Origin: a bacterium
GTDB lineage: Bacteria; Hydrothermota; DG-26; JAUXAN01
DNA: 64,000 bases
Direction: 5' to 3'
NCBI GenBank assembly: GCA_030619885.1
Contig: JAUXAN010000001.1
Span: 75,474-139,473 of the forward strand
Below are positions 1-64,000 of the stretch, piece after piece. Made by a program: the position numbers and the translations under genes. Under the pieces are notes generated by a model. That model made no database searches, was not told the origin of the DNA, and worked only from the letters and a program-made list of their open reading frames with translations. How positions within the stretch are numbered: the stretch's first letter is position 1; the number at the start of each line of letters is the position of its first letter.

Positions 1-1640
1 ATCAGTCTTATGCCCACAAGTTATTGACTGGCAGAAGAGAATCTTTTCACACATTGAGACAGTATGGAGGGATTTCAGGATTTCCTTCTCCATTTGAAAG
101 TAGATACGACGCATTTGGCACAGGTCATTCATCCACATCGATTTCTGCCGCACTCGGTATGGCATGCTCGAGAGATTATACACAGGACGACTACAAAATT
201 GTTGCAGTGATCGGTGATGGCGCTCTGACTGGAGGTATGTCATACGAGGCACTCAATCAGACAGGTTACCTGAAAAAAGATATTATAGTCATTTTGAACG
301 ATAACAGTATGTCCATCTCAAAAAATGTTGGTGCAATGTCAAACTACCTCAGTAAGATCATCACAAAACCCATCTATAACAGATTTAAAGATGATGTATG
401 GGAACTGTTGGGCAAACTGCCCCCAGCACTGAGTTCAAAAACAAGGGGATTGGCGAGTAAAATAACCGAAGATTTGAAAAATCTTCTTGTCCCCTCAGGT
501 CTTTTTGAAGAACTGGGTTTCAGATATTTTGGCCCTCTTGATGGTCATAACCTCGACTTACTCATAAAGACTTTTCAAAATATTAAAAGATTGAAGGGTC
601 CGATATTGTTGCATGTCCTTACAAAGAAAGGTAAGGGGCATGACCCTGCCGAGAATAATCCGAGTAAATTTCATGGGGTAGGACCGAATATGGGTAAATC
701 TCTGCCAAAGCGAGAGACCTATACGGATGTATTTGCAAAGAGTATAATTGAGCTTGCTCAAAAGGATAAAAAGATAGTTGCGATAACTGCGGCTATGCCT
801 GATGGAACAGGATTGATCGAGTTTTCTAAAAGATTTCCTGAGAGGTTTTTTGATGTTGGTATAGCCGAGCAGCACGCGGTCGCGTTCGCCGCCGGTCTTG
901 CCATTTCTGGGTATAAACCTGTGTGTGCAATATATTCGACGTTTCTCCAGCGTGCATACGACCAGGTGATCCACGATGTCTGTTTACAAAAACTACCGGT
1001 AACATTCTGCATAGATAGAGGAGGCGTTGTTGGAGAGGATGGTCCAACCCATCATGGTGCCTTCGATCTTTCCTATTTGAGACTCGTTCCAAATTTAATC
1101 ATTATGGCTCCAAAGGACAAAGATGAACTGAAAGATATGCTATTCACGGCAACAACCTATAAAGACGGACCTGTTGCAATACGATACCCAAAAGGAGAGG
1201 TGGCTGGAGAAGACTTAAAAAAGGAGAGGACAAAATTGAATATCGGCGAGGCAGAAATTCTAGTGCAGGGCAAAGATGTGTGTTTAATCGGGGTAGGAAG
1301 TATGGTCTGCGAATGTATCTCTGCAGCCTCTATGCTCAAAAAGGACGGCATATCTGTTGAGGTCATAAATATTAGATTCATTAAGCCGCTCGATAAAAAA
1401 CTTTTGAGCGGTGTGTTCAAAAGAATAAAAAGGGTTTTGACGGTTGAAGAGAATGTGCTCACAGGTGGCTTTGGCTCAGCAATAATGGAATTTCTGACAG
1501 AAGAAGAGCTCGGTGATGTCCAGCTTAAAAGAATAGGATTTCCCGACAAGTTTATTGAACATGGCCCCAGAAATTTACTTCTTGAAAAATATGGTTTGAA
1601 ATCAGAACACATTGCTCAAATCGTGAAAGAATGGATATAA
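1..1640 (+). CDS. dxs: 1-deoxy-D-xylulose-5-phosphate synthase, 5' end cut by window edge
   Basis: Reading frame is open from nt 1. Motifs (Y)AHKLLTGRR and GDGALTGGM plus the C-terminal transketolase-like region align with E. coli Dxs from about residue 70 to the end. Confidence 0.92.
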   Translation, partial: QSYAHKLLTGRRESFHTLRQYGGISGFPSPFESRYDAFGTGHSSTSISAALGMACSRDYTQDDYKIVAVIGDGALTGGMSYEALNQTGYLKKDIIVILNDNSMSISKNVGAMSNYLSKIITKPIYNRFKDDVWELLGKLPPALSSKTRGLASKITEDLKNLLVPSGLFEELGFRYFGPLDGHNLDLLIKTFQNIKRLKGPILLHVLTKKGKGHDPAENNPSKFHGVGPNMGKSLPKRETYTDVFAKSIIELAQKDKKIVAITAAMPDGTGLIEFSKRFPERFFDVGIAEQHAVAFAAGLAISGYKPVCAIYSTFLQRAYDQVIHDVCLQKLPVTFCIDRGGVVGEDGPTHHGAFDLSYLRLVPNLIIMAPKDKDELKDMLFTATTYKDGPVAIRYPKGEVAGEDLKKERTKLNIGEAEILVQGKDVCLIGVGSMVCECISAASMLKKDGISVEVINIRFIKPLDKKLLSGVFKRIKRVLTVEENVLTGGFGSAIMEFLTEEELGDVQLKRIGFPDKFIEHGPRNLLLEKYGLKSEHIAQIVKEWI

Positions 1641-2884
1641 GAATCCCTTACGGTAAAGAAGAGAAAATAATATCGCTTGAAGATGAAAGGGTATTAAAGA
1701 TCGTTTTTCCATCTTCTGTCTCGGCCCCAGACGAATTGAAGGTCATTTCAAAGGCTATTGAAAACCCGCTTGGCTTTAAATCCTTAAAAGATTTTTTAAA
1801 GAACGGAAAGAAGGTTATTTTCATAGTCAATGATGCGACCCGTTTCACACCCACCCCGAAGGTATTAGAAGTTCTTCATGACCAACTCAATGATATTAAT
1901 ATAAAATTCCTTGTGGCTTCTGGTTCTCATCCAGAACCTACGGAAGAAGAATACAGATTCATATTTGGCAGGTTTTATGAAGAATTCAAAGAGAGAATAT
2001 TCTATCACGATGCGAAGAGATATGAGGATATGGCGTATGTTGGGACTTCAAAGAGTGGGACAGAGTATTATCTGAACCGACTGGCAGTAGAGTCGGACAG
2101 AATTATTGTTATAACCTCGGTTGCACCACATTACTTCGCAGGATTTATGGGAGGTAGAAAGTCTTTTCTGCCGGGGATCTCCTCTTATAAGACTATTGAA
2201 CAGAATCATAAACTTGCCCTAAAAGATGGGGTAGCAACCTTTGCACTAAATGGAAATCCTGTGAATGAAGATATGGAAGAAATATTGAACTTTTTACCCG
2301 CCGAAAATATATTCGCAGTTCAGATGGTTCTGAGCAGAGATAAAAAAATCGTTGATGCATCAGCTGGTGGGATTGTGGAATCTTTCAACGCTTTAGTACC
2401 GAAGGTGAAAGAGATCTATGGGATGAGAATAGAAGAGAAGGCGGAGGTGGTCTGTTCGGTCATCCGTCCTCCCCAGGACGCAACACTGTACGATTCAAGA
2501 AAGGTGATGCAAAATGGGGTCATCGCACTGAAAAACGGTGGTATTCATATTTTAGTTACAAAATGTGGAAGGGGGATTGGTCCGACATGGTTCTATGAAT
2601 TGGTATCGAGTGAGCCGACACCAGAAAGGTTGCTCGAGAAGTTGAGCACTAATTTCAAACTCGGGGACCAGAGAGAAGGTAAGTGGGCGAAGATGGTGAG
2701 CGAACACGAGATATGGTACTGTTCCGATTTAGAAGAGGGTGTATTGAGCAGTATGTTCGTAAAATCTTTTCACGACCCCCAAAAGGCCATAGATGAGGCT
2801 TTAAAGAAAAAAGGCAAGTCAGCAAAGATAGTGTTCTTGATGGATAGTAGCGAGACCGTCCCTATTCCTATTTTTGACGGATGA
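1631..2884 (+). CDS. LarA-like (lactate racemase / DUF2088 family) protein
   Basis: About 417 aa. N-terminal region resembles the LarA/DUF2088 domain (NDATRFTPT, GSHPEPTEEE). Start overlaps the dxs stop. Confidence 0.45.
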   Translation: MDIRIPYGKEEKIISLEDERVLKIVFPSSVSAPDELKVISKAIENPLGFKSLKDFLKNGKKVIFIVNDATRFTPTPKVLEVLHDQLNDINIKFLVASGSHPEPTEEEYRFIFGRFYEEFKERIFYHDAKRYEDMAYVGTSKSGTEYYLNRLAVESDRIIVITSVAPHYFAGFMGGRKSFLPGISSYKTIEQNHKLALKDGVATFALNGNPVNEDMEEILNFLPAENIFAVQMVLSRDKKIVDASAGGIVESFNALVPKVKEIYGMRIEEKAEVVCSVIRPPQDATLYDSRKVMQNGVIALKNGGIHILVTKCGRGIGPTWFYELVSSEPTPERLLEKLSTNFKLGDQREGKWAKMVSEHEIWYCSDLEEGVLSSMFVKSFHDPQKAIDEALKKKGKSAKIVFLMDSSETVPIPIFDG

Positions 2885-4016
2885 AGTTGAGTGTAGCAGT
2901 TTTTGCCCACTTTTCAGATTGAACTATCTCGTCGAATGTGGGTCTGTCTACCTTTCTATGATTTTTCAATATATGAACGAGCACCTCTGGTATTTCTGTA
3001 AATGGGAGATTCCCGGTTAGAAATTGGTCCACTGCTACCTCGTCCGCAGCGTTTAGAACTGCAGGAACAGTACCACCATCCTCTACAGCACTGTAAGCAA
3101 GACCTAAACATGGGAATCTATCTGAATCGACAGATTTGAATTCTAACTTTTCTACCTCCACTAAATTACAAAATTCGACTCGAGATGGAAATCTCTCTGG
3201 AAATGTGAGCCCATACTGGATTGGCAACCTCATATCAGGCACTGACATTTGTGCCAGAATTGAACCATCTAAAAATTCTACCATCGAATGGATTATAGAC
3301 TGGGGATGTATGACAACTTTTATTTTATCTATCCCAACTCTGAAGAAGAAGTGTGTTTCTATAACTTCGAATCCCTTGTTCATAAGTGTAGCAGAATCTA
3401 CACTTATCTTCTTTCCCATCTTCCATGTAGGGTGTGACACTGCATCCCTTACACTGATAGATTTAAAATCTTCTTTGTGCACATTTATAAACGGACCCCC
3501 GGAAGCAGTCAGAATAATACTTTTTACATCTTCTACATTACGGTTGTGGAGACATTGGTGAACAGCCACGACCTCCGAATCTATCGGAAGAAGTGTGGCA
3601 TTATTTCTGGAAATTTCTTCCATCAATATCTCACCGTAAGCGACTATGGCCTCTTTATTCGCGATAGCTACCTTCTTCCCATTTTTTATCGCTTCAAGAG
3701 TCGGATATATGCCAGAAGAACCAACTATCGCATTCACCACTGTATCAAGTCGACTCTCACCAGCCAGTTCGCAGAGCCCTTCTATGCCGCGTAAAATTTT
3801 TAAATTTGGAAAATCCTTTTTTAACTCTTTATATCCTGTCTCCTCAATTATTACCACGATTTCTGGATTGAATTTCTTTATCTGTTCTCTCAGTTTCTCC
3901 ACATTTCGATTTGCAGTTAAACCATAGACCTTGAATCTATCTTTCAATGATGAAACTACATCGAGGGTCTGAGTACCTATGGAACCTGTAGAACCTAATA
4001 TTGCAATATTCTCCAT
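2868..4016 (-). CDS. dxr: 1-deoxy-D-xylulose 5-phosphate reductoisomerase
   Basis: MENIAILGSTGSIGTQTLDV is the Dxr NADPH-binding motif. The start is trimmed to the Met at 4016; the longer ORF extending to 4067 adds a non-Dxr-like extension. Confidence 0.9.
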   Translation of the reverse strand: MENIAILGSTGSIGTQTLDVVSSLKDRFKVYGLTANRNVEKLREQIKKFNPEIVVIIEETGYKELKKDFPNLKILRGIEGLCELAGESRLDTVVNAIVGSSGIYPTLEAIKNGKKVAIANKEAIVAYGEILMEEISRNNATLLPIDSEVVAVHQCLHNRNVEDVKSIILTASGGPFINVHKEDFKSISVRDAVSHPTWKMGKKISVDSATLMNKGFEVIETHFFFRVGIDKIKVVIHPQSIIHSMVEFLDGSILAQMSVPDMRLPIQYGLTFPERFPSRVEFCNLVEVEKLEFKSVDSDRFPCLGLAYSAVEDGGTVPAVLNAADEVAVDQFLTGNLPFTEIPEVLVHILKNHRKVDRPTFDEIVQSEKWAKTATLNFIRQK

Positions 4017-4054
4017 TTTTACATTCTCAAGAAACCACAAGATTACATTCACCC

Positions 4055-4072
4055 TGCACCTATGCATAGGTG
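4055..4072. promoter_or_regulatory. 18-bp perfect palindrome GCACCTATGCATAGGTGC upstream of dxr
   Basis: Self-complementary over 18 bp and flanked by CCCTG/CGGGG. Lies 39 bp upstream of the dxr start codon. Confidence 0.4.
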
Positions 4073-4251
4073 CGGGGCAGGGATATTCACAAGATTATTC
4101 TCCTTTTCTCTAATTTTCCTTTACCAAAGTTCAGAAGTAACCCAACCAGGAACCCATCTCCTAATTTGTTGTGAACTTCCATAGATGCACCTATGATTTC
4201 ATAAGTTAGGTCTTTATATAACCATTTCTCATCATCTGTGCTCATCTTGTG

Positions 4252-5088
4252 TTATCTCGTGGTTAAATTTGTTATAAAAAAACTTATGTAATAATAACTT
4301 ATCGGTATTGTAAATATCAGACTATCCATTCTGTCTAAAACCCCTCCATGTCCGGGCAAAATTTTAGAGGAGTCTTTAATACCCGCATCGCGTTTTAAAA
4401 GGGACTCGACGAGGTCTCCTGTTTGAGCGAGAACGGAATTGAGCACACCTAATATTATACAATGGACGAAAGGAAGCCAGGGTGCAAAGGTCAACTTTGC
4501 TACCACTCCGGCGAGGATAGAGAAAAGAATACCACCAATGGCTCCCTCCACAGACTTTCCTGTACTCACACGCAGAAAGAGTTTCTTTCTACCAAATTTA
4601 AGGCCTGTGAAGTATGCGGCTGTATCATAAACACATGTATATACCAAGGGTATAAATACGTAACTTGCACCTGACCTTCGCAGCCAGATTATTGGTCCTA
4701 AAAAGAATGCAGGATAGATGATACCGAATACCATTCCACAGATGTGAGATAGAGCACCTGATACATCCTTTGCAAGCCTGATTATTAAAACGGATAAGAA
4801 AACTAAAGTGATGATGAGGAGCAAGAATCTATCCCAGTAAAATCCTGCTCCAACAGCGAGTGCGCCAATGATACCGAGTAAGTCAAATGTTTCTGTTCCC
4901 CTTCTTTTCAATAGAGAAAAAACCTCCACAGAGCAGAAGAGGATAACCACTTCTGTAAATATGAAAAAATATACTCCGCCTGCGAGCGTGAAGATAAACA
5001 AGCAAATACCGAGGATTATTCCGGTGAGAACCCTTTTTTGAAGGTCAGACCCTTCCAAATCTCCTCTCTCTTTTCTGATAATCACCAA
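4252..5088 (-). CDS. cdsA: phosphatidate cytidylyltransferase
   Basis: Multi-TM protein with the C-terminal PGHGGVLDRMDS CdsA signature. The true start may be internal, because the ORF overlaps uppS by 44 nt. Confidence 0.85.
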   Translation of the reverse strand: MVIIRKERGDLEGSDLQKRVLTGIILGICLFIFTLAGGVYFFIFTEVVILFCSVEVFSLLKRRGTETFDLLGIIGALAVGAGFYWDRFLLLIITLVFLSVLIIRLAKDVSGALSHICGMVFGIIYPAFFLGPIIWLRRSGASYVFIPLVYTCVYDTAAYFTGLKFGRKKLFLRVSTGKSVEGAIGGILFSILAGVVAKLTFAPWLPFVHCIILGVLNSVLAQTGDLVESLLKRDAGIKDSSKILPGHGGVLDRMDSLIFTIPISYYYISFFITNLTTR

Positions 5089-5758
5089 TTGCCTCGAGCA
5101 GATGCCTTTTTTTAAAATCTGGCCACAGAACTTTTGTCACCCAAATTTCAGTGTAAGCGATCTGCCACAGAAGGAAATTGGAAACGCGAAATTCTCCACT
5201 CGTTCTTATCAAGAGGTCCGGATCTGGAATCTCTGGATTATATAGATAGTTTGAAAACAATTTTTCTGATAAAGTTTCCGGGTCAGTATTTTCTTTGCAT
5301 AATTTCTTAATAGCGTCGATGATTTCAGCCCTCCCTCCATAACTCAAAGCTAAAATCAAATTAAGACCTGTATTAGCGGATGTTTTTTCAATTGCTGATC
5401 TGAGTTCTTTTAAAACATAAGAAGGGAGTTGTCCTGTTCTACCGATTGTGAGTAATCTCACATTATTCTCATTGATTTCGTCTATCTCGTTTCTAATTGT
5501 TTCTTTCAAAAAATTCATAAGCATCTTTACCTCTGTTTTTGGTCTCTGCCAGTTTTCGGTTGAGAATGCATAGAGGGTGAGGTATTTCACTCCGAGTTCA
5601 CCACATGTTCTCACCACATCCCTTACCGGTTTAATGGCCGCTCTATGTCCTGCAATTCTCGGAAAATTTCGTTTCTCTGCCCATCTTCCATTACCGTCCA
5701 TTATGATAGCGATATGTTCTGGGATTGATTTAACCATCTCTTTCATACTATCTATCAT
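5045..5758 (-). CDS. uppS: isoprenyl transferase (undecaprenyl-diphosphate synthase)
   Basis: IIMDGNGRWA and RTSGE..RVSNFLLWQ motifs. Sits in the conserved uppS-cdsA-dxr gene order. Confidence 0.9.
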   Translation of the reverse strand: MIDSMKEMVKSIPEHIAIIMDGNGRWAEKRNFPRIAGHRAAIKPVRDVVRTCGELGVKYLTLYAFSTENWQRPKTEVKMLMNFLKETIRNEIDEINENNVRLLTIGRTGQLPSYVLKELRSAIEKTSANTGLNLILALSYGGRAEIIDAIKKLCKENTDPETLSEKLFSNYLYNPEIPDPDLLIRTSGEFRVSNFLLWQIAYTEIWVTKVLWPDFKKRHLLEAIGDYQKRERRFGRV

Positions 5759-5911
5759 ATCAATACCCTATCATCGTGTCAAGAAAAAATTGCAACCTCG
5801 GAGGTGTAGAGTTCACAGGAAACTGAAGAGGAATTAAGAAAATAAGAAAATGGAAATTGTGGAAATGAACGGATAAATTTCTTAATTTCCTAATTTCTAT
5901 TTTCTTGTGTC

Positions 5912-5937
5912 AATCTGTGGTTGTTTTTTCCTTGACA
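5912..5937 (+). promoter_or_regulatory. AATCTGTGG motif, 11-bp spacer, TTGACA -35 box (promoter of the 6015 gene)
   Basis: Sequence is aatctgtgg-ttgttttttcc-ttgaca. The same arrangement recurs at 22250-22275. Confidence 0.45.
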
Positions 5938-6014
5938 AGGAAATTTTGAAATGTAATTTTTTATATTATATTATGAATTCACCTTTTAAAGAAATATCTT
6001 CCAACAGCAGTTAG

Positions 6015-6965
6015 ATGAGCAAAAGCACGTTCTTCATACTTCTGAATGCAATTTTGATTGTGCTGTTCTTCCTGATAGTGAGCCTTTTCAAGAACTCGTA
6101 CGAGAAAAAATTCTCAAATTTGGAAAAAACAATAAAGGAAATAGAACTATCGAAACTCGAAATAATAACCAATGATTTTGCAAAAATGTCAATCGTATCT
6201 ATGGTGGAAGATGATACGTTAATTTTTGGGGAAATTTCTGAGAGAATGAAAGAAGATTATGAGTCTATAATTTATGCCGTCGCCATAGATAGAGATAAGA
6301 AAATATGGGGGTCTTCGGGCGATGCATTACCCGAAAAATTGTCCGAATTGAAGGGGGAGAGATATCTGCTGCAGGAATGCAAATATGGTTACGAAAAAAT
6401 TTATGATGCCGCTTCACCAATAGTTTTTGGTGGAATAAAAATTGGCGAAGTTCATATCGGATTCAATAAGAAGAAATTTGAAGTAAAATATACCTCTCCT
6501 GGAATTAATATGAATATCGTTTTTGTATTCTTAATCGGAATTGTCCTTTTGAACCTCCTCATAATAGGTAGCAATTATCTATACAGAAGACGAATACATA
6601 GAGGATTGATGGCAAAAGATAAAGGATTGAAAAATAGAATAGAGCACTTGACTACCAAAATAGAGAAACTTAAAGAAGAGGATAAAAAGTACTCATTCCG
6701 ATTGGCAGAACTCGATGAGGCTGAAAGTGATTTGAAGAAAGAAATCGAAGATATTAAAAAACTTGAGGACGAAATTAAAGAAAAAGAAGCCAAAGTTGAG
6801 AAGGACACAAAAAAAATCCTGCATGAAATTGAAGATATGGAAACTAAAAAAGAGGCAAAACCCGAAGTCGAAGAATTGATTAAGGATGCAAAAGAAAGAC
6901 TCGATAAAACCCAGGATTTGAAGAACAAGTATAGTTCACTACTGGACAAATTAAAGGAAGTATAG
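6015..6965 (+). CDS. hypothetical membrane protein: TM, periplasmic domain, TM, then a K/E-rich coiled coil
   Basis: Two predicted TM helices flank a roughly 140-aa domain. The C-terminal 120 aa are strongly K/E-rich and heptad-like. No catalytic motif recognised. Confidence 0.5.
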   Translation: MSKSTFFILLNAILIVLFFLIVSLFKNSYEKKFSNLEKTIKEIELSKLEIITNDFAKMSIVSMVEDDTLIFGEISERMKEDYESIIYAVAIDRDKKIWGSSGDALPEKLSELKGERYLLQECKYGYEKIYDAASPIVFGGIKIGEVHIGFNKKKFEVKYTSPGINMNIVFVFLIGIVLLNLLIIGSNYLYRRRIHRGLMAKDKGLKNRIEHLTTKIEKLKEEDKKYSFRLAELDEAESDLKKEIEDIKKLEDEIKEKEAKVEKDTKKILHEIEDMETKKEAKPEVEELIKDAKERLDKTQDLKNKYSSLLDKLKEV

Positions 6966-6997
6966 ATATTTTATTCCAAATTTTGTAATTCCCCAAT

Positions 6998-8200
6998 ATG
7001 TTGACAATTAAATTGATCACCATCGTTGTCATTATAGTGTTACTTTTTATTTTGAAAAAGGAATTATGGCTTTTCATGCTTTTCGCCTCGCTCATTCTAT
7101 CAATTCTTTCTGGAGTTACACCTCAAAAATTTTTTATTGGTGTTCTACATGCTTTGAGTGATATCTCGACAATAAGAATTGTTACATCTATCTATCTCAT
7201 CATAACCCTCGGCACCGTTCTTGCCGCAACCGGGTATTTCAAGAAATTGACCAATTCTTTAGACCGACTCCTGCCTGACTTGAGATTCTCAATCGTTATC
7301 CCTCCTGCTCTTCTTGGATTGCTACCTATGCCTGCAGGGGCGATGATGTCAGCACCTATGGTAAAAGAATCTGGCAAAAAATTCAACCTTTCACCTGAAG
7401 ATATGACTTTTTTCAATTACTGGTTCAGACATATCTGGGAATATTCATGGCCGCTCTATCCAGGATTGATACTAGCAGCCACACTCGTTGATCTTCCCAT
7501 TACCACATTAGCCATAAGACAGTCGCCTATGATAGTCCTCGCTGCATCATTGGGCCTTCTGTTTTTGTGTGCAAGAATCGCACAACCTGAAATCAAGTCT
7601 CTTTCAATCTCCCCGAGTGCTTTTTTAGAATTTTTCACCTCTATCTGGCCAATATTGAGTATTATCATTCTGGTTATAGTGTTAAAAATCAACCTTGTTG
7701 CTGCGCTAATTTCTGTTTTGATTTTATGCTTTGTCATCCACAAAATGAGATTCCGAATGATTTTGAAATCTTTAAAAGATGGGTTTGCACCCAAGACGCT
7801 GTTACTGATTGTATCGGTGATGGTCTTTAAAAAAATTCTGGAAATCTCAGGAATTGTAGCGCTCGTTCCTCAAATTCTGATGCGATACAGTGTACCAGTT
7901 ACAGTCCCACTTTTTCTCAGCGCTTTTTTTGCAGGTTTCGTTACAGGTATCAACTCGGCTTTTGTTGGAATATCATTCCCAATTTTTCTCTCTGTATTGA
8001 AGTCCGATATTGATTTAACATTTTTTGCTTACATATCTGGTTTCGCTGGCGTGTTACTCTCTCCTGTCCATCTCTGTTTGGTAGTGACGAAAGAGTATTA
8101 CAAAGCAAACCTTGCAAAAGTATACATCAGGCTGCTCCCTGCAGTAATTCTATTGCTCTCTTTTGGAATCTTCATAGCCTATGTAAGAGGCATAAAATGA
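6998..8200 (+). CDS. polytopic membrane protein (possible DUF401-like permease)
   Basis: 400 aa with at least 10 hydrophobic helices. The family assignment is tentative. Confidence 0.5.
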   Translation: MLTIKLITIVVIIVLLFILKKELWLFMLFASLILSILSGVTPQKFFIGVLHALSDISTIRIVTSIYLIITLGTVLAATGYFKKLTNSLDRLLPDLRFSIVIPPALLGLLPMPAGAMMSAPMVKESGKKFNLSPEDMTFFNYWFRHIWEYSWPLYPGLILAATLVDLPITTLAIRQSPMIVLAASLGLLFLCARIAQPEIKSLSISPSAFLEFFTSIWPILSIIILVIVLKINLVAALISVLILCFVIHKMRFRMILKSLKDGFAPKTLLLIVSVMVFKKILEISGIVALVPQILMRYSVPVTVPLFLSAFFAGFVTGINSAFVGISFPIFLSVLKSDIDLTFFAYISGFAGVLLSPVHLCLVVTKEYYKANLAKVYIRLLPAVILLLSFGIFIAYVRGIK

Positions 8201-8334
8201 AAATTGAGAACCCTGAAAAAGTTGGCTAACCACGAGATTACACAAGATGAACACAAGAAAAATTTCTTGACTAACTCTACAACCCTTTTTGTAATAGAAA
8301 ACATAGATTTAACTCAAAGTTATTTTTTAAAAAT

Positions 8335-8397
8335 TAATCTGTATCTATCTGCGTTCATCTGCGGTTAGAATAATTTCCTGCAAAATTTTTCTTGACA
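8335..8397 (+). promoter_or_regulatory. three direct AATCTG(T/C)G repeats at ~10-bp period upstream of a TTGACA box (8451/8775 operon)
   Basis: Sequence is taatctgta-tct-atctgcgt-tc-atctgcgg ... cttgaca. Confidence 0.45.
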
Positions 8398-8450
8398 AAA
8401 AGTTTAAGATATGCGAAAATAATTTTAGATCCTGTAAAAAGGAGGTAAAG

Positions 8451-8708
8451 ATGGAAGAGAAGGAAATTGGGGTAGTTGAAGACTATTTTGCTCATGTGGG
8501 TGTGCTTGCCTTAAAAATTACCAACGGAACACTGAGTACTGGTGACATCATTCATATCAAAGGGCATACAACGGATTTTACACAGAAGATAGAATCAATG
8601 GAGATAGAACATGAAGCTATAGAAAAAGCAAATGTTGGTGATTCTGTTGGTATCAAAGTATCGGAGAGGGTAAGAAGACACGACAAGGTCTATAAGGTAA
8701 TAGAGTAA
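8451..8708 (+). CDS. small EF-Tu domain-2-like beta-barrel protein
   Basis: 85 aa. GD..HIKG....F...I.S.E......A..GD.VGIKV pattern typical of elongation-factor domain 2. Strong RBS AAAGGAGG upstream. Confidence 0.55.
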   Translation: MEEKEIGVVEDYFAHVGVLALKITNGTLSTGDIIHIKGHTTDFTQKIESMEIEHEAIEKANVGDSVGIKVSERVRRHDKVYKVIE

Positions 8709-8774
8709 AATTAGGCCAAACGCGTTTGGTAATGTCAAAAATGTTGTGAAAGAAACCACAGGGGAGGGGAAATT

Positions 8775-9299
8775 ATGGGTTCTCAAAAAGAAGTTTTAAA
8801 GACTGTGGCAGAGTTGATGGAACTTTCTGCACGCACCGCACCAAAGAGTGCAGGCAGAGATTTTATCGTCACAAAAATAGTTCACACCGAAGAAGTCTCT
8901 AAATTGGGTGATGAGATGGTTAAATATGGGAAAGAGACGGGAAAGAAAAATTTTGACAGGGATGGCATGAATGTTAAAAATTCTGATTGCGTTCTGCTCA
9001 TAGGCTTAAAAGATGCCGACACTCTCGGTTTAAACTGTGGTGGGTGTGGGAGTGAAAGATGTGAAGAGTTAGAACCGAAAGAGATGAAAGAGTTCAAGGG
9101 GCCCCAGTGTGCATTGCGGTTGTTAGATCTGGGGATAGCGATTGGTTCTGCTGTGAAGACTGCGAGCATTCTGAATGTGGATAATCGAATAATGTACAGA
9201 GCAGGGGTAGTTGCGAGGAAGATGGGTCTCATTGACGCCGATGTGGTGATGGGAATCCCCATCTCCGCTACAGGGAAAAGCATATATTTCGATAGATAG
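8775..9299 (+). CDS. DUF2148-like ferredoxin-domain protein
   Basis: 174 aa with an LNCGGCGSERC cysteine cluster. RBS GGGGAGGGG precedes the start. Confidence 0.5.
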   Translation: MGSQKEVLKTVAELMELSARTAPKSAGRDFIVTKIVHTEEVSKLGDEMVKYGKETGKKNFDRDGMNVKNSDCVLLIGLKDADTLGLNCGGCGSERCEELEPKEMKEFKGPQCALRLLDLGIAIGSAVKTASILNVDNRIMYRAGVVARKMGLIDADVVMGIPISATGKSIYFDR

Positions 9300-9363
9300 A
9301 TTTATATAAAAAGTGTTCAGGTCTTGATTTTTGAATTTTCGCCAAAAGGAAGAATAAGTCGAG

Positions 9364-10950
9364 ATGAGTCGTATTTCTAAATTTTGTGTACTCACCTTCC
9401 TGTTCATTTATAGCCAAGCCATTGAGAGCCAGTCCATCAGTGGAACAAGAATATTGCGATGGCCTGATGGAAAGAAAGCAGCGGTAAGCATTAGCTTTGA
9501 CGACAATTTAGTAAGTCAGTTGGATATCGCCATGCCCGAAATGGAAAAGTACGAATTCAAAGGGACATTCTTCATAGTAGCCCAGTGGCTTGATGATTTT
9601 GCTGTATGGGACGGATTGGCTAAACGTTGGAGGGGGGCTGCACAACGGGGACACGAAATAGGCAGTCATTCTTATTCTCATCGCTACCTTACTTGGCTGG
9701 ATGACAAAGAACTTGCCTTTCAGGTGAAGCAATCCAAGGAAATCATTGAGCGGTGGATCGGAGAGAGTAATTGTCAAATATTTCGACATCCTTGGGGAAA
9801 TCGAAACCAACGAACAAATCAACTTGTACGTGAGACATACCTATGGAATAGCGATGATCTTCCTGCTTACGCCGAAGTCTTTACTTCTGGGCAAAGGGAC
9901 GTGGAAAAACTACGCAAGATAATTAAAAAAACAATTTCTGATCAGGGATGGTTTGTCTCAGTTTTCCATGGCGTTGGTAGGGATTTCATGTCCATCCCGC
10001 TTACAGACTTTGAAAAGTATCTTGCCTGTCTGGACAGTCTACGAGACTTGGTGTGGGTCGCTCCTATGGGACAGGTCATTCGGTATGCGACAGAACGAGA
10101 GGCTGCTAAAATTGTGCAGAAAAATGGAATACAGGTTATCTTACCTGACAGCTTGGATCCTTTTATTTACAATGTACCATTAACGTTGGAAACTCTACTC
10201 CCGACCGATTGGACGATCGTCAAGATTAGGCAAGGCAATCGTTATCGGTTTTTCAACACGTTGGAAGATGATAGAGGTCGTTTTGTCCGCTATGAGAGCT
10301 TACCAAACGGTAATCCGATTACCATAGAGAATATGAAGCCCCTCTCAACAGATAAGCTGAGGCTTATGCAGATTGCCGATTTCCGCTTTGAGAGGAAAAC
10401 GGACTTATCAAATTGGGAGGTTGTTGAAGGAGAATGGGAAGTGAAAGAAGGCATTCTTTCTACAAAGGCGTATGTTTGTAAGATGCTTTACCGGAAACCC
10501 TTGACAGATTTTATGGTGCGTGGCCGTTTCAAGATTCTGAGTGGAGGCAAGGAGCATAGTTCGTTCAGCTTTTCAGGAATTTTTCTAAGATCTGAGAAGT
10601 GTCTTCCTGGAGAGAACAACGGCATCTATTATGAATTAGACAACCATTCATCCATTTCTGACTTTCGGAAGAATCGTGCTCTTCTTTGGCATCAGTGGAC
10701 AGTAAGGGATGGGGAAAAGATCCCATGGTATTGGCCAGATAGACTCAGTGCAACATTTTCAGCCAATATCGAAGTAGACCGATGGCATTTGTTTGAGATT
10801 TGGTTGAAAGATTCACTATTGTTGTATCGTTTGGATAACAAGACAGTATTATTCTACGACGAGATTAAAATACCTGAGGGGGAATTTGGTTTGAGGAACA
10901 GGGGGAGTCAGGTGTACTTTGATGATATCGAGATATTTGAAATTAAATGA
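9364..10950 (+). CDS. secreted polysaccharide deacetylase (NodB/CE4) with a C-terminal DUF1080-like (laminin-G/3-keto-disaccharide hydrolase-like) domain
   Basis: N-terminal signal peptide. AAVSISFDD and HSYSH NodB-type motifs. C-terminal beta-sandwich-like region. Confidence 0.6.
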   Translation: MSRISKFCVLTFLFIYSQAIESQSISGTRILRWPDGKKAAVSISFDDNLVSQLDIAMPEMEKYEFKGTFFIVAQWLDDFAVWDGLAKRWRGAAQRGHEIGSHSYSHRYLTWLDDKELAFQVKQSKEIIERWIGESNCQIFRHPWGNRNQRTNQLVRETYLWNSDDLPAYAEVFTSGQRDVEKLRKIIKKTISDQGWFVSVFHGVGRDFMSIPLTDFEKYLACLDSLRDLVWVAPMGQVIRYATEREAAKIVQKNGIQVILPDSLDPFIYNVPLTLETLLPTDWTIVKIRQGNRYRFFNTLEDDRGRFVRYESLPNGNPITIENMKPLSTDKLRLMQIADFRFERKTDLSNWEVVEGEWEVKEGILSTKAYVCKMLYRKPLTDFMVRGRFKILSGGKEHSSFSFSGIFLRSEKCLPGENNGIYYELDNHSSISDFRKNRALLWHQWTVRDGEKIPWYWPDRLSATFSANIEVDRWHLFEIWLKDSLLLYRLDNKTVLFYDEIKIPEGEFGLRNRGSQVYFDDIEIFEIK

Positions 10951-11020
10951 GATGTTGCCCTGCACAATATAAAAGCACAAGAGGAAAGAGATACTATCCC
11001 TCTTAAACTAAAATCATAGG

Positions 11021-11329
11021 ATGCTTAAATCTTTTTATCAAAGAGTAATAGATATTATAAAAAACATACCACAAGGCAAAGTAGCTACCTACGGGCAGAT
11101 TGCGGCTTATGCTGGTAATCGGCGGGCGGCTCGTCAGGTAGCCTATATATTACATTCATCTTCCCGCAAAGAAGACCTTCCCTGGCACCGGGTTGTAAAC
11201 AACAAAGGCAGTATATCATTGAAACCCGGTCACGGATATGAGATTCAAAAGAAACTGCTAAAAAAGGAAGGGATAACCTTTAAAGAAAATAATTGTATCG
11301 ATTTAAAACGCTTCCTCTGGCTTCCTTAA
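11021..11329 (+). CDS. atl: alkyltransferase-like protein (ATL; MGMT DNA-binding fold with Trp replacing the acceptor Cys)
   Basis: 102 aa with the MGMT DNA-binding-domain helix-turn-helix (ATYGQIA). The active-site motif reads PWHRVV rather than PCHR. Confidence 0.7.
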   Translation: MLKSFYQRVIDIIKNIPQGKVATYGQIAAYAGNRRAARQVAYILHSSSRKEDLPWHRVVNNKGSISLKPGHGYEIQKKLLKKEGITFKENNCIDLKRFLWLP

Positions 11330-11417
11330 GTAATGGAATTTATCTACGGGTAGTATTTAATTTATAAATTAACTCAAGCACTGATTGGTGCCAGGTATTG
11401 ACAAAATTGACAAGGAA

Positions 11418-12326
11418 TTAACCTTTTCGTTCTTCTTTATTCAGCAACAATTTAAAGAGCTCGCTTGCTTCACCGAAATGTACACTGAGATGTGGGAATG
11501 GAATCTCGATATCGTTCTCATCCAATGCCTTTTTAAGTCGGAGGCGATATTGCCTGGCTATTGTCCATTGTTTTAGAGGCTGCGTTTTTATACGTGCCCT
11601 TATAACCATTGAAGACTCAGCAAACTTATCAAGACCGAATATCTCCATGGGTTCCAGTATTAACTGACTGAATTCTTTGTCTGCCCGGAGATCCTCATCT
11701 ACTTTTCTCATAATCTCTATCACTTTTTCCGGGTCTTCTTTATAGGCTATGCTTATATCAAGTACACATGCCGACCAATCCTTTGTCTTGTTAGAAAGAG
11801 TATTTATCGATCCATTCGGAAAGATATGAACTGTTCCTTCAAGATTCCTTAAGACCGTCGTTCGTAGATTTATTGCCTCTACCATACCACCGGTCCCGTT
11901 GATAACTGCTACATCGCCTACTCGTATCTGATCCTCAATCAGCATAAAAATCCCGGCTATGGTATCCTTAACGAGGGTTTGAGCGCCAAAACTGACCGCC
12001 AATCCAATTATACCCAATCCAGTGAGAATGGGGGCAATATTGATATCAAGTTCACCAAGAATCATAACGATACCTATTCCCCATAGCAGTATAAAAGCTA
12101 TACGGGTAAAAATAGCATTAATCGTCGTAATCCTCTTCTCTTTTTCTGCCGATATGCCCTCCTTCTTGGATACTTTGCTTATTATCAATCGGGTTAACTT
12201 TTTCGTAAAGACGCGGATAATGAAATGAAAGATAACTATGACAACAAGTGTAATCAACAATTCAGGAGCATTAGCGACGAAGAGTGACTTTAGATTTTTT
12301 ATAAATTGGGCGAAGTTAATAGCCAT
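11418..12326 (-). CDS. mscS: small-conductance mechanosensitive channel
   Basis: Three N-terminal TM helices, then the MscS beta-domain (DxIRVGD..G.VE...LR.T.LR). Confidence 0.85.
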   Translation of the reverse strand: MAINFAQFIKNLKSLFVANAPELLITLVVIVIFHFIIRVFTKKLTRLIISKVSKKEGISAEKEKRITTINAIFTRIAFILLWGIGIVMILGELDINIAPILTGLGIIGLAVSFGAQTLVKDTIAGIFMLIEDQIRVGDVAVINGTGGMVEAINLRTTVLRNLEGTVHIFPNGSINTLSNKTKDWSACVLDISIAYKEDPEKVIEIMRKVDEDLRADKEFSQLILEPMEIFGLDKFAESSMVIRARIKTQPLKQWTIARQYRLRLKKALDENDIEIPFPHLSVHFGEASELFKLLLNKEERKG

Positions 12327-12375
12327 TTGTACCTCCCTATTTTTGAATTTATAACAACTAAAACCTCATATATAG

Positions 12376-12404
12376 ATGATAAGAATCATATTTAGGAATG
12401 TCAA
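12376..12404 (-). promoter_or_regulatory. promoter of mscS
   Basis: Minus strand reads TTGACA-17-TATCAT, then a GGGAGG RBS and the ATG at 12326. Confidence 0.45.
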
Positions 12405-12418
12405 GAAGAAAAAGAAAA

Positions 12419-12447
12419 CCGTAGAGGCGCAGGGATCCGTATGGAAA
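12419..12447 (-). terminator. hairpin terminator after nadB built from a GGATCCGTATGG-family palindrome
   Basis: Minus strand reads GCAGGGtctttccatacggatcCCTGC, followed by gcctctacggTTTTCTTTTTCTTC. Confidence 0.35.
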
Positions 12448-12500
12448 GACCCTGCACTACCTTTGTTGGAGTTACAATTACTGAATGCAATAAAGATGCG

Positions 12501-14063
12501 TTAGACCTTCGTTGTAACGACCGTGTCTTTTTTGAATCTGTTGCTCTTTTTGGGATAGTCCGTGTTGTAGTGGAGTCCCCTCGATTCTTTCCTCTTAATA
12601 GCACACATTGTGATGAGTTCTGCAATGGTCGCTAAATTTTGTAGTTCGATTAAAGAATGGGTTATTTCACAACTTTCGTATAACTTTTCAACTTTCCCTT
12701 TTAAGTCTTTGATTTTTCTTTGGGCAACTTTCAATCTCTGATTGGACCTGACTATGCCAACATAATCCCACATAGTCTCTCTTATCTCCTTTACAAGTTG
12801 TCCAATCACTTCCTCGTCACATTTTCTGCCTTCATTTTTAATCTTTGCTATTTTTATTCTTTCTATTTTACCTATTTTTTTGCTCGCATCCCTCGCTGCC
12901 TGCTCTGCAAAGACAAGTGATTCCAACAGAGAGTTGCTTGCAAGTCGGTTTGCTCCGTGAACACCTGTGTATGCACACTCTCCTGCGGCATATAATCCTT
13001 CGATAGTGGTTCTTCCATCCAGATCAGTAGCGACACCGCCACAGACATAATGGGCAGCGGGAACAACGGGTATCGGTCTTTCTGTAATATCCACCCCTAA
13101 ATCTAAACATGTCTCATATATCGTGGGGAACCTCTGCTTTATCCTTTCTTTATCTAAATGGGTTATATCTAAATAAACATAATTACCTTCCATCTTTTTA
13201 AGTTCAGTATCTATTGCCCTCGCCACAATATCCCTCGGTGCAAGACAACCGAGTGGATGATATTTTTCCATAAATGTTTTTCCATCTTTCGTTCTGAGTA
13301 CTCCACCCTCACCCCTTACCGCCTCAGAGATTAAAAATTTTCTGTCATCTATCTCTTTTCCATAAAAAGATGTGGGATGAAACTGGATGAACTCCATATT
13401 TCTTATCTCACCACCTGCCCTGTATGCCATCGCTATACCATCCCCGGTAACAATGGAAGGGTTGGTAGTATGCAAATAGACCCTTCCACAACCACCCGTT
13501 GCAAGTAAGGTCAATTTTGATGCAATGGGCTCGATTCTATTACCTAACAATACATAAACCCCACAGCATCTATTGTTTTCAACTACGAGGTCACAAGCGG
13601 TGCAGTCTTCGTAAACCTGTACATTCTTTTTAGACCTCACCCTCGACAATAGGGTTGTTTCTATCTCCCTCCCTGTGAAATCCCTCGCATGGACAATCCT
13701 TCTTTTTGAATGTCCGCCTTCTATAGCAAGATCGAATCTCTCCTTATTATTCTCTGTCTTTACCCTACTAAAGTCGACACCCAATTCCATAAGTTCACTC
13801 ACGAGTCTCGGACCCTCTTCAACCATTGTCTGCAGAGGTTTTTCATTGCACAACCCATCGCCTGCAACCAATGTGTCTGAGATGTGAAATTTAAAAGAAT
13901 CTCTCTTATCAAAAACTGCTGCGATCCCACCCTGTGCATAGTTTGTAGAAGAGTCGACATCCGATTTTTTGGTGATGACTATAACCTTACCAAATTTACA
14001 GACCTTGAGTGTGAATGTGAGCCCAGCAATTCCAGTGCCAATAACCAAAAAATCTGTGGTCAT
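12501..14063 (-). CDS. nadB: L-aspartate oxidase
   Basis: FAD-binding N-terminus DFLVIGTGIAG. Succinate dehydrogenase/fumarate reductase flavoprotein fold, ~520 aa. Confidence 0.9.
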   Translation of the reverse strand: MTTDFLVIGTGIAGLTFTLKVCKFGKVIVITKKSDVDSSTNYAQGGIAAVFDKRDSFKFHISDTLVAGDGLCNEKPLQTMVEEGPRLVSELMELGVDFSRVKTENNKERFDLAIEGGHSKRRIVHARDFTGREIETTLLSRVRSKKNVQVYEDCTACDLVVENNRCCGVYVLLGNRIEPIASKLTLLATGGCGRVYLHTTNPSIVTGDGIAMAYRAGGEIRNMEFIQFHPTSFYGKEIDDRKFLISEAVRGEGGVLRTKDGKTFMEKYHPLGCLAPRDIVARAIDTELKKMEGNYVYLDITHLDKERIKQRFPTIYETCLDLGVDITERPIPVVPAAHYVCGGVATDLDGRTTIEGLYAAGECAYTGVHGANRLASNSLLESLVFAEQAARDASKKIGKIERIKIAKIKNEGRKCDEEVIGQLVKEIRETMWDYVGIVRSNQRLKVAQRKIKDLKGKVEKLYESCEITHSLIELQNLATIAELITMCAIKRKESRGLHYNTDYPKKSNRFKKDTVVTTKV

Positions 14064-14716
14064 AGGAGTTTCTTTAAAGCAACCTTTGCTGCCTTCTGTT
14101 CGGCATCCTTCTTACTTCTGCCAGTTCCCAGCCCATATCTCTTTCCTCTTATTAAGACTTGTACTTCAAATAGTTTATTGTGTTGGGGACCCTTTTCGGA
14201 AAGCAATCTATAGTGGGGATACTCTTTAAATTTTCTGACAACTTTTTCCTGAAGTTCACTCTTATAGTCCTCACCCAGTTCCAGATCGTCCAGTCGATCG
14301 AGCAGGGTGCGGTGGATGAACTTTTGTGCACCTTCCAAACCAGAATCTAAGTAGATGGCTCCGATGAGCGCTTCGTAAGCATCGGAAAGAATGGTCTTTC
14401 CTTCCATTTTCTTCTCTGCCTTTCCCAATATAAGACATTCATCTATTTTTAATAGTTTTGCTACTTCGAATAGGATACCTGTATTGACAAGTTTTGACCT
14501 TAATTTAGTCAGTTCTCCCTCGGTTTTAAATGGGTATCTGGTGTAGAGGTAGTCGGTTACGATCAGACTAAGAACCGCATCACCGAGAAATTCTAACCTT
14601 TCATTAGATTCTTCACTTTGGGCTGAGGAATGGAGGAGGGCAATATTTAGAAGTTCTGGATCGGAAAAGTGTACTCCGATCCGTTTTTCAGCATTTTTTA
14701 ACTGCGATGACCGCAT
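14060..14716 (-). CDS. rnc: ribonuclease III
   Basis: RNase III signature [11 protein letters not shown] and a C-terminal dsRBD. Start trimmed to MRSSQ at 14716, which overlaps the fabF 3' end. Confidence 0.88.
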
Positions 14717-15926
14717 TATGTCCACCGAAACCGAATGAGTTTGATATAGTGCATTTGATTTCCTCGTCTCTTGATTCGTTTGGCACATAATCCAAGTCGC
14801 ATTCTGGGTCAGGAGTGGTATAGTTTATAGTGGGATGGATAGTTGAATTCTTCATGCAGAGCACCGTTGCGATGAACTCCACTCCACCTGCCGCCCCCAG
14901 AAGATGTCCTATCATAGATTTTGTTGATGAGACAGGTATTTTTTTTGCATAATCTTTAAATACGGTCTTTATGGCGATGGTCTCATATTTGTCATTGAGC
15001 GGTGTGGATGTTCCGTGGGCGTTTATATAGTCAACGTCATCTAAATTTAATCCCGCATCTTCAAGGCATAACCCCATTGCCGTTGCTGCACCTTCACCAT
15101 CTGGAGCAGGAGCCGCAATATGATAGGCATCACCCGTTGCAGCATACCCCACAAGTTCAGCATATATATTGGCACCCCTTTTTGCAGCGTGTTCAAACTC
15201 CTCCAGTACGACAATTCCAGCCCCTTCTGATACAATGAAGCCGTCTCTATTTTTATCGAAAGGTCTTGAAGCAGTTCCAGGTTCATCATTTCTTACTGAG
15301 AGTGCCTTCATAGATGCAAAACCCGCAAGGGCCATTGGTGTTATTGGAGCTTCACTCCCCCCTGTTATTATTATATCATTATATCCATTCTGAATAAATC
15401 TAAATGCCTCGCCTATGGCATGGGCACCGGATGCACATGCAGAGACCGGGCAGAAATTTACCCCCTTTGCACCGAGTTTTATAGAGATATATCCGGATGC
15501 CATGTCGGCAATCATCATAGGGATAAAGAAAGGACTTACTCTGCCTGGTCCATCATTTAAAAGTTTTTTATGCTGCTCTTCTAAAGTCCATAGTCCACCT
15601 ATTCCAGACCCTATTATTATACCGATTTTATTTCTATCCTCATTTTCCAGTTCGAGATGTGAATCCTCCACAGCTTCAAGGGTTGCTATCAGGGCATACT
15701 GGACGAACCTATCCATTCTTCTCATTTCTTTCCTATCGATGTGTAGAGATGGATCGAAATTTTTCAACTCCCCTGCAATCCTGCTTGGGAAATTAGATAC
15801 ATCGAACCTTGTTATCTCTGTTATTCCACTTTTACCTGAAGCAAGACCATCCCAGAACTCATCCTTATTCAAAGATATAGGGTTCAGAGTGCCCAAACCA
15901 GTTACCGCAACCCTTCTCTTCTCCAT
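14688..15926 (-). CDS. fabF: 3-oxoacyl-ACP synthase II
   Basis: Active-site Cys in PVSACASG, the [11 protein letters not shown] motif and GHLLGAAG. 412 aa. Confidence 0.93.
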
Positions 15927-15927
15927 A

Positions 15928-16173
15928 CTATCCCTCTTTTTCTGATATTTTCTGTTCTATATATTCTACAGACTTTCCAATCGTATCCAGTTTCTCCGCA
16001 TCTTCATCAGGAACTTCGATCTCGAACTTCTCTTCCAGTGCCATTACTAATTCGACCGTGTCGAGAGAGTCCGCGCCTAGGTCATCTATGAACTTTGCGT
16101 CAAGAGTCACCTCTTCGGGTTTCACCCCCAACTTCTCGATAGTTATCTTTCTCACATCATCTTCTACTGACAT
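15928..16173 (-). CDS. acpP: acyl carrier protein
   Basis: [18 protein letters not shown] phosphopantetheine-attachment motif. 81 aa. Confidence 0.95.
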
Positions 16174-16454
16174 TTTTTACCTCCTTTTTAGTTAAAAAGC
16201 ACTTAGGGTATTTAAATAAAATTTTCTATTTTGTCAAGGGAAAAAGAACCACGAATTATACGAATTTTGTAATATGGATTCGACATGTAAATATACAGTA
16301 AGGGCAGAAAAATCTGCGTCCTCATCTTTAAAATGACCTTACATATTACAAAATTATAAAAATTTTTCTCTGTGGATCTCTTTTTATTGTCTCAGTGGGT
16401 TTTCTCAATGTGCTTGACAAAATAGAATAAATTTGTATTTTTCAAGGAGGTTAT

Positions 16455-18515
16455 ATGGAACAAGTATCCTTGGTAAAGATGGCAAATTCGAAACTTAAAA
16501 AAGTTTCAAAAATAATAAAACTTTACCCCAAGAAGTATGGGGACTTTTTCCATAAGGTTTTTCCATCGAATAGGTTTGTGCTCATCATTCTTCGCTGCGC
16601 AGCGTTTGTTGTCCTAATTCTCTTACTCTGGAACCCTGTTCTATCATTTCTCACTAAAGTGCAAATAAAGCCATCCGTTTATGTTCTAATAGATGATTCC
16701 GAAAGCATAGAGGTAGTCGATGGTGTTCATCAAACAAAGGAACTACTTTCAAAACTGATTTCAAATTTGAAGGGAGACTATGACTTGAAATTATATAGAT
16801 TCTCAAATAGAATAGAAGAGGCAGAGGAAGAAGATTTAAATTTTCAGGGCATTGAGACAGCGATTGGCAATGTGCTTGAAGCCGTAGAAAAAAAACTGAG
16901 ACCCACAAGTCTCATTCTGATAACAGATGGATGTAATAATGTTGGTAAAGACCCCCTCAGTGTAGCAAAATATCTCAACTTTCCAATATATACTATTGGA
17001 GTGGGAAATACGGAAGAGAAAAAGGATATCGCAATTACAAGGGTAACAACGAATGAGATCGCATATACCGATGATATAGTTCCTGTTGAGGTCTGGATAA
17101 GGAGCAAAGCTATCTCAGCACAAAAGAGCAAAGCAGTAATAAAAGAGGGAGAAAAGATTATAGATGAAGCAGAGGTCTCGATAGAACCTTCGATGGAGAA
17201 GGTAATTGAATTAAATATAAAACCCCATACTCCAGGTACACATATCTATAAGGCTCTAATAGAATCCCACACAGAGGAGTCGAATCTAAAAAACAATGAG
17301 AGAGCCTTCTCAATTCAAGTCTTAAAAAGTAAAATCAACATACTCTATATTGGAACACCAAACTGGGATTATAAATTTCTTAAAAAAGTGCTTGATGCAG
17401 ATTTGAATATCGAACTCGACTCATATCTCATTTTCAGTACAGAAAAACTACCAACTTTTAAAAAACCTCTGAGAGATTACGACTGTTTTGTAGTGGGTAA
17501 TCTTTCTTCAAAGACCATACCAGATTTTTCTGATGATATATTCGACCTAATCAGCAATTCTAATAGAGGTATTCTATTTATGGGAACAAATTACAAGGGT
17601 TCACCCTATGAGCGTATGCTGCCATTGATTATGGGAGAGGGTGCGATTGAATCTTCCTTTCAAGTCGAGTTCACACCCGAGGGGAGGGAGAATCCCATCA
17701 TTTCTGAGAGTGAAGACTTTTCGGACCTACCTCCTCTTTCGGGATATTGGAAGGTGCTTGGATTTAAATTAGGTGCAAATGTATTGGCAGTCCATCCTAC
17801 AGCCAAGACCGCTCAGGGGAAGTTACCAATAATCGCTACCCAGAAATATGGAAGTGGCAAAGTCGCCCAGATAACCGCTTTTTCTCTATGGAGATGGAGT
17901 TTTTTAATGGAAGGAGCAGAGAAAGAATCTACATTTTATGATACATTCTTTTCAAATCTGTTCAGATGGCTTGCTATTAGAGAGGAGATGGATAGAATCG
18001 TAGTAAATTTAGATAAAAATGTCTATAACCCTTTTGAAAAGATAGAATTATTGGTACAATTGTATGACACAAAATACAGACCGCTCGATGGTGGCTTTGT
18101 GAAAGCACATATCAAAGAGATTGAAAAAGAGGTAATATTGAAGGGAACAGGTGAAGGGAAATACACCGCTACTTTGACCAATCTCTCCCCTTCAAAATAC
18201 CACTTTTCTGTAACCGCTGAGATAGATGGAAAACGGTATGGACAAAAAACAGGTAGTTTTGATGTGGTCGAATTCTCTTTGGAGGGAGAGAAGACCTGTA
18301 TGGAGAAGGGTGTATTATTAAAAATTGCAGAGCTAACAGGTGGAAGATACTATCACATTGGAAACATAGACGAACTCACAGACTTTCCTGCAAGTTCAAA
18401 AGAGGTCACAAAAAGAAAAGAGATAGAATTTTTACACAACCCTTTTCTATTTATCTTGCTTTTAATTCTTCTATCAAGTGAATGGTTGGTAAGGAGACGC
18501 GGTGGTTTACCATAG
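16455..18515 (+). CDS. membrane-anchored vWA-domain protein (BatA-like architecture)
   Basis: N-terminal TM helix. MIDAS-type motif VYVLIDDSESI and a second DGCNN motif. C-terminal TM helix followed by RRRGG. Confidence 0.55.
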   Translation: MEQVSLVKMANSKLKKVSKIIKLYPKKYGDFFHKVFPSNRFVLIILRCAAFVVLILLLWNPVLSFLTKVQIKPSVYVLIDDSESIEVVDGVHQTKELLSKLISNLKGDYDLKLYRFSNRIEEAEEEDLNFQGIETAIGNVLEAVEKKLRPTSLILITDGCNNVGKDPLSVAKYLNFPIYTIGVGNTEEKKDIAITRVTTNEIAYTDDIVPVEVWIRSKAISAQKSKAVIKEGEKIIDEAEVSIEPSMEKVIELNIKPHTPGTHIYKALIESHTEESNLKNNERAFSIQVLKSKINILYIGTPNWDYKFLKKVLDADLNIELDSYLIFSTEKLPTFKKPLRDYDCFVVGNLSSKTIPDFSDDIFDLISNSNRGILFMGTNYKGSPYERMLPLIMGEGAIESSFQVEFTPEGRENPIISESEDFSDLPPLSGYWKVLGFKLGANVLAVHPTAKTAQGKLPIIATQKYGSGKVAQITAFSLWRWSFLMEGAEKESTFYDTFFSNLFRWLAIREEMDRIVVNLDKNVYNPFEKIELLVQLYDTKYRPLDGGFVKAHIKEIEKEVILKGTGEGKYTATLTNLSPSKYHFSVTAEIDGKRYGQKTGSFDVVEFSLEGEKTCMEKGVLLKIAELTGGRYYHIGNIDELTDFPASSKEVTKRKEIEFLHNPFLFILLLILLSSEWLVRRRGGLP

Positions 18516-18570
18516 GACACAGATGTGAATTTCTTTTTGTCATCTCTGTACTCCTTGTGGTTTATCAGGA

Positions 18571-18593
18571 AATCTGTAAAAAAAGACTTGACT
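18571..18593 (+). promoter_or_regulatory. AATCTGTA motif 9 bp upstream of the TTGACT -35 box of the methyltransferase gene
   Basis: Sequence is ggaaatctgtaaaaaaagacttgact, followed by a TATATT-like -10. Confidence 0.4.
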
Positions 18594-18667
18594 CTCAAGT
18601 TATATTATTTATATATTATTAAACGATGTTAAGCGATGCCAGACTTAAACTAATCCTGGGAAGTTAA

Positions 18668-19816
18668 ATGGGCGAAAATATTAAACCGAGAGAAAAGTTA
18701 TTAACCAGTGATAGTCCTAAAATGGTTGGGACAAAGGATTTGTTGGCTATTATTTTGGGGCATGGAACCAAGAAAAAAAATGTATTTGACTTAAGTAAGG
18801 AAGTAATTAGATTTCTAAGAGAAAACATGGGAAAAGAAATTAAAGTAAGTGATTTAACTCAATTTGATGGGATAGGAGAAGCAAAGGCATTACAAATTGT
18901 ATCTGCATTAGAAATTGGCAAGCGTTTTTATAAGGATAAAACGAAAATGCAGATTAAAAAGGTGGGAAATGGGGAATTGATTATAGGCGATTGTCTCGAT
19001 GTAATGCAAACTATGCCTGATAATGAAATAATATTGGCCTTTACTTCCCCACCTTATCTTAATGCTATAAATTATGAAGACCAAATCAAAAAATTGAGCG
19101 GTGAAATAAAGTATTGGGAACGCAAAGAGGTCTCTTATGACTATTATAAAAATTTCCTTATAGACCGTTTCAAAGAACTCTATCGTATTATTAAACCCGG
19201 TGGACACAATGTAGTAAATATTTCACCAATCGCTTGGAATGGAAAACGAGTTGCTTTGCCCTTTCATTTTGTAAATTGGATGGAGAGTATCGGTTGGGTA
19301 TTTAAAGAAGACATTATTTGGGAAAAGGAAATTGCCCGTGATCGCCGAAGCGGTGTTTTAATACAGCATCCATATCCCGGGTATTATTATCCCAGTTTAG
19401 TTGTGGAGTATGTTTTCGTTTTTCAAAAACCTGCAGAAAACAAAGAGCAAAATAATATCTATCATTTCCGAACAAGAAAAGAAAAAGAAGAAAATAAAAT
19501 GGACTTATCCGATTATCAGGGAGAAAAGAGCAAAAATATATGGAGAATCAGACCAGTTGCTCCCCAAGAAAATATACATCCCTGTCCATTTCCTTTAGAG
19601 TTAGCTAAGAGAGTTATACAATACTATTCATACAAGAGTGACACTGTGATTGATATTTTTACAGGAAGTGGCCAAACTAATTTAGCGGCTGAGATTTTAG
19701 GTAGAAAACATCTAGGAATTGATACTCAAGAAAAATATATTGAGTATGCAATAAAAAGAATTATTGATCAAACGAGTCAATTGCGGTTAGGGGATAGATT
19801 TGGAAATCATAGCTAA
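18668..19816 (+). CDS. DNA methyltransferase (beta-class N4-C/N6-A, PF01555-like) with an N-terminal RadC/UPF0758-type HhH domain
   Basis: N-terminal 90 aa: PREKLL..LLAIILGHGTKKKNV..L.....DGIGEAKALQI.SALEIGKR, a RadC N-terminal HhH. Motif IV TSPPY lies before the C-terminal motif I (IDIFTGSGQT), which is the beta-class order. Confidence 0.8.
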   Translation: MGENIKPREKLLTSDSPKMVGTKDLLAIILGHGTKKKNVFDLSKEVIRFLRENMGKEIKVSDLTQFDGIGEAKALQIVSALEIGKRFYKDKTKMQIKKVGNGELIIGDCLDVMQTMPDNEIILAFTSPPYLNAINYEDQIKKLSGEIKYWERKEVSYDYYKNFLIDRFKELYRIIKPGGHNVVNISPIAWNGKRVALPFHFVNWMESIGWVFKEDIIWEKEIARDRRSGVLIQHPYPGYYYPSLVVEYVFVFQKPAENKEQNNIYHFRTRKEKEENKMDLSDYQGEKSKNIWRIRPVAPQENIHPCPFPLELAKRVIQYYSYKSDTVIDIFTGSGQTNLAAEILGRKHLGIDTQEKYIEYAIKRIIDQTSQLRLGDRFGNHS

Positions 19817-20936
19817 ACTTGAGAATTTGAAATTTACACCAACCCTTTTGCCAAAGTTAAAAGAGTTTAATATAGATGATTTTACAAGTGGCAAACTGGC
19901 AAAAGCTGCTGTCTTAAGCTACAAAGATAATCATTTTGGTATAAGTCAATGGGTCTCACCTAAAAGAACTCGTAGTTATCCGTATGGAAGAGTTTACGAC
20001 ACGATGAGCCAACAAATTAGGGTTACGATAATCCCGTTTATCAAAGATGAAGGATTTGATGGAGATAGAGATTTTATACAATGGGATACTGTTTCCTTAA
20101 TGAGTTTGCTTAATGTGTATGTGCTACTTGGTTATTATAGGGGGGCTGAGAAAAATCCAAAATATGAGAATAAAATTACGAATCAGGTTTTAGATTATCA
20201 ATATCTAAAAGAACAATTAGATAGGCTCATCAATTACAAGTCAAGTGCATTACATTGGAATTTATTGCAGTTAGATAATTCTTCAGAAGTAGCTCAAAAG
20301 TGTAAAAAGAGGTATCGAGCTATCTCCAAGCGTTTAGGGGTAAAAATGCACAGTAGTGAAGGAGTTGATGAAAGGATTAAAATATTAAAAAAGGGGGTAA
20401 AAGAATTTAAAGACCTATCCCGTGGTTTAGCAACAAAGGCTCAAAACAGGGAATTTCAAACTACTCAACCCAAAGAAAAGGTAATAGGAAAAAAGGCGAA
20501 AATAATAATTCAAAACTATCTTGGTGGATTATATTATCTCACTGTAGATGAAATAAAAATTAAAAATGATAAGCTGTTCTTGATTGAGAAGAAGCATAGT
20601 AAAGATTCTTTATTTCCGAGTATTGCTGACATAAAAGATGGGATTGTAAGAATGATGTTATTTGTTAATTTAGCAGAGACTAAAATTGCGAATAGGTCAG
20701 TCAACCATTTCTCAGTACTCGGGCTAACATCAGCAAAGTTCAAAGGATTTTGTCATAATATTATGTCCGAGCAAAAAATAAAGAATTGTTTATCCAAAAA
20801 TAGTTTTTCGCCACGACAACAAAAGACTATATTATCTGTTTTTAATGAGGGCAAGTTAAATGACTTTCTGGTCTTCCTTATGGACAGTGACAACCCAAAT
20901 TATCAGAATAAGATATTGAACTCTGTTTTGAAGTAA
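19800..20936 (+). CDS. putative Type II restriction endonuclease partnered with the methyltransferase
   Basis: TTG start overlaps the methyltransferase stop by 17 nt, suggesting translational coupling. No known family recognised. Possible PD-(D/E)xK-like motif (TVD...LFLIEKK). Confidence 0.5.
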   Translation: MEIIAKLENLKFTPTLLPKLKEFNIDDFTSGKLAKAAVLSYKDNHFGISQWVSPKRTRSYPYGRVYDTMSQQIRVTIIPFIKDEGFDGDRDFIQWDTVSLMSLLNVYVLLGYYRGAEKNPKYENKITNQVLDYQYLKEQLDRLINYKSSALHWNLLQLDNSSEVAQKCKKRYRAISKRLGVKMHSSEGVDERIKILKKGVKEFKDLSRGLATKAQNREFQTTQPKEKVIGKKAKIIIQNYLGGLYYLTVDEIKIKNDKLFLIEKKHSKDSLFPSIADIKDGIVRMMLFVNLAETKIANRSVNHFSVLGLTSAKFKGFCHNIMSEQKIKNCLSKNSFSPRQQKTILSVFNEGKLNDFLVFLMDSDNPNYQNKILNSVLK

Positions 20937-21286
20937 CAAGTGATAAGATGTTTTTGCCTTGAAAAGTTGAATACTATTTTGGTTGGCTGATGGGACGGGT
21001 CTCGGAAGTTATTGTATATCAGTGACTTCAGAAATTTTGACCCCTTTCTCCTGTGCTTTATTCTGTGGACTCTGCGGTTAAATTTTTATTGACAAAAATT
21101 TTGCTGTATATATTATGAACTTTGTGAAAGTTAAGCGAACAAGTTTATTTATCCTCTTTATATTTATTGTTCTGTTGGTCTTTGGTATCTTGAGGGGAGA
21201 GTTTAGAGATGTTCTACTTAATGCGATTGTCTTATGTCTTGACTGTATCGGGATCGGATAATGAGAACTGTGATTCAAATAGTAGA

Positions 21287-21412
21287 CACAGATTTACACT
21301 GATGAACCCCACATCAAATTATAGTGCGGGGTGAACACAGATTATAAAAAAATATTCAATCAGTGAACATCTGTGTTAATCTGCGTCTAAAAATACTAAG
21401 TGTCTATCTGTG
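21287..21412 (+). promoter_or_regulatory. cluster of five AATCTG(T/C)G / CACAGATT motif copies in both orientations upstream of the NapH-like gene
   Basis: cacagatt at 21287 and 21336. atctgtgttaatctgcgtc at 21369-21388. atctgtga at 21405. A possible ECF-type GAAC-N15-CGTC promoter also lies here. Confidence 0.4.
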
Positions 21413-21433
21413 ATAATCAGTGTCTGAATTGCA

Positions 21434-22225
21434 ATGATGAGAAGGAGAATATTTCAAATACTTGGAACTATAATTCCTAACTCTTACTTCGGTGCCTTTA
21501 CTGGAAAACTCATCTATCAGGGAAATTTGAAAAGCTTCTGTGTGCCTTCTCTCAACTGTTATGCCTGCCCTCTGGCACTTTTTTCCTGTCCAATTGGCAC
21601 TTTGCAGCATTTCATAATAATAAGGCAGATTCCTTTCTATACGATTGGCATTTTGGGGGTTACAGGTGCTGTAGTAGGGAGAATGGTGTGCGGATGGATA
21701 TGTCCTTTTGGATTTCTGCAGGATATTCTCTATCGCATACGCTCTTTCAAGATTAAAATCCCATCAAAACTCTCCTATCTGAAATATGTCTCTTTGATTT
21801 TCGTAGTCGGAGTAATTGTATTTTTCACCCAAGAATCGTGGTTTTGCAAGTTATGTCCACAGGGGGCACTCCAGGCGGGTATCCCTCTGGTTATAGCAAG
21901 TGAAGAGATTAGGAACCTCATAGGTGGATTTTTTGTTTTGAAACTCTCCATATTGGCTGGGTTTTTATTCCTCTTCGTCATTTCAAAGCGACCTTTTTGC
22001 AGACTATTCTGTCCTTTAGGTGCCATCTACTCCCTGTTCAACCGTATCAGTTTAGTTAGATTGAAATTCGATGAGAACTTATGTACCAGGTGTAATGAAT
22101 GTGTTACAAGTTGTCCTGCTGACATAGTTCCGTATACCTCGCTCAACTCATCTGACTGTATAATGTGCTGGGGATGTATGCGGATATGCCCTGAAAAGGC
22201 AATCAGCTCCGAATTTGAATTCTAA
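21434..22225 (+). CDS. NapH/MauN-like membrane polyferredoxin (4Fe-4S binding)
   Basis: TM helices with CxxCP and G..CGWICP.G motifs, plus C-terminal CTRCNECVTSCP / CIMCWGCMRICP ferredoxin motifs. Confidence 0.75.
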   Translation: MMRRRIFQILGTIIPNSYFGAFTGKLIYQGNLKSFCVPSLNCYACPLALFSCPIGTLQHFIIIRQIPFYTIGILGVTGAVVGRMVCGWICPFGFLQDILYRIRSFKIKIPSKLSYLKYVSLIFVVGVIVFFTQESWFCKLCPQGALQAGIPLVIASEEIRNLIGGFFVLKLSILAGFLFLFVISKRPFCRLFCPLGAIYSLFNRISLVRLKFDENLCTRCNECVTSCPADIVPYTSLNSSDCIMCWGCMRICPEKAISSEFEF

Positions 22226-22240
22226 AATTCTATAGGAAAA

Positions 22241-22275
22241 ATCTGCGTTAATCTGTGGTTGCTTTTCTCTTGACT
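22241..22275 (+). promoter_or_regulatory. ATCTGCGT-t-AATCTGTGG direct repeat, 11-bp spacer, TTGACT-17-TAAAGT promoter of ugd
   Basis: Sequence is atctgcgttaatctgtggttgcttttctcttgact. Confidence 0.45.
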
Positions 22276-22335
22276 AATGAACTTCTATTTTGTAAAGTTT
22301 TGAAGCATTTTTTAGAAATCATTTAGGGAGGTTAT

Positions 22336-23619
22336 ATGAAGATAGGCGTTATTGGAACAGGTTATGTTGGACTTACCACAGGCATCTGCCTTGCAGAACT
22401 CGGGAATAAAGTCTGTTGTGTGGATAAGAAAAAGAGAAAGATTGAAGACTTGAAGAAGGGGAAAATACCGATATACGAACCCGGCTTAAAGGAGTTATTA
22501 GATAAGAACAAAAGCCGAGTCTCATTCACCACTGATACGAAAAAGTGCGTAGAGAGTGCAGAGGTGATATATATTGCAGTGGGCACACCAGCAAAACCAA
22601 CAGGGGAAGCCGATATTACACAGATAGAGGAGGTATCGAGGGATATCGCCGGGGTACTCAACGACTACAAGGTGATAGTTGAAAAATCAACCGTGCCTGT
22701 CAAGACTGGTGAGTGGGTAAAACGCACCATAAAGTTGAATGTACCACAAGAGGTGGATTTTGATGTAGTTTCAAACCCAGAATTTTTAAGGGAGGGTTCG
22801 GCAATTGATGATTTTCTTCATCCTGACCGTATTTTATTGGGGGTCGAATCAAAGAGGGCAAAGAATATTATGATGGAACTTTACAAACCTCTCAATGCTC
22901 CCTTTGTTATAACCGATATAAAGAGCGCGGAGATTATCAAACACGCTGCAAACTCATTCCTGGCATTGAAAATCTCTTATATCAACGCCATAGCAAATAT
23001 CTGTGAACTGGTCAATGCCGATGTGATCTCCGTTGCAGAGGGTATGGGTTATGATAAACGTATAGGTAGACAATTTTTAGATGCGGGGATTGGATACGGA
23101 GGTTCCTGCTTTCCCAAGGATGTCTCCGCTTTCATCAAGATCACTGAGGAGTTTGGATATGATTTTGAACTGTTAAAGATAGTCGAAAAGATAAATAGAG
23201 AGCAGAGAAAGAATTTTATACTAAAGATTAAAAAGAGTCTTTGGATACTGAAGAATAAAACTATATGCGTTCTGGGACTCTCATTTAAGCCCAATACGGA
23301 TGATATACGAGAGGCACCATCCATAGATATAATAGAAGCTCTATTAAAAGAGGGAGCAAAGATCAAGGCATACGACCCAGCAGCAGTTGCAAGGACAAGG
23401 GAGATATTTAAGGAGATTGATTATAAAGACAATCCTTACGATGCCGCATCCGAGTCCGATGCACTTTTAATCCTCACAGAATGGGACGAGTTTAAAAATC
23501 TCGACCTCAAGAAGATAAAGGAAGTAATGCATCAACCCATCATTGTTGACGGGAGAAATATATTCGATCCGAAGAAGATGGCGGAGATGGGGTTCACTTA
23601 CGCGAGTATCGGGCGGTAA
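22336..23619 (+). CDS. ugd: UDP-glucose 6-dehydrogenase
   Basis: GTGYVGL Rossmann motif and the catalytic GGSCFPKD motif. 427 aa. Confidence 0.92.
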
Positions 23620-23621
23620 TT

Positions 23622-24551
23622 ATGGAGAGGGCACTGATAACAGGTGGAGCAGGGTTCATAGGGTCTCATCTATGCGACTTCCTCCTCGGAGAAGGATACG
23701 AGGTTATATGTCTCGATAACCTTATAACGGGCAGCACGGATAATATAGCCCACCTATTGGGGAAAAAGCATTTTACATTCATACATTACGATGTGACGAA
23801 ATATATCTTCATACAGGGACCCCTCGACTATATCCTCCATTTTGCCTCTCCAGCCAGCCCGATAGACTATCTCCATTATCCGATACAGACATTAAAGGTA
23901 GGCTCTCTCGGCACACACAACGCTCTGGGTCTTGCCAAGAATAAAAATGCACGATTTCTCTTGGCTTCTACCTCTGAGATATATGGTGACCCAAAAGTGA
24001 ATCCCCAAAGAGAAGACTATTGGGGAAATGTGAACCCGATTGGACCAAGGGGCGTATACGATGAGGCGAAGAGATTTGCCGAGGCGATGACGATGGCTTA
24101 TCAGAGATATCACAAGTTGGATACAAGGATAGCAAGAATATTTAATACATACGGACCGCGGATGAGAAAGAAGGATGGGAGGGCAATTCCTGCATTCGTA
24201 GACCAGGCATTGAGCGGAGAAGACCTGACAGTATTTGGAGATGGTAGTCAGACGAGGAGTTTCTGTTACATATCGGATATGATAAAAGGCATCTACAAAC
24301 TGATGGTTTCAAAAATCTCTACACCTGTGAATCTTGGAAATCCAGATGAGATCTCTATCAAAGAACTTGCAGAACTTGTCCTGAAATTGACGAAGACCAA
24401 GATTAAAATAATTACCTCTCCACTTCCAACCGATGACCCAAAGGTGAGGAGACCCGACATAAAATTAGCCAAAGAAAAATTAAAGTGGGAACCAGAGCTG
24501 ACTCTACATGATGGTCTGAAATTGACAATAGACTGGTTCTCAAAGAAATGA
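23622..24551 (+). CDS. uxs: UDP-glucuronate decarboxylase (UDP-xylose synthase)
   Basis: SDR fold with GGAGFIGSH and the YDEAK catalytic motif. ~310 aa and sits immediately after ugd. Confidence 0.85.
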
Positions 24552-25675
24552 GGAAAATTCTATTTTTTGACCATACATCTATCCTTAGTGGGGGCGAGAG
24601 GAGTCTTTTAGATATTCTAATACATCTCGACCAGCACAGATTCAAGTCTATCCTCGTAATTCCGCAGAAGGGACCACTTTATGCAAAGGCAAGGAAAGTC
24701 GGTGCAGAGGTCATAATCTTACCCATCTGTGAACGGCTTTTAAAGAAGAGAAGAGAAGAGGTGAGCTTTTTCAGTATCTTTGATATGATTGAATTTTTAA
24801 AGGCATCATTTCGGTTAAAATGTATAGTGAAAACTGAACACCCTCATGTAATTCACACAAATTCACAGAAGGCACATCTTCTGAGTATCATCCCATCGCT
24901 TATTACGAACACCCCCCTGGTGTGGCAATTCAGGGATATACTGGAACAGCGTTTCTTAAAAAAAGTCGTATGTGGTGCAGGTATTATCTTCACACGTCGG
25001 ATAATAGCCATATCCGATGCGGTAAAAAACCAATTTAAAATGTTTAACTCTGTGCCTGATAAGGTAGTGCGAATCTACAACGGGGTAGAATTACCAAGGA
25101 GTGGTTTCAACCGATGTAGAAAAAGAAATATTCATATAGGTCAGATCGGACAGATTGCAAGGTGGAAGGGGCAGAAATATTTCATAGAGGCTGCAAGATT
25201 GTTGAAGAAAAACGAAGATTTACTCTTTTACATCATTGGCGATGTGTTATTCTGGGATGAGGAGTATAAAAATGAACTTTTGAATTCAGTAAAAAAGTAT
25301 AATTTAGAAAAGAGGGTAATTTTTACAGGACAGATGGATGATATAGGAAAGCTAATAGAGAAATTGGATATAGTTGTCCACCCCTCTGTGGAGCCAGAGC
25401 CATTCGGTATGGTTTTGATAGAAGCGATGAGCAGGGGGAAGCCTGTCGTAGTGAGTCGTATAGGCGCGGTCCCTGAAATCGTTACTGACGGTAAGACAGG
25501 CTTACTCGTCCCTCCAGGAAATAGTGTAGCGATAAAAGAGGCGATTGAAAACTTGATAAGAGATAAAAGGTTATACAGGTATTTGAGCAGAAATGGACCA
25601 AAGGTAGTAGCCGAAAGATTTCAGATAAGCGAAACAGTAAAGAAAATCGAACATCTATACGCCGATATACTCTAA
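24548..25675 (+). CDS. glycosyltransferase family 4
   Basis: GT-B C-terminal motif [22 protein letters not shown]. Confidence 0.8.
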
Positions 25676-25882
25676 GAAATATTCTTTTCTTCGCTCTTCT
25701 GTATATTCGGTCTTCCATCCTTACTTCTTTTCGCGCAGTATTTCGGGTCGTGATGCCCTCCCATGCGGGTCGTATGACCCATTTCAAGACCTTTTCAAAC
25801 AAAAGTTTGGTAACGATGTAAAAATACTATATTTTCTACAAAAAGAGTCCCCTTGGTTGACATTACCGTCTACAATTCCTAC

Positions 25883-25910
25883 TTGACAAATATTTTTTAT
25901 TTTGTATTAT
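25883..25910 (+). promoter_or_regulatory. sigma-70-type promoter of the PhaR-like gene
   Basis: TTGACA, a 16-bp spacer, then TATTAT. An AAGAGG RBS and the TTG start at 25937 lie downstream. Confidence 0.5.
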
Positions 25911-25936
25911 TTTTGCAATGCAAAAAAAGAGGGATT

Positions 25937-26383
25937 TTGTTAAGAGTAATCAAAAAGTATTCAAATAGAAGATTGAATGATACGATTGCAAGGAAGATGG
26001 TGAACCTTTCAGATGTAGCTTCTTTGATAAAAAAGGGGAAAAGTTTTAAAGTGGTTGAAGATAAGACAGGAAGAGACCTAACAGATGTGACACTCGTGCA
26101 GATAGTACTCGAGAAGATTAAAAAGAGCAAAAAACTCATCTGTTCGGATGTGTTTATGAAGGAATTGATAAAGACTGGAAGATTAACCGTAGGAAACTTT
26201 TTAAAAACTTCTTTGCAGTCCAGTATTGAAATGTTATCATCAGCAGAAAGAAGGACAAAGGGGATGGTCTGCAAAAGGGAAGACCTGGAAGAGATCAAAG
26301 ACAAGATAGAAGCGCTAAACCGAAAGATAGATATGCTCCTCGCCAGAGCAGTATATGAGATTGAGGATGGTCCAGTTTCTTAA
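25937..26383 (+). CDS. PhaR-like regulator (polyhydroxyalkanoate-synthesis repressor family, N-terminal DNA-binding domain)
   Basis: IKKYSNRRLNDT...LIKKGKSFKVVEDKTGRDLT..LVQIVLE matches the PhaR N-terminal motif. Start re-called to the TTG at 25937 on the basis of an upstream TTGACA-16-TATTAT promoter and an AAGAGG RBS. Confidence 0.6.
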   Translation: MLRVIKKYSNRRLNDTIARKMVNLSDVASLIKKGKSFKVVEDKTGRDLTDVTLVQIVLEKIKKSKKLICSDVFMKELIKTGRLTVGNFLKTSLQSSIEMLSSAERRTKGMVCKREDLEEIKDKIEALNRKIDMLLARAVYEIEDGPVS

Positions 26384-26625
26384 CAATATAAAATATAAAA
26401 CTGCGGAGAAATCATCGGAGAAGATTGTAGATCTATTTGTTAATGACTTCGAAGAAAATATTAAAAAGATAATCTCATTAATTCCTCACTAGGAGGTGCA
26501 ATCTCAGATGCAAAGGATGCTGGGCAGGAATGTACAAGGTTGCAGATGATATGCAAAGGGCGGCTCTAATATATATGACAGAGCATGGAAAAATGGCGAC
26601 TATGCGAAGATAACGATTTGAGCAA

Positions 26626-27549
26626 ATGATTATTGACAAAAGAGAAATAAAAAAAGTAAGGTTGATTCTAAATCCTATTGCAGGAACATCTAATAATCTA
26701 CGGCGACTTTTAAGACGGATTAAAACTGAACTCAATACAGCAGACCCAGATTTGCAGTTAAAAATTTCTTTGACTGGGGATAGCGGAGATGCTCTTCTAT
26801 TTGCTAAAGAAGCGGTGGAAAAAGGGTATGAAATGGTTATTACTGTAGGGGGCGATGGCACGATAAATGAAGTAGTAAATGGGCTCGTCGGCTCGAATAC
26901 AATTCTTGGGGCTATACCACTGGGAACAGCGAATGTCTTCGCAGAAGAATTGGGGATTCCAATCAATATAGAGGGAGCATGTAAATTACTGTTAACAGGA
27001 AGGATACATCGGGTCGATCTGGGAAAGATTGAAGATAGATATTTCTTATGGATAGCAGGAATTGGACTGGATGCCTATATTGCTGAACACCTTGCTCCGA
27101 TTGAGAAAGAAAACCTCGGTATCTTCGCCTATTTTTTCTTTGCACTGCGTCAGCTGAGAAAACTCAAATCCTATCAGGTGAAAATTAGAATAAATGGAAA
27201 AAGTGTTACAAGAGACGCATTGTGCATAATCGTTGGCAATGCTGCCTCATACAGCAGTCCATTAGAAATCTCTGCTTTGAGTAGTATTTCAGATGGTTAT
27301 CTGGACATCTTATTATTTAAGAGACTGACACTTTCTGGGATATTTCGGAGTATCTTCTGGTTTACCGTTGGGCGGCGAACATATTATCGGGATGTAAAAT
27401 ATTTTGATATAGAATACTTCAAGGTGAAAGACGCATTCATAGATACATATCCAAAAGCACTGGCGCACGCAGATGGTGAGGTAGTTGGGACTGTTCCTGT
27501 AGATGTAACCATTTCCCCAAAGTCCCTTTCAATAATATTGCCTGATTAG
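26626..27549 (+). CDS. lipid kinase (DAGK catalytic domain, YegS/BmrU family)
   Basis: VITVGGDGTINEVVNGL and GAIPLGTANVFA motifs. Confidence 0.8.
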   Translation: MIIDKREIKKVRLILNPIAGTSNNLRRLLRRIKTELNTADPDLQLKISLTGDSGDALLFAKEAVEKGYEMVITVGGDGTINEVVNGLVGSNTILGAIPLGTANVFAEELGIPINIEGACKLLLTGRIHRVDLGKIEDRYFLWIAGIGLDAYIAEHLAPIEKENLGIFAYFFFALRQLRKLKSYQVKIRINGKSVTRDALCIIVGNAASYSSPLEISALSSISDGYLDILLFKRLTLSGIFRSIFWFTVGRRTYYRDVKYFDIEYFKVKDAFIDTYPKALAHADGEVVGTVPVDVTISPKSLSIILPD

Positions 27550-27938
27550 TCCCCATCTCTATCTCCCTTTTTTGAAATGGTTTTTGCAAAAATTCCCCCT
27601 CTTGGAGACCATTCGATCTCAAGGATAAGCCACTCTGGTTCGCAGGTTTTATAAAGTTTATCTGCTATCTCCTCAGTAACATATTCCTGCCAATTCCTTT
27701 TGTTTCTCCAGGCTCTAAGATAATCTCTGACAGATTTGCTTTCCAATATTTTATCTTTTGGTTTATATTTTATTCTGACAATCCCCTGGTCATGTCTTTC
27801 TGAAACTGGGCACATGCATTGAAATTCAGGATATTCCCATTCTACTGCAGGTTTATGGCCTTTTGTAGGGAATGTGGTCAATTCGCAATCTTCAACGATT
27901 TCAGTTTTAGCTGATGATGCTTTAGAATAGTCTGTCAT
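27546..27938 (-). CDS. queF: NADPH-dependent 7-cyano-7-deazaguanine reductase
   Basis: Unimodular QueF of ~130 aa. Cys-containing QCMCPVS motif and the E(S)KS.R.YL QueF motif. Confidence 0.85.
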   Translation of the reverse strand: MTDYSKASSAKTEIVEDCELTTFPTKGHKPAVEWEYPEFQCMCPVSERHDQGIVRIKYKPKDKILESKSVRDYLRAWRNKRNWQEYVTEEIADKLYKTCEPEWLILEIEWSPRGGIFAKTISKKGDRDGD

Positions 27939-29624
27939 TTAATCCGTATTTTTGATTTCTATAAAACCTTGCAGAAGTTTTGCCCTCACAGGATGCCTCA
28001 ATTTCTTCAACGCCTTTGCCTCAATCTGCCTCACCCTCTCCCTTGTAACATTGAAATAGGTTCCCACTTCTTCGAGGGTTCTCGGACACCCATCTACTAA
28101 TCCATATCTCAAATTTATTATCTTCGCTTCTCTTTTTGTTAAAGTATCGAGGGCTTTATTCAACCTTTCAAATAAGAGCATTCTATCTGCAGATTCAGTG
28201 GGTGTCTTTACTTTATTATCCTGTATGAAATCACCTATGTGACTGTCGTCATCATCCCCAACAGGTTTGTCCAGAGAGAGGGTATCCTGAGCTATACGGA
28301 AGACATTTTTCACATGCTCAACGGGAACAGAGAGATCATTCGCAATCTCTTCAGTGGTAGGACTTCTCCCGTACTTGTGTGTCAGTTTTCTCGAAGTTCT
28401 GGCAATCTTATTTATTGCCTCTATCATATGGATTGGGACACGGATAGTTCTCGACTGATCTGCAATCGCCCTGGTAATAGACTGACGAATCCACCAGGTA
28501 GCATAGGTGCTGAATTTATACCCTTTCTTATAATCGAATCTCTCTACCGCTTTCATAAGCCCACTGTTTCCTTCCTGTACCAGATCTAAAAACTCCAGTC
28601 CCCTCGTCATATATTTCTTTGCAATACTTATCACCAATCTCGCATTGGCTTTTACCATCTCCTGTCTTATCTCCTCTATCTTCTTCTCCAATCCTTGTAA
28701 CTCTGCAAGTTTCTCTTCCGCCTCACTGAAGGGAAACCCGAGTTTCCGTTCGATAGATTTTATATTACCGTTTGCAATCCTCATCTCTTTAATCAATGAC
28801 ATAATCTTTTTCCACTTCATCAAAAATTTTTTTTCGTAAGACCTTATGTCCTTTTTCTTTCTGGAAAGGTTCAGAAATTCCTGTGGAGTCAGGTTAAATC
28901 TTTCTGCACAGTCTCTGATAAGATGAGCGTTCTTTTCAATTTCTGCCACATACTTCTCAAGAGACCTTATCACCCTTTTGTGCTGCTTTAAATGAATCTT
29001 CAGTTTATACAACTTTGAGAAAGTGCGCTGTCGCAGATTTTTCACCTTTGTTTCGAGCCCTTTCTTTCTTTTCACTTTTGTTTTTTTTAGAGCCCTCTCG
29101 GCTTTCGAAAGTTCGCGGGCTTCCCTCTTCACTGTCTTTATGACCCGAACTATCTTGTGCCTCTCCCTCCAGCCTGTGTACCTTGGTCCCCATCTGCTCG
29201 TATCCACATGAACAAATTCGTCAACCTGCATAAAACATTTCTTCAGCATTCGCTCGATTGAAAGCAATTCTGCTGTAAGACCAGGAGAGGTGTATATCAT
29301 ATTCATTATTCTATCTTTCCCATTTTCAATTCTTTTCCCGAGTTCGAGTTCTTCCTCTCTCGATAGAAGGGAGACTTTGCCCATATCTCTCAGATAAAGT
29401 CTGACAGGGTCATCAAATTTTATTTCTGCGGAATGTTTATTTTTAGACACGGTTTTTTTCTCTTCTATCACCTTGACACCTGATTCCTTCATTTGAGCAA
29501 GGATTTTATCCATCTCTTCAGAAGAGAGTGTATGTTTGGGAAGAAAATCATTTATTTCTGTGTATGTGATCTCTCCCCTGGATTTTGCAAAGTTTATTAG
29601 TTTCTGGTAAGCCTCTTCTTCCAT
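27939..29624 (-). CDS. rpoD: RNA polymerase sigma factor RpoD
   Basis: Region 2 [18 protein letters not shown]...YATWWIRQ, and regions 3 and 4. 561 aa, immediately downstream of dnaG. Confidence 0.95.
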
Positions 29625-31325
29625 CTATCCTCCTTCTAATTTTATATGAGACAGTTGATCATACTCTCTTAACAGTTCATAGTCAACAACACCTTCAGAA
29701 TCCTTCCTCTCTATCTCATTTTTGAGTTCTTTCAACCTTCTTTCAACGCTCATCTTTCTTATTTTCAGTATATAATCCTCTACGACATCCGAATCCTCTA
29801 CTTCTGTTTCCTCAAAAACTGCTTCTGAGAGGAGCCTTTTTGCTCGGTCATCTTTTAAAAAACTCATCGCATCCGCTACTTTGAAGTCCTTTTTGTCAAA
29901 TAAGATTTTAGCAATCTGTTGAGTCGGGGCTGAAGAAAAATCTTCTACTACAAGGGATGTTTTTACTTTTTCTAAAATTTTTGGCTTCTTAAAAGCAAGG
30001 ACAAATAGACTGATTTCTACTTTCGGAATACCTTCTTTTGTTGGAGATTTTACCCTGATGGTTGCTGAATGATTTTTTATAATTTTAGAACGTATTGTCT
30101 TTTCAGTGACCCCGAAATTTTTTGCCACTTCTTTGATCCAGAGGTCCTGTTTCAATTCATCTGTGATTTTACTCAATGAACTGCAGATGGCTTTTATCAG
30201 TTTTGTCTTACTAGGAACATCCATTTCTTCTATTTTTTTAGATCCAATTTTGAAATCTATAAAATTTTTTGATTCCCTCGTCCTCTTCTCATAAGCATCT
30301 TTTCCTTCCTTTCTTACGAATGAATCGGGGTCGTCGCCTTCAGGAAGGTTTATTACCTTTACATCAACATTTGCTTCTAATAGAATATCTATACTTCTGT
30401 TTGTAGCTTCCATTCCTGCTGCGTCAGAATCGAAGGATAGAAAGATAGTCGAAACATACCTTGAGATTAAGTTGGCCTGGTTTGGAGTCAAGGCGGTTCC
30501 GCAGGTAGCAACACAATAGTCAATACCATTAGCATAAAGGGATATGAAATCTGTATATCCTTCTACAATGATTGCAGCATTTCTTTTTCTTATTTCAGAT
30601 TTGGTAAATGCGAGTCCATAGAGAGTCTTTCCTTTTTTATAGATAGGGGTTTCAGGCGAGTTGAGATATTTGGGAGTAGCGTTTCCAAGCGACCTTCCCC
30701 CAAATCCTATCACCCTTTTAGAAAGGTCGAAGATGGGAAAGATTATTCTTCCCCTGAATCTATCGTATACACTATTTTTAGAAGATATGATCAGACCTGC
30801 CTCTTCAAGGAGCTTCACTGAGAAAGAATTTTTTTGGCCTGCATTCAAAAGAGTATCCCATCCATCAGGTGCGTAACCCAGTTGAAGTTTTTCGATCAAC
30901 ACTGGAGTGATCCCTCTTGCTTTTAAGCGGTCCATCACTTTTGGATTTTTCTTTAAAATACCGTTGTAATATCTGCACGCGAAATCGTTTACTGCAAAAA
31001 GTTCATCGTATTTCCCCTTTTCTTTCTGAAAAGATGAGATGTGGACTCCAACTCTATTTGCTAAAAATTTTACGCTCTCAGGAAAACTCATCTTTTCAAA
31101 ATCCATTAAAAATGTGAAAGCATTGCCACTTTTCAGACATCCAAAACAGTGAAAGATCTGTCTTTCAGGGCTCACATAGAAAGAAGGGGATGTCTCTTTA
31201 TGAAATGGGCAGAGGGTTCTATAGTACTTGCCTACCTTCTTCAATGGGAGATATTCTGATACGAGTGAAACTATGTCTGTACGTTCCCTAACCTCATCTA
31301 TGAGCTCTTTTTTTATTCCATTCAT
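29625..31325 (-). CDS. dnaG: DNA primase
   Basis: Zinc-binding CPFHKETSPSFYV...FHCFGC. TOPRIM motifs EGY.D and DSD..G. Start trimmed to MNGIKK. Confidence 0.92.
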   Translation of the reverse strand: MNGIKKELIDEVRERTDIVSLVSEYLPLKKVGKYYRTLCPFHKETSPSFYVSPERQIFHCFGCLKSGNAFTFLMDFEKMSFPESVKFLANRVGVHISSFQKEKGKYDELFAVNDFACRYYNGILKKNPKVMDRLKARGITPVLIEKLQLGYAPDGWDTLLNAGQKNSFSVKLLEEAGLIISSKNSVYDRFRGRIIFPIFDLSKRVIGFGGRSLGNATPKYLNSPETPIYKKGKTLYGLAFTKSEIRKRNAAIIVEGYTDFISLYANGIDYCVATCGTALTPNQANLISRYVSTIFLSFDSDAAGMEATNRSIDILLEANVDVKVINLPEGDDPDSFVRKEGKDAYEKRTRESKNFIDFKIGSKKIEEMDVPSKTKLIKAICSSLSKITDELKQDLWIKEVAKNFGVTEKTIRSKIIKNHSATIRVKSPTKEGIPKVEISLFVLAFKKPKILEKVKTSLVVEDFSSAPTQQIAKILFDKKDFKVADAMSFLKDDRAKRLLSEAVFEETEVEDSDVVEDYILKIRKMSVERRLKELKNEIERKDSEGVVDYELLREYDQLSHIKLEGG

Positions 31326-33325
31326 AATTTCTCTATACCTGTGTTCGGGACAGAAATCTTGAATTTTCCCATATTGACCCATACAGAGTTGCCAACAACT
31401 ATTTCAACCGTTCCCTCTGATTTCAGTTTCTTCACATATACCCGATCCCCTCGTTTCACTTCTATTGGATGCTGAGTTTCTTCCTCTTGTAAACTTTTTT
31501 CAATGTGTGCTAATCTCTCTTTTGCAAATTTTATAGTTGATTTCTCTGCTGTACTCTCTCGTATTTTTTTTACAACTTCTTCTACTGTTCTTCTTCCTTC
31601 ATCTACTATCTTGTGTGCTTCCTTTTTTGCTTCAGATCTTAACCTTTTTATCTCCTTTTTTACCCCCGCTAATTTTCTTTCATATTCGGCAATGGAAGAG
31701 TTGAGAGTGGACCCTTTTTCCTTGAGTGCGTCGAGCTCTCTTTTTAGATCCAGGTTCTTCTCTTCGAGTTCTCTAAGTAACTCGTCCAACTTCACCTTAT
31801 CCTTTTCAAGTATATTCTCAGTATTGGATAGAATCTTCTCTGAGAGTCCGACCCTTCGTGCAATTGCGAGTGCGTAGCTTGAGCCGGGTTGTCCCAATTT
31901 CAACCTAAAGGTTGGTTTTAATGTGTTAAGATCGAACTCCATCGCCCCGTTTGTCATCCCCTTTTTTGAGTGGACCCAGAGTTTCAGATTCGTATAATGA
32001 GAAGTTGCGACTACCCTTACTTTTCTTGCAGTCAGTTCTTCAAGAATCGCCATAGCGAGTGATTCTCCACTCACAGGGTCTGTACCGCTTCCGATCTCAT
32101 CCAGTAAGACCAAAGTATTCTTATCCGAGTTATCTAAAATCCTTTTTATTTCCTTTAGGTGGGCAGTGAAGGTCGAAAGGTTTTCCTCTATTGACTGACT
32201 GTCGCCTATATCTGCATAAAACTTTGTGAACATTCCTATCTCCGTGCCCTCCTTAGCAGGAATTTCAAGTCCACAGTAACTCATCAGTGTAAGAAGACCT
32301 ATTGTTTTCAAAGCCACCGTCTTGCCGCCTGCATTTGGTCCAGAGATTAGAACAGTCGTATAGGAGTTTCCAAAATAAATGTCGAGAGGGACAGTATCTT
32401 CGCCGAGGAGCGGGTGTCTGCCTCCGATAAGTTTTGTATATCCATTTCTGTTCAATTCTGGTGGGGTGCATTTAAAATCTATGCTGAAGCGTGCCTTTGC
32501 ATAGATTAGATCCAGATATCTTAACTTGGCAAAATTCGACTTAATCGCGTCGAGGCTTTCTCTTATCTTGTCGGTTATGGTGCGTAGGATCTTATGTATC
32601 TCCTCCTCTTCTTCACATTCCAGTGTCTTCAGTCTATTGTTCATATCTACAGTGGCCAACGGTTCAATAAAGAGTGTGGCACCACTTTGAGAAATTCCGT
32701 GAACGATTCCCTTGATTCGACTCTGAGCCGCAAAAACTGGTATGACCCACCGTCCGTCTCTGGTCGTTATAAAATCTTCTGCTACAGAGTCTTTTTCTTT
32801 TTTCAAGATACTGGTCAGTTCTTTTTGTATCCTATCCTTTAATATCCTCTCATCTTTTTTGATTTTACTCAGTTGAGGAGAAGCATCATCTGCTATCTTT
32901 TCATCGGGTGTAATTGAACTCGAAATCAAGTTATCAAGATCTGGCAATAATTTGATCTCTTTCGTTATTTTCCAGAGATCTGGATAGAGTTTTTCTTTTA
33001 CGAGAGATTTCATTGCAGATGAGGTGTGGATGATAGAAAGCACTGATTTGACCTCCGCTGGATCTAGTATACCACCCGATTCCACCTTCTTGAACAGAGG
33101 TTTTATATCTTTTATATTATGGAGTGGGATATAATTCGAAGCCAATAAAATCTCTTTCAGCTCTTCAATCCTCCTCATCTCCAATAAAATTTCTCTCCTG
33201 TCAGCGATTGGTTTGATATTCAAGCAAGCTTCTTCTCCCAACACTGAGGCAGCCTTCCTGGAAAGAATTTTCTTTATTTTATTGAATTCAAGAACCCTTT
33301 CGGTATGTGGATCCGAATAGTTCAC
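31322..33325 (-). CDS. mutS2: MutS2-family protein (endonuclease MutS2) apparently lacking the C-terminal Smr domain
   Basis: MutS domain V with Walker A LISGPNAGGKT and LLDEIGSGTDP. A long coiled coil, then a KOW-like C-terminus. The ORF stops where the Smr domain would normally follow. Confidence 0.8.
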   Translation of the reverse strand: MNYSDPHTERVLEFNKIKKILSRKAASVLGEEACLNIKPIADRREILLEMRRIEELKEILLASNYIPLHNIKDIKPLFKKVESGGILDPAEVKSVLSIIHTSSAMKSLVKEKLYPDLWKITKEIKLLPDLDNLISSSITPDEKIADDASPQLSKIKKDERILKDRIQKELTSILKKEKDSVAEDFITTRDGRWVIPVFAAQSRIKGIVHGISQSGATLFIEPLATVDMNNRLKTLECEEEEEIHKILRTITDKIRESLDAIKSNFAKLRYLDLIYAKARFSIDFKCTPPELNRNGYTKLIGGRHPLLGEDTVPLDIYFGNSYTTVLISGPNAGGKTVALKTIGLLTLMSYCGLEIPAKEGTEIGMFTKFYADIGDSQSIEENLSTFTAHLKEIKRILDNSDKNTLVLLDEIGSGTDPVSGESLAMAILEELTARKVRVVATSHYTNLKLWVHSKKGMTNGAMEFDLNTLKPTFRLKLGQPGSSYALAIARRVGLSEKILSNTENILEKDKVKLDELLRELEEKNLDLKRELDALKEKGSTLNSSIAEYERKLAGVKKEIKRLRSEAKKEAHKIVDEGRRTVEEVVKKIRESTAEKSTIKFAKERLAHIEKSLQEEETQHPIEVKRGDRVYVKKLKSEGTVEIVVGNSVWVNMGKFKISVPNTGIEKL

Positions 33326-33331
33326 AAAATT

Positions 33332-33529
33332 TTATTCTATTCTCAATCTCTGGCGTCGGAGGTGACGCCTTTTTGCCTGGTCCAGTCTTCTCTTTTTTCT
33401 TTCGCTCGGTTTCTCATACTCCTGATGAAGTTTAATTTCGGATAGTATACCCTCCCGTTCACATAATCTTTTAAATCTTCTGAATGCTTCATCAAAACTT
33501 TCATTCTGTCTGACTATAACTCCTGCCAT
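33332..33529 (-). CDS. rpsU: 30S ribosomal protein S21
   Basis: 65 aa. ESFDEAFRRFKR...YEKPSE and an arginine-rich tail. Confidence 0.93.
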   Translation of the reverse strand: MAGVIVRQNESFDEAFRRFKRLCEREGILSEIKLHQEYEKPSERKKRRLDQAKRRHLRRQRLRIE

Positions 33530-33686
33530 TCTATTGTTCCCCTCCTATTCATTTAAGATTTTTGCTAATTTATATAGCTAATTTATATATAATATAACAA
33601 ATTTTTTCGATCTGTCAAGTAAAAAAGCACATTTTTTACCTAAAAACAACTATTTCATCAAAATTTTACCTTTTTAAGTAGTTTCG

Positions 33687-35147
33687 TTATCCCTTCAGGT
33701 TATGCACGAGAGATAGTGTTCCCGTATAGAGGAAACTGAAGGAAAGAAGGAACATAAAAGGAGTGATAAAAAATTGAGAATGTACGATGGAGTATACCGT
33801 TCCATAAGCCGTATAAGTTGCCAAAAAGAGTTCTATAATAGTGAGCCAGTTGAACTTTGACTTGTACTTCTTATCTTTCCAGGAGTCCGATTTTTTCTCT
33901 ATCCTGTATTTAGGCGTACGATTGAAGGGTGTCTTTATGCCTAGTAGACCTTCGAATACGGCTTTAGAATCTACTACACAGGTTCCAATACCCCATGCGA
34001 AAAGAGCAGGGATATACCATAGTCTCCTCTTCCAATCTGTATAGATTTCCCTCTGACCATAAAAATAAAACAGTGTCTGAATTACTACAAAGATGGTGAA
34101 GAAGCTGATGTAATTAAAGTAAGTCCGTGCCTCGATGCAATTTACCTTTATCATAATCAAAGGGACGGAAAGGAGTGTGATTAAAAGCACGAGTGGATAT
34201 GTAAAATGGTTGGTCAGGTGGACAAAGGCCTCAAATTTTGTAAAGAGTGGAAGGGGAGATCTCAGAACTTTAGGAAGAATCTTCTTTGCAGTCTGAACAG
34301 CCCCTTTTGCCCATCTGTGTTGCTGTATTTTAAGCCCATTTATATCTGTGGGTATTTCTCCATAGCATATAAGGTCTTTGAGATAGATTATTTCCCAACC
34401 TTTAAGTTGCGCTCGATATGAGAGATCAAGGTCTTCAGTCAGGGTATCGTATTCCCAGTTACCCGCATCTAAGATTGCTTCTCTGCGCCATATTCCCCCA
34501 GTACCGTTGAAGTTAATAAATGCCCCATTCCTGTTTCTTACTGTCTGTTCGATCACAAAATGGGCATCCAATCCTAATGCCTGTCCTCGAGTGAGGAATG
34601 AGTACGAATCATTCAAATGTCCCCATCTTCCCTGTACTGCAGCTACTTTTTCATCCATAAAATACGGTAGAGTTGTAAGTAAAAATTCCGTCGGGGGTAT
34701 AAAATCCGCATCGAATAGAGCAATGAAATCGCCCTTCGAATGGGCAAGCCCCTCTCGCAGAGCACCTGCCTTGTAGCCTTTCCTCTCATTACGATGGTAG
34801 AGTTTTATATCAAAACCCTGCTTCCTATATTTTTCTCCAATTTTCCTCGCTATCTCTGTAGTCTCATCGGTCGAATCATCGAGTATTTGAATTTCCATCT
34901 TTTCCTTAGGGTATTGAATTTTGCAGACAGCACTGATTAACCTCTCTATTACATACTGTTCATTATAAACGGGCAACTGTATAGTCACAAAAGGATAAAA
35001 GTCAAGTTTCTTTTTGATTTTTTGAGGGAAGGTGCTGTTTTTTCTATATAGGATAATCATTACGAATGTATGAAATACATAGATCAAAAGTCCGCAGAGT
35101 ACTAACAGGTATGTAACTAAGACGAAATTTCTAAGTGATTCTATCAT
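33687..35147 (-). CDS. processive family-2 glycosyltransferase (cellulose-synthase-like)
   Basis: N-terminal TM helix. DDSTD and DADF motifs, and the Q(H)RWAKG motif. Several C-terminal TM helices. Confidence 0.75.
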   Translation of the reverse strand: MIESLRNFVLVTYLLVLCGLLIYVFHTFVMIILYRKNSTFPQKIKKKLDFYPFVTIQLPVYNEQYVIERLISAVCKIQYPKEKMEIQILDDSTDETTEIARKIGEKYRKQGFDIKLYHRNERKGYKAGALREGLAHSKGDFIALFDADFIPPTEFLLTTLPYFMDEKVAAVQGRWGHLNDSYSFLTRGQALGLDAHFVIEQTVRNRNGAFINFNGTGGIWRREAILDAGNWEYDTLTEDLDLSYRAQLKGWEIIYLKDLICYGEIPTDINGLKIQQHRWAKGAVQTAKKILPKVLRSPLPLFTKFEAFVHLTNHFTYPLVLLITLLSVPLIMIKVNCIEARTYFNYISFFTIFVVIQTLFYFYGQREIYTDWKRRLWYIPALFAWGIGTCVVDSKAVFEGLLGIKTPFNRTPKYRIEKKSDSWKDKKYKSKFNWLTIIELFLATYTAYGTVYSIVHSQFFITPFMFLLSFSFLYTGTLSLVHNLKG

Positions 35148-35162
35148 TTAAAAACGGTTTCA

Positions 35163-35606
35163 TTATTCCTTGACAACCCAGAGTTTCAATTTTGCTTCCA
35201 TATCCTGTAGCAATCTTACTGGAATAGTATATACCCCTAATTCTTTAATCGGTTCGCTGAGAAGTATGTCTTTCTTATCTATCTTTATGCCCTCTTTTTT
35301 CAACAATTCCGAGACAGTGTGAGAGGTTACAGAACCAAAAAGTTTATCATCCTCCCCCGCTTTGGCTACTGCAGTTAAAGAAAGAGATTCTATCTTTTTC
35401 AAAAGATTAGATGCATGGGCTCTCTCTCTACTCCTTCTCAATTCTTCTGTATCCTTCAAATGTTTAAACTTCTCTATATTATGTGGGGTTGCAGGGAGCG
35501 CTTTTTCCTGTGGTATAAGATAGTTCCTTCCATAGCCATTTTTAACATCCACAATACTACCCTTTACGCCAAGTCTTTCAATATCTTCAAGAAGTATTAT
35601 TTGCAT
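35163..35606 (-). CDS. rplI: 50S ribosomal protein L9
   Basis: MQIILLEDIERLGVKG..V.V..GY.RNYLIP. Confidence 0.93.
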   Translation of the reverse strand: MQIILLEDIERLGVKGSIVDVKNGYGRNYLIPQEKALPATPHNIEKFKHLKDTEELRRSRERAHASNLLKKIESLSLTAVAKAGEDDKLFGSVTSHTVSELLKKEGIKIDKKDILLSEPIKELGVYTIPVRLLQDMEAKLKLWVVKE

Positions 35607-35610
35607 AATC

Positions 35611-35832
35611 TCATCTAAAGTATTCTGTTATATATGGAAGGAGTCCTATCTGCCGTGCTCTTTTGATTGCTAATGTCAATTTTCTTTGATGTTTTGCACA
35701 TACCCCTGTATTTCTCCTTGGCAGTATTCTTCCTCTGTCAGAGATGAATCTTCTCAATTTTTTAGGATCTTTATACTCGGGCAAGGTCCCACTTTTACAA
35801 AAGGAACATTCTTTCTTAAATTCGCCTAACAT
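35611..35832 (-). CDS. rpsR: 30S ribosomal protein S18
   Basis: CSFCK...YKD...L.RFIS.RG.ILPRR.TG.CAKHQR.L..AIKRAR. Confidence 0.93.
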
Positions 35833-35841
35833 TTGCCCTCC

Positions 35842-36273
35842 TCAAAATGGCAGGTTCTCTTCCTCTTTTTCTATCTTTTCTTCGCTCTTCTCTTCTGGTT
35901 CACCGTGCTCTTTTGTTTCTTCGGGTGCCACTTTATCCAGAAATTGAACACGATATGCACGAATTTCGAGTTTACTTCTTTTCTGTCCTGTTTCGGTCTC
36001 CCATGACCTTGACTGAAGGCTTCCTTCTAATAATACTGCCCTTCCCTTGCGTAAGAATTCACCACATCGTTCTGCTAAATCTGCCCAGGTAACTATATCC
36101 ACGAAAGTAGTTAGCTCATTCCATTCACCAGATGCGTCCTTGTATCTTTTTGAAGATGCTACAGAAAAATTTGCAACAGCCTTCCCTGCCGGGGTATACC
36201 TTAAATCGGGATCCCTTGTTAATCTGCCTGAAAGCAAGACTTTGTTTAAAACAGGTAATTTTAAGTCAGCCAT
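35842..36273 (-). CDS. ssb: single-stranded DNA-binding protein
   Basis: OB fold (N.V.L.GRLTRDPDLRYTPAG.AVANFS.A), then an acidic tail ending EENLPF. Confidence 0.92.
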   Translation of the reverse strand: MADLKLPVLNKVLLSGRLTRDPDLRYTPAGKAVANFSVASSKRYKDASGEWNELTTFVDIVTWADLAERCGEFLRKGRAVLLEGSLQSRSWETETGQKRSKLEIRAYRVQFLDKVAPEETKEHGEPEEKSEEKIEKEEENLPF

Positions 36274-36564
36274 TTAACCTCCTTCAATTTTAATCACAAT
36301 GTGTCTCAAAATATTTTCATTTAACTTCAGATTTGAATCGAAACTCTTTATGAATGAGGATTTTGATGAGAATCTAATGAGAGTATAGAAACCCTCTCTT
36401 TCTTTCTTCATTTTGTAGGCAAATTTTTTCATTCCCCACTTGTCAACGGATATTACTTTTCCTCTGTCTTTTTCAACGAGTTCAACTACCTTTCCAATCT
36501 CTATATCTATATCACTTTCTTTTAAATTGGGTCTTAAGATAAAAATAGATTCATACTCTCTCAA
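36274..36564 (-). CDS. rpsF: 30S ribosomal protein S6
   Basis: MREYESIFIL...DKWG.KKFAY. In the rpsF-ssb-rpsR-rplI gene order. Confidence 0.92.
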   Translation of the reverse strand: MREYESIFILRPNLKESDIDIEIGKVVELVEKDRGKVISVDKWGMKKFAYKMKKEREGFYTLIRFSSKSSFIKSFDSNLKLNENILRHIVIKIEGG

Positions 36565-36719
36565 CTTTTACCTCCTTAAAAATCTATTTAAAACTCCCAC
36601 TTGGGAAGTTTTGGATAGACTATATATATATATATTTAAAATTGTCAACAAAAAAATGCAGTTTTAAGCAAGTTAAGAAAACAGAACCACGAATCACATT
36701 CATTATAGATTGAAAAATT

Positions 36720-37766
36720 TTAATGAAATTTAATCAATACTATATCACCGTCTTTAAGTAGATAATCTCTGCCCTCTATTTTTAAAAGTCCTGCATCTTT
36801 TAATCTCGATACACTGCTGCAGGAGAGTAGATCATCATAAGAAAAAACTTCTGCCCGAATGAAACCTTTACCCATATCGGTATGTATCTTATAAGCGGCA
36901 TCTATAATCTTTGAACCTTCTTTAATGCTCCACGCACGCGTCTCTTCGCCTTTTATAGTATAAAATTTGATCAGATTTAAAAGATTATAACTTTCCTCTA
37001 TTACCACATCGAGAGTAAAATCTTCAATACCCAACTCCTTTCTGTACTCTTCCCTCTCGTTTCTTTCGAGTTCAGATAATTCTTCCTCAATCTTTGCTGA
37101 GATTAAAACTATCTTCTCACTGCCTAAGGAATTTCTTATCTGGTCAGGCACTGTAAAATTTTTCGATGTTAGATCTTTCTCACTCAGATTCAAAAGGTAG
37201 AGACATGGTTTTGTCGTGAGTAGATTGTAGCCTTTTGAATGTTTAATAGATTCGTCTTTCTGAATACTATCTTTTATCCTTTGTAGAGATTCGAGTTCTG
37301 TCTTTATGGCTTCGTTTCCGCTCTTTGCTGCTTTTTGCAGTTTCCCTATTTTTTTTTCAACGAAATCAAGGTCTGCCAGGGCGAGTTCGAGCTTTACAGT
37401 TTCAATGTCTTTTAGCGGCTCTACAGTACCGGAGACTTCAGCGTCTTCAAAGCATCTTACAAGATGCAATATGGCATCAACCTCTCTTATATGAGCAAGG
37501 AATTTATTTCCTAACCCCTCGCCCTTGCTTGCTCCAGCGACCAGACCTGCTATATCGACAAATTCTGTCGTTGCATGCGTCACTATTTTTGGTTTTAGGA
37601 GTTCACCAATCTTTTCAAGTTTTTTATCAGGAATCTGCGCTATGCCAATATTTTTCTCAATAGTAGTGAATGGATAGGTGGCAACTTCGGCACCTGCGCG
37701 GGTGAGTGCATTGAACAGGGTTGATTTTCCTGCATTTGGTAGACCGACTATCCCGACCTTTAACAC
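36720..37766 (-). CDS. ychF: ribosome-binding ATPase YchF
   Basis: [18 protein letters not shown] and a C-terminal TGS domain. Confidence 0.9.
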
Positions 37767-37768
37767 TG

Positions 37769-39841
37769 TCAGTGTGTTATCCCTATATATTTATTGAGCA
37801 CCAGTATGAGAGGGATGAAGACCAATGAGACCACAGCCATCAATTTAATCAGGATATTCATACTCGGTGCCGAGGTATCCTTAAATGGGTCACCGACGGT
37901 ATCACCAACTACCGATGCTTTGTGCGGCTCTGATTTCTTACCACCCAGGTTGCCTGCTTCTATATATTTTTTTGCATTGTCCCATGCACCACCCGCATTT
38001 GCCATGAAGATAGCGAGCGGAACCCCCACTACCAGAGCCCCTGCGAGTGCACCACCGAGAGCAGACGGTCCAAGAAATATACCTATAAGAAGTGGAATGG
38101 CGATTGCTAAAAGCCCGGGCGCTATCATCTCATTCATAGCACCCTTTGTAGCTATATCTACACATTTTGCATAGTCTGGTTTTGCACTTCCTTCCATTAA
38201 TCCGGGAATCTCTTTGAACTGTCTTCTCACTTCACTGACGACCTTAAAAGCGATCTTTCCGACAGCTTTCATAGTAGAAGACGCGAAGATGAATGGGACC
38301 ATACCTCCCATGAAGAGTCCTGTTATCACTTTAGCATCCATAATATTTATATGAAAACTTGTTGAAGTGTATCTCTCCACTACCTGTGTATAGGCAAAGA
38401 AGAGGGCGAGGGCGGTGAGGGCTGCTGAACCTATTGCGAACCCCTTGGCAATCGCAGCGGTAGTATTTCCGGCTGCGTCCAGAGAATCGGTTATCTTTCT
38501 CACATCCGAAGGGAGTGAGGCCATCTCTGCGATACCACCTGCGTTATCTGCTATGGGTCCGTATGCGTCTATGGATATAGTAATCCCTGCTATAGATAGC
38601 ATACCAATCCCTGCAAGGGCGATCCCAAAAAAGTTTGCAAATTTAAAAGATATGAGTATGGCGGCCCCTATGACGAGTAGAGGAACGACCACAGATTTCA
38701 TACCTATAGATATGCCAGTGATTATATTGGTCGCTGCGCCTGTGGTTGAGGCGCGGGCTATAGTTTTTATGGAGTTGCCGGTTGTGTAATATTCAGCTGT
38801 GAAGCCTATTAGGAGTCCTGAAATCACTCCGCACAGCACTGCATAGAAGGGGGCAATTTCACCATACCAGAGAGAAACGAGTATAAAAGAAGCGATGCAG
38901 AAGATGACTGCACTACCGAGCGTGCCATTTCGCAGTGCACTCTGGGCATCCCCCCCCCTTACGAAGAGCACGCCTACAATTGATGCGAGGACACCAAGCC
39001 CAGCGAGCCAGAAGCAGAGGAGGATGCCCTTCAAGTTTGAAACGGCAGATGCTATAATCAGTCCAGATATGATGGAACCGACATACGACTCGTATAGGTC
39101 TGCTCCCATCCCGGCAACATCCCCGACATTATCTCCCACATTATCGGCAATCGTGGCAGGGTTTCTCGGATCGTCCTCTGGTATACCTGCCTCTACCTTA
39201 CCGACGAGGTCTGCTCCGACATCTGCTGCCTTCGTATAAATCCCCCCGCCAACCCTTGCGAATAGAGCGACAGATGATGCGCCCAGGGAGAATCCACATA
39301 TAGCACCCGTAGCGTGGGCTACCTTATCCAACATCGAGGTTGGTGTGGCGAATTTGATAAATACAAAATAGAGCAGCGAGAGTGCGAGGAGACCGAGTCC
39401 CACAACTGTTAGCCCCATGACTGCTCCACCAGGAAATGCGACTAACAATGCCTCATTCATCCCTCGTTTTGCTGCCTCGGCAGTTCTGGAGTTCGCTCTG
39501 GTTGAAATCTGCATTCCAAAATATCCTGCGAGGATTGAACATCCAGCGCCTACGATATACGCGACTGCGGTAGCGAGTCCATATGAAGGACCCTGGGTGC
39601 GCAGTCCGAACCACAACACAAAGAAGACGCAGACCACAAATACTGCGATAGCCTTATACTCTCTGTATAAAAAAGCCATTGCACCTTCGTGCACAGCGTC
39701 AGATATACTGACCATTTTTTTTGAACCTGGATCTTTTTTTAGAACACGGACTGCAAGGAACGCTGCAAAGACCAAGCTTATAAATCCAATAGCAGCAGCA
39801 AGCAAAATTCCATGCATAGTTGAATCTTGCATTTTTCCCAT
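37769..39841 (-). CDS. hppA: membrane-bound proton/sodium-translocating pyrophosphatase
   Basis: 690 aa, 15-16 TM helices, [15 protein letters not shown] signature. Confidence 0.93.
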
Positions 39842-39845
39842 TAAA

Positions 39846-39902
39846 AGTCAAGAGAAAATTAACCACCTTGAAACCACAGATTACACAGATTTACACAGAT
39901 TT
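39846..39902 (-). promoter_or_regulatory. three tandem AATCTGTG repeats upstream of the TTGACT box of hppA (minus strand)
   Basis: Minus strand reads aaatctgtgtaaatctgtgtaatctgtggtttcaaggtggttaattttctcttgact. The -10 lies close to the ATG. Confidence 0.45.
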
Positions 39903-39929
39903 TAACCCTCTCCTAACGCAGCAATGACA

Positions 39930-40070
39930 ACTTTCCATGGTCATACGACTCCCATGGGTCGATCAAAGTAGGAACTGTCTAAAAAAGGTTATCGGATAGC
40001 CTCTTTAGGTTTGCTTTTCAAAAGGCTAAATCTTTGCCCTATACCTACGGATCCGTATGACCAGCCTGCC
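39930..40070. repeat. members of the GGATCC/CCATGG-core palindromic repeat family in the hppA/ECF-sigma intergenic region
   Basis: ccatggtcatacgactcccatgggtcg and cctacggatccgtatgacc. The second includes the 12-bp perfect palindrome TACGGATCCGTA. Confidence 0.5.
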
Positions 40071-40116
40071 CCCTATGTCTTGACTTTTTAAAAATGTTAA
40101 ATAAGTTGTGAATAGA

Positions 40117-40147
40117 GGCAACCTTTTGAGATGAAATTTCGTCTAAT
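40117..40147 (+). promoter_or_regulatory. ECF-type autoregulatory promoter (AAC-N17-CGTC) of the sigma / anti-sigma / DUF4097 / PDZ operon
   Basis: Sequence is ggcAACcttttgagatgaaatttCGTCtaat, ending 7 nt before the ATG. Confidence 0.4.
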
Positions 40148-40150
40148 ATT

Positions 40151-40621
40151 ATGGGTTTAATGGAAGAGTTTGAAGAAGTGTATACGAAGTACAAGGTTAA
40201 AGTTTACAGTATCTGTTACAGAATGATGGGTAGTAAAGAGGATGCTTCTGATATTACTCAAGATGTGTTTGTTAAGGTGTATAAAAAATTGAATACTTTT
40301 AAGGGTAATTCCTCTCTTTCAACTTGGATTCACAGAATTACCGTTAATCTATGTTTAGACCGTTTACGAAAGAAAAAACTAATCCCACTTTATGAAAATA
40401 TTTCTGCTCCATCGCCCAATCCATGGCTCAAATCAAGCATTGAGAGGGCTATACAGTCCTTACCCCCCGGCTACAGAGCAGTCTTTATTTTACATGATGT
40501 TGAGGGGTTAACCCATTATGAAATTGCAGAAACATTGGGGATTTCTGATGGCTCATCTAAATCACAACTTCATAAGGCAAGAAAGCTTTTAAGAGATAAG
40601 TTGAGGGGGGTCTTATTATGA
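40151..40621 (+). CDS. ECF-family RNA polymerase sigma factor
   Basis: Sigma-70 region 2 (DITQDVFVKVY, WIHRI) and region 4 (HYEIAETLGIS.GSSKSQLHKARKLL). Confidence 0.88.
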   Translation: MGLMEEFEEVYTKYKVKVYSICYRMMGSKEDASDITQDVFVKVYKKLNTFKGNSSLSTWIHRITVNLCLDRLRKKKLIPLYENISAPSPNPWLKSSIERAIQSLPPGYRAVFILHDVEGLTHYEIAETLGISDGSSKSQLHKARKLLRDKLRGVLL

Positions 40622-41106
40622 GATGCGAAGAAGTTAGTGAAAATCTCTCTTTCTATATAGATGGAGAGATCAAAGGCAAAATGAGGAAAGATATTTCGAT
40701 TCATCTTAAAAAATGCGAGCGATGTAAAAAAGAGGCTTCCGATCTTAGACTCATTAAAGCAGAAACCCGTTCTTTGAGCCCAATTGAACCTCCTGACTGG
40801 ATATGGTTTAACATCAAAAATACTCTCTGGAGGCAAAGACTTTTTAAACGAGTATTTGCTATAGCGTCAGCCGCATGTTTGGCTATCGTGATAGTGGGGA
40901 GTTTATTCTTTATAAGAACTTCACAGAAAAGAGCAAAAACTGACATTGCATTTGAAAGACTGAAGACATTGGATGAAGCGATTGAAGAATGTAGAGAATC
41001 TTTGAGGGTTAATCCAAACGCAAGAGTAAGAAAAACACTTTATGATATGTATAAAGAGCAGGTTAAAACTATAAACCTCATATACTCAGAAGGTGGGGAA
41101 CAATGA
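40618..41106 (+). CDS. zinc-finger (zf-HC2) transmembrane anti-sigma factor
   Basis: ATGA start overlaps the sigma-factor stop. C..V...L..YIDGE......HL.KCERC pattern and one TM helix. Confidence 0.75.
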   Translation: MRCEEVSENLSFYIDGEIKGKMRKDISIHLKKCERCKKEASDLRLIKAETRSLSPIEPPDWIWFNIKNTLWRQRLFKRVFAIASAACLAIVIVGSLFFIRTSQKRAKTDIAFERLKTLDEAIEECRESLRVNPNARVRKTLYDMYKEQVKTINLIYSEGGEQ

Positions 41107-41981
41107 AAAGGATAGTTTTTTCCATACTTATAATTGGGTGTGGACTATTAGAGGCACAGCCTTACGGTTCATTTGATGATTTAACGGCACAGTTAGACAG
41201 TCTTACATATCACCTGGACAGTTTGCACAAAAACTTGGAGGACAGATGGCTTTACTCTAAAAAGATTCGATTGAAGGGGATAGAAGATGTCTTAAAAAGG
41301 CTTGAGAATTTAGAAAGCGTACTTCTATGGAAGTCGTCATTTAAATACGAGACTATAAAAGAATTTAAACAAGAGATTAAAACAACTCGAGGAACCCCTG
41401 TTTTCATATACCACAAATTTGGGGACATTATTATATACGCTTCCGATTCTGATGAGTTAAAAGTTGATGGTGTAATTGAACTCGTTTCCAAATCTCGGGA
41501 GATTGCTAAAGAATATGCCAAAGAGATAGGTATTAAAATTGAAGAATCCGAAGACAAAATCAAGGTAATAACTCTTTCTCCTGTTAAATCTTTGCCAGCA
41601 GTTCATTATCAAATTAATCTTAAAATTTTATTGCCAAAATGGTCTCCAGTAGTTGTCAGAAACTCTTTTGGAGATGTAGAGATTGAAGGTATAGGAGAGA
41701 GGTGTTCTGTTAATACAAGATTTGGCAAAATTGGTCTGAGAGAAATCAAAGGTCCCATTGAGGTAGCTAATAAATTTGGAAAGATTGAATTGACTCTTCC
41801 AGATGAGGTTTCTTGTAATATTTCAGCAATGACGACTTTTGGTAATATTGAGACCGACTTGCCACTGAAGATAGAGCGCGATAGGTTCATATTGAAAGCT
41901 TTGGGAGTTATAGAAGATGGAAGGATTTGGATAAAGCTTAATGGGAAAAATTCTGATATTTATATAAGGGTTTTGAAATGA
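41103..41981 (+). CDS. DUF4097-like beta-helical lipoprotein (putative adhesin / envelope-stress module partner)
   Basis: Lipobox LIIGC. Repeated FG.IE/FGKIEL beta-solenoid-like segments. Genomic context follows the ECF sigma and anti-sigma. Confidence 0.55.
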   Translation: MKRIVFSILIIGCGLLEAQPYGSFDDLTAQLDSLTYHLDSLHKNLEDRWLYSKKIRLKGIEDVLKRLENLESVLLWKSSFKYETIKEFKQEIKTTRGTPVFIYHKFGDIIIYASDSDELKVDGVIELVSKSREIAKEYAKEIGIKIEESEDKIKVITLSPVKSLPAVHYQINLKILLPKWSPVVVRNSFGDVEIEGIGERCSVNTRFGKIGLREIKGPIEVANKFGKIELTLPDEVSCNISAMTTFGNIETDLPLKIERDRFILKALGVIEDGRIWIKLNGKNSDIYIRVLK

Positions 41982-42044
41982 GATTGATGTCGACGGAATT
42001 TACCTCTTAAAAAACACTCTATATATAAAAAGGAGGTGATGCAG

Positions 42045-42851
42045 ATGAATAAGAAACTTTTTTTAATCATCCCATCTTTGCTCCTTCTCTGTTTGCCGGA
42101 AGTTGGTGCGGCTAAAGATGAGAAAGCTTATTTAGGGGTTGTATTGCACAAAGTTCCATGTGAACTGCGCAAGGAATTGAACCTCAAACACTATGAGGGG
42201 GCTATAATAGATGAGGTTGTTGAGAACAGTCCTGCAGACGATGGTGGACTTGTGGAGGGAGACATAATTATAAAGTTCAAAGGTGAGAAAGTAAGAGGGG
42301 TGAACCACTTATCGAGACTGATTAGAAAGTCAAGCCCGGATGAGAAAGTAGAGATGGAAATTATGAGAGATGGGAAGAAGAAGAAAATAAAGATAAAACT
42401 CGACAAGAGAGAAAAAAGCGAAGTGGAAATTTCTATCCCAAAAATAAAGATAGAGGAATATGAGAAGAAAATTCGTCTTCCCAAAATAGAGATTTGTATT
42501 CCTAAACGAGTCTGGCTTGGAGTCAATGTTCACCCGCTCAATGAGAATTTAACTAAATATTTTGGGGTTAAAAAAGGCGTTCTCATACTTGAAGTTGAAG
42601 ACGATTCTCCTGCCGAGCATGCTAAAATGAAACCAGGAGATGTAATTATCGAAATCGATGGGGAGAAGATAGAAGAGGAAGATAACATAATAGAGATTTT
42701 AGATGACAAAGAAGAAGGCGATAGTGTGAAAATAAAAGTGGTGAGAGAGAAGAAGGAAAAGAAATTCGAGGTAAAATTGGAGCAGAAACCATCTTATAAA
42801 CATTGGAAATGGAGACCAATGAATTTCATTTTTCCCTTCGGCAGAGTTTAA
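42045..42851 (+). CDS. secreted tandem-PDZ-domain protein with no protease domain
   Basis: Signal peptide. Two PDZ-like segments (GVVL..V...........EGAIIDEV...SPA...GL..GDII, and GV.VH.L.....YFG.K.GVLILEV...SPA....K.GDVI). Start taken at the second ATG (42045), using the GGAGGT spacing. Confidence 0.65.
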   Translation: MNKKLFLIIPSLLLLCLPEVGAAKDEKAYLGVVLHKVPCELRKELNLKHYEGAIIDEVVENSPADDGGLVEGDIIIKFKGEKVRGVNHLSRLIRKSSPDEKVEMEIMRDGKKKKIKIKLDKREKSEVEISIPKIKIEEYEKKIRLPKIEICIPKRVWLGVNVHPLNENLTKYFGVKKGVLILEVEDDSPAEHAKMKPGDVIIEIDGEKIEEEDNIIEILDDKEEGDSVKIKVVREKKEKKFEVKLEQKPSYKHWKWRPMNFIFPFGRV

Positions 42852-43030
42852 CCGTGAGGTAGAATCCTTATAGTTGCACCTCCCTGGTTTTGGGTTAAAT
42901 CTTCTAACCTTTATTGAATACCGAAAACTTGGGGGTTGCAACTTTTTCATAGGTAATCCTAATGCCAAATAGTAAGGGCAGGCTTTGTGCGTCTCCTTTT
43001 TTCAATCTCATATAAATCGAGTCTAATCTT

Positions 43031-43280
43031 ACTTTCTCGCTTTCGCACGAAAGCGAGAAACTGTGGTTTCAATCCCCTACAAGTCGGGTCTTCCATCTTC
43101 GCCAAGGCTCCGACGGATTAATCCACCATAGCGAACAATAACTTCTGAGAACCGTCCCGCAGTGGTAAATCACAAGTGTCATTGCGACCCCGACTGGTCG
43201 GGGGAAGCAATCTCCTATCATTTTTGCATTCCATCATTCTAACAATCCCACTTTCTCGCTTTCGCACGAAAGCGAGAAAC
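43031..43280. mobile_element. candidate IS200/IS605-derived palindrome-associated element (PATE-like): two identical 31-bp blocks, each containing a perfect 28-bp palindrome, flanking 190 bp
   Basis: actttctcgctttcgcacgaaagcgagaaac occurs at 43031-43061 and at 43250-43280. The palindrome is tttctcgctttcg-ca-cgaaagcgagaaa. No ORF lies between the copies. Confidence 0.35.
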
Positions 43281-43588
43281 ATGAACTATGGTGGGAGAAA
43301 TATCAAATTATAAAAGCCTGACTCCCAAGGGCCAATGATGCCCTACAGGCTACTTTAACCCTAGGGGTGAAAACGCTCTTCTAAAAAGTAGCCTGTCCCC
43401 TTTATTTGCTGATTCGAAGTCCCACCCCAGGGGTGGGACTCTCGACCATTTTGGGATTTTCGGACAGCCTGCTGACTTTAATTTAACGATAACTTGGGTA
43501 AAATAAAGTTGGCAGTGACAGGGTACCTTCCTCCCAAGAGCGTCATTACCCCTCCATATTATTGTTGTCAAGTGTCAAGATTTGACCC

Positions 43589-43627
43589 TATTTGTGTATT
43601 TGTGCTATTTGTGACTATTTGTGACCC
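43589..43627. repeat. tandem TATTTGTG(A) direct repeats (4 units) next to a doubled TTGTCAAG box
   Basis: The sequence is ctatttgtgtatttgtgctatttgtgactatttgtga. Confidence 0.6.
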
Positions 43628-43656
43628 CTGTTCCCAGAGAGCACACTCCATCGTTA

Positions 43657-44760
43657 TTAATGGAGATTTTTCTCAGGTGTGGACCATAAGTTTGCCCATC
43701 GCTTTTCTCCTCTCCAATAAAATTCAAAGAAGTAATGTCCTCCTTCTCTCTCAAATCTCCCTGTCTGTGATAATTGGGTATGCAGAGGAACTACTTGCGT
43801 TAAGGTATACTCATTAGTATAATGATTATAGGAAAATTTCAATCCTACCATTCCATAAGATAAGTGCCAAATAAACCAGTAAGGACTTTTCCCCTTGATT
43901 CCACGTTCTTCATGTGGTTTGCCTAATTTATCTAAAATTTCTTTCATACTTTCTCCTAATGAAAACTCTGCATCTTGACAGCGAATACATGGCGAATCTT
44001 TAACTCTCTTTACTTTATATTTATCTTTGTCCATACGCATACATTTAGTCATATGTACATCTTTCGAGATAACTCTACCACATCTTGGACACACCTTTAT
44101 GATACCCGTCTTTATCTTAATGTACTGATGTTTATAACATCTGCCTTTTCTTATTTCATGTGTGTTATATTTGCTTCTGTACATATGTCTATATTTCTCT
44201 TTCGTTGTTATTACCTTATCAGCCTTTAAAAACTTGCCGCAAAATTCGCAGTTTCTTACCTCTCCCACAGGAACCTTCACTCTTTTATTAAGAAATTTCA
44301 TCCTAACGAGAGCGCTATCCTTGAAGGTTTCTGCTTTTTCCCCTATTTTCACAACTTTCTTATAAAGAGAATCAGCGGCTAAAGGTTTTACTGCTGATGT
44401 TCGTGGTTTTTCATAGACTTTCCCTAATCCATAGAACCCTTCAGCTAATGTGAGAGAATCTATTATTGAATCGCATTGGCAACTTTGGATACCTTTCTTA
44501 TACATATCCTCGGCTAAGGAATCATTTTCTTTGATTTCTAAGTATAACCTCCCTAATTCAAAATAAACTTTGTCTCTATCTTTATAGTCAGGAAAGCGTT
44601 CTAACATCGTTTCATAGAGGTTAATTGCTTCGTCCCAATTATGTGCATCCTCTTTTTCCTTTGCTTGTTCCAGATAATCTTCGGCTTTTTTACATCCCAG
44701 TAGAAAAACAACTAACCCTATAAAAAATAAATACAATATTCTCACAATATACTGTCTCAT
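43657..44760 (-). CDS. hypothetical lipoprotein with TPR-like N-terminal region and two CxxC...CxxC zinc-ribbon modules
   Basis: Lipobox FLLGC. CEFCG...CPRCG and CMRMD...CIRCQ cysteine pairs. No homology recognised. Confidence 0.5.
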   Translation of the reverse strand: MRQYIVRILYLFFIGLVVFLLGCKKAEDYLEQAKEKEDAHNWDEAINLYETMLERFPDYKDRDKVYFELGRLYLEIKENDSLAEDMYKKGIQSCQCDSIIDSLTLAEGFYGLGKVYEKPRTSAVKPLAADSLYKKVVKIGEKAETFKDSALVRMKFLNKRVKVPVGEVRNCEFCGKFLKADKVITTKEKYRHMYRSKYNTHEIRKGRCYKHQYIKIKTGIIKVCPRCGRVISKDVHMTKCMRMDKDKYKVKRVKDSPCIRCQDAEFSLGESMKEILDKLGKPHEERGIKGKSPYWFIWHLSYGMVGLKFSYNHYTNEYTLTQVVPLHTQLSQTGRFEREGGHYFFEFYWRGEKRWANLWSTPEKNLH

Positions 44761-44834
44761 CTTTACCTCCCTTTCGATTTATAAAGCCGGCGACCAATTT
44801 CTTTCATTCCTTTATTCTCATCTCCTTTTTTAAC

Positions 44835-44957
44835 CCCTTAAACAAAAAGGGGCACTCACATTGCTCAGCCATCCGTACGGATGACTACCGGACTAGGGAC
44901 TTAGGAGCAATAGAGCACCCCGATTTTATCGGGGCAGCTCACTTGACCCTAGTCCGG
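44835..44957. repeat. GC-rich multi-hairpin palindromic element centred on the 14-bp perfect palindrome CATCCGTACGGATG
   Basis: ccccttaaacaaaaagggg hairpin. An imperfect ~70-bp palindrome around 44870-44883. A nested ccggactaggg...ccctagtccgg pair with an inner ccccgattttatcgggg hairpin. Confidence 0.6.
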
Positions 44958-45116
44958 TTTTACCAAGCAAGTGAATTGCGAATTTAGATTTTCAAAGAAC
45001 TAGCATTAATCTTATTTACAAGAATATAGTAAATACAAAATTTTTGTCAAGCAAAATGTGAGAACCCTATGTCAAAACTTGAACCTGTAGTTTTGTAATG
45101 ATTCATCCACGGAAAT

Positions 45117-45731
45117 CTATCGCCCTATTGGATACTTTCTTATTTCTTGGTCATCACAAGACTGCATTTCATCTTTCCGTCTATTCCAGTCAGCTAGATA
45201 GCTAGCCGAGCCAATGTGATACTTTCTGGCATTAAGCACAGCGAAAAAATGAATGCGCCATTTCAGGAGTTTGCAACTGAGGACACTCTCTATTTGACCT
45301 TCGTATGGATATTGCTCCAAGTCCTTTGTTGAAAGCGGCATTTCGCCCTTAAAGTTTGCCAGAAAGGTTGCAGTCTCGTCGTCCGGTATGAAGTACCGCT
45401 GTCCCACTTTGTCAATGTAAAATCGTCTGCTATGCTCATCGCGCACCACCTGTCCCCGCAAGATGACTTCTCTGACTTTCTTGACTTCCTTATGCATACG
45501 TTCCATCTCAAGTACTCCGAGGATCTTGAGTCGTGAAAGGAATGGCAGAAAAAGGATGCCAATTCCTGCAAATAACAAGAGAAGGACATTGTTATCAACT
45601 ATGAATTCCTTCTTTGTTAACACCAAATAGAGAAATAAAAAAACAAAACACAACAGTGATAAGGCAATAGATACAATAAGTAGATGTATGTTATTCTTCT
45701 GTTCTTCTTGTTTGCCTTTATTCTGTGTCAT
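45117..45731 (-). CDS. hypothetical two-TM membrane protein with a ~120-aa cytoplasmic C-terminal domain
   Basis: Two hydrophobic helices at aa 15-65. Function unknown. Lies inside the accessory island. Confidence 0.45.
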   Translation of the reverse strand: MTQNKGKQEEQKNNIHLLIVSIALSLLCFVFLFLYLVLTKKEFIVDNNVLLLLFAGIGILFLPFLSRLKILGVLEMERMHKEVKKVREVILRGQVVRDEHSRRFYIDKVGQRYFIPDDETATFLANFKGEMPLSTKDLEQYPYEGQIESVLSCKLLKWRIHFFAVLNARKYHIGSASYLADWNRRKDEMQSCDDQEIRKYPIGR

Positions 45732-45848
45732 ATCGGTCTCCTTTATTCCAGATTCCTATAATGCAATTTCATTTAATATCTCGCATATTTAAGAAGTTGT
45801 CTAAAGCAACTTGGCAAAGTGTCGCAAATATGCTGTTCCGCAAAGTTG

Positions 45849-46514
45849 TCACACTTCCCTTGGTATATACATGCCATCTGGATACGGAAGTTTACTATTA
45901 ATGTATCGCAGAAATTTAAGGTATCTTCGCACGTCGGCGAAGAATTCGTCAAAAGTCCCAATGTCTCTGCTCTTGTAGGCATGAATTGCGTTTCGTCGTT
46001 GTTGGATGTGCTGAATCCACATATCCCAATCTTCACCCCAGATTCTTTTCCTAAAGAACTGACGCATTGGTTCCAGTTGTAAGCCATCGGGGTCTATCAA
46101 TTTTTCTTTCTTCTTGATTGCTTCGACATCGTTGTTGTAGTCTTTATACCAAACAGACAAGAACAACTTCATAGTTCCCTCCACAAGGCTTCCTAGGTTG
46201 GCCCACGCCAAGATCAATCGGCCACTCTCATTGTCTGGAAGAGGTTCTACAAGCCAGATTTTTAGACAGGCTGAGAGGGAGACCTGCCAGTCAATCCGAG
46301 ATTTGCTCAACAGTTGTGCGGCTTCAATCGGAGCCCAACCGTTTGCTTTTGTCCAAAATTGTCTTAAGCCATTGTTGAGGGTAACGATACGGTCCACGAC
46401 TTCATCGATGGATATCTTCTCATCTAGTTCAACCATAAGATCACTGGTTTCTTCAAGAATTTTGCCCAACCCATTTATATCCGAACTCGTTCGTATATAC
46501 TCCTTTTTTACCAT
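45849..46514 (-). CDS. hypothetical all-alpha protein with a possible C-terminal R-x4-H (HEPN-like) motif
   Basis: Start trimmed to MVKKEY, immediately downstream of a TTGACA-17-TAAAAT promoter. Q(R)RNAIHAY motif near the C-terminus. Assignment is speculative. Confidence 0.4.
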   Translation of the reverse strand: MVKKEYIRTSSDINGLGKILEETSDLMVELDEKISIDEVVDRIVTLNNGLRQFWTKANGWAPIEAAQLLSKSRIDWQVSLSACLKIWLVEPLPDNESGRLILAWANLGSLVEGTMKLFLSVWYKDYNNDVEAIKKKEKLIDPDGLQLEPMRQFFRKRIWGEDWDMWIQHIQQRRNAIHAYKSRDIGTFDEFFADVRRYLKFLRYINSKLPYPDGMYIPREV

Positions 46515-46632
46515 AATTTTTATTTTAAAAAATATTAAAAGTTTGTCAAATATTTCTTTTAAATTTTTATGTAAGCAGATTTGATACCTTCCACATTTTT
46601 TCAAGAGCTGACTCCGAAAAATTTAATATTTA

Positions 46633-46908
46633 TCAATAGGTTTTTTGTTTGTTATACTTGGGCGGTTTACCACCATGCTGTCTTTGATACCTTTGTATTT
46701 CCTGTTTTTCCCGTTTTTCAGCAGAATCCCTTGTTAATGCAACAGTAATAATATTTATGTGTGTAAAAGTGAGACCAGCATTGGCATTTTCGATTGCTCT
46801 CCTATTGGGATCATTTGTAATTCCATACTTGACGACTTCCTTGCCGTCTTTTAGTTCGTAGACCCGGGTATCCCTTTTAGATTCTTTGAATCTTCTGTAT
46901 GCCATCAT
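46633..46908 (-). CDS. GIY-YIG nuclease-family small protein
   Basis: RVYEL.DGKEVVKYGITNDPNRR fits GIY-(x10)-YIG spacing. 91 aa. A consensus sigma-70-type promoter (TTGACA-18-TATAAT) lies upstream. Confidence 0.6.
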   Translation of the reverse strand: MMAYRRFKESKRDTRVYELKDGKEVVKYGITNDPNRRAIENANAGLTFTHINIITVALTRDSAEKREKQEIQRYQRQHGGKPPKYNKQKTY

Positions 46909-46981
46909 TCCTCCTTTTTAGACAACCCTCAGATAAATGGTGTCAGTTCTGCCCAAGTTCTTATATTTCATAACCTTTAAT

Positions 46982-47011
46982 ATTATATCAATAAAAATAG
47001 CATTTTGTCAA
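46982..47011 (-). promoter_or_regulatory. consensus sigma-70-type promoter of the GIY-YIG gene
   Basis: Minus strand reads TTGACA-aaatgctatttttattga-TATAAT. Confidence 0.55.
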
Positions 47012-47088
47012 TACCCCCAAAATTGAAGATAGGCTAAAGGTGAAAAATTGACGCTGTCCCTATTTTCTTAAGATACATTCTGTTATTT

Positions 47089-47523
47089 CTATAGCCGCTT
47101 GTACAGTGGTAAAATAATGGGGGGCAATCCGAGTTTTACAATAGTACTATGAATAAACTCTCTAGCGTATGGCCAACTGTTATGTGGCACATTCATGTCT
47201 TTGAATACAGCAAATATATCCTTATTGATAGTTTTGCTTGAAGAGTATATCAATAATAACTCGAAGTTTATCTTAGCTATAATACTATCTTTGTTGTTCT
47301 CATCCACCATTTGATATTTAAATTTATGTGAAATCTGAAAAGATTCTGTTCCTTCATTAATCAGTTTTATATTATCAGTCAATCTGTTCTGCACAGCAAA
47401 ATTCTCAGGAATATTTTCTGGAAATACCTCTATAGTTGCCTTTTTTAAATATATATCCTCTATCTTGAGTTGTTTAATAAACTCTCTATAAACATCCGGC
47501 TTTACTTTAAATCTTTGCATCAT
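47089..47523 (-). CDS. SecB-like chaperone (TAC-system chaperone)
   Basis: 144 aa that align along the full length of E. coli SecB. The best segment is VPHNSWPYAREFIHSTIVKLGLPPIILP against SecB [27 protein letters not shown]. It is the third gene of the hicA-hicB operon. Confidence 0.75.
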   Translation of the reverse strand: MMQRFKVKPDVYREFIKQLKIEDIYLKKATIEVFPENIPENFAVQNRLTDNIKLINEGTESFQISHKFKYQMVDENNKDSIIAKINFELLLIYSSSKTINKDIFAVFKDMNVPHNSWPYAREFIHSTIVKLGLPPIILPLYKRL

Positions 47524-47532
47524 TATCCTCCA

Positions 47533-48060
47533 TTAATATGCTATAGCTTGCACTTCTCTACTCCTTACTGTCTGATCCTGCAAAGATTCCCTATATTCTT
47601 GTTTCACTTCCTCATGTTTGTGCAGGACTACTATTTTCATTGGTTTCCTTAGTATGCTTTCCGCAAAACGCCAGAGTAGAATTGCAGTTCGATATCTCTC
47701 AGAATTTAAAGTCAAAAGCATACAAATATAAGAATTAAGGCTTGTCCCTTCCTGTCGAGCACGTTCTACTAAAATTCCATGCAAAGTTTTTGGAATTCTA
47801 ACAACAAAACGACCACTATATAATTCATCCTTTTTAGGTAATGGTACTTGTCCTCCTCTTTCTAAAGTTCCCTCAATCCAAGCTCTTTTAGCTCTATTTA
47901 ACTTCTCAGGGATTTGCTCCAATGTTTTTGCATCGCACATACACCCATGAAGATCTATTACTTCCACAAAATATCCACCTTCTTCCATTTCTTCAATCTT
48001 AACTGGGTACTTCAATGACATATAATAGTCAACCAGTTTCTTTAATTCTGCTTTATTCAT
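47533..48060 (-). CDS. hicB: HicB-family antitoxin (HicB RNase-H-like domain plus RHH DNA-binding domain) with a C-terminal extension
   Basis: YPVKIEEMEEGGYFVEVIDLHGCMCDAKTLEQ is the HicB N-terminal domain. GRFVVRIPKTLHGILVERARQEGTSLNSYICMLL is the RHH. About 50 aa of extra C-terminal tail. Confidence 0.8.
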   Translation of the reverse strand: MNKAELKKLVDYYMSLKYPVKIEEMEEGGYFVEVIDLHGCMCDAKTLEQIPEKLNRAKRAWIEGTLERGGQVPLPKKDELYSGRFVVRIPKTLHGILVERARQEGTSLNSYICMLLTLNSERYRTAILLWRFAESILRKPMKIVVLHKHEEVKQEYRESLQDQTVRSREVQAIAY

Positions 48061-48328
48061 TGCTTACCTCCTTATCTATTGCATCAGCAAAAAGATTAAT
48101 AAACTTCTTTTTATATCTTTCAGGCACATCTTCGCTACTGCCATGAGGTCTCTCCAATTGAAGTGAAGGAGATTTTGAATCAGCAGGATAATAAATATTA
48201 AATATAGATCCTTCCTTGGGCTTGACGTCACCAAAACGTTTTGCAAGTCTGATCATTTCTTTAAATGAAAGTTTTTTCCAGTCATTTTTACTTTTAGCCT
48301 TTTTGCAAAGTTTCTTTATACTAGCCAT
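48053..48328 (-). CDS. hicA: HicA-family toxin (YcfA-like)
   Basis: 91 aa. S.KE.I.LAK..G.....KEGS.......S.....LERPH pattern. Overlaps hicB by 8 nt. Confidence 0.55.
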   Translation of the reverse strand: MASIKKLCKKAKSKNDWKKLSFKEMIRLAKRFGDVKPKEGSIFNIYYPADSKSPSLQLERPHGSSEDVPERYKKKFINLFADAIDKEVSNE

Positions 48329-48410
48329 ATAATATCATATATAGTATCATATTGTCAAGTTTTTTTTTACTTAAAACATCCTCAAAATTCTAATTATCTA
48401 AACTTGGGAA

Positions 48411-48612
48411 TCGGGCTGGAATCTAACTTTTCCCCAGTCGTACCCATCAATTCTCTCATCGATGTAATTTCTTTTGAACACGATGATATCAAATCTTGAC
48501 TTTTAACCATTAAACAGATTAAAAAAAGAGGATAGTTTAAGTACACCATACATTACTCCTTTCACTACCCTCCTGATGATTAATATAATATTTTTTAGAA
48601 GTTTGTCAAGGA
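48411..48612 (-). repeat. unit 1 of a duplicated ~200-bp promoter-bearing repeat
   Basis: About 85% identical to 48998-49206 over ~140 bp. On the minus strand it carries TTGACA-17-ATATTA followed by a GGAGT-ATG short ORF that is not conserved between the two copies. Confidence 0.6.
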
Positions 48613-48712
48613 AAAATCGACCTATCTTTGGATCCGTATGGAATGCCCCGAGTAAAACGAGGGGCTAATGGTCAGATTTTTCTGACCCCACGCCTTATAA
48701 CTCCTTCAAGGG
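48611..48712. repeat. copy e of element X, flanked by GTCAAG direct repeats and embedded in a longer repeat
   Basis: The copy without X (49198 onward) reads ttgtcaag|aaaaaaaggcattttgttgc. Copy e reads ttgtcaag[X]gtcaagggaaaaggcattttgttgc. Confidence 0.55.
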
Positions 48713-48869
48713 GTCAAGGGAAAAGGCATTTTGTTGCAAAAAATAGGACGTAGATTAAATCAAAGAAGGGAGGAAATCCTCTGCATGTTTTAAAAAAGTA
48801 GCCTGTCCCTTTTTTGTTTTCGTATTTTCCCTTGACAAGAATTGAATGGGATATATATAACTAATATAG

Positions 48870-49031
48870 ATGAGAAAAGAGAAGAAGAGCGTGTATATTG
48901 ATACAACGATTCCCAGTTATTATTTTGAAGACCGCAAAGATTTTCGTCTCTACAGAGAAATAACCCGTAGATGGTGGGATATAATCTCCTTATGGGGTCG
49001 CGCTGGAATCTGGAATTTAACTATTTCATAG
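48870..49031 (+). pseudogene. possible N-terminal fragment of a PIN-domain (VapC-like) toxin gene, truncated by or fused into a repeat element
   Basis: 53-codon ORF immediately after a TTGACA-17-ATATAA promoter. KSVYIDTTIPSYYFEDRKD resembles the PIN N-terminal hhhDT..h motif. The ORF runs into repeat copy 2 at about 48998. Confidence 0.3.
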
Positions 49032-49206
49032 TCATACACATTATTTCTGCCATCGACATATTTCCTTTTGAACACGATGATATCAAATCTTGACTCTTAA
49101 CCATTAAACAAATTAAAAAAATGAGGGTAGTTTAAGTACACCATACATTACTCCTTTCACTACCCTCCTGATATTTAATATAAGATATTTTAAAAATTTG
49201 TCAAGA
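48998..49206 (-). repeat. unit 2 of the duplicated ~200-bp promoter-bearing repeat
   Basis: See unit 1. On the minus strand it would drive transcription antisense to the PIN-like fragment ORF. Confidence 0.6.
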
Positions 49207-49374
49207 AAAAAAGGCATTTTGTTGCAAAAAATAGGACGCTCATACGGATCGTACGACAGATTAAATCAAGGAAAAACGAGAATATCTTTTACAATTTTAA
49301 TCCTGTTCACCCTCGCACCTAACATAGGTGCGGGGTTCATCCTGTCAAGGATATTGGGGTGAGAAGTGGAACTT

Positions 49375-50343
49375 TTAGCCGATCGCTTTTGTTATCTCTT
49401 TATTAAATGCGAATATACTGAAAATGCCGCCAGTATGTATAAAAATAACCTTTTTATATCTGTTCTTTCTTAAATGGTTTAACATCCCATAGAATGCCTT
49501 TCCTGTATAAACAGGTTCTAAAATGATTCCTGATTTTGCAAGACGCCCTATGGTCTTTAATTCAGCAGGATAAGGAATGCCATACCCTTCACCAACAAAG
49601 CCATCAATCAGGTTTATATCATCTTCATTAATTTCTATGCCCAGATTAAACTTTTCGATTGCCATTTCACAAATCTTCCAAATTTTTTCTTTAAAATATT
49701 CAATCGTATCGCAGATAATTATTCCATTAAGGTCTATCTTTAGATTTAATGACTTTTTGCCAAGTAATAATCCAGCATAAGTTCCACCTGAACCAACAGC
49801 GCAATATACCGCTTCTATTTTATGTGCTTTGATAAAATCTTCCATCTCTTTCATACAATCAAGATAACCCAAGGCACCAATTTCGTTCGAACCTCCTACA
49901 GGAATGATGTAAGGTCTTTTACCTTTTCTCTTTAACCTATCAGCATACACTTTCATAATTTCATTTCGCTGCTGATACTGTGCAGGTGTAATATAATTTA
50001 CCCTTGCGTCTAATAATTTTTCAATTAAAAGATTTCCTGTATAAATTTTCCTCGGTTTCCCATAAAGACGTAACAATAGATGGCACTCAAATCCAAAATG
50101 CTGCGCAAATGCCGCAGTTGTTCGACAATGGTTTGATTGCACTGGACCACAGGTAATAATCGTATCGCAATTGTGATTTTTCGCATCGGCGATAAGATAC
50201 TCAAGTTTGCGCGCCTTATTGCCTGAAATGAGCAATCCATTCAAATCGTCACGCTTAATGTAGATTTTTGCAGTGGTTCTTAATCCCTGAATTTTTTCAA
50301 TCGGAGTCTTTAAAGTAATCTTCAGTGGTTTCAAAATTGCCAT
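49375..50343 (-). CDS. PLP-dependent D-cysteine desulfhydrase / ACC deaminase family enzyme
   Basis: IKRDDL.G...SGNKARKLE PLP-lysine motif and the GG..SN glycine loop. 322 aa. Confidence 0.8.
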   Translation of the reverse strand: MAILKPLKITLKTPIEKIQGLRTTAKIYIKRDDLNGLLISGNKARKLEYLIADAKNHNCDTIITCGPVQSNHCRTTAAFAQHFGFECHLLLRLYGKPRKIYTGNLLIEKLLDARVNYITPAQYQQRNEIMKVYADRLKRKGKRPYIIPVGGSNEIGALGYLDCMKEMEDFIKAHKIEAVYCAVGSGGTYAGLLLGKKSLNLKIDLNGIIICDTIEYFKEKIWKICEMAIEKFNLGIEINEDDINLIDGFVGEGYGIPYPAELKTIGRLAKSGIILEPVYTGKAFYGMLNHLRKNRYKKVIFIHTGGIFSIFAFNKEITKAIG

Positions 50344-50362
50344 AATATATTCCTATTAATGA

Positions 50363-50905
50363 CTAATGACTGCAATTTTTATGCTTTAGGATTATTTTTA
50401 CTGCTTCTTTTATGTTGGATACGGTGTAGTCGGGTTTTACCTTCTTTTTTGTCTCCTTACCATACCCTGTTAGCACCAATATTGATTTTGAACCTGCATT
50501 TTTTCCAAGTTCTATATCTTCTTTTTTGTCTCCTACAACCCAGGAATTTTTCAAATTTAGGTTGAATTTTCTTTTTGCCTTCAAAATAAGCCCGGGTTTG
50601 GGCTTTCTGCATTCACAGTTTTCATCAGGATGATGTGGACAGAAGTATATACCATCTATTTGTGCGCCATCTTTTTTTAATATTTCAGTCAATCTCTTGT
50701 TGACCCTCTGAAGGGTCTCTATGGTGAAATAACCTCTTGCTACCCCGGATTGGGTTGTTATGATAACTACCTTGAATCCTGCCTCGTTCAGTTTTCTTAT
50801 CGCTTCACCGGCACCTCTGATGACCACTATCTTGTCTTCGCTGTCGATATAGCCCAGGTCTTTGCATATCGTTCCATCACGGTCAAAAAAGACTGCTATA
50901 TTCAT
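50363..50905 (-). CDS. gmhB: D,D-heptose 1,7-bisphosphate phosphatase (HAD-IIIA)
   Basis: VFFDRDGTI and C.CRKPKPG GmhB motifs, VVGDK. 180 aa. Confidence 0.85.
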   Translation of the reverse strand: MNIAVFFDRDGTICKDLGYIDSEDKIVVIRGAGEAIRKLNEAGFKVVIITTQSGVARGYFTIETLQRVNKRLTEILKKDGAQIDGIYFCPHHPDENCECRKPKPGLILKAKRKFNLNLKNSWVVGDKKEDIELGKNAGSKSILVLTGYGKETKKKVKPDYTVSNIKEAVKIILKHKNCSH

Positions 50906-51059
50906 TGTTCCAGATTATGCGTTAATTCAGGAAATCCCAATACTACTAAATCCAAAATCCAAAGTAAATCCAAATTTCAAATTCCCAAGCAATTAATTTC
51001 GCATTTATTCGTGATAATTCGTCCATTTGGATCCAGAGATATTCATTCGTGGTTATGTT

Positions 51060-52022
51060 TTATTTCAGTTTCACCACCTTGACGGTTTTTTTATAATTTT
51101 CGGATTCAGCTCTGATGAGATATATACCGCATGGCAGTTTTCTTCCAAATCTGTCCTTGCCATCCCATAGTACAGTATTTAGTAGTTGGTAGTTAGTAGT
51201 TAGCGATTTATTAACAAAGGTACGGATAAGGCGACCACTTGTGTCATAAATTCGTATGGAGTGCTGTGACCGTGTCACAGCTGCATCGACATGGTCGATG
51301 CACTCCAAACTGATAACCGTGCTTGTGTGGAACGGATTTGGGAAGCATTTTAACCATCCATTTGAAATAAGCGAAGGAGATGGTTTTGATGCGACGCCAG
51401 TCTTAAACAGGGTCCTCGCTGAATAGTCCGAATACTCTGACCACGATGCCAATGGGTTATAACATAACAGAGTCTGAGACCCAGAGGACTCATACAGTGA
51501 GAAGGTTCCTGTGGGTGGACTGTCTCCCGGGTCTTCAATGAGTACCGCATGACTTCCAGGCTTGACCAGTATGTCACCCATCTCCACTTCCTCTTTTCCT
51601 ATCGAGTCATAATCTGTATACAGCCCCCAGGTACCGACCCTCGGAACCTCCCAGCATCTGCATATGAAGGCAGAGCAGTCTATACCTGCAGCCCAGTCAG
51701 GGGGATGAATTCCTGTAATAGAATCATATTTAATATAATGGCAGTAATGATTTCCTGCGGCTAAACTGCACTCAAGCAAAGAGTCGAATTCCCAGTATGA
51801 ATCATTCTGTCCATACCCATAAGCCTCACCCATATATATCTCACTTGGATTAAAATCGCAAGTTTGATGTAAAGGACAGCCGTATGTAGAATATAAACTA
51901 TCCCATAGAGTTGAGTTGTAATCAGCACAGTACCAGGAATGATTTGCATAGTTTTTGGCATTGCATATTATTTCCTCCCTTGTTATGGTGAAGAGTGAGA
52001 GGAAAATTATTATCTGCACCAT
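51060..52022 (-). CDS. secreted NlpC/P60 (CHAP-like) cysteine peptidase-domain protein with a T9SS C-terminal sorting domain
   Basis: GIDCSAF...GDILVKPGSHAVLI gives a Cys/His papain-like arrangement. C-terminal FPNPFHTSTVISL...IRIYDTSGRLIRTF...GIYLIRA is a T9SS CTD. Confidence 0.65.
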   Translation of the reverse strand: MVQIIIFLSLFTITREEIICNAKNYANHSWYCADYNSTLWDSLYSTYGCPLHQTCDFNPSEIYMGEAYGYGQNDSYWEFDSLLECSLAAGNHYCHYIKYDSITGIHPPDWAAGIDCSAFICRCWEVPRVGTWGLYTDYDSIGKEEVEMGDILVKPGSHAVLIEDPGDSPPTGTFSLYESSGSQTLLCYNPLASWSEYSDYSARTLFKTGVASKPSPSLISNGWLKCFPNPFHTSTVISLECIDHVDAAVTRSQHSIRIYDTSGRLIRTFVNKSLTTNYQLLNTVLWDGKDRFGRKLPCGIYLIRAESENYKKTVKVVKLK

Positions 52023-52816
52023 TTTATGATATCAATGTTCTTCTCCTTCGATGTATAGAGTTGAAATATGTCGCCATTTTCATCTACGCATATGTCTCTG
52101 TTGCCAGTGTGGTAACTGAAATACCCTTTCGGGAGGTCTTCAATCTCTGCAAGTAATTTTCCTTTGGCAGAATATTTTTTAAAGTTCCTTCTATATTTAT
52201 AATCATTCCCCTCTTTCTGTGCCGAAATAGAAACAAAATACAAATTTCCTTTTCTGTCAGAACCTATGAACTCTGCATCACCTTCTGGCTTGAAAGATGG
52301 GAGAGCCTTACTCTCTTTGAGTGAATAGAGATCATCTTCCTCTAATACGAAATTGAAGAGTCTTCTATTTATATATAGACAGAATTCACCACCGGGGTTT
52401 ATCATAATCTGTTTGGCGGGCTTCGATGGATCCTTATAAAAGTTGTATCTTTTGATCTCCTCGCCTTCTTTATTATACACCTTTACATAATTCACCTTCG
52501 TTCTATTCTCCAACAGATAGATATTTCCATCTCCATCAACTGCAAGGTCTGCTGGATAGAAATTTGCATCTACTGTTGAAACGAAATTGCCATCATAGTT
52601 ATAGATTGAAACTCGGTGATTTATCCTATCTAATATGTAGATACATCCCGATTTAGCACAGATTCTATTAGGCCCGTATGGTGCACCCTCTTCAGATAGT
52701 CCAACTTGATAGTTACCATTTCCACAACTTAAAGAGAGGAGAGTATGGGGGAGATAGTCCTTCTTCACATTAGGGGTCACCAGGATTAAAAATAGGCTAA
52801 ATATAATTTTTGACAC
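52010..52816 (-). CDS. hypothetical lipoprotein with NHL/beta-propeller-like repeats
   Basis: Signal plus SLSCGNG. Repeated DGNIYLLE / KGNLYFVS / NGDIFQLY blades. Confidence 0.5.
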   Translation of the reverse strand: MSKIIFSLFLILVTPNVKKDYLPHTLLSLSCGNGNYQVGLSEEGAPYGPNRICAKSGCIYILDRINHRVSIYNYDGNFVSTVDANFYPADLAVDGDGNIYLLENRTKVNYVKVYNKEGEEIKRYNFYKDPSKPAKQIMINPGGEFCLYINRRLFNFVLEEDDLYSLKESKALPSFKPEGDAEFIGSDRKGNLYFVSISAQKEGNDYKYRRNFKKYSAKGKLLAEIEDLPKGYFSYHTGNRDICVDENGDIFQLYTSKEKNIDIIKWCR

Positions 52817-53771
52817 AAGTCATCACCTCTTCTACTCCTGTTGACTTCAGACACTCGTAGGTATGATTTCGGCAGGTTCGTTCGTAGCATGGGCTGCAGT
52901 CGAGTCCTATCTTTATTACTTTGTGATTTTTCCCAAGAGGTCCTGTCCATTTTGGGTTAGTGCTTCCAAAAATTGCTATGGTGGGGGTGCCTACCGCTGC
53001 TGCAAGGTGCATAATGCCTGTATCATTACATATAAAAAGGTCGCATTGCTTCATTATGCTTGCTGCCTCAATCAGAGGTACTTTACCCACAAGATTGATC
53101 GGGTCTTCCTCCATACATTCGTTCATTTTGAGTGCAATCTCTTTTTCTTCATATCCTCCAAATATGAATACCTTCGCTTTATACCGCCTTGTAAGTTCAT
53201 CTCCAACAAGTGCAAAATTCTTTAGAGCCCACCGCTTTGCTGGACCGTATGTCGCCCCGGGGGCAATACCTACCCACGGATGGGGTATGTCTGAAAAATG
53301 TATATTTTCGGGTGGAATAATATGTGGAATGATGGAGACGATTTTCGGGTTCAATATCCTTGCAAGGTCTATGTAGGTATTAACGAGGTGTCTCTCTCTA
53401 TAAGCATCGGACAATTTCAACTTTTTACTCAGAAAGAGACCGCGATGTTCATTCAAATACCCAATCCTCTCCTTAACACCACACAAATATATGAAAAATG
53501 CAGAAGAGAAAGAGAATGGAAAAACGACTCCTATATCGTATCTTTCTTTGTGCAGTCCTTTTGAAATTTTAACCAAGTCTTTTCTGTTTGAAAAAGGGAG
53601 AGCATCTGTCACATATGGAAGGTTCTTAAAAATTTCTGAGGTTCGCTGGTGTGCAATAACACAAAGTCTATTGGCAACAGAAGCAACTGTCTCTATCGCT
53701 GGTATTGATAGGATGGCATCGCCAATCCAGTTCGGAGTCCTTATGACAATATTTTTCTTACGCCTTTCCAT
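52797..53771 (-). CDS. waaF: ADP-heptose:LPS heptosyltransferase (GT9, WaaF/WaaC-like)
   Basis: NWIGDAILSIPAI N-terminal GT9 motif. C-terminal GNDTG.MHLAAAVG.P.IAIFG. Which of I or II it is remains uncertain. Confidence 0.8.
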   Translation of the reverse strand: MERRKKNIVIRTPNWIGDAILSIPAIETVASVANRLCVIAHQRTSEIFKNLPYVTDALPFSNRKDLVKISKGLHKERYDIGVVFPFSFSSAFFIYLCGVKERIGYLNEHRGLFLSKKLKLSDAYRERHLVNTYIDLARILNPKIVSIIPHIIPPENIHFSDIPHPWVGIAPGATYGPAKRWALKNFALVGDELTRRYKAKVFIFGGYEEKEIALKMNECMEEDPINLVGKVPLIEAASIMKQCDLFICNDTGIMHLAAAVGTPTIAIFGSTNPKWTGPLGKNHKVIKIGLDCSPCYERTCRNHTYECLKSTGVEEVMTCVKNYI

Positions 53772-54352
53772 CTCCTCCTCGTTTGAAGTGGTAAGATATT
53801 CTCCTTCTCAAAATAGCTTTCTATAAACCGCATCGTACCCTTATTGGGGTAACCTTTACCAAAATTAAAACCCATTTTTCTATGCAATCTTTTGATTCTT
53901 TCATCCCTTGTGACCTTGGCGATGATAGAAGCCGCCTGACAGGGAGGATAGGTATCATCCGCCTTTTTTTCATATATCAGGACTATTCCTGGTTTCAAGA
54001 TTTTGATCAGATTTTCTCGCTTGAGATTTCCCAGACTATCAACTATTACCTTTTTTGGATTCAGCCTGTTCACTATTTTCGCTATCCTTTCCAATTCCAG
54101 TTCTGTTAAATTTCTACGGTCTATATCGTGAAAAGATATCTCTTCTATACAATAGTCTTCAACCAATTCTATTATTTCGGGATACAGTTCTTCTCTTTTA
54201 TGTGGTGTCAGTTTCTTACTATCGCGCACACCCAATTTTGATAGAAGGTCAATCTTATGATTTCTAATTTTCACACCTGCTACTATCATTGGACCGATAA
54301 CCGCTCCCCTTCCTGCTTCATCAATACCTACCACAGATTCTTCCATCATCAT
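53741..54352 (-). CDS. rnhB: ribonuclease HII
   Basis: GIDEAGRGAVIGPMVVA and DSK.L RNase HII catalytic motifs. Confidence 0.9.
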   Translation of the reverse strand: MMMEESVVGIDEAGRGAVIGPMIVAGVKIRNHKIDLLSKLGVRDSKKLTPHKREELYPEIIELVEDYCIEEISFHDIDRRNLTELELERIAKIVNRLNPKKVIVDSLGNLKRENLIKILKPGIVLIYEKKADDTYPPCQAASIIAKVTRDERIKRLHRKMGFNFGKGYPNKGTMRFIESYFEKENILPLQTRRRWKGVRKILS

Positions 54353-55344
54353 TTACAAACTTTATTGAAAACCCTGATGAAATTTCCACCGAGAATACTT
54401 TTTATTTCTTCTTCGTTATATCCTCGTGCCACGAGTCTTTTAGTTATTTCAGGGAATTTACTCGCATCTTCAACCCCACTAACAGGGTCTTTAATCCCAT
54501 CAAAATCAGAACCTAAAGCGATATGTTTGGTTCCGACTAACTTTTTGATATAGTCTATATGATCCACGATAGCTTCAACAGTCGCCTTTTTATTTGAGAG
54601 AAATTTGGATGAAAAATTTATGCCTATAACACCATCTGTATTTGCTATTGCAATTATCTCCTCGTCTGAAAGGTTTCTTGGATGTTCTCTCAAAGTGTAA
54701 GCGCAGGAGTGTGATGCGACTATGGGGTGTGCTGAAATCTTTGCTATGTCCAGGACAGTTTTCTTCGATGCATGGGAGACATCTATGACTATTCCAAGTC
54801 TGTTCATCTCACGAATTACCTTTTTCCCAAATGGAAGTAAGCCTCTATCCGGTTTACTCCAGCAGGATGTTGCAATCTTGTTCGAGTTATTCCATGTAAT
54901 CGTCAATAGTCTGATGCCAAGTTTGTGAAAGGTCCTCAATATTGCAAGGTCTCCTTCCACAGTGTGCCCACCTTCGATCCCTAACACAGCTGCTATCTTC
55001 CCATCTTTGGCGATATTTTCAATATCTCCACTTTTCTTTGCGGGTTGAATTTCTCCGTTAAATTTATCAAGTTGGTTATAAAATGTATCTATGAGATGCA
55101 GAGTTGATTTCAAATAATTTTTGCACTTTGGGTCAACCAAGCACGCAAACACCTGACACTTGACACCGCCCTCTTTCAACTTGGGTAAATTTATATGTCC
55201 TCGTGCTGTTTTCAGATCTTCGTTCTTTCCAATTCGAAGTAGGGTGTCGCAATGCAAGTCACAAAGAATGGATTCTCTATGCAGTTTTTCAACTGATAAA
55301 GTTGACATCATTAAAAAGCAGAGAAGAAATCTAACAGTTTCCAT
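54349..55344 (-). CDS. membrane dipeptidase (peptidase M19)
   Basis: DLHCDT, VSHAS, HSCAY and LGSDFDG metal-ligand motifs of the renal-dipeptidase family. Confidence 0.85.
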   Translation of the reverse strand: METVRFLLCFLMMSTLSVEKLHRESILCDLHCDTLLRIGKNEDLKTARGHINLPKLKEGGVKCQVFACLVDPKCKNYLKSTLHLIDTFYNQLDKFNGEIQPAKKSGDIENIAKDGKIAAVLGIEGGHTVEGDLAILRTFHKLGIRLLTITWNNSNKIATSCWSKPDRGLLPFGKKVIREMNRLGIVIDVSHASKKTVLDIAKISAHPIVASHSCAYTLREHPRNLSDEEIIAIANTDGVIGINFSSKFLSNKKATVEAIVDHIDYIKKLVGTKHIALGSDFDGIKDPVSGVEDASKFPEITKRLVARGYNEEEIKSILGGNFIRVFNKVCK

Positions 55345-55366
55345 CGGAATAGAGAATCACCGATTT

Positions 55367-55939
55367 TTATTTAGACCTGTATCCAGACTCGAACGCCAAT
55401 TTATTCACTTCTATCGTTTTCTTTGGAACCCTTTCTTCAATAACAGCCAGCCAATTTTCATATGCAAGTTCGATATGACGTGCCAGTACACCGAGCAGAA
55501 CAACATTTAAGGTGCGGATATTGCCTGTGCTTTTAGCAATACCTAATCCATCAATCACTACGAGATTGGATGCATGCTTTTTAATTTTATCAATCACATC
55601 TTGTGGATACTCTACTTCACCTGAGGCAACTGGTATAGGGAGAATTGCCATATCGTTGACGATAACGGTGCCATTTTTTTCAATATAAGAGAGATTCCTT
55701 AAAGCCTCTAGTTTCTCATAAGAGAGAATTATATCTGCTCCACCCTCACCAATGAGCGGCGAATGGACCTTTTCACCATATCTCACATGAGAAATTACGC
55801 TCCCACCTCGTTGTGCCATACCATGAACCTCGCTCTTCTTCATATCGTAACCAGAATTCATACAGACTTCTGCAAGGATGTCGCTTGAAAGAAGGATACC
55901 CTGTCCTCCAACTCCACATATAAGAATACTTTTGGTCAC
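55367..55939 (-). CDS. iorB: indolepyruvate/2-oxoacid:ferredoxin oxidoreductase beta/gamma-type subunit (IorB-like)
   Basis: ILICGVGGQGILLSSDILAEV...SEVHGMAQRGGSV.SHVR motif. 190 aa. No alpha-subunit gene is adjacent. Confidence 0.75.
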   Translation of the reverse strand: MTKSILICGVGGQGILLSSDILAEVCMNSGYDMKKSEVHGMAQRGGSVISHVRYGEKVHSPLIGEGGADIILSYEKLEALRNLSYIEKNGTVIVNDMAILPIPVASGEVEYPQDVIDKIKKHASNLVVIDGLGIAKSTGNIRTLNVVLLGVLARHIELAYENWLAVIEERVPKKTIEVNKLAFESGYRSK

Positions 55940-55974
55940 ATCTAAAATATATCTTAACGACCAAAAATTGTCAA

Positions 55975-56131
55975 GAAAAATCGACCTATCTCTGGATCCG
56001 TATGGAATGTACCGAGTGAACCGAGGTGCTAATGGTCAGATTTTTTCCATACGGATCCCATATCCCTACGGATCCGTATGGACGGGTCTGCGACCGTAGG
56101 GACTGACCCCATGCTTTATACCTCCTTCAAG
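55975..56131. repeat. copy f of a ~100-bp GGATCCGTATGG-containing repeat (element X), itself carrying a ~56-bp palindromic insert
   Basis: Aligns base-for-base with 48611-48712. An extra segment ccatacggatcccatatccctacggatccgtatggacgggtctgcgaccgtaggga sits in the loop of the ggtcaga/tctgacc hairpin. Confidence 0.65.
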
Positions 56132-56338
56132 GAGAGTGTTGAAAAAACCATCAATGAGTTTCGGCAGGGGTATTTGGTTCCCTTGCTCCTAACTTTACGA
56201 ATGTCGCTTAGTATCCGTATGTCTTTCATACTAAAAGGGTTAGCCAAAGTGACGGGTTTTGTGCCAAGGATTGTCGACGGATCTGCACTCACCAAAAACC
56301 CCTGCCTTCTTTATGGGAAAAGGTTTTTCAACACTCTC
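56132..56338. mobile_element. 207-bp MITE-like element with 17/18-bp terminal inverted repeats and a 5-bp TCAAG target-site duplication
   Basis: Left end is gagagtgttgaaaaaacc. Right end is ggtttttcaacactctc, its reverse complement with one A fewer. Flanked by TCAAG at 56127-56131 and 56339-56343. The paralogous copy at 48706-48718 shows the uninterrupted ccttcaag|gggtcaag site. Confidence 0.7.
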
Positions 56339-56476
56339 TCAAGGGGTCAAGAAAAAAGAAACTACAGTTTTCACAGATTAAATCACAGGGGAAAGTCCGC
56401 AGGATGCTGTGCAGAAGAATTAGGGGATAGGATTCAATGACTTCCGAGAACCGTCCCCAATAGGTCCATAAAGACT

Positions 56477-58219
56477 CTACCTTATCAATATCATCTTACT
56501 CGTATATCGAAAATCACCTGAAGACAACTGATAGAAGTAAACGCCATCTGGAACTGCTCTTCCAGATTCATCCCTGCCATTCCAGACTACTGAATACATG
56601 GAAGACCAAGGATGTTGACACGGAGTGACACGGAAAGTATGGACAAGGCGTCCGGATGTATCGTATATCTTCAAATTTACGTTATTCGTCTTTCGTTCAT
56701 CGTTCATCGAAGGTAACGAATAACTAATAACGGTGAACGAATTGAATGGATTCGGATAGTTTTGTGCAAGTTCAGTTGGAGTAGAAGGCACACCATAAAC
56801 TGTAACCATCATCGGACCCCACCAGGTTGTATTTCCATAAGCATCAACATCTCCCAATTTGTAATAGTATGTTATTCCAGCAGTGACATCGGTATCAGTA
56901 TATGAATATTCCTGAGCATATGGTGTAGAGCCTTGCGACTTGATTCTTACGACTTCTTCGTATCCGCCATCCCTTTCACTTGAACGGACAATTACCCATT
57001 CGTATGTATCGATCTCACTCTCCGTCCGCCACTTCAAGACAACCTTAGCGTTAAATGATTCACCAGTGAAGGAAGTGAGTTCTACACCCATAGAAGTAGG
57101 CGAATATTTTACAGTATAATAGTCCTCATTTCCGCCTATATACGATTGACCTGTCACGATTATGTTGCCCGACCCGTCAACTGCGACATCCCATGCTCTA
57201 TCATTATTCCCGTTATCTACTGTATCTGACCAGATTATGTTACCATCCGAGTCATACTTAACCGTATAATAGTCCCAATTTCCGCCTATATTCGAACCTC
57301 CTGTCACGATTATATTGCCCGCTCCGTCAACCGCCACTCCATTAGCATAATCATTGTTTCCATTATCTACTGTATCTGACCAGATTATGTTACCATCCGG
57401 GTCATACTTAACCGTATAATAGTCCCAATTTCCGCTTATACTCGAACCTCCTGTCACGATTATATTGCCCGCTCCGTCAACCGCCACTCCATTAGCATAG
57501 TCATTGTTTCCATTATCGATTGTATCTGCCCAGATTATGTTACCGCTCGAATTATACTTAACCGTATAATAGTCCCAATTTCCGCTTATAACCGATCTGC
57601 CTGTCACGATTATATTGCCAGCACTGTCAACCGCTACACCCAAAGCCCAATCATCGGCTCCATTATCGATTGTGTCTGCCCAGAGTATAGTCCCACCCGT
57701 ATCATACTTGACCGTATAATAATCGTAACCTACGCCTATATTCGATCTGCCTGTCACGATTATATTGTCTGCTCCATCAACTGCTACATCCCAAAACAAT
57801 TCATCGCTCCCATTATCAATTGTATCTGCCCAGATTATGGTGCCGCCCGGATCATACTTAACCGTATAACAATCCCAATTTGCGCCTGTACCAGAGCGAC
57901 CTGTCACGATTATATTGCCCGCTCTGTCAACTGCTACTCCATAACCATAATCCCAATTCCCGTTATCGATTGTATCTGTCCAGATTATGTTATCATCCGG
58001 GCCATACTTGACCGTATAATAGTCCGCGTTTCCTATATATGAAACACCTGCCACGATTATGTTGTCAACACTGTCAACTACTACACCGTAAGCTTCATCA
58101 ATACTCCCGTTATCAATTGTACCTGTCCATACTATTTTGTAATCATCTGCGTTCAGAGGTGCACTTGCAAAGGCTACGAGCGTAATTGCTAACCCACTCA
58201 AAAATTTATAGATACGCAT
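56477..58219 (-). CDS. secreted protein with eight SBBP-type beta-propeller repeats and a T9SS C-terminal sorting domain
   Basis: Start trimmed to MRIYKF (signal peptide, AGAGG RBS). Eight units of YYTVKYD..GNIIW.DT.DNG..D.A.GVAVD.AGNIIVTG.S. C-terminal NYPNPFNSFTVIS...LKIYDTSGRLV...GVYFYQL. Confidence 0.8.
   Translation of the reverse strand: MRIYKFLSGLAITLVAFASAPLNADDYKIVWTGTIDNGSIDEAYGVVVDSVDNIIVAGVSYIGNADYYTVKYGPDDNIIWTDTIDNGNWDYGYGVAVDRAGNIIVTGRSGTGANWDCYTVKYDPGGTIIWADTIDNGSDELFWDVAVDGADNIIVTGRSNIGVGYDYYTVKYDTGGTILWADTIDNGADDWALGVAVDSAGNIIVTGRSVISGNWDYYTVKYNSSGNIIWADTIDNGNNDYANGVAVDGAGNIIVTGGSSISGNWDYYTVKYDPDGNIIWSDTVDNGNNDYANGVAVDGAGNIIVTGGSNIGGNWDYYTVKYDSDGNIIWSDTVDNGNNDRAWDVAVDGSGNIIVTGQSYIGGNEDYYTVKYSPTSMGVELTSFTGESFNAKVVLKWRTESEIDTYEWVIVRSSERDGGYEEVVRIKSQGSTPYAQEYSYTDTDVTAGITYYYKLGDVDAYGNTTWWGPMMVTVYGVPSTPTELAQNYPNPFNSFTVISYSLPSMNDERKTNNVNLKIYDTSGRLVHTFRVTPCQHPWSSMYSVVWNGRDESGRAVPDGVYFYQLSSGDFRYTSKMILIR
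57034..58144 (-). repeat. eight tandem ~138-bp coding repeats (SBBP repeat units) inside the T9SS cargo gene
   Basis: Near-identical DNA blocks (e.g. ccgtataatagtcccaatttccgc...ctgtcacgattatattgcc) recur with ~138-bp periodicity. Confidence 0.8.
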
Positions 58220-58334
58220 ACTACCTCTTTTTCCCATCTCTACCTTTATATATATATATATTATAAACTGAGTATAAACGAAATGTAAATTTCTGGCAAA
58301 GAAGAGATAGCAGATAGGGGTCAACAGGCTGACC

Positions 58335-60077
58335 ATGAAGGTCTTGACACTTGATAGAAGTTTTTTAATACTGTTTGAGATGAAGTTGGTTCTGTTTTTC
58401 GCTATTTTAGCACTCTATATCTCTACACTCTGTCCCACTGTCGTGTTCATCGATTCAGGAGAGTTGACTACCGTTTCATATACCCTCGGTATTGCACACC
58501 CAACAGGTTATCCACTCTATACCATAATGGGAAGAATGTTTACTTTGATACCTTTCGGAAATGTTGCACTTAGAGTAAATCTGCTCTCTGCAATCCTCTC
58601 AGCACTTACTATTGTTATCCTTTATAGTTTAATATCGCTCTGCCTTGGAAGTTCATCTCTTTTCCCCCTTTTAGGTTCCCTGCTTTTCGCTTTCTCTTAT
58701 GTTTTCTGGCGAAACTCCACAGTGGCGGAGGTATATCCACTAACAACCTTTTTCACCGCTCTGTTACTTCTCATCTTTGTAAAATGGCAAAGAAAAAAAG
58801 AGACGCATATCTTATACCTGCTCTTCTTTCTCATCGGGCTGGCTTTCTGTAACCATCTGATAATCTTTACAGCGTCAGTGCCAGTTGCAGTCTTTGTTCT
58901 CAAAGAGAAACGCCCGCTATTCGATAAACATCTTTTTAATCTGTGCGTGTTGTTCATTTTAGGACTCTCGTTATACCTTTACCTCCCAATCCGTGCAACA
59001 AGAGAACCTCTTTTGAACTGGGGAAATCCTACGGTATTTGAAAGATTCATCTGGCATATAACAGGCAAGCAGTACAGGGTGTGGATGTTTTCCCAATCCG
59101 TACCTATTTTAGGCAAAAGGCTTTATAATTATGTAAGACTTCTTTTTGAACAGTATCCACCATATATTCTATGGATTGCTCCCTTGGGCATAATCGAGAG
59201 TGTGAGGAAGTTAAAGCTGATCGGCTGGGTAATGCTGAGCACTTTCCTGCTCAATATCTTCTATTCGATAAACTACGACATACCAGATATAGACTCTTAT
59301 TTTCTCATCTCATTTTTAATCGTATCAATATGGTTGGGGTTCGGATTTAATAGACTTTTCACCTCCATCTTCCGTTTGAAAAAATTCGCATACATTCTGT
59401 TAGGACTCTGTTTAATCCCTGCAATTAAAAATTACCCGAGGGTGAACCAGAGAAAAAATTATATCGCATACAACTATGGTATGAATGTTCTAAAATCTGT
59501 AAAGCATAACGGGATTGTCCTGACAAATCTGTGGGATATTTATTCACCCATACTCTATATAAGGTATGTAGAAAATAAAAGAAGAGATGTAGTTATGATA
59601 GATAAAGAACTGTTGAGAAGGTCGTGGTATTTCAAATATTTAAATAGAGAATACCCATGGCTGATAGAAGACTCAAAACTTGAGGTGAAAGATTACCTGA
59701 AACTATTGGATGACTTTGAACATAATAGACTGAAAGACCCTAATGAGATACAGAGAAACTTTATAAGAATGATAGACAGTTTCATCTACAAAAACATCAG
59801 TGAAAGACCTGTTTATACAACATTTGTAAATGGATATGACAGAGATATCAGAGAAATTGCACCGAGCCTCTTCAGAATACCCCACGGGTTGATTTTCCAA
59901 TTCGATTCCACCGAGTCATACACCCCTTTCTCTTACGATTCTTTTGACTTGAGTGGGATATTTGATGAATCGGTCTATAAAGACAAAAGGACAAAGATTT
60001 TAATTTCAAATTATCCGAAGATGATGAGATTGAGGGAGCTATGGCTTCAAAAAATTGGAAAATATGAAACTCATTGA
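58335..60077 (+). CDS. DUF2723-family polytopic membrane protein (GT-C-like putative glycosyltransferase)
   Basis: N-terminal TL.PTV.F.DSGE...S..LG.AHPTGYPLY...GR.F signature. At least 10 TM helices. The start may instead be at MKLVLFF. Confidence 0.65.
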   Translation: MKVLTLDRSFLILFEMKLVLFFAILALYISTLCPTVVFIDSGELTTVSYTLGIAHPTGYPLYTIMGRMFTLIPFGNVALRVNLLSAILSALTIVILYSLISLCLGSSSLFPLLGSLLFAFSYVFWRNSTVAEVYPLTTFFTALLLLIFVKWQRKKETHILYLLFFLIGLAFCNHLIIFTASVPVAVFVLKEKRPLFDKHLFNLCVLFILGLSLYLYLPIRATREPLLNWGNPTVFERFIWHITGKQYRVWMFSQSVPILGKRLYNYVRLLFEQYPPYILWIAPLGIIESVRKLKLIGWVMLSTFLLNIFYSINYDIPDIDSYFLISFLIVSIWLGFGFNRLFTSIFRLKKFAYILLGLCLIPAIKNYPRVNQRKNYIAYNYGMNVLKSVKHNGIVLTNLWDIYSPILYIRYVENKRRDVVMIDKELLRRSWYFKYLNREYPWLIEDSKLEVKDYLKLLDDFEHNRLKDPNEIQRNFIRMIDSFIYKNISERPVYTTFVNGYDRDIREIAPSLFRIPHGLIFQFDSTESYTPFSYDSFDLSGIFDESVYKDKRTKILISNYPKMMRLRELWLQKIGKYETH

Positions 60078-60224
60078 AGTATACCATAAAGCTCTTGATT
60101 TTTTTAAAATTTTTTATATCTAAATATGGAGGTAGTGTTAAAAAAATGAGCAGATGCGACTTTCGTATCGTAAAACTCGGCTCTACTCTGCGTAAGAGTA
60201 AGCCACAATGCAAAGGATGTCCCA

Positions 60225-62147
60225 TTGAAGATTTTAGATGATTTGAACCCGCCTCAGAGGGAGGCGGTTGAATACCTGGGTGGTCCCCTTTTAGTGCTTG
60301 CAGGTGCAGGGTCAGGAAAGACACGAGTGCTTACCTACAGGATTGTCTATCTGATTAGCGCAGCTAAAGTGAACCCGTGGAATATTCTTGCGGTTACATT
60401 TACAAACAAGGCGGCAGGTGAGATGAAGGAGAGGGTTGAAAAACTGATGGGATATCGCAGTAGAAATATGTGGATAGGAACATTTCATTCAAGATGTGTC
60501 CGTATGCTGAGAAAAGAATGTGAATTTTTAGGATATCCATCGAACTTTACAATCTATGATGCGGATGACCAACTCTCATTGATGAAGAAGACGCTGAAAC
60601 AGATGAATGTTTCTCACAAACAGTACCCTCCAAAATCGATTTTGGAAAAGATAAGTGGTGCAAAGACCATCCTTTTGACACCCCAAGAGTACGCATCCCA
60701 TACTAAAAGTTATTTTGAAGAGATGGTTGCAAAGATATATAAAACTTACCAGGAGAGTCTAAAAAGTTGCAATGCCTTTGACTTCGATGATTTGATATCT
60801 AAGACCGTGGAACTATTTAAAGAAAATCCAAAAATTCTTAAAAAGTATGCGAACAGGTTTAAACATGTATTGGTGGACGAGTATCAGGATACGAACTATG
60901 CACAGTATGTCCTTTTAGTGCAGTTGGCCTCTATACATAAGAATTTATGTGTAGTGGGAGATGAGGACCAATCTATCTACTCGTGGAGAGGGGCGGAGAT
61001 CAGAAATATTTTAGAATTCGAACAAGATTTTCCAGATGCAAAAGTGATAAAACTCGAGCAGAACTACAGGAGTACGAAACGGATCTTGGATGCAGCGACG
61101 AGTGTGGTCAAAAATAATATAAACAGAAAAGGGAAAATTTTGTGGACAGAGAATAAGAGAGGCGGAAAAATATATCTGTTTCATAAAAAGGATGAAAGAG
61201 AAGAGGCGAGATCCACTATAGATTTAATTCAGCACGAGATATGTCAAACAGGCAAACTGAATCTTCGCGACTTCTGTGTATTGTATCGGACAAATGCCCA
61301 GTCGAGAGCACTTGAAGAGGCTTTCAGAAGGGCTGACATACCTTACACTATAGTTGGAGGGATAAAATTTTATGAGAGAAAAGAGATTAAAGACCTGCTT
61401 GCTTATTTAAAAGTAGTGGTCAACCCAGCGGACGATGTGAGTATGAGAAGGATAGTGAATGTGCCGCCAAGGGGTATCGGAGAAACTACGACAAAAAATT
61501 TTGATACACTGATGGAGGATTTCGGGATCAGCCTTTATGAAGCGATGAGCAGAGTTGATGAGACAAGTTTACCGAATTCTAAAAAGGATAAGATAAAAAA
61601 GTTCATCAAGTTATTGAACGGTTATAGAAAATTAAAGAAGAAAGTTGATGCTTATGAACTACTTTCTAAGATAGAGAATGACATCGGTTATCTCAATATC
61701 CTTGAGAAGGAGCGAACCATAGAAGCGGAATCGAGGATTGAAAATGTTCGTGAACTTTTGGCATCGGTAAAAAACTTCACGGTAGAAGCTGATGACCCAT
61801 CGGTGGAGGCCTACATTGCAGAGGTAACCTTATTAACAGATATAGACAGGTGGGATGAGAAAAAAGATGTAGTCACATTGATGACCGCCCACAATGCTAA
61901 AGGGTTGGAATTTCCAGTGGTCTTCATAACGGGGTTAGAAGAAGGGCTCTTTCCCCACGCATCGTCTTTATATCCACCTTCTGAACTGGAAGAAGAGAGG
62001 CGGCTTTTCTATGTTGGATTAACGAGGGCAAAACGGAAGGTCTATCTATCCTATGCAGATAGAAGAAGCAGGTTCTCTGGCAGGTTTCAGTTTCCATCAC
62101 GATTTATAATGGAAATCCCGACAAATCTATTAAAATCACTGGATTGA
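60225..62147 (+). CDS. UvrD/PcrA/Rep-family ATP-dependent DNA helicase
   Basis: Motif I AGAGSGKT, II VDEYQDTN, VI VGLTRAK. TTG start with an AAAGGA RBS. 640 aa. Confidence 0.88.
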   Translation: MKILDDLNPPQREAVEYLGGPLLVLAGAGSGKTRVLTYRIVYLISAAKVNPWNILAVTFTNKAAGEMKERVEKLMGYRSRNMWIGTFHSRCVRMLRKECEFLGYPSNFTIYDADDQLSLMKKTLKQMNVSHKQYPPKSILEKISGAKTILLTPQEYASHTKSYFEEMVAKIYKTYQESLKSCNAFDFDDLISKTVELFKENPKILKKYANRFKHVLVDEYQDTNYAQYVLLVQLASIHKNLCVVGDEDQSIYSWRGAEIRNILEFEQDFPDAKVIKLEQNYRSTKRILDAATSVVKNNINRKGKILWTENKRGGKIYLFHKKDEREEARSTIDLIQHEICQTGKLNLRDFCVLYRTNAQSRALEEAFRRADIPYTIVGGIKFYERKEIKDLLAYLKVVVNPADDVSMRRIVNVPPRGIGETTTKNFDTLMEDFGISLYEAMSRVDETSLPNSKKDKIKKFIKLLNGYRKLKKKVDAYELLSKIENDIGYLNILEKERTIEAESRIENVRELLASVKNFTVEADDPSVEAYIAEVTLLTDIDRWDEKKDVVTLMTAHNAKGLEFPVVFITGLEEGLFPHASSLYPPSELEEERRLFYVGLTRAKRKVYLSYADRRSRFSGRFQFPSRFIMEIPTNLLKSLD

Positions 62148-62213
62148 AACCTGTATCCGATTGCCCAAAGATGGGCTTGACAATCTTTATAATCTGTACT
62201 ATAGGATGAAGTA

Positions 62214-63551
62214 GTGATTATATCTGTATCAGGTCTCAGAGGTATTGTAGGTGAGGATTTGACCGATGAACTCATCTTTAAATATACCCACGCCTTTGGA
62301 AACTTTTGCAATAATGGAAAGGTCGTTGTAGGAAGGGATACAAGGCCATCTGGAGAGATGGTAAAGCGCTCTTGCTTCAAAGGGTTACTCTCTGCAGGAT
62401 GTGAGGTGGTTGACCTCGGCATCCTGCCCACTCCTTCAATCTTGTTTTCTACAAAGGAATTGAGAGCGGATGGAGGCATTTCAATCACTGCATCTCATAA
62501 TCCAATCGAATGGAATGGACTCAAATTTGTAAATTCGAAGGGGCTCTTTTTGAATAAAAAAGAGTATGAAAAATTTGAAAGGATGGTTAAAGAGACCAAA
62601 GTCTTTCCTGTTTGTCTTAAGGCGACTAAAAGCATAGGTAAACCGATTGACCGCCATATCAAAAAAATCCTCTCACTTGAATATTTAGACATCCCTGCTT
62701 TAAAAAAAAGAAGATTCAAGGTTGTCATAGATACGTGCAATGGAGCAGGATATGAGATTGGTCCAAAATTACTTCAAAAACTTGGCTGTGAGGTTATTAG
62801 AATGAATTGCAACCCTTTTGAACCATTTCCAAGACCGCCAGAGCCAAACTTGGAAAATTTAATGGCTTTGAAGAGGAGAGTCATAAAAGAGAATGCGGAT
62901 GTTGGTTTTGGACTCGATCCGGATGGGGATAGACTTGCTGTATGTAGCAAGAAGGACTTCCCCTTAGGTGAGGAGTATACTGTGGTGCTTGCCGCAAGTC
63001 TGATGCTTGGTAAAAAGAAGGGATGTGTGGTCACCAATCTCTCGACTACGAAATTGATTGACGATGTGGCAACCGAGAAGGGTGCATCGGTTATTAGAAC
63101 GAGAGTCGGCGAGGCGAATGTTGTGGAGGCGATTTTGAAAAATAAGGCGATAATTGGCGGTGAAGGTAATGGAGGTGTTATCCTGCCAGATGTTCATCTA
63201 ACCCGAGATGCATCTACAGGTATGGCACTAATTCTCCAGTATATCTTGGAACGGAGAGAAAGTATAGAAAATATACTTGACAAGTTTCCGAAATATTATA
63301 TAGTAAAAAAGAAAATTTCAATTAAGACCGATCGAGTTTTGAGGCTTGGTCGGTTAAAAGAAAAATTCGGTTGTGCAGAGATAAATGAAGAAGATGGACT
63401 CAAATTCTCTTGGAAAGATTCATGGGTTCATATTAGAAAATCAGGGACAGAACCTATCATGAGAATAATAGCAGAAGCGAAGACAGAGAAAGAAGCACAG
63501 AGTCTGATAAAACAGGTTCAAAGTTATTTGAACTTGGCACCACGAGATTAA
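62214..63551 (+). CDS. glmM: phosphoglucosamine mutase
   Basis: Active-site ITASHNP, GEGNGG and the GLD.DGDR metal loop. 445 aa. Adjacent to glmS. GTG start. Confidence 0.85.
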   Translation: MIISVSGLRGIVGEDLTDELIFKYTHAFGNFCNNGKVVVGRDTRPSGEMVKRSCFKGLLSAGCEVVDLGILPTPSILFSTKELRADGGISITASHNPIEWNGLKFVNSKGLFLNKKEYEKFERMVKETKVFPVCLKATKSIGKPIDRHIKKILSLEYLDIPALKKRRFKVVIDTCNGAGYEIGPKLLQKLGCEVIRMNCNPFEPFPRPPEPNLENLMALKRRVIKENADVGFGLDPDGDRLAVCSKKDFPLGEEYTVVLAASLMLGKKKGCVVTNLSTTKLIDDVATEKGASVIRTRVGEANVVEAILKNKAIIGGEGNGGVILPDVHLTRDASTGMALILQYILERRESIENILDKFPKYYIVKKKISIKTDRVLRLGRLKEKFGCAEINEEDGLKFSWKDSWVHIRKSGTEPIMRIIAEAKTEKEAQSLIKQVQSYLNLAPRD

Positions 63552-63712
63552 CACGAAATTTAGAGGTTACGTTTATGGGTTACGGTTAGGAAGCCCGTAT
63601 CGTGGAACGGCTAACGGTTACGAATATGAGAACAAAAAAGACGAATCCCGTCTTCAATGGACGAAACGGGCATCGTAACCGATTAACTTAACCGAATGAC
63701 AGTAATTGAATT
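63552..63712 (+). other. structured 161-nt glmM-glmS spacer / glmS leader with GGTTACG heptamer repeats
   Basis: GGTTACG occurs three times directly, plus one inverted cgtaacc. An ACGAatCCCGT...ACGGGcaTCGT hairpin. Not a glmS ribozyme, because the conserved ribozyme core segments are absent. Confidence 0.35.
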
Positions 63713-64000
63713 ATGTGTGGAATAGTAGGATATATAGGCGATAAGAATGTCGACGCTGTAATTTTAGTTGGTCTTGAGAAATTAGAATACAGAGGCTATG
63801 ATTCAGCAGGGGTTGCTACAATCTCAAAGGGTGAACTCGGTATCAGAAAGATAGTGGGCAAAATCTGGAGACTTGCAGGACTGCTCAATCAAAAACCCCT
63901 CGGTGGGAATGTCGGAATCGGTCACACAAGATGGGCAACACACGGTGAACCCACGAGACTGAATGCACACCCCCATGTAGACTGCAATCGCAGAATATCA
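63713..64000 (+). CDS. glmS: glutamine--fructose-6-phosphate aminotransferase, 3' end beyond the window
   Basis: MCGIVGYIG N-terminal nucleophile Cys, then RGYDSAG. ORF runs off the window edge. Confidence 0.9.
   Translation, partial: MCGIVGYIGDKNVDAVILVGLEKLEYRGYDSAGVATISKGELGIRKIVGKIWRLAGLLNQKPLGGNVGIGHTRWATHGEPTRLNAHPHVDCNRRIS

Follow-up and report, generated by a model that had tools for sequence, protein, structure and literature searches.

A two-gene cassette with overlapping reading frames

In the window—the whole 64-kb stretch of DNA analysed here—a gene for a fused DNA methyltransferase (MTase) and a gene for a predicted Type II restriction endonuclease (REase) lie head to tail on the plus strand, accompanied by the following features.

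18588..18617, plus strand: promoter-like site, TTGACT-18 nt-TATATT (consensus scan, 10/12 matches)
18668..19816, plus strand: fused MTase gene, an ORF of 382 aa with an ATG start
18668..18946, plus strand: RadC-type (HhH)2-like N-terminal module (N-module), aa 1–93, placed by PF20582, the N-terminal part of TIGR00608, helices and conserved columns
18947..19813, plus strand: beta-class MTase core, aa 94–382, with the PF01555 match; unfused homologues begin here
19789..19794, plus strand: Shine-Dalgarno-like AGGGGA, read from the sequence, within the 3′ end of the MTase gene and 5 nt before the REase TTG
19800..20936, plus strand: REase gene, an ORF of 378 aa with a TTG start
20547..20594, plus strand: predicted catalytic residues D250 (20547–20549) and E263-x-K265 (20586–20594), from homologue conservation
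21063..21077, plus strand: weak terminator-like hairpin (consensus scan), ~130 nt past the REase stop
21089–21116: next strong promoter-like site (consensus scan), just 3′ of the weak terminator-like hairpin

Both ORFs matched exactly what the sequence-only reading had described, namely a 382-aa MTase and a 378-aa ORF starting at TTG, with an overlap of 17 nt that includes the MTase stop codon. This overlap of the M and R genes recurs in relatives, and REase translation is probably coupled to that of the MTase gene. The consensus scan returned no promoter-like site between the two genes; the one upstream sits ~50 nt 5′ of the MTase start, where the DNA is specific to the host and no longer part of the conserved cassette, similarity to relatives starting only ~30 nt 5′ of the ATG. 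No C-protein gene is present in the cassette, and no competence or conjugation genes were seen adjoining it. In the 64-kb window we detected neither a second MTase nor any D12-class ORF, and an Rfam scan of the same stretch yielded no rRNA and no other RNA.

The methyltransferase carries a RadC-type N-terminal module

A RadC/UPF0758-type HhH domain had been proposed for the MTase N-terminus, and the Pfam search bore this out: PF20582 (UPF0758_N) spans aa 3–74 with an E-value of 6.5e-14 and 52.2 bits, where the curated cutoff is 27.1. The N-module is homologous to the N-terminal ~90 residues of RadC/UPF0758 proteins, to which it is 40–50% identical, and comprises a PREKLL motif (aa 7–12), a GIG hairpin (aa 68–70) and a long linker helix (aa 71–93); its hairpin has the canonical HhH form L-x-x-F-D-GIG-x-x-K-A-x-x-I, and HHH_5/ComEA profiles match it weakly. 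RadC proteins continue into a JAB domain (PF04002, with an HxHxSG metal site), whereas the fused MTase lacks this domain entirely: Pfam gave no PF04002 match in the protein, and the motif HxHx[SG]G was absent from all window ORFs. The NCBIfam RadC models match through their N-terminal ~90 positions only, so that the fused protein reaches 59 with TIGR00608 (cutoff 133.85) and 53.8 with NF000642 (cutoff 180), both being whole-protein models. The fused MTase is a carrier of the RadC N-module only and not a RadC protein.

In the structural model, the N-module consists of five predicted helices at moderate confidence (pLDDT 50–78), and a PDB sequence search with this segment returned chance-level matches only and no solved structure. 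By homology to the RadC HhH region, the module is predicted to bind DNA.

The catalytic core is a beta-class methyltransferase

Downstream of the module, the protein matches PF01555 (E 1e-37, 130.6 bits against a gathering cutoff of 26.7) and the PADLOC MTase_II profile (E 2e-55). Motif IV, TSPPY, occupies aa 126–130 (nt 19043–19057) and precedes motif I, FTGSG, at aa 331–335 (nt 19658–19672), which confirms the beta-class motif order noted earlier; both motifs are invariant among 45 MTase homologues. For residues ~100–370, the best PDB matches by sequence as well as by fold are TTHA0409 (2zie), the rotifer N4CMT (8s9n) and M.PvuII (1boo); CcrM (6pbd) is a further neighbour, and the fold-match E-values of the four run from 1e-15 to 1e-11. 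The first three share the fold, the motif order and a TSPPY/SPPY motif IV with the window MTase at ~24% identity over ~260–280 aligned columns, but none has an N-terminal HhH module. The closest solved enzymes have SPPY or SPPF motifs, and two of them (N4CMT and M.PvuII) are known N4-methylcytosine (m4C) enzymes. The best NCBIfam matches are CcrM-type models that score far under their cutoffs. MTase homologues carry the automated name 'adenine-specific'.

The partner belongs to a catalogued endonuclease family

The 378-aa protein is likely a PD-(D/E)xK endonuclease, as judged from its conserved residues and its modelled fold. A conserved, beta-rich N-terminal domain and a helical middle part are followed by a C-terminal PD-(D/E)xK-like catalytic domain, in which D250, E263 and K265 are invariant across 44 homologues at 45–86% identity. 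The AF2 model (pLDDT 92.8) has a beta-beta-beta-alpha-beta core, placing D250 and E263/K265 on consecutive strands (residues 244–255 and 258–267) ahead of a helix (275–288) and a further strand (291–296). The segment TVD...LFLIEKK, singled out in the sequence-only reading, is indeed present with its residues invariant, although the spacing is D-x12-E-x-K rather than x14.

That reading had also named the ORF a likely endonuclease without a recognisable family. The first part is strengthened by the invariant triad, the modelled core and a match to the PADLOC profile REase_II PDLC03572 (E 6.7e-79; aa 5–295 aligned to model positions 10–301 of 371); the second holds for Pfam, where nothing matches even at E<=1, and for NCBIfam, but not for PADLOC. 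The further suggestion of a new restriction-endonuclease family did not survive, since the search listed 3287 homologues, 596 or more species genomes contain a member, and PADLOC already has an REase profile for the family. It is thus already catalogued, yet Pfam has no entry for it and none of its structures has been solved: we found no solved relative, and Foldseek with the model gave no significant match (best E 0.06, with weak similarity to McrC, R2 endonuclease, DUF4297 and AF1548). Members of the family always adjoin an MTase. A tblastn search of the REase against plasmids gave no match.

GGCC as the predicted target

We predict that the cassette cuts at GGCC and protects this site as m4C, because the REase family is partnered by homologues of M.CbeI and because the hosts avoid GGCC. 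In more than 30 related loci, a D12-class MTase 45–51% identical to M.CbeI (PDB 7m6b) lies directly downstream of the REase-family gene, the same R-then-M order as in Caldicellulosiruptor bescii; the REases with such partners belong to other subfamilies, 44–55% identical to the window REase, a level of identity at which REase specificity can change. M.CbeI has been found experimentally to make m4C in GGCC, and DmtB, which is 57% identical to it, has the same specificity (PMC3425538; PMC8616854). Since M.CbeI does so as a DPPY enzyme (PMC8616854; PMC3425538), motif IV is not decisive for the target base. The earlier proposal that SPPY points to N4-cytosine is supported indirectly, by the motif, by the nearest solved SPPY/SPPF m4C enzymes and by the M.CbeI-like partners. 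That D12-class partners imply an adenine within the site was considered and rejected, since these partners resemble M.CbeI and its m4C activity comes with a DPPY motif.

In host DNA, pooled over 53 flanks that all derive from loci carrying a system of this REase family, GGCC had an observed-to-expected (O/E) ratio of 0.38, as against 0.96 for CCGG, 0.97 for GCGC and 0.89 for CGCG. GGCC and CTAG were the most depleted palindromes in these flanks, whereas those of the same composition as GGCC were not depleted. The window contains 33 GGCC sites where 89 were expected, and in the window and the fused-clade hosts L001, L007, L008, L018 and L019 the GGCC O/E ranged from 0.04 to 0.47. Avoidance of GGCC is also common in prokaryotes with other GGCC systems. 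Palindrome avoidance in the window alone did not discriminate among candidate sites, GATC, CTAG, CATG, GGCC and ACGT all being depleted.

Alternatively, the enzyme could be an N6-adenine MTase and/or recognize a site other than GGCC, which would make the SPPY motif and the M.CbeI-like partners misleading. The 'adenine-specific' names of the homologues and the sub-cutoff CcrM-type matches would fit such an enzyme, as would the evidence from M.CbeI that the target base cannot be read from motif IV; moreover, three fused-MTase loci from sponge symbionts (L003, L023 and L027) encode an extra, divergent D12 MTase, 34–38% identical to M.CbeI, and in these loci GGCC is avoided only weakly. Against this stand the closest solved relatives, which are SPPY/SPPF enzymes and make m4C wherever their specificity is known, together with the selective depletion of GGCC in the pooled flanks and its low O/E in the window and the five fused-clade hosts. 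On balance, we regard an adenine target or a different site as unlikely.

Among named systems, CbeI/M.CbeI shares with the cassette the Type II R-M organization, the predicted GG/CC target and the predicted protection by N4-methylcytosine. The proteins themselves differ: M.CbeI is an alpha-class DPPY enzyme whereas the window MTase is beta-class with SPPY, and CbeI is a 326-aa RE_HaeIII (PF09556) protein to which the window REase is not homologous. A relationship of the REase to CbeI and HaeIII was rejected by hhalign of a 44-sequence profile against CbeI (probability 0.1%) and by the lack of any Pfam match at E<=1. Beta-class m4C MTases that guard GGCC are also known (M.SuaI and M.PhoI; PMC3425538), and the archaeal SuaI/M.SuaI and PhoI/M.PhoI systems each pair such an enzyme with a Type II REase (PMC3425538; PMC5809426). 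Likened by description only, these are the likeliest of the named systems to be related to the window system, although the descriptions of M.SuaI and M.PhoI mention no RadC-type N-terminal module (PMC3425538; PMC5809426).

The fusion is conserved and travels with its cassette

The PF20582+PF01555 architecture was found in 59 of the 120 best homologue clusters, and clusters with a fused MTase (~60) span at least five phyla in varied genomic neighbourhoods. In a neighbour-joining (NJ) tree of the MTase core, the fused forms make up a single clade. Their N-module is kept under purifying selection (dN/dS 0.07–0.14, versus 0.06–0.075 for the MTase core), with conserved columns. The M+R pair recurs in Cloacimonadota, Sumerlaeota, Desulfobacterota, Gammaproteobacteria, archaea and others, again with differing neighbourhoods. 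The cassette is thus mobile as a unit across phyla, and the initial assignment to a Type II R-M pair agrees with this conserved, overlapping and mobile arrangement.

Given ~60 clusters in one clade, low dN/dS and the joint movement of the cassette genes, the fusion is not fortuitous, nor is it left over from a radC gene. The latter explanation would have the N-terminal segment be the dead residue of a radC gene disrupted by the cassette, with translation of the true MTase starting at M94. M94 does coincide exactly with the start of unfused homologues (an orphan relative begins MQIQQVGNG), and one locus (L065) has a complete radC 3 nt 5′ of the M–R pair. However, the ORF is continuous throughout the fused clusters irrespective of phylum and neighbourhood, M94 is not conserved while the segment preceding it is under selection, and neither the DNA downstream of the cassette nor any window ORF holds a JAB remnant or another RadC. 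A dead radC segment is therefore exceedingly improbable.

Unfused sister cassettes have an identical gene layout and no regulator, and since this sister clade works without the module, any benefit of the N-module is not obligatory. In L026 and L065, MTases of this family have K/R-rich N-terminal extensions of independent origin. No remnants were found around an orphan unfused MTase (P0183). More broadly, within the best 150 representatives, RadC N-modules with or without the JAB domain are fused to DNA MTases of three classes: D12 (P0255, P0310, P0311 and P0327), C5 (P0282 and P0338) and N6_N4 (P0242). Some of these metagenomic RadC–MTase fusions may be merged gene calls. A literature search on UPF0758–methyltransferase fusions returned nothing relevant.

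A DNA tether as the probable role of the module

As a rule, HhH motifs touch DNA along the backbone of the duplex and bind without sequence specificity. In line with its canonical hairpin and the weak HHH_5/ComEA matches, the N-module is most likely a non-specific DNA tether: it would clamp the DNA backbone irrespective of sequence, so that the dimeric MTase binds DNA more tightly or acts more processively. Such a role would parallel that of the basic N-terminal tails of same-family MTases, or that of an accessory domain at the C-terminus of CcrM (PDB 6pbd), a beta-class dimeric MTase; this domain binds DNA non-specifically and is needed for substrate handling (PMC6787082; PMC10406627). The likeness is one of functional analogy, as the extra domain of CcrM is C-terminal and unrelated in sequence to the N-module, and CcrM is an orphan m6A enzyme acting on GANTC with a DPPY motif.

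Other roles can be envisaged. The module might steer the MTase to DNA that is single-stranded, entering the cell or freshly replicated, a role close to the one suggested in the sequence-only reading; one enzyme would then combine maintenance methylation with DpnA-like protection of ssDNA taken up in transformation or conjugation. Members of the family are often arranged like the DpnII system (DpnM of the D12 class, beta-class DpnA and R.DpnII), with two MTases, of the D12 and the beta class, accompanying a single REase, and the recurrence of RadC N-modules on D12, C5 and N6_N4 MTases among the best 150 representatives would fit a targeting function, although possible merged gene calls weaken this second point. 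The DpnII system itself differs in having two MTases and m6A in GATC where the window cassette has a single MTase and another predicted target and base, and R.DpnII is unrelated to the window REase, which has no DpnII Pfam match. As the only MTase of its cassette, and the only one detected in the 64-kb window, the fused enzyme must methylate duplex host DNA; the duplex-backbone contacts typical of HhH motifs and the absence of adjoining competence or conjugation genes likewise speak against a single-strand or entry-specific role, which we consider rather improbable. Tethering is more economical than an altered preference for ssDNA or repair intermediates. A bolder version holds that the RadC HhH module is a general DNA-entry or nascent-DNA targeting device, repeatedly coupled to DNA MTases, which here would let a single MTase reach incoming or new unmethylated DNA before its own REase does. 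We judge this distinctly unlikely; if true, the fusion would offer a first functional handle on what RadC recognises, and a new means by which an R-M system can adjust the contest between its methylating and restricting activities.

In M.SsoII and M.EcoRII an N-terminal HTH region acts as an autoregulator, and the N-module could by extension repress the M–R operon in place of a C-protein. With no C-protein gene, co-transcribed M and R genes, a module that is DNA-binding by homology and a use for timing control on arrival in a new host, such a function has some appeal. Yet an alignment and repeat search of the DNA upstream and downstream of five fused cassettes found no conserved operator: neither a conserved palindrome nor an operator-like repeat accompanies the cassette, whose conserved DNA starts ~30 nt 5′ of the ATG, and the promoter-like site falls in host-specific DNA. 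Binding by HhH modules lacks the sequence specificity of a repressor, and the unfused sister cassettes manage with the same layout and no regulator. Autoregulation by the N-module is thus very unlikely.

As one reading, then, we favour with moderate confidence a compact, mobile, two-gene Type IIP R-M operon with GGCC/m4C specificity and a RadC-module tether. In this operon, the beta-class MTase would most probably methylate GGCC at the N4 position of its inner cytosine, thereby protecting host DNA, and the PD-(D/E)xK REase would cut unmethylated sites, probably GGCC. The MTase of one clade gained the RadC HhH N-module once, without the JAB domain, a likely route being a deletion inside a radC-M-R arrangement like the one that survives in L065.

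The cassette is a real and fairly ordinary two-gene R-M defence system, not a new kind of system. It is a candidate source of two enzymes, a GGCC cutter that is no relative of HaeIII and a methylase producing m4C at GGCC, both from a family that spans hundreds of lineages of uncultured bacteria and archaea. The N-module fusion is of interest for the question of how beta-class methylases acquire affinity for DNA; kept by selection on an R-M methylase and set beside the recurrent RadC–methylase fusions, it also offers a small, testable clue to RadC function.

A restriction-modification cassette with a RadC-type module on its methyltransferase

The sequence-only reading had proposed a Type II restriction-modification (R-M) pair whose methyltransferase (MTase) carries an N-terminal RadC/UPF0758-type helix-hairpin-helix (HhH) domain. 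Both open reading frames held up at their exact coordinates and with their overlap (17 nt, stop codon included), and the pairing was confirmed by a PF01555 MTase next to a putative endonuclease (REase) matching the PADLOC model REase_II PDLC03572.

Features of the cassette
18588-18617: promoter-like site TTGACT-18-TATATT, upstream of the MTase gene
18668-19816, + strand: MTase gene, ATG start, 382 aa
5 nt upstream of the REase TTG: Shine-Dalgarno-like AGGGGA
19800-20936, + strand: REase gene, TTG start, 378 aa
21063-21077: weak terminator-like hairpin, 3′ of the REase gene

No promoter-like site comparable to that at 18588-18617 was found between the two genes, and G+C content is lower in the cassette region (0.33-0.35) than in its flanks (about 0.38-0.43). 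The system appears to be an orthodox Type IIP R-M system of no new mechanism, set apart by an accessory domain that is both uncommon and under selection, and its predicted specificity can be tested; unlike the two-MTase DpnII type, it has a single MTase, and no second one was found in the 64-kb window.

Downstream, the region's strongest promoter-like site (21089-21116) precedes a hydrophobic 48-aa ORF (21115-21261) with a C-terminal CLDC motif and no match in Pfam; its product could serve the Fer4_5/Fer4 protein encoded next as a small membrane partner. Copies of ACACAGAT/ATCTGTGT, some repeated and some inverted, cluster at 21283-21430 (arms of up to 22 nt, 80-89% complementary), directly 5′ of this 4Fe-4S membrane protein gene (21434-22225), and look like an operator or regulatory repeat with no relation to the R-M cassette.

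The MTase belongs to the Pfam family N6_N4_Mtase (PF01555; aa 123-362, E 1e-37), and its motifs follow the beta-class order already noted, TSPPY (aa 126-130) lying ahead of FTGSG (aa 331-335). Its nearest solved enzymes in sequence and fold are TTHA0409 (TSPPY), a rotifer N4-cytosine MTase and M.PvuII, followed by CcrM and other m6A enzymes; these alignments span only the core (from aa 94), and the preceding N-module (aa 1-93) had no match among solved structures. The UPF0758/RadC-type match was borne out by Pfam UPF0758_N (PF20582; aa 3-74, E 6.5e-14), which scored 52 bits where the curated cutoff is 27.1. The stretch at residues 60-82 (LTQFDGIGEAKALQIVSALE) conforms to the HhH consensus, in agreement with weak HHH_5 and ComEA matches, and the AF2 model (pLDDT 74.7) predicts five helices across residues 7-93, of which the last is long and joins the core at its first strand. 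With the NCBIfam RadC models TIGR00608 and NF000642, the MTase aligns to the first ~90 model positions only, scoring far under the whole-protein cutoffs. RadC has a C-terminal JAB domain; because the MTase has none, it is not a RadC protein. The HxHx[SG]G motif was absent from every ORF of the window, nor did a JAB remnant turn up in 500 bp of DNA beyond the 3′ end of the cassette.

The putative endonuclease belongs to a large, catalogued family

The REase had no match in Pfam or NCBIfam and no sequence match in the PDB. PDLC03572 covers aa 5-295 (E 6.7e-79), a second PADLOC REase_II model spans aa 246-344, and we recovered 3287 homologues, none of them named, with relatives in at least 596 GTDB species genomes of bacteria and archaea. 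The suggestion of a new restriction-endonuclease family was therefore abandoned; the family is large, catalogued and structurally uncharacterised.

The confident AF2 model (pLDDT 92.8) divides the protein into three parts: residues 1-131 form a beta-rich N-terminal domain and residues 133-220 a helical middle, after which comes a C-terminal alpha/beta domain. In this last domain, D250 and E263-x-K265, invariant across 44 aligned homologues, sit on successive strands with a helix and a further strand behind them—the usual PD-(D/E)xK arrangement. The D-x14-ExK motif recognised earlier was thus right in substance, with a spacing of x12 rather than x14. The N-terminal half, also highly conserved (SPKRTRSYPY, KDEGxDGDRDFIQWD), is likely the recognition domain. 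Foldseek returned no significant match in the PDB; most of its weak top matches (McrC, R2 endonuclease, DUF4297, AF1548 and the bunyavirus L endonuclease) belong to the PD-(D/E)xK proteins but are individually no proof.

At two loci (L074:1134-3941, L085:3-2696), a ~900-aa ORF is immediately followed by a normal copy of the REase gene and by an M.CbeI-like MTase. The ORF combines a von Willebrand A (VWA) domain (aa ~318-417) with a C-terminal ~360-aa domain homologous to the REase family (393-404 bits), and could represent an REase-derived DNA-recognition module joined to a VWA protein.

Partner enzymes and site avoidance point to GGCC

Across 80 genomic loci, the REase family is partnered by the MTase core of the window, either fused to the RadC module or lacking it; by a more distant upstream beta-class MTase; by a D12-class MTase directly downstream, alone or together with that upstream enzyme; or, at three sponge-symbiont loci, by the fused MTase accompanied by a divergent D12 enzyme. 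With 45-51% identity, the downstream D12 partner resembles PDB 7m6b; this entry is the Caldicellulosiruptor bescii enzyme M.CbeI, which belongs to the alpha class, carries DPPY and was found by experiment to form N4-methylcytosine (m4C) in GGCC. M.CbeI guards against CbeI (GG/CC), and DmtB, 57% identical to M.CbeI, shares its specificity (PMC8616854; PMC3425538). This identification overturned an adenine in the target site, as read from the D12 partners. The sponge-symbiont loci (L003:7198-8106, L023 about 3049-3942, L027 about 2954-3979) have the order fused MTase, D12 MTase, REase; their D12 enzymes carry DPPY and are 34-38% identical to M.CbeI, and the hosts avoid GGCC weakly (O/E 0.6-1.0).

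After masking of the R-M genes, GGCC occurred across 53 host flanks at an O/E of 0.38 (301 observed, 791 expected), against 0.96, 0.97 and 0.89 for CCGG, GCGC and CGCG, which have the same base composition. CTAG was equally depleted (0.38), an avoidance that is, to our knowledge, universal. Among palindromic tetramers, GGCC ranked first for depletion at 17 of 53 loci and within the top three at 37; the window itself holds 33 copies versus 89 expected. This avoidance independently supports a GGCC target and, together with the M.CbeI-like partners, leads us to a moderately confident prediction of GGCC as the site and m4C as the modification. The earlier N4-cytosine call is thereby supported by another route: the SPPY motif alone is not decisive, because M.CbeI makes m4C with DPPY. 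Beta-class m4C MTases for GGCC are known in M.SuaI and M.PhoI (PMC3425538; PMC5809426). CbeI is an RE_HaeIII protein, and we detected no homology between it and the window's REase, which is not a member of that nuclease family and would therefore belong to a non-homologous isoschizomer family.

Other palindromes are also strongly under-represented in the 64-kb window (O/E: GATC 0.44, CTAG 0.17, CATG 0.46, ACGT 0.34), which suggests that more than one restriction system acted on this DNA in the past.

Conservation, selection and a single origin of the fusion

PF20582 and PF01555 co-occur in 59 of the 120 best homologue clusters, down to ~62% identity; the others, ~285 aa long, share the core (70-76% identity) but lack the N-module, and their first residue falls exactly at the fusion junction. 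Among 45 aligned fused proteins, PREKLL is kept and L25, L42, L63, A74, Q76, E82, G84 and R86 are invariant, while M94, at which translation might start internally, shows no conservation. In a neighbour-joining tree of the core, fused proteins form one clade, sister to unfused ones and with a few of these nested inside, and pairwise dN/dS is 0.07-0.14 for the N-module and 0.06-0.075 for the core. Hosts span Cloacimonadota, Sumerlaeota, Desulfatirhabdium, Thermodesulfobacteriota, Poriferihabitaceae and Gammaproteobacteria, with unrelated neighbourhoods, and DNA similarity between cassettes begins ~30 nt upstream of the ATG and stops right after the REase stop. The fusion is thus conserved, selected and of single origin; on the same evidence, we reject the N-module as a remnant of a disrupted radC.

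One nested protein, P0183 (L087:3001-3864; on at least 23 contigs), is an orphan MTase starting at the equivalent of M94; it has neither N-module nor REase, and no remnant of either was found at its locus.

A Candidatus Staskawiczbacteria MAG (L065, 2236-5047) suggests a plausible origin: there, a complete 223-aa radC that encodes both the HhH module and the JAB motif HNHPSG stops 3 nt ahead of a beta-class MTase with a lysine-rich N-terminal extension, followed by an REase of the window's family. This radC-M-R string is a possible ancestral arrangement, from which loss of the JAB half would yield the fusion. The fused architecture is already in public databases with precomputed Pfam domains. 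We found no paper describing it; Iyer et al. cover the RadC HhH-JAB architecture and other RadC fusions, and an HhH-only fusion to a restriction-system MTase is not among them.

Role of the RadC-type module

Most economically, the N-module would act as a sequence-independent DNA clamp adding affinity or processivity to a dimeric beta-class MTase. Lysine/arginine-rich N-terminal extensions occur independently on other MTases of this R-M family, at L065 and in a Chloroflexi MAG (L026:2918-3991), where ~85 arginine/lysine-rich residues replace the RadC module on a core of the window's subtype, provided that the annotated ATG is the true start. A precedent is CcrM, whose C-terminal non-specific DNA-binding domain holds the non-target strand (PMC6787082; PMC10406627). 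The module might instead direct the enzyme to single-stranded or incoming DNA, as for DpnA: among the best 150 representatives, such modules are found repeatedly on MTases of the D12, C5 and N6_N4 types, and RadC is linked to polyvalent proteins of conjugative elements and to ArdC, but the window's enzyme is the sole MTase of its cassette. Autoregulation of the cassette by the module is disfavoured because no conserved operator travels with it.

The proteins P0255, P0310, P0311, P0327, P0282, P0338 and P0242 each join a RadC N-module, mostly with JAB, to a D12-class, C5 or N6_N4 MTase domain in a single prediction, reflecting either a recurrent RadC-methylase association or merged calls of adjacent genes. 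P0244 (2693 aa, twelve VWA repeats) matched the 95-aa N-module query at E 2.6e-13 through 11 short stretches (query aa 13-55), probably a sum of weak repeat matches rather than homology.

Follow-up and report, generated by a model that had tools for sequence, protein, structure and literature searches.

A probable HicAB-type toxin-antitoxin-chaperone module of a rare, divergent family, with a HicA-like protein lacking the canonical catalytic histidine

Results

Organization of the locus

The window, that is, the whole stretch of 64,000 nucleotides analyzed here, carries three contiguous minus-strand genes encoding a HicA-like protein, a HicB antitoxin with a C-terminal tail and a SecB-like protein (Table 1). 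The sequence-only reading had placed open reading frames of 91, 175 and 144 aa at exactly these coordinates, and its 8-nt overlap between hicA and hicB (48053-48060) and 9-nt gap to the third gene were both reproduced when recomputed. The Shine-Dalgarno sequence of hicB (GGAGG, 48071-48067) lies within the 3' end of hicA, and that of the SecB-like gene (GGAGG) occupies positions 47531-47527. Depending on the start codon chosen, 9 to 12 nt separate the hicB stop from the SecB-like gene, the lower figure being that of the first ATG. The second ATG, at 47520, is the likelier start because it is located 6 nt beyond the GGAGG, because the homologues start with MKKFKV, and because the product called by NCBI (P0001) has 143 aa. 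The overlap, the short gap and the placement of the Shine-Dalgarno sequences indicate that the genes of this operon are translationally coupled.

Table 1. Coordinates of the genes and other features of the locus in the window
Feature	Position	Strand	Product	Remarks
hicA-like toxin gene	48053-48328	-	91 aa	ORF confirmed
hicB, whole gene	47533-48060	-	175 aa	ORF confirmed
hicB 5' part, before the tail	47707..48060	-		8-nt overlap of its start with the hicA stop
hicB 3' part	47533..47706	-	57-aa tail, residues 119-175, and stop	Candidate ChAD region
SecB-like TAC chaperone gene	47089-47523	-	144 aa from the first ATG, 143 aa from ATG 47520	
Promoter/candidate operator block	48329..48368	-		Promoter scan and conservation across loci

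The promoter block comprises an A-tract, a TTGACA element (48358-48353), a spacer and a -10-like TATTAT immediately followed by the ATG of the hicA-like gene; with a TG, it scored 11 out of 12 in the promoter scan. The spacer contains two direct repeats of TGATA at a distance of 12 nt, and a 12-nt tandem repeat or palindrome lies within the block. The absence of a Shine-Dalgarno sequence before the hicA-like gene implies that the operon mRNA probably has no leader, or only a very short one. This block was near-invariant in five loci whose DNA further upstream is unrelated (alignment A3), and it was also found in locus L017.

Conservation and genomic neighborhood

The triplet kept its order among at least six different sets of flanking genes (L001, L004/5, L006/7, L014, L016 and L017), the flanks including SMODS/SLATT and Schlafen-like ATPase genes, MmeI-type and type III restriction-modification genes and urocanase; several of these homologues thus adjoin restriction-modification or CBASS-like genes. 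In every locus the hicA-like gene comes first, save for a 1-nt homopolymer difference in L017, and a HicB is adjacent to its product; the SecB-like gene follows after a gap of 9-15 nt, with its own Shine-Dalgarno sequence right after the hicB stop. All three genes are under purifying selection, with dN/dS values of about 0.1 (0.09-0.12 for hicA-like, 0.08 for the folded domains of HicB, 0.13 for the SecB-like gene, hence 0.08-0.13 for the folded parts) that are rough because dS is saturated (1.2-1.6). The presence of homologous triplets elsewhere, together with these values, indicates that the three open reading frames are not a product of chance.

The family is small, with 7-13 clusters among 5.8 billion proteins, and the closest relative comes from a Candidatus Stahliibacteriota (WOR-3) MAG. 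A scan of metagenome contigs yielded one further locus, and a scan of viral contigs yielded none. Around the window copy, the neighbors are ordinary or unannotated genes, with no recognizable defence genes. The sequence-only reading had located the operon inside a repeat-rich island, of which little persisted: a direct repeat of about 200 nt upstream of the operon, with one partial extra copy. The GC content of the operon (about 0.31-0.36) is low, yet within the range of nearby segments, and the search of the window for mobile-element markers returned no tRNA or Rfam match and no integrase near the operon; we therefore do not claim a horizontally acquired island.

The third gene encodes a SecB-like protein

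The AlphaFold2 model of the third protein (pLDDT 80.8, pTM 0.76) predicted a four-stranded beta-sheet and a long alpha1 helix, in which the conserved motif WPYAREFIHSTIVKLGLPP is located. The sequence-only reading had staked its assignment on a SecB fold, and Foldseek returned one: the best match of the model was Rv1957, the TAC chaperone of Mycobacterium tuberculosis (5mtw; E 4.4e-8, TM 0.75-0.78), followed by the SecB proteins of Haemophilus influenzae and E. coli (1fx3/1ozb/1qyn; E values to 1e-6), with TM scores of 0.66-0.78 across these matches. At the profile level, the PADLOC model PD-T4-9_C, which describes CmdC, the chaperone of CmdTAC, matched the protein with an E value of 8.8e-8. 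The Pfam SecB model aligned with residues 17-138 (model positions 6-125 of 141) at 18.4 bits, below its cut-off of 26, and matched six of the seven members of the family. The scores of the NCBIfam SecB equivalogs (TIGR00809 / NF00439x) were only 14-17 bits versus cut-offs of 103-223, and for this reason we call the protein SecB-like and not SecB proper.

An alignment with E. coli SecB along the full length had been asserted earlier. Profile (below the cut-off) and structure support it, but as a pairwise similarity it was rejected, since hhalign spanned 22 residues only: residues 113-134 against 103-124 of E. coli SecB (E 7.7e-4). This is the segment quoted as the strongest, which is thus real, and it corresponds to the helix-alpha1 motif reported to be conserved throughout the SecB and TAC chaperones (Sala 2013). 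The predicted fold and the alignment of this motif with both E. coli SecB and Rv1957 (YPYIREYVYDLTGRLALPP in the latter) are those of a TAC chaperone. In PDB searches by sequence, Rv1957 was a marginal match (E 0.28-1.8 over 27 residues); neither the 144-aa nor the 91-aa protein obtained more than marginal or spurious matches in single-sequence and small-profile searches, among them one to the N-terminus of the lipoprotein 7rag that was judged to be due to chance.

The SecB fold is also common to export chaperones, and according to the literature some TAC chaperones complement E. coli secB, as might be expected if the third gene encoded a general export chaperone or generic holdase that simply neighbors a standard hicAB pair, with the HicB tail as an unrelated oligomerization or regulatory extension. 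We consider this highly improbable. The gene accompanies hicA-like and hicB in unrelated contexts with a short spacing, the equivalog scores are far from those of SecB, and dedicated TAC chaperones rank first in both the structural and the profile comparisons. Moreover, about 7 clusters in 5.8e9 proteins do not make a housekeeping distribution, and the protein, which ends soon after alpha1, seems to lack the C-terminal helix through which SecA is contacted.

HicB carries a variable C-terminal tail

Both domains ascribed to HicB by the sequence-only reading exceeded their Pfam cut-offs: PF15919 at residues 18-77 (33.6 bits, cut-off 27) and the ribbon-helix-helix (RHH) domain PF05534 at residues 79-113 (34.9 bits, cut-off 21). 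This combination of an N-terminal partial RNase H-like domain and an RHH domain is that of the HicB antitoxin family. The protein also matched a HicB-like PHROG, and its matches to HicB structures in the PDB were weak. The folded domains share a mean identity of 73-75% across loci and end at about residue 118.

Beyond this point extends the tail, given earlier as some 50 aa and measured here as 57. It contains a hydrophobic and aromatic patch, TAILLWRF (Y123, W130 and F132), followed by a charged segment that includes Y156 and Y175. All seven module homologues have a tail, of 46-59 aa and 8-14% aromatic, with a mean identity of only 24% and a dN/dS of about 0.6 (0.61, subject to the saturation of dS). 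Canonical antitoxin domains followed by a C-terminal extension variable in length and sequence are characteristic of TAC antitoxins, and the fast evolution of the tail agrees with the published description of ChAD (chaperone-addiction) regions. By analogy with these systems, the HicB tail may well be a ChAD.

Identity of the tail correlated with that of the chaperone (Spearman 0.73) and also with that of every other part of the operon; co-variation of chaperone and tail was therefore discarded as independent evidence.

The first 20 or so residues of the tail have an amphipathic hydrophobic periodicity common to subgroups (TAILLWRFAESIL, IETLLEDIKQMMV, IQTLVDEIKGVVL), a feature that could point instead to a folded C-terminal domain, such as an extended dimerization helix after the RHH, and a chaperone whose client is the toxin or some other protein; in the literature, the antitoxin of CmdTAC also helps to fold its toxin. 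This alternative seems quite unlikely, given that the tail varies in sequence and length to a degree unlike that of folded domains, and that its first residue has the same number as that of the ChAD mapped in the HicB of Methylomonas methanica.

The HicA-like protein lacks the catalytic histidine

In the 91-aa protein, a Lys-rich helical extension at the N-terminus (residues 1-21) precedes a core (residues 22-79) with the order alpha-beta-beta-beta-alpha. Only one of five AlphaFold2 models was confident, and the predicted fold is the dsRBD-like one of the HicA family (PF07927). The earlier designation as HicA-like thus stood on the fold, but not on the profile, as the window protein had no match to Pfam HicA. 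The profile searches proposed by the sequence-only reading consequently gave HicB above the cut-offs, SecB below its cut-off and no HicA. Relatives of the protein reached at best 20 bits, and the bridging proteins P0018 and P0020, which carry a precomputed PF07927 annotation, fell short of the cut-off of 27 with 26.3 and 26.1 bits, respectively; searching the PDB sequences with P0018 brought up nothing but PDI noise. An exhaustive HMMER search with the profile of the HicA-like family retrieved only 6 proteins at E<=1e-3 and a widened word-indexed search retrieved 13 matches, neither of which connected the family directly with canonical HicA or, at E<=1e-3, with the HicA of M. methanica.

What had been overlooked is the absence of the canonical catalytic histidine. 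The Gly-Ser-His of canonical HicA reads G41-S42-I43 in the window protein and its close relatives (alignment A4), GSK in P0017, and in P0015, the most divergent member, Gly-Ser is missing too; the Gly-x-His motif is absent from this clade. In the same alignment, GSH is retained in the two nearest outgroup relatives, P0018 and P0020, and in the canonical HicA of L006/L007. This histidine (H24 in BpsHicA, H28 in YpHicA3, H23 in EcHicA and H36 in SpnHicA) is required for the activity of every HicA toxin studied. The literature regards it as the sole catalytic residue that is conserved, and its mutation to alanine in four HicAs abolished both toxicity and RNase activity. The replacement by Ile makes the biochemical activity of the HicA-like protein uncertain, and toxicity is not assured either, since P0015 lacks even Gly-Ser.

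These data raise the possibility of a dead or repurposed toxin that lost its RNase activity, the locus being then an antitoxin-chaperone regulator similar to the toxin-less AC systems known from the literature, or the protein acting without catalysis, for instance as an inhibitor that binds RNA or ribosomes, or as an adaptor. We regard this as doubtful, because the whole protein is under strong purifying selection and the family has 33 invariant positions, including KPHG (with H62) and DVPxxYKK. This selection, these invariant positions and its retention in every locus would not be expected if the hicA-like gene were a decaying pseudogene. A non-canonical active toxin fits the same data equally well: the protein might cleave or bind RNA by means of other invariant residues (K38, Y47, H62, Y72, K73 and K74).

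Discussion

A toxin gene followed, with overlaps or short gaps, by the genes of an antitoxin extended at its C-terminus and of a SecB-like chaperone is the published signature of TAC systems and supports the same reading of the present locus. As the predicted HicA fold, the HicB Pfam domains, the structural similarity of the third protein to Rv1957 and SecB and its match to the CmdC profile bear out all three gene assignments, the TAC operon recognized by the sequence-only reading is upheld. We estimate a probability of roughly 0.75 that the locus is a chromosomal HicAB-type TAC module transcribed as one unit from the conserved promoter that abuts its first start codon. Its novelty had been overrated, however, because HicAB-type TACs are a class already described and tested (Bordes et al. 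2016); the locus is a further case of the HicA/HicB/SecB-like class, in a rare and divergent lineage.

The closest precedent is the Mmet-TAC of M. methanica MC09, formed by HicA (Metme_2813), HicB (Metme_2812) and SecB-TA, which was shown in E. coli to be a true TAC that depends on its chaperone and whose HicB has its ChAD at residues 119-159 (Bordes et al. 2016 Nat Commun, PMC5105189). Compared by description, both systems share the same families in the same order, including the RHH domain, present in all TAC HicBs, and the C-terminal extension, which in the window HicB also begins at residue 119. They differ in their hosts, a gammaproteobacterium in one case and, as the closest relative here, a Candidatus Stahliibacteriota MAG in the other. 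The M. tuberculosis TAC HigB1-HigA1-SecB-TA (Rv1955-Rv1957) follows the same toxin-antitoxin-chaperone logic, in that its tetrameric chaperone binds an aromatic ChAD, but its toxin and antitoxin are HigB and HigA (RelE-like and HTH) instead of HicA and HicB, and its chaperone is only about 15% identical to the one reported here.

In the model of the E. coli antiphage systems CmdTAC (PD-T4-9) and HigBAC, the chaperone stabilizes the antitoxin through its tail, and a phage capsid or tail protein competes for it. The location of homologues of the present module next to restriction-modification and CBASS-like genes resembles these systems. Their toxins, an ADP-ribosyltransferase and HigB, are different, and the window copy is not flanked by recognizable defence genes. 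With respect to canonical HicAB pairs (E. coli, B. pseudomallei, Y. pestis HicAB3 and S. pneumoniae), the module adds the chaperone gene and the HicB tail, and its HicA carries the 21-aa N-terminal extension, reads GSI instead of GSH and falls below Pfam detection.

Chaperone dependence, toxicity and a role in phage sensing are suggested for this module by analogy with the characterized TACs (Mtb HigBA1-SecB, Mmet-HicAB-SecB, E. coli HigBAC and CmdTAC), in which the chaperone takes up aromatic residues of the ChAD, in competition with phage proteins. The SecB-like protein would form a tetramer that binds the aromatic and hydrophobic tail of nascent HicB, keeping it soluble and resistant to proteases. 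The N-terminal domain of HicB would then sequester the HicA-like toxin, and its RHH domain would repress the promoter, probably at the TGATA repeats. Competing clients, either phage structural proteins, as in antiphage TACs, or proteins unfolded by stress, might titrate the chaperone away; HicB would consequently aggregate or be degraded, and the freed toxin would arrest growth, leading to abortive infection or stasis.

To our knowledge, no defence toxin-antitoxin system has been studied in the candidate phylum Stahliibacteriota (WOR-3). Tentatively, the module could combine, in this group, a SecB-like sensor of phage proteins with a HicA-derived TAC toxin devoid of the His-based RNase site, which would act by a different chemistry or by non-catalytic binding to RNA or ribosomes through its invariant KPHG...DVPxxYKK surface and its Lys-rich N-terminal helix.

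In summary, our work extends the HicAB-type TACs to a very rare and divergent sequence family, whose neighborhoods, often of restriction-modification or CBASS-like genes, fit the recent view of TACs as antiphage sensors. The main biochemical interest lies in a toxin of HicA fold without the catalytic histidine. If this protein is still toxic, the HicA scaffold would support a second mechanism, and motif-based filters would miss such toxins. Apart from this aspect, the locus represents a well-supported annotation rather than a discovery.

Operon organization and gene starts

The three minus-strand ORFs lie exactly where the sequence-only reading had placed them (see table), and both the 8-nt hicA-like/hicB overlap and the 9-nt gap between the hicB stop codon and the third-gene start that it described were found. 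A GGAGG motif precedes the hicB ATG by 7 nt, within the 3' end of the hicA-like gene, and a second one lies ahead of the SecB-like gene. Because the second ATG of this gene (47520) is better spaced from that motif, its homologues begin with MKKFKV and the database copy of the protein has 143 aa, a product of 143 aa is likelier than one of 144 aa.

The 40 nt upstream of the hicA-like ATG comprise an A-tract and a TTGACA box, then a spacer in which TGATA is repeated at a distance of 12 nt, and finally a -10 element that runs right up to the ATG. This block is nearly invariant across all loci carrying the module and the DNA farther upstream is unrelated; such near-invariance argues for a promoter common to the loci and probably autoregulated. 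As the hicA-like gene has no Shine-Dalgarno (SD) sequence, the first cistron may have no leader or almost none. A direct repeat of about 200 nt lies in the gap of 1 kb preceding the operon, and both copies have a minus-strand promoter-like site, TTGACA...TATATT; the repeat may represent duplication of a 5' region or else a small mobile element.

Positions of the features in the window and at homologous loci
Sequence	Feature	Position	Strand	Description
Window	hicA-like	48053-48328	minus	ORF, 91 aa
Window	hicB	47533-48060	minus	ORF, 175 aa
Window	SecB-like third gene	47089-47523	minus	ORF, 144 aa from first ATG
Window	second GGAGG	47531-47527	minus	ahead of SecB-like gene
Window	downstream ORF	46633-46908	minus	91 aa
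Window	promoter of downstream ORF	47011-46982	minus	perfect TTGACA-18-TATAAT
Window	direct repeat	48416-48616 / 49010-49211		about 200 nt, 87% identity
Window	79-nt piece	48603-48681 / 55968-56045		recurs 7 kb away, 91% identity
Window	37-nt palindromes	43025-43061 / 43244-43280		two near-identical copies, 219 nt apart
Window	619-aa ORF	56477-58336	minus
Window	tandem repeat in 619-aa ORF	57104-58144		150-nt (50-aa) period, copies 74-80% identical
L006	module between res and mod	81-6740
L009	SecB-like locus	208-1277
L010	HicAB locus	215-1916
L017 / L001	poly-A run region	411-475 / 5214-5280

The third gene encodes a SecB-like chaperone

Sequence support for SecB is weak, though co-linear at full length: the Pfam SecB profile scored 18.4 bits (cut-off 26; residues 17-138 on profile positions 6-125 of 141) and was matched by six of the seven family members (best E 8.7e-5). 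Pairwise alignment with E. coli SecB, claimed earlier for the whole protein, holds for WPYAREFIHSTIVKLGLPP alone (hhalign E 7.7e-4), and the full-length correspondence appears at the level of the sub-cut-off Pfam profile. The WPYAREFIHSTIVKLGLPP segment is the helix-alpha1 motif, conserved throughout solitary and toxin-antitoxin-chaperone (TAC) SecBs (Sala et al. 2013). The PADLOC profile PD-T4-9_C was also matched (E 8.8e-8); PD-T4-9 is CmdTAC, whose SecB-like chaperone is component C.

Structure comparison was decisive for this assignment. The AlphaFold2 model, built from a 7-sequence alignment (pLDDT 80.8, pTM 0.76), has SecB topology, and its best Foldseek match in the PDB was Rv1957, the M. 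tuberculosis TAC chaperone, with a chaperone-addiction (ChAD) peptide (5mtw; E 4.4e-8, TM 0.75-0.78), followed by H. influenzae and E. coli SecB (E about 1e-6, TM 0.66-0.73). The predicted protein thus has the SecB fold on which the sequence-only reading depended. That the gene is a housekeeping SecB, adjacent by chance, is very unlikely, since it is rare, is co-inherited with the hicA-like/hicB pair and scores low on the NCBIfam SecB equivalogs (14-17 bits against cut-offs above 100).

The HicB tail as a candidate chaperone-addiction region

Both domains proposed for HicB were borne out above the Pfam curated cut-offs, HicB_lk_antitox on residues 18-77 (33.6 bits; cut-off 27) and the HicB ribbon-helix-helix (RHH) domain on residues 79-113 (34.9 bits; cut-off 21), and PHROG HicB-like matches agree. 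They are followed by an extension of 57 aa (residues 119-175). Mean pairwise identity across loci is 75% for the N-domain, 73% for the RHH domain, 68% for the toxin, 58% for the chaperone and 24% for the tail, which is nevertheless kept in every locus at 46-59 aa. For the tail, dN/dS is about 0.6 versus 0.08 for the folded part (dS is saturated and the values are rough). Aromatic residues make up 8-14% of every tail, and in most a Trp sits in a patch of hydrophobic residues, which reads TAILLWRF in the window.

Published ChADs vary in length and sequence and cause aggregation and chaperone dependence (Bordes 2016, PMC5105189), and they are recognised through aromatic residues, for which the chaperone tetramer has equivalent docking pockets. 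In the HicAB-type TAC of Methylomonas methanica (Mmet-TAC) the ChAD spans HicB residues 119-159 (Bordes 2016, PMC5105189), the same start residue as the tail described here. By its variability, aromatic content and start residue the tail matches published ChADs and is a candidate ChAD; its evolutionary behaviour disfavours the alternative that it is a structured part of HicB.

A HicA-fold protein lacking the catalytic histidine

The 91-aa protein itself had no match in Pfam, NCBIfam, PADLOC or PHROG; of its close relatives, seven of nine weakly matched HicA_toxin (best E 7.3e-4). An exhaustive HMMER search with the family profile among 1.84 billion representatives gave only six proteins at E<=1e-3, including P0018 (E 2.7e-7) and P0020 (E 9e-5), which reach 26.3 and 26.1 bits against the Pfam HicA_toxin cut-off of 27, carry PF07927 in precomputed annotation and are each followed by a HicB gene; these two bridge the family to HicA. 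The AlphaFold2 model (pLDDT 79; one of five models confident) has an N-terminal helical extension and an alpha-beta-beta-beta-alpha core, and its top Foldseek match, B. pseudomallei HicA, was not significant (E 0.63). Given the weak HicA_toxin matches, the bridging homologues and the modelled core, we consider the predicted HicA fold sound.

At the Gly-Ser-His position the window protein and all close relatives have G41-S42-I43; the homologue P0017 has GSK, P0015 lacks the motif altogether, and GSH is kept in P0018, P0020 and the canonical HicA of L006/L007. This histidine (BpsHicA H24, YpHicA3 H28, EcHicA H23, SpnHicA H36) is described as the single conserved catalytic residue, and mutants that lack it lose both RNase activity and toxicity. 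Its absence makes a dead or repurposed toxin a serious possibility, although purifying selection on the gene speaks against simple decay. As selection is strong (dN/dS 0.12 in the core, 0.09 in the N-terminal extension, rough values with dS saturated) and 33 positions are invariant, including KPHG (H62) and DVPxxYKK, the protein is, to judge from its sequence, functional. It may be an RNase whose active site has moved, may inhibit without catalysis, or may do something else.

In the hicA-like gene of L017 a poly-A run has six A's instead of the seven of L001, placing the N-terminal extension out of frame. Either the frameshift is real or the sequence is in error; translation from the Met opening the HicA core would leave 66 aa.

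Distribution and genomic neighbourhoods

Among 5.8 billion proteins the chaperone family forms 7 clusters and the HicA-like family 9-13, and the triplet is present at every locus with enough contig. Its neighbours are SLATT/SMODS and a Schlafen-AlbA_2 ATPase in L001, an MmeI-type restriction-modification (RM) enzyme in L004/L005 (Candidatus Stahlbacteria MAG) and urocanase in L014; L016 and L017 hold the triplet only, on contigs too short for neighbours. In L006/L007 the triplet shares the space between type III res (ResIII/RE_endonuc) and mod (N6_N4_Mtase) genes with another hicBA pair, a canonical one, and its chaperone gene overlaps the methyltransferase gene start. Such RM/CBASS-like surroundings, seen for several homologues, would fit a role in defence.

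Around the window operon the flanks are unremarkable. Three small orphan genes lie immediately downstream: the 91-aa ORF, with its own promoter and a weak, below-cut-off Tox-URI2 (URI/GIY-YIG-type) match (E 1.3e-3), then a 251-aa ORF and a 204-aa putative membrane protein, neither of which matched a family. Farther out are ECF sigma/anti-sigma, PDZ, TPR, PLP-enzyme, HAD-phosphatase and T9SS-tail genes, and no tRNA, integrase or Rfam element was found around the operon. The palindromes (core TTTCTCGCTTTCGCACGAAAGCGAGAAA) occupy the PDZ-TPR intergenic gap. The closest genome match of the module is Candidatus Stahliibacteriota, a candidate phylum that NCBI places outside the FCB group; a near-threshold T9SS sorting domain near the operon is loosely consistent with the FCB-type label that the sequence-only reading had tentatively given.

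Two further loci depart from this arrangement. In L010 the genes after that of P0020 encode a 217-aa HicB, whose Phe-rich tail is about 100 aa long, and a 242-aa protein without match in SecB, Pfam, PADLOC or PHROG searches; the third partner of HicAB here may be of another kind than SecB. In L009 (Bacillota MAG DATFAS010000225), where no HicB is present, a SecB-like gene overlaps the end of that for a 223-aa protein of unassigned family. Its product is 30% identical to the window's, shares the NSWPYAREF...GLPP motif and matches PD-T4-9_C (E 1.8e-8), and the locus may encode a TAC/AC system in which another, uncharacterised protein takes the upstream place.

Proposed mechanism and significance

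The HicB domains, the SecB and HicA folds, the conservation of the triplet and the ChAD-like tail together support the proposal that these genes form a TAC system. From the operon anatomy and the mechanism established by experiment for TACs, we propose as most likely that a SecB-like tetramer would grip the HicB tail, keeping HicB soluble and stable, while HicB would cover the HicA-like toxin and its RHH domain repress the operon. Competing clients would titrate the chaperone away, a part played in the E. coli systems CmdTAC and HigBAC by major capsid or tail proteins of phages; HicB would then be aggregated or degraded and the toxin freed.

HicAB-SecB TACs were catalogued in 2013 (Sala et al. 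2013) and validated in 2016 (Bordes 2016, PMC5105189), so the module belongs to a kind already known and its novelty is modest, the observation being confirmed and the interpretation supported. New here are the lineage, a divergent family of very few members whose closest genome match is Candidatus Stahliibacteriota; the strongly conserved promoter block abutting the start codon; and, apparently, the His-less HicA-fold toxin. We give about one chance in four to the reading that the module combines a non-canonical toxic mechanism on a HicA scaffold with chaperone-based sensing in an unstudied phylum.

Follow-up and report, generated by a model that had tools for sequence, protein, structure and literature searches.

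MITEs derived from IS1182-family elements and bounded by 4-bp direct repeats are already described, and they are an ordinary kind of bacterial mobile DNA. The MITEs of ISMac2, an IS1182-family element of Methanosarcina acetivorans, are 160-169 bp long and have 25-26-bp inverted repeats and 4-bp direct repeats (Kamoun et al., 2013; PMC3852290).

The 64,000-nt stretch of DNA analyzed here (the window) is ordinary chromosome of an uncultivated bacterium, carrying dxs, dxr, rpoD, dnaG, fabF, rnc and so on. It contains a 207-bp block that is very probably an IS1182-family-derived MITE, inserted recently upstream of iorB and presumably trans-mobilized by a family transposase encoded elsewhere. The original prediction had read this block as a MITE with a target-site duplication (TSD) inserted inside another repeat; orthologous empty sites, a sibling copy and IS1182-type termini bear out this reading, which is built on an insertion polymorphism, terminal inverted repeats (TIRs), a target duplication, a second copy and identity of the termini with those of autonomous IS1182-family elements, all of them observed.

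The 207-bp Element and Its Surroundings

Two minus-strand genes are separated by a 537-bp spacer that contains the MITE; the insertion is ~140 bp past the stop codon of the preceding gene and ~160 bp upstream of the iorB -35 box. The features of this region are as follows.

55367-55939, minus strand: iorB-like ORF (indolepyruvate:ferredoxin oxidoreductase beta-subunit), Pfam POR family
55946-55974, minus strand: predicted iorB promoter, sigma-70-type, TTGACA-17-TATATT, 11/12; MITE ~160 bp upstream
55976-56131, no strand: left part of host repeat copy f, which resumes at 56339-56345 after the MITE
56127-56131, no strand: left copy of the TSD, TCAAG; single TCAAG in empty sites
56132-56338, no strand: 207-bp non-autonomous MITE with IS1182-type termini; at the iorB-upstream locus, filled in the window strain only
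56132-56149, plus strand: left TIR, GAGAGTGTTGAAAAAACC, 15/18 identical to the ISGdi16 end
56322-56338, minus strand: right TIR, GGTTTTTCAACACTCTC as read on the plus strand, ending at 56338
56339-56343, no strand: right copy of the TSD, TCAAG; single TCAAG in empty sites
56477-58336, minus strand: repeat-rich secreted protein with a Por/FlgD-type C-terminal domain, the gene upstream of the spacer

The 207-bp block with 17/18-bp inverted-repeat ends described in the original prediction is found at 56132-56338: the outer 15 nt of the TIRs are perfectly complementary, and 17 of 18 positions match when a 1-nt slip in the A-run (A6/A5) is allowed. The duplicated TCAAG, also predicted, directly abuts both ends (56127-56131 and 56339-56343). 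With up to three mismatches, the TIR 18-mer has two sites in the 64-kb window, both of them the MITE ends, and none of 100 dinucleotide shuffles yields two matches.

The small size (207 bp, against a usual limit of ~500 bp) and the absence of coding capacity are those of a MITE. The sole ORF that crosses the element begins outside it, and a search of the protein database with this ORF, made in order to find other copies, returned 0 homologues; between the window and the sibling copy described below, the open frame through the MITE differs by 7 amino-acid changes versus 3 silent changes (two sequences read). BLAST searches of plasmids with the 207 bp gave chance matches only, and a literature search for the TIR strings gave nothing relevant. 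In agreement with the prediction that the window has no transposase gene, none was detected among the 38 window ORFs tested, and no cognate transposase with GAGAGTGTTGAAAAAACC ends was found in these ORFs or in viral contigs, where scans with the 15-mer and 18-mer TIR returned single chance matches with no partner TIR within 2.6-4 kb.

Sibling Copy and Termini of the IS1182 Clade

The gapped TIR pattern AGTGTTGAAAAA-N162-192-TTTTTCAACACT, in which the outer 3 nt and the flanks are left free, detects a sibling of the MITE in the metagenome collection (L194:867-1073; Ga0114921_10102963), and the source sample (3300009150) also holds a contig of a related strain (L145). The sibling is 94.7% identical to the window MITE across its full length of 207 bp; the two agree throughout positions 1-49 and 187-207, and all 11 differences are internal. 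The neighbors of the sibling are a CapD-like epimerase gene on one side and a NusG/UpxY-like gene on the other, at a locus unrelated to iorB, and its flanks read CATA/GAGAGTG...CACTCTC/CATA (slashes here and below mark insertion junctions), i.e., a 4-bp duplication. Conserved termini and a TSD of its own are therefore found at another genomic copy with different flanks, as expected in the original prediction. These two copies are the only ones known in the lineage.

The same pattern recovers 20 loci in reference genomes and 64 in metagenomes, which are TIR-bounded, ~190-216 bp long and mostly from Alphaproteobacteria, with others from Gammaproteobacteria, Chloroflexota, Zixibacteria, Spirochaetia and further groups; their interiors are unrelated to that of the window MITE. 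At nearly all of these loci, the inverted repeat runs exactly 3 nt further (GAT/GAG ... ATC/CTC). Of 78 non-redundant elements, 34 have a perfect 4-bp direct repeat that directly abuts the GAK...MTC ends, compared with 0-4 at other offsets. Alphaproteobacterial MITEs of this type (L001-L020 and L148-L211) have a constant length of 211-213 bp and unalignable interiors, and are often inserted in partly palindromic GC-rich targets (CGCTTnnGGCC/GGCCnnAAGCG). In the chromids of Sinorhizobium and Rhizobium, one MITE copy is kept across species at 75-90% identity. Related 163-bp elements with GGCC and GACC duplications are present on the Azotobacter plasmid pAcX50c; a link of these elements to res sites was considered, as resolvase genes adjoin, and was rejected because each has its own 4-bp duplication.

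In one metagenome contig (L206), a full-length IS (~438-1972) with ends GATTTCGTTGAAAAAC and GATTGTGTTGAAAAAC is located beside a MITE. Its ORF (L206:523-1896) encodes a protein of 457 aa with a score of 409 bits against the NCBIfam model NF033551 ('IS1182 family transposase'; cut-off 270) and a weaker match to an NCBIfam IS5 model, the two families being related. The inverted repeat of this IS may reach ~11 nt further out, and its flanks are inverted, not direct. In L206:212-1976, the 218-bp MITE and the full-length IS1182-family element are arranged head to tail with CGTC between them, and GACG direct repeats are found on the outer flanks of the pair, which as a whole may have moved as a composite unit.

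When the 457-aa protein was used as a query against annotated plasmids, the following IS ends were extracted.

ISMno9: ends GATTCTGTTGAAAAACTC / GATTTCGTTGAAAAACTC; duplication CGCC
ISGdi16: ends GATAGTGTTGAAAAAGTC / ...CTC; duplication GGTC
ISShsp2: ends GATGCCGTTGAAAAAGTC / GATACCG...; duplication TCCC
Unnamed Sinorhizobium IS1182 element: ends GATAGTGTTGAAAAAGTCAGG; duplication GGTG
ISCfr1: ends GATTCTGTTGAAAAAGTAGC; duplication GGCC

The window MITE termini, GAGAGTGTTGAAAAA, match the ends of these five full-length IS1182-family ISs, all of which have ends of the form GAT nnn GTTGAAAAA and 4-bp duplications. The L206 IS is the sixth full-length element with ends of this clade, and when the six are compared with GAGAGTGTTGAAAAA, GTTGAAAAA is found at positions 7-15 in 11 of the 12 ends. 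The left TIR of the window MITE (GAGAGTGTTGAAAAAACC) is identical at 15 of 18 positions to the ISGdi16 end GATAGTGTTGAAAAAGTC and has GA...GTTGAAAAA in common with the ends of ISMno9, ISShsp2, ISCfr1, the Sinorhizobium element and the L206 IS. Overall, the terminal consensus of the clade, GA(T/G)nnnGTTGAAAAA, is present in the window MITE. The ends of a distant member of the family, from Listeria, are quite unlike these, indicating that the TIR motif marks a clade and not the whole IS1182 family. The full-length clade ISs found are all from Proteobacteria, whereas the organism of the window is uncultivated and probably non-proteobacterial, which counts against the IS1182 reading. For a partial match in Rhizobium sp. 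NXC24 and for single copies of Sinorhizobium pSymB type, no transposase was found at those sites.

Length of the Target Duplication

The duplication of the window copy is 5 bp (TCAAG); at the canonical offset, no 4-bp duplication can be read. The 4-bp TSD that characterizes the clade is present in the sibling (CATA), and in the survey above 5-bp duplications occur in 3 of 78 elements versus 34 of 78 for 4-bp duplications. The stagger might thus vary by 1 nt, or there might be an extra base at one junction of the window copy. This anomaly lowers nothing essential in the MITE reading, although the two copies, with 5 and 4 bp, point in different directions on the 4-bp TSD of the clade.

The 5-bp duplication, which is not the 4 bp of IS1182-clade elements, could instead point to a MITE derived from or mobilized by another IS family with GGnnnTGTTGnAAA-type ends or 5-bp duplications, such as the IS5 group, IS6/IS26, ISAzo13 or the Tn3-type TIMEs. 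The ends of IS6/IS26 (GGCACTGTTGCAAA) and IS5-type ends may resemble those of the MITE, a resemblance that serves as a lead only, and the weaker IS5 match of the L206 transposase is in the same direction. Tn3 elements and TIMEs have inverted repeats of ~38 bp that start with GGGG and make 5-bp duplications, and IS6 makes 8-bp duplications. Such an origin is improbable: full-length elements found with GA(T/G)nnnGTTGAAAAA ends are all of the IS1182 family (by NCBIfam or PGAP naming), the duplication of the sibling is 4 bp, and neither the 8-bp duplications of IS6 nor the 38-bp GGGG ends of Tn3/TIMEs are seen at the MITE. Tn3-derived TIMEs agree with the window copy in the 5-bp duplication but not in the TIR, which in the MITE has 15-18 bp and begins with GAGAG.

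The TA target duplication of the IS630/Tc1-mariner type is not seen at the flanks of either copy, which are TCAAG (window) and CATA (sibling). Likewise, a reading of GA-TA-GTG in the related elements as the TA duplication of an IS630-type element was rejected, because the 4-bp repeats are in direct and not inverted orientation and are located outside GAT...ATC. Within IS66-family transposase genes of Aeromonas and of enterobacterial plasmids, the TIR probe has a 25-bp match, which was dismissed as chance because it falls in the coding region and not at the end of an element.

Fold of the Element

The plus strand of the MITE is predicted to fold into a long hairpin of -71.4 kcal/mol (z = -4.95) and the minus strand into one of -67.6 kcal/mol (z = -4.5), and an inner inverted repeat is present at 56163-56178/56291-56306. 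Such a hairpin and inner repeat would suit a structured non-coding RNA gene or regulatory RNA element with a long terminal stem, for which mobility would be secondary. This is very unlikely, as both strands fold equally well, which is what a DNA palindrome predicts, the MITE is dispensable in three sister strains (see below), and elements of other taxa with the same termini have unrelated interiors. Also, the Rfam 15 covariance models gave 0 matches at the gathering score in the whole window, and a scan of 20 related loci gave nothing relevant, the only matches being a group II intron and a tRNA elsewhere.

Empty Sites in Related Strains

Three related strains, each from a different metagenome (L144, JGI 3300028822; L146, ENA ERZ27251113; L147, JGI 3300024263), are collinear with the window on both sides of the MITE at 97-99% nucleotide identity. 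All three hold repeat f, reading CCTCCTTCAAG/GGGTCAAGAAAAAAG (alignments A1 and A2), and their iorB-upstream regions contain the exact empty site CCTTCAAG/GGGTC. The missing DNA is precisely 212 bp, corresponding to the 207 bp plus one TCAAG, and TCAAG is present twice in the window and once each in the three strains and in copy e of the host repeat. The iorB-like protein has a 98% identical relative (P0001), the cluster of which includes P0122, encoded on a 157-kb NCBI contig and equal in sequence to the iorB-like protein of the window.

The comparison of related strains for presence or absence proposed in the original prediction thus gives a clear result: the MITE is absent and the empty site is exact in all three. 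The insertion is polymorphic between strains, and its empty site is a textbook one. The paralogous empty site on which the prediction was based also stands, as copy e reads ccttcaag/gggtcaag without interruption at 48703-48718; the orthologous empty sites are stronger evidence than this paralogous one. That the MITE is private to the window strain and has a 95%-identical sibling elsewhere in the lineage indicates that the insertion is recent.

Presence or absence alone gives no direction, and 5-bp repeats are found on both flanks, as would also be the case if the block were ancestral and not necessarily mobile, and had been deleted from the other strains and from copy e by slippage between the TCAAG repeats. 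An identical precise deletion would then be needed in three strains and a paralogue, and neither the sibling, with its identical termini, other flanks and other short duplication, nor the identity of the termini with those of autonomous IS elements fits such a history, which is accordingly highly improbable. Hardly credible is an assembly artefact, by which the 157-kb metagenome-assembled contig containing the window, repeats being prone to assembly error, would misjoin reads of a repeat at the iorB-upstream locus, since the junctions are clean and the target, intact elsewhere, is duplicated, as transposition and not a misjoin would produce, and both flanks are collinear with three other assemblies.

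The iorB Promoter Region

The sequence GTCAAGRAAAAA is the reverse complement of TTTTTYCTTGAC, which combines the T-tract and the -35 promoter box of this organism. It occurs 18 times in the window (2.1 expected) and also marks equally good promoter-like sites at 48609-48582 and 49204-49177. GTCAAG, as the reverse complement of the -35 box, is therefore a promoter element and not a shared target. In addition, the sibling MITE is inserted in CATA, and the proposal that the small elements of this region were all using TCAAG-like targets is therefore not supported.

Insertion of the MITE leaves the core iorB promoter intact, and would probably be neutral or near-neutral for iorB expression. As a speculation, if transcription proceeds through the spacer from the upstream gene, the MITE would add a very stable RNA hairpin. 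The predicted -10 box TATATT (55951-55946) ends 6 nt before the GTG start codon (55939) of the iorB-like gene, which has no Shine-Dalgarno sequence, suggesting that the iorB mRNA may be leaderless. The secreted protein encoded on the other side of the spacer is built of tandem 'NIIVTG...DYYTVKY' units and has 619 aa in the window (56477-58336) versus 336 aa in L144 (L144:8720-9730), indicating that the repeat number varies between strains.

The Host Repeat and Its Hairpin Module

The MITE is inserted in copy f of a ~100-bp repeat, which together with its paralogue and the strain-specific insertions has the following features.

48611-48712, no strand: host repeat copy e, paralogue with intact ccttcaag/gggtcaag, within a 6.4-kb strain-specific island
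56046-56102 (57 nt), no strand: palindromic block in the loop of the GGTCAGA/TCTGACC hairpin, a 20-bp unit split by 37 bp
56057-56093, no strand: 37-bp strain-specific insertion CCCATATCCCTACGGATCCGTATGGACGGGTCTGCGA, absent from L144, L146 and L147
56396-56413, no strand: 18-bp insertion TCCGCAGGATGCTGTGCA elsewhere in this intergenic region, also strain-specific (not in L144, L146 or L147)

As originally described, copy f aligns with copy e; the alignment has two segments that flank the loop insert, one of 71 bp at 91.5% identity and one of 30 bp at 90%. Direct repeats of 11 bp (GTCAAGAAAAA), which correspond to the promoter box, enclose copy f at 55970-55980 and 56346-56356. The repeat had been taken to have multiple copies; e and f are full, and the others share only the 12-14-nt motif GGATCCGTATGG(AA). 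Copy e is indeed located between GTCAAG direct repeats (GTCAAGG(A/G)AAAA), and the paralogous segment at 49198 is without the ~107 bp between them. Of the claim that the repeat is itself an inserted layer, the presence at 48611 and the absence at 49198 hold; insertion does not follow from them, because deletion between the 11-bp direct repeats fits equally well. The ~100-bp repeat has no TIRs and belongs to a larger module, the hairpin of which varies in its loop: in the related strain L235, the same architecture is found without the left part, i.e., the variable-loop hairpin, then GTCAAGAAAAAAGAAACCAC, then AGATTAAATCA. A mini-ORF with a Shine-Dalgarno-like AAGGAGG within the repeat was rejected because the frame is not conserved between copies and strains. 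Repeat f of L146 contains a 24-bp tandem duplication (ATGTACCGAGTAAAACGAGGAGCT-like; L146:1145-1240), another sign of an unusually unstable spacer.

The palindromic insert reported in the hairpin loop is present, yet it is 57 nt, not 56, and represents two nested events, of which the 20 bp are shared between strains and the 37 bp are strain-specific. The 20-bp palindrome TCCATACGGAT/CCGTAGGGA is found in repeat f of all four strains, and copy e is without the insert; the 37-bp insertion at the center of the palindrome contains the unit a second time, inverted, together with 4-6 and 11 nt of novel sequence. The first 10 nt of the 18-bp insertion at 56396-56413 are the reverse complement of ATCCTGCGGA, located beside a GGATCC motif in L194, and both this insertion and the 19-bp CTCATACGGATCGTACGAC at 49232-49250 belong to the same motif group as the loop insert.

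The hairpin stem GGTCAG(A/G)...(T/C)CTGACC(CC) is conserved (window 56034-56108; L144:9838-9965; L235:2038-2141), and the loop has 4 nt in copy e, 24 nt in L144, L146 and L147, 61 nt in window copy f and 58 nt in L235. The motif GGATCCGTATGG, with the core palindrome TACGGATCCGTA, is found in the window at 12433, 40049, 48630 and 55994, and also at L194:1166-1178. All four window instances are 20-29 nt upstream of a TTGAC -35 hexamer, and the downstream genes are those of an MscS-like channel, an ECF sigma factor, a small ORF and iorB. This fixed spacing suggests a transcription-factor binding site, not a transposon relic.

GGTCAG-loop-CTGACCCC ... GTCAAGAAAAAAGAAACCAC ... AGATTAAATCA together with the GGATCCGTATGG palindromes might constitute undescribed promoter-proximal mobile or recombining modules, an idea that is offered tentatively and is more likely wrong than right by a wide measure. 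If true, the iorB-upstream region would be more than a passive site of insertion, and the idea would cover the loop sizes of 4, 24, 61 and 58 nt among copies and strains, as well as the entry of palindromes into hairpin loops and into each other by strain-specific events of 18-37 bp. As the module abuts the -35 box and the motif is 20-29 nt upstream, such a module could spread a regulator-binding site round the genome.

Copy e is located in a strain-specific island of 6.4 kb (42855-49241), which contains HicAB-like toxin-antitoxin genes, a gene for a TPR protein, several ORFs without a Pfam match and a duplicated ~210-bp promoter segment. The Logan contigs L235 and L236 are 99% identical to the window on both sides of the island and have 104 bp between the PDZ-protein and PALP-enzyme genes. 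Elsewhere in the window, an ORF at 18668-19816 encodes an N6/N4 DNA-methylase domain and, at the N terminus, a UPF0758 (RadC-like) domain, and a 378-aa ORF without a Pfam match follows it in a low-GC stretch (0.35); this region may be a restriction-modification or defense islet.

Proposed Mechanism and Implications

For the MITE upstream of iorB, an IS1182-family DDE transposase, encoded outside the window elsewhere in the genome, would recognize the GAGAGTGTTGAAAAA termini and move the element into CCTTCAAG/GGGTC within the promoter-upstream repeat, ~160 bp upstream of the iorB -35 box. Repair of a staggered cut in the target would then leave TCAAG duplicated. Trans-mobilization would depend on a cognate transposase in this genome, presumably acting by the DDE mechanism, and an IS1182-clade transposase at work in the lineage is implied.

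The locus documents an IS1182-type MITE that is, or was until recently, active in an uncultivated lineage. Natural populations contain both filled and empty alleles, which can be used as a clean strain marker. More broadly, the GAKAGTGTTGAAAAA terminus is the mark of ~200-bp MITEs that have 4-bp duplications, are very widespread and are tied to one IS1182 clade, and it helps to annotate intergenic repeats. Concepts of how MITEs work are unchanged by these findings.

Comparison With Known Systems

The 20-bp and 37-bp loop inserts resemble REP/REPIN sequences in being short imperfect palindromes that are intergenic, strain-variable and nested in hairpin loops. Unlike REP/REPIN, the loop palindromes have too few copies for a family, and the motif is at a fixed distance from -35 boxes, suggesting a protein-binding site instead; no RAYT-type gene or domain was detected among the window ORFs scanned.

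The MITE itself is like the ISMac2 MITEs (PMC3852290), to which it is likened by description, in that it is short and non-coding, has inverted repeats and is attributed to the IS1182 family. The ISMac2 MITEs differ in having an archaeal host and a partner IS in the same genome, and the window copy differs from them in its 5-bp duplication. The ~212-bp elements of Alphaproteobacteria and the 163-bp elements of pAcX50c are intergenic elements of similar length with the same type of terminal 15-mer; they have 4-bp duplications, are multi-copy in some genomes and have interiors unlike that of the window MITE. The ISs of the ISGdi16/ISMno9/ISShsp2/ISCfr1 clade are 1.53-1.62 kb long, encode a transposase of ~457 aa, start with GAT and have 4-bp TSDs, whereas the window MITE is 207 bp long, has an unrelated interior, starts with GAG and made a 5-bp duplication. 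With these ISs it shares the termini GA(T)nnnGTTGAAAAA(G/C)T.
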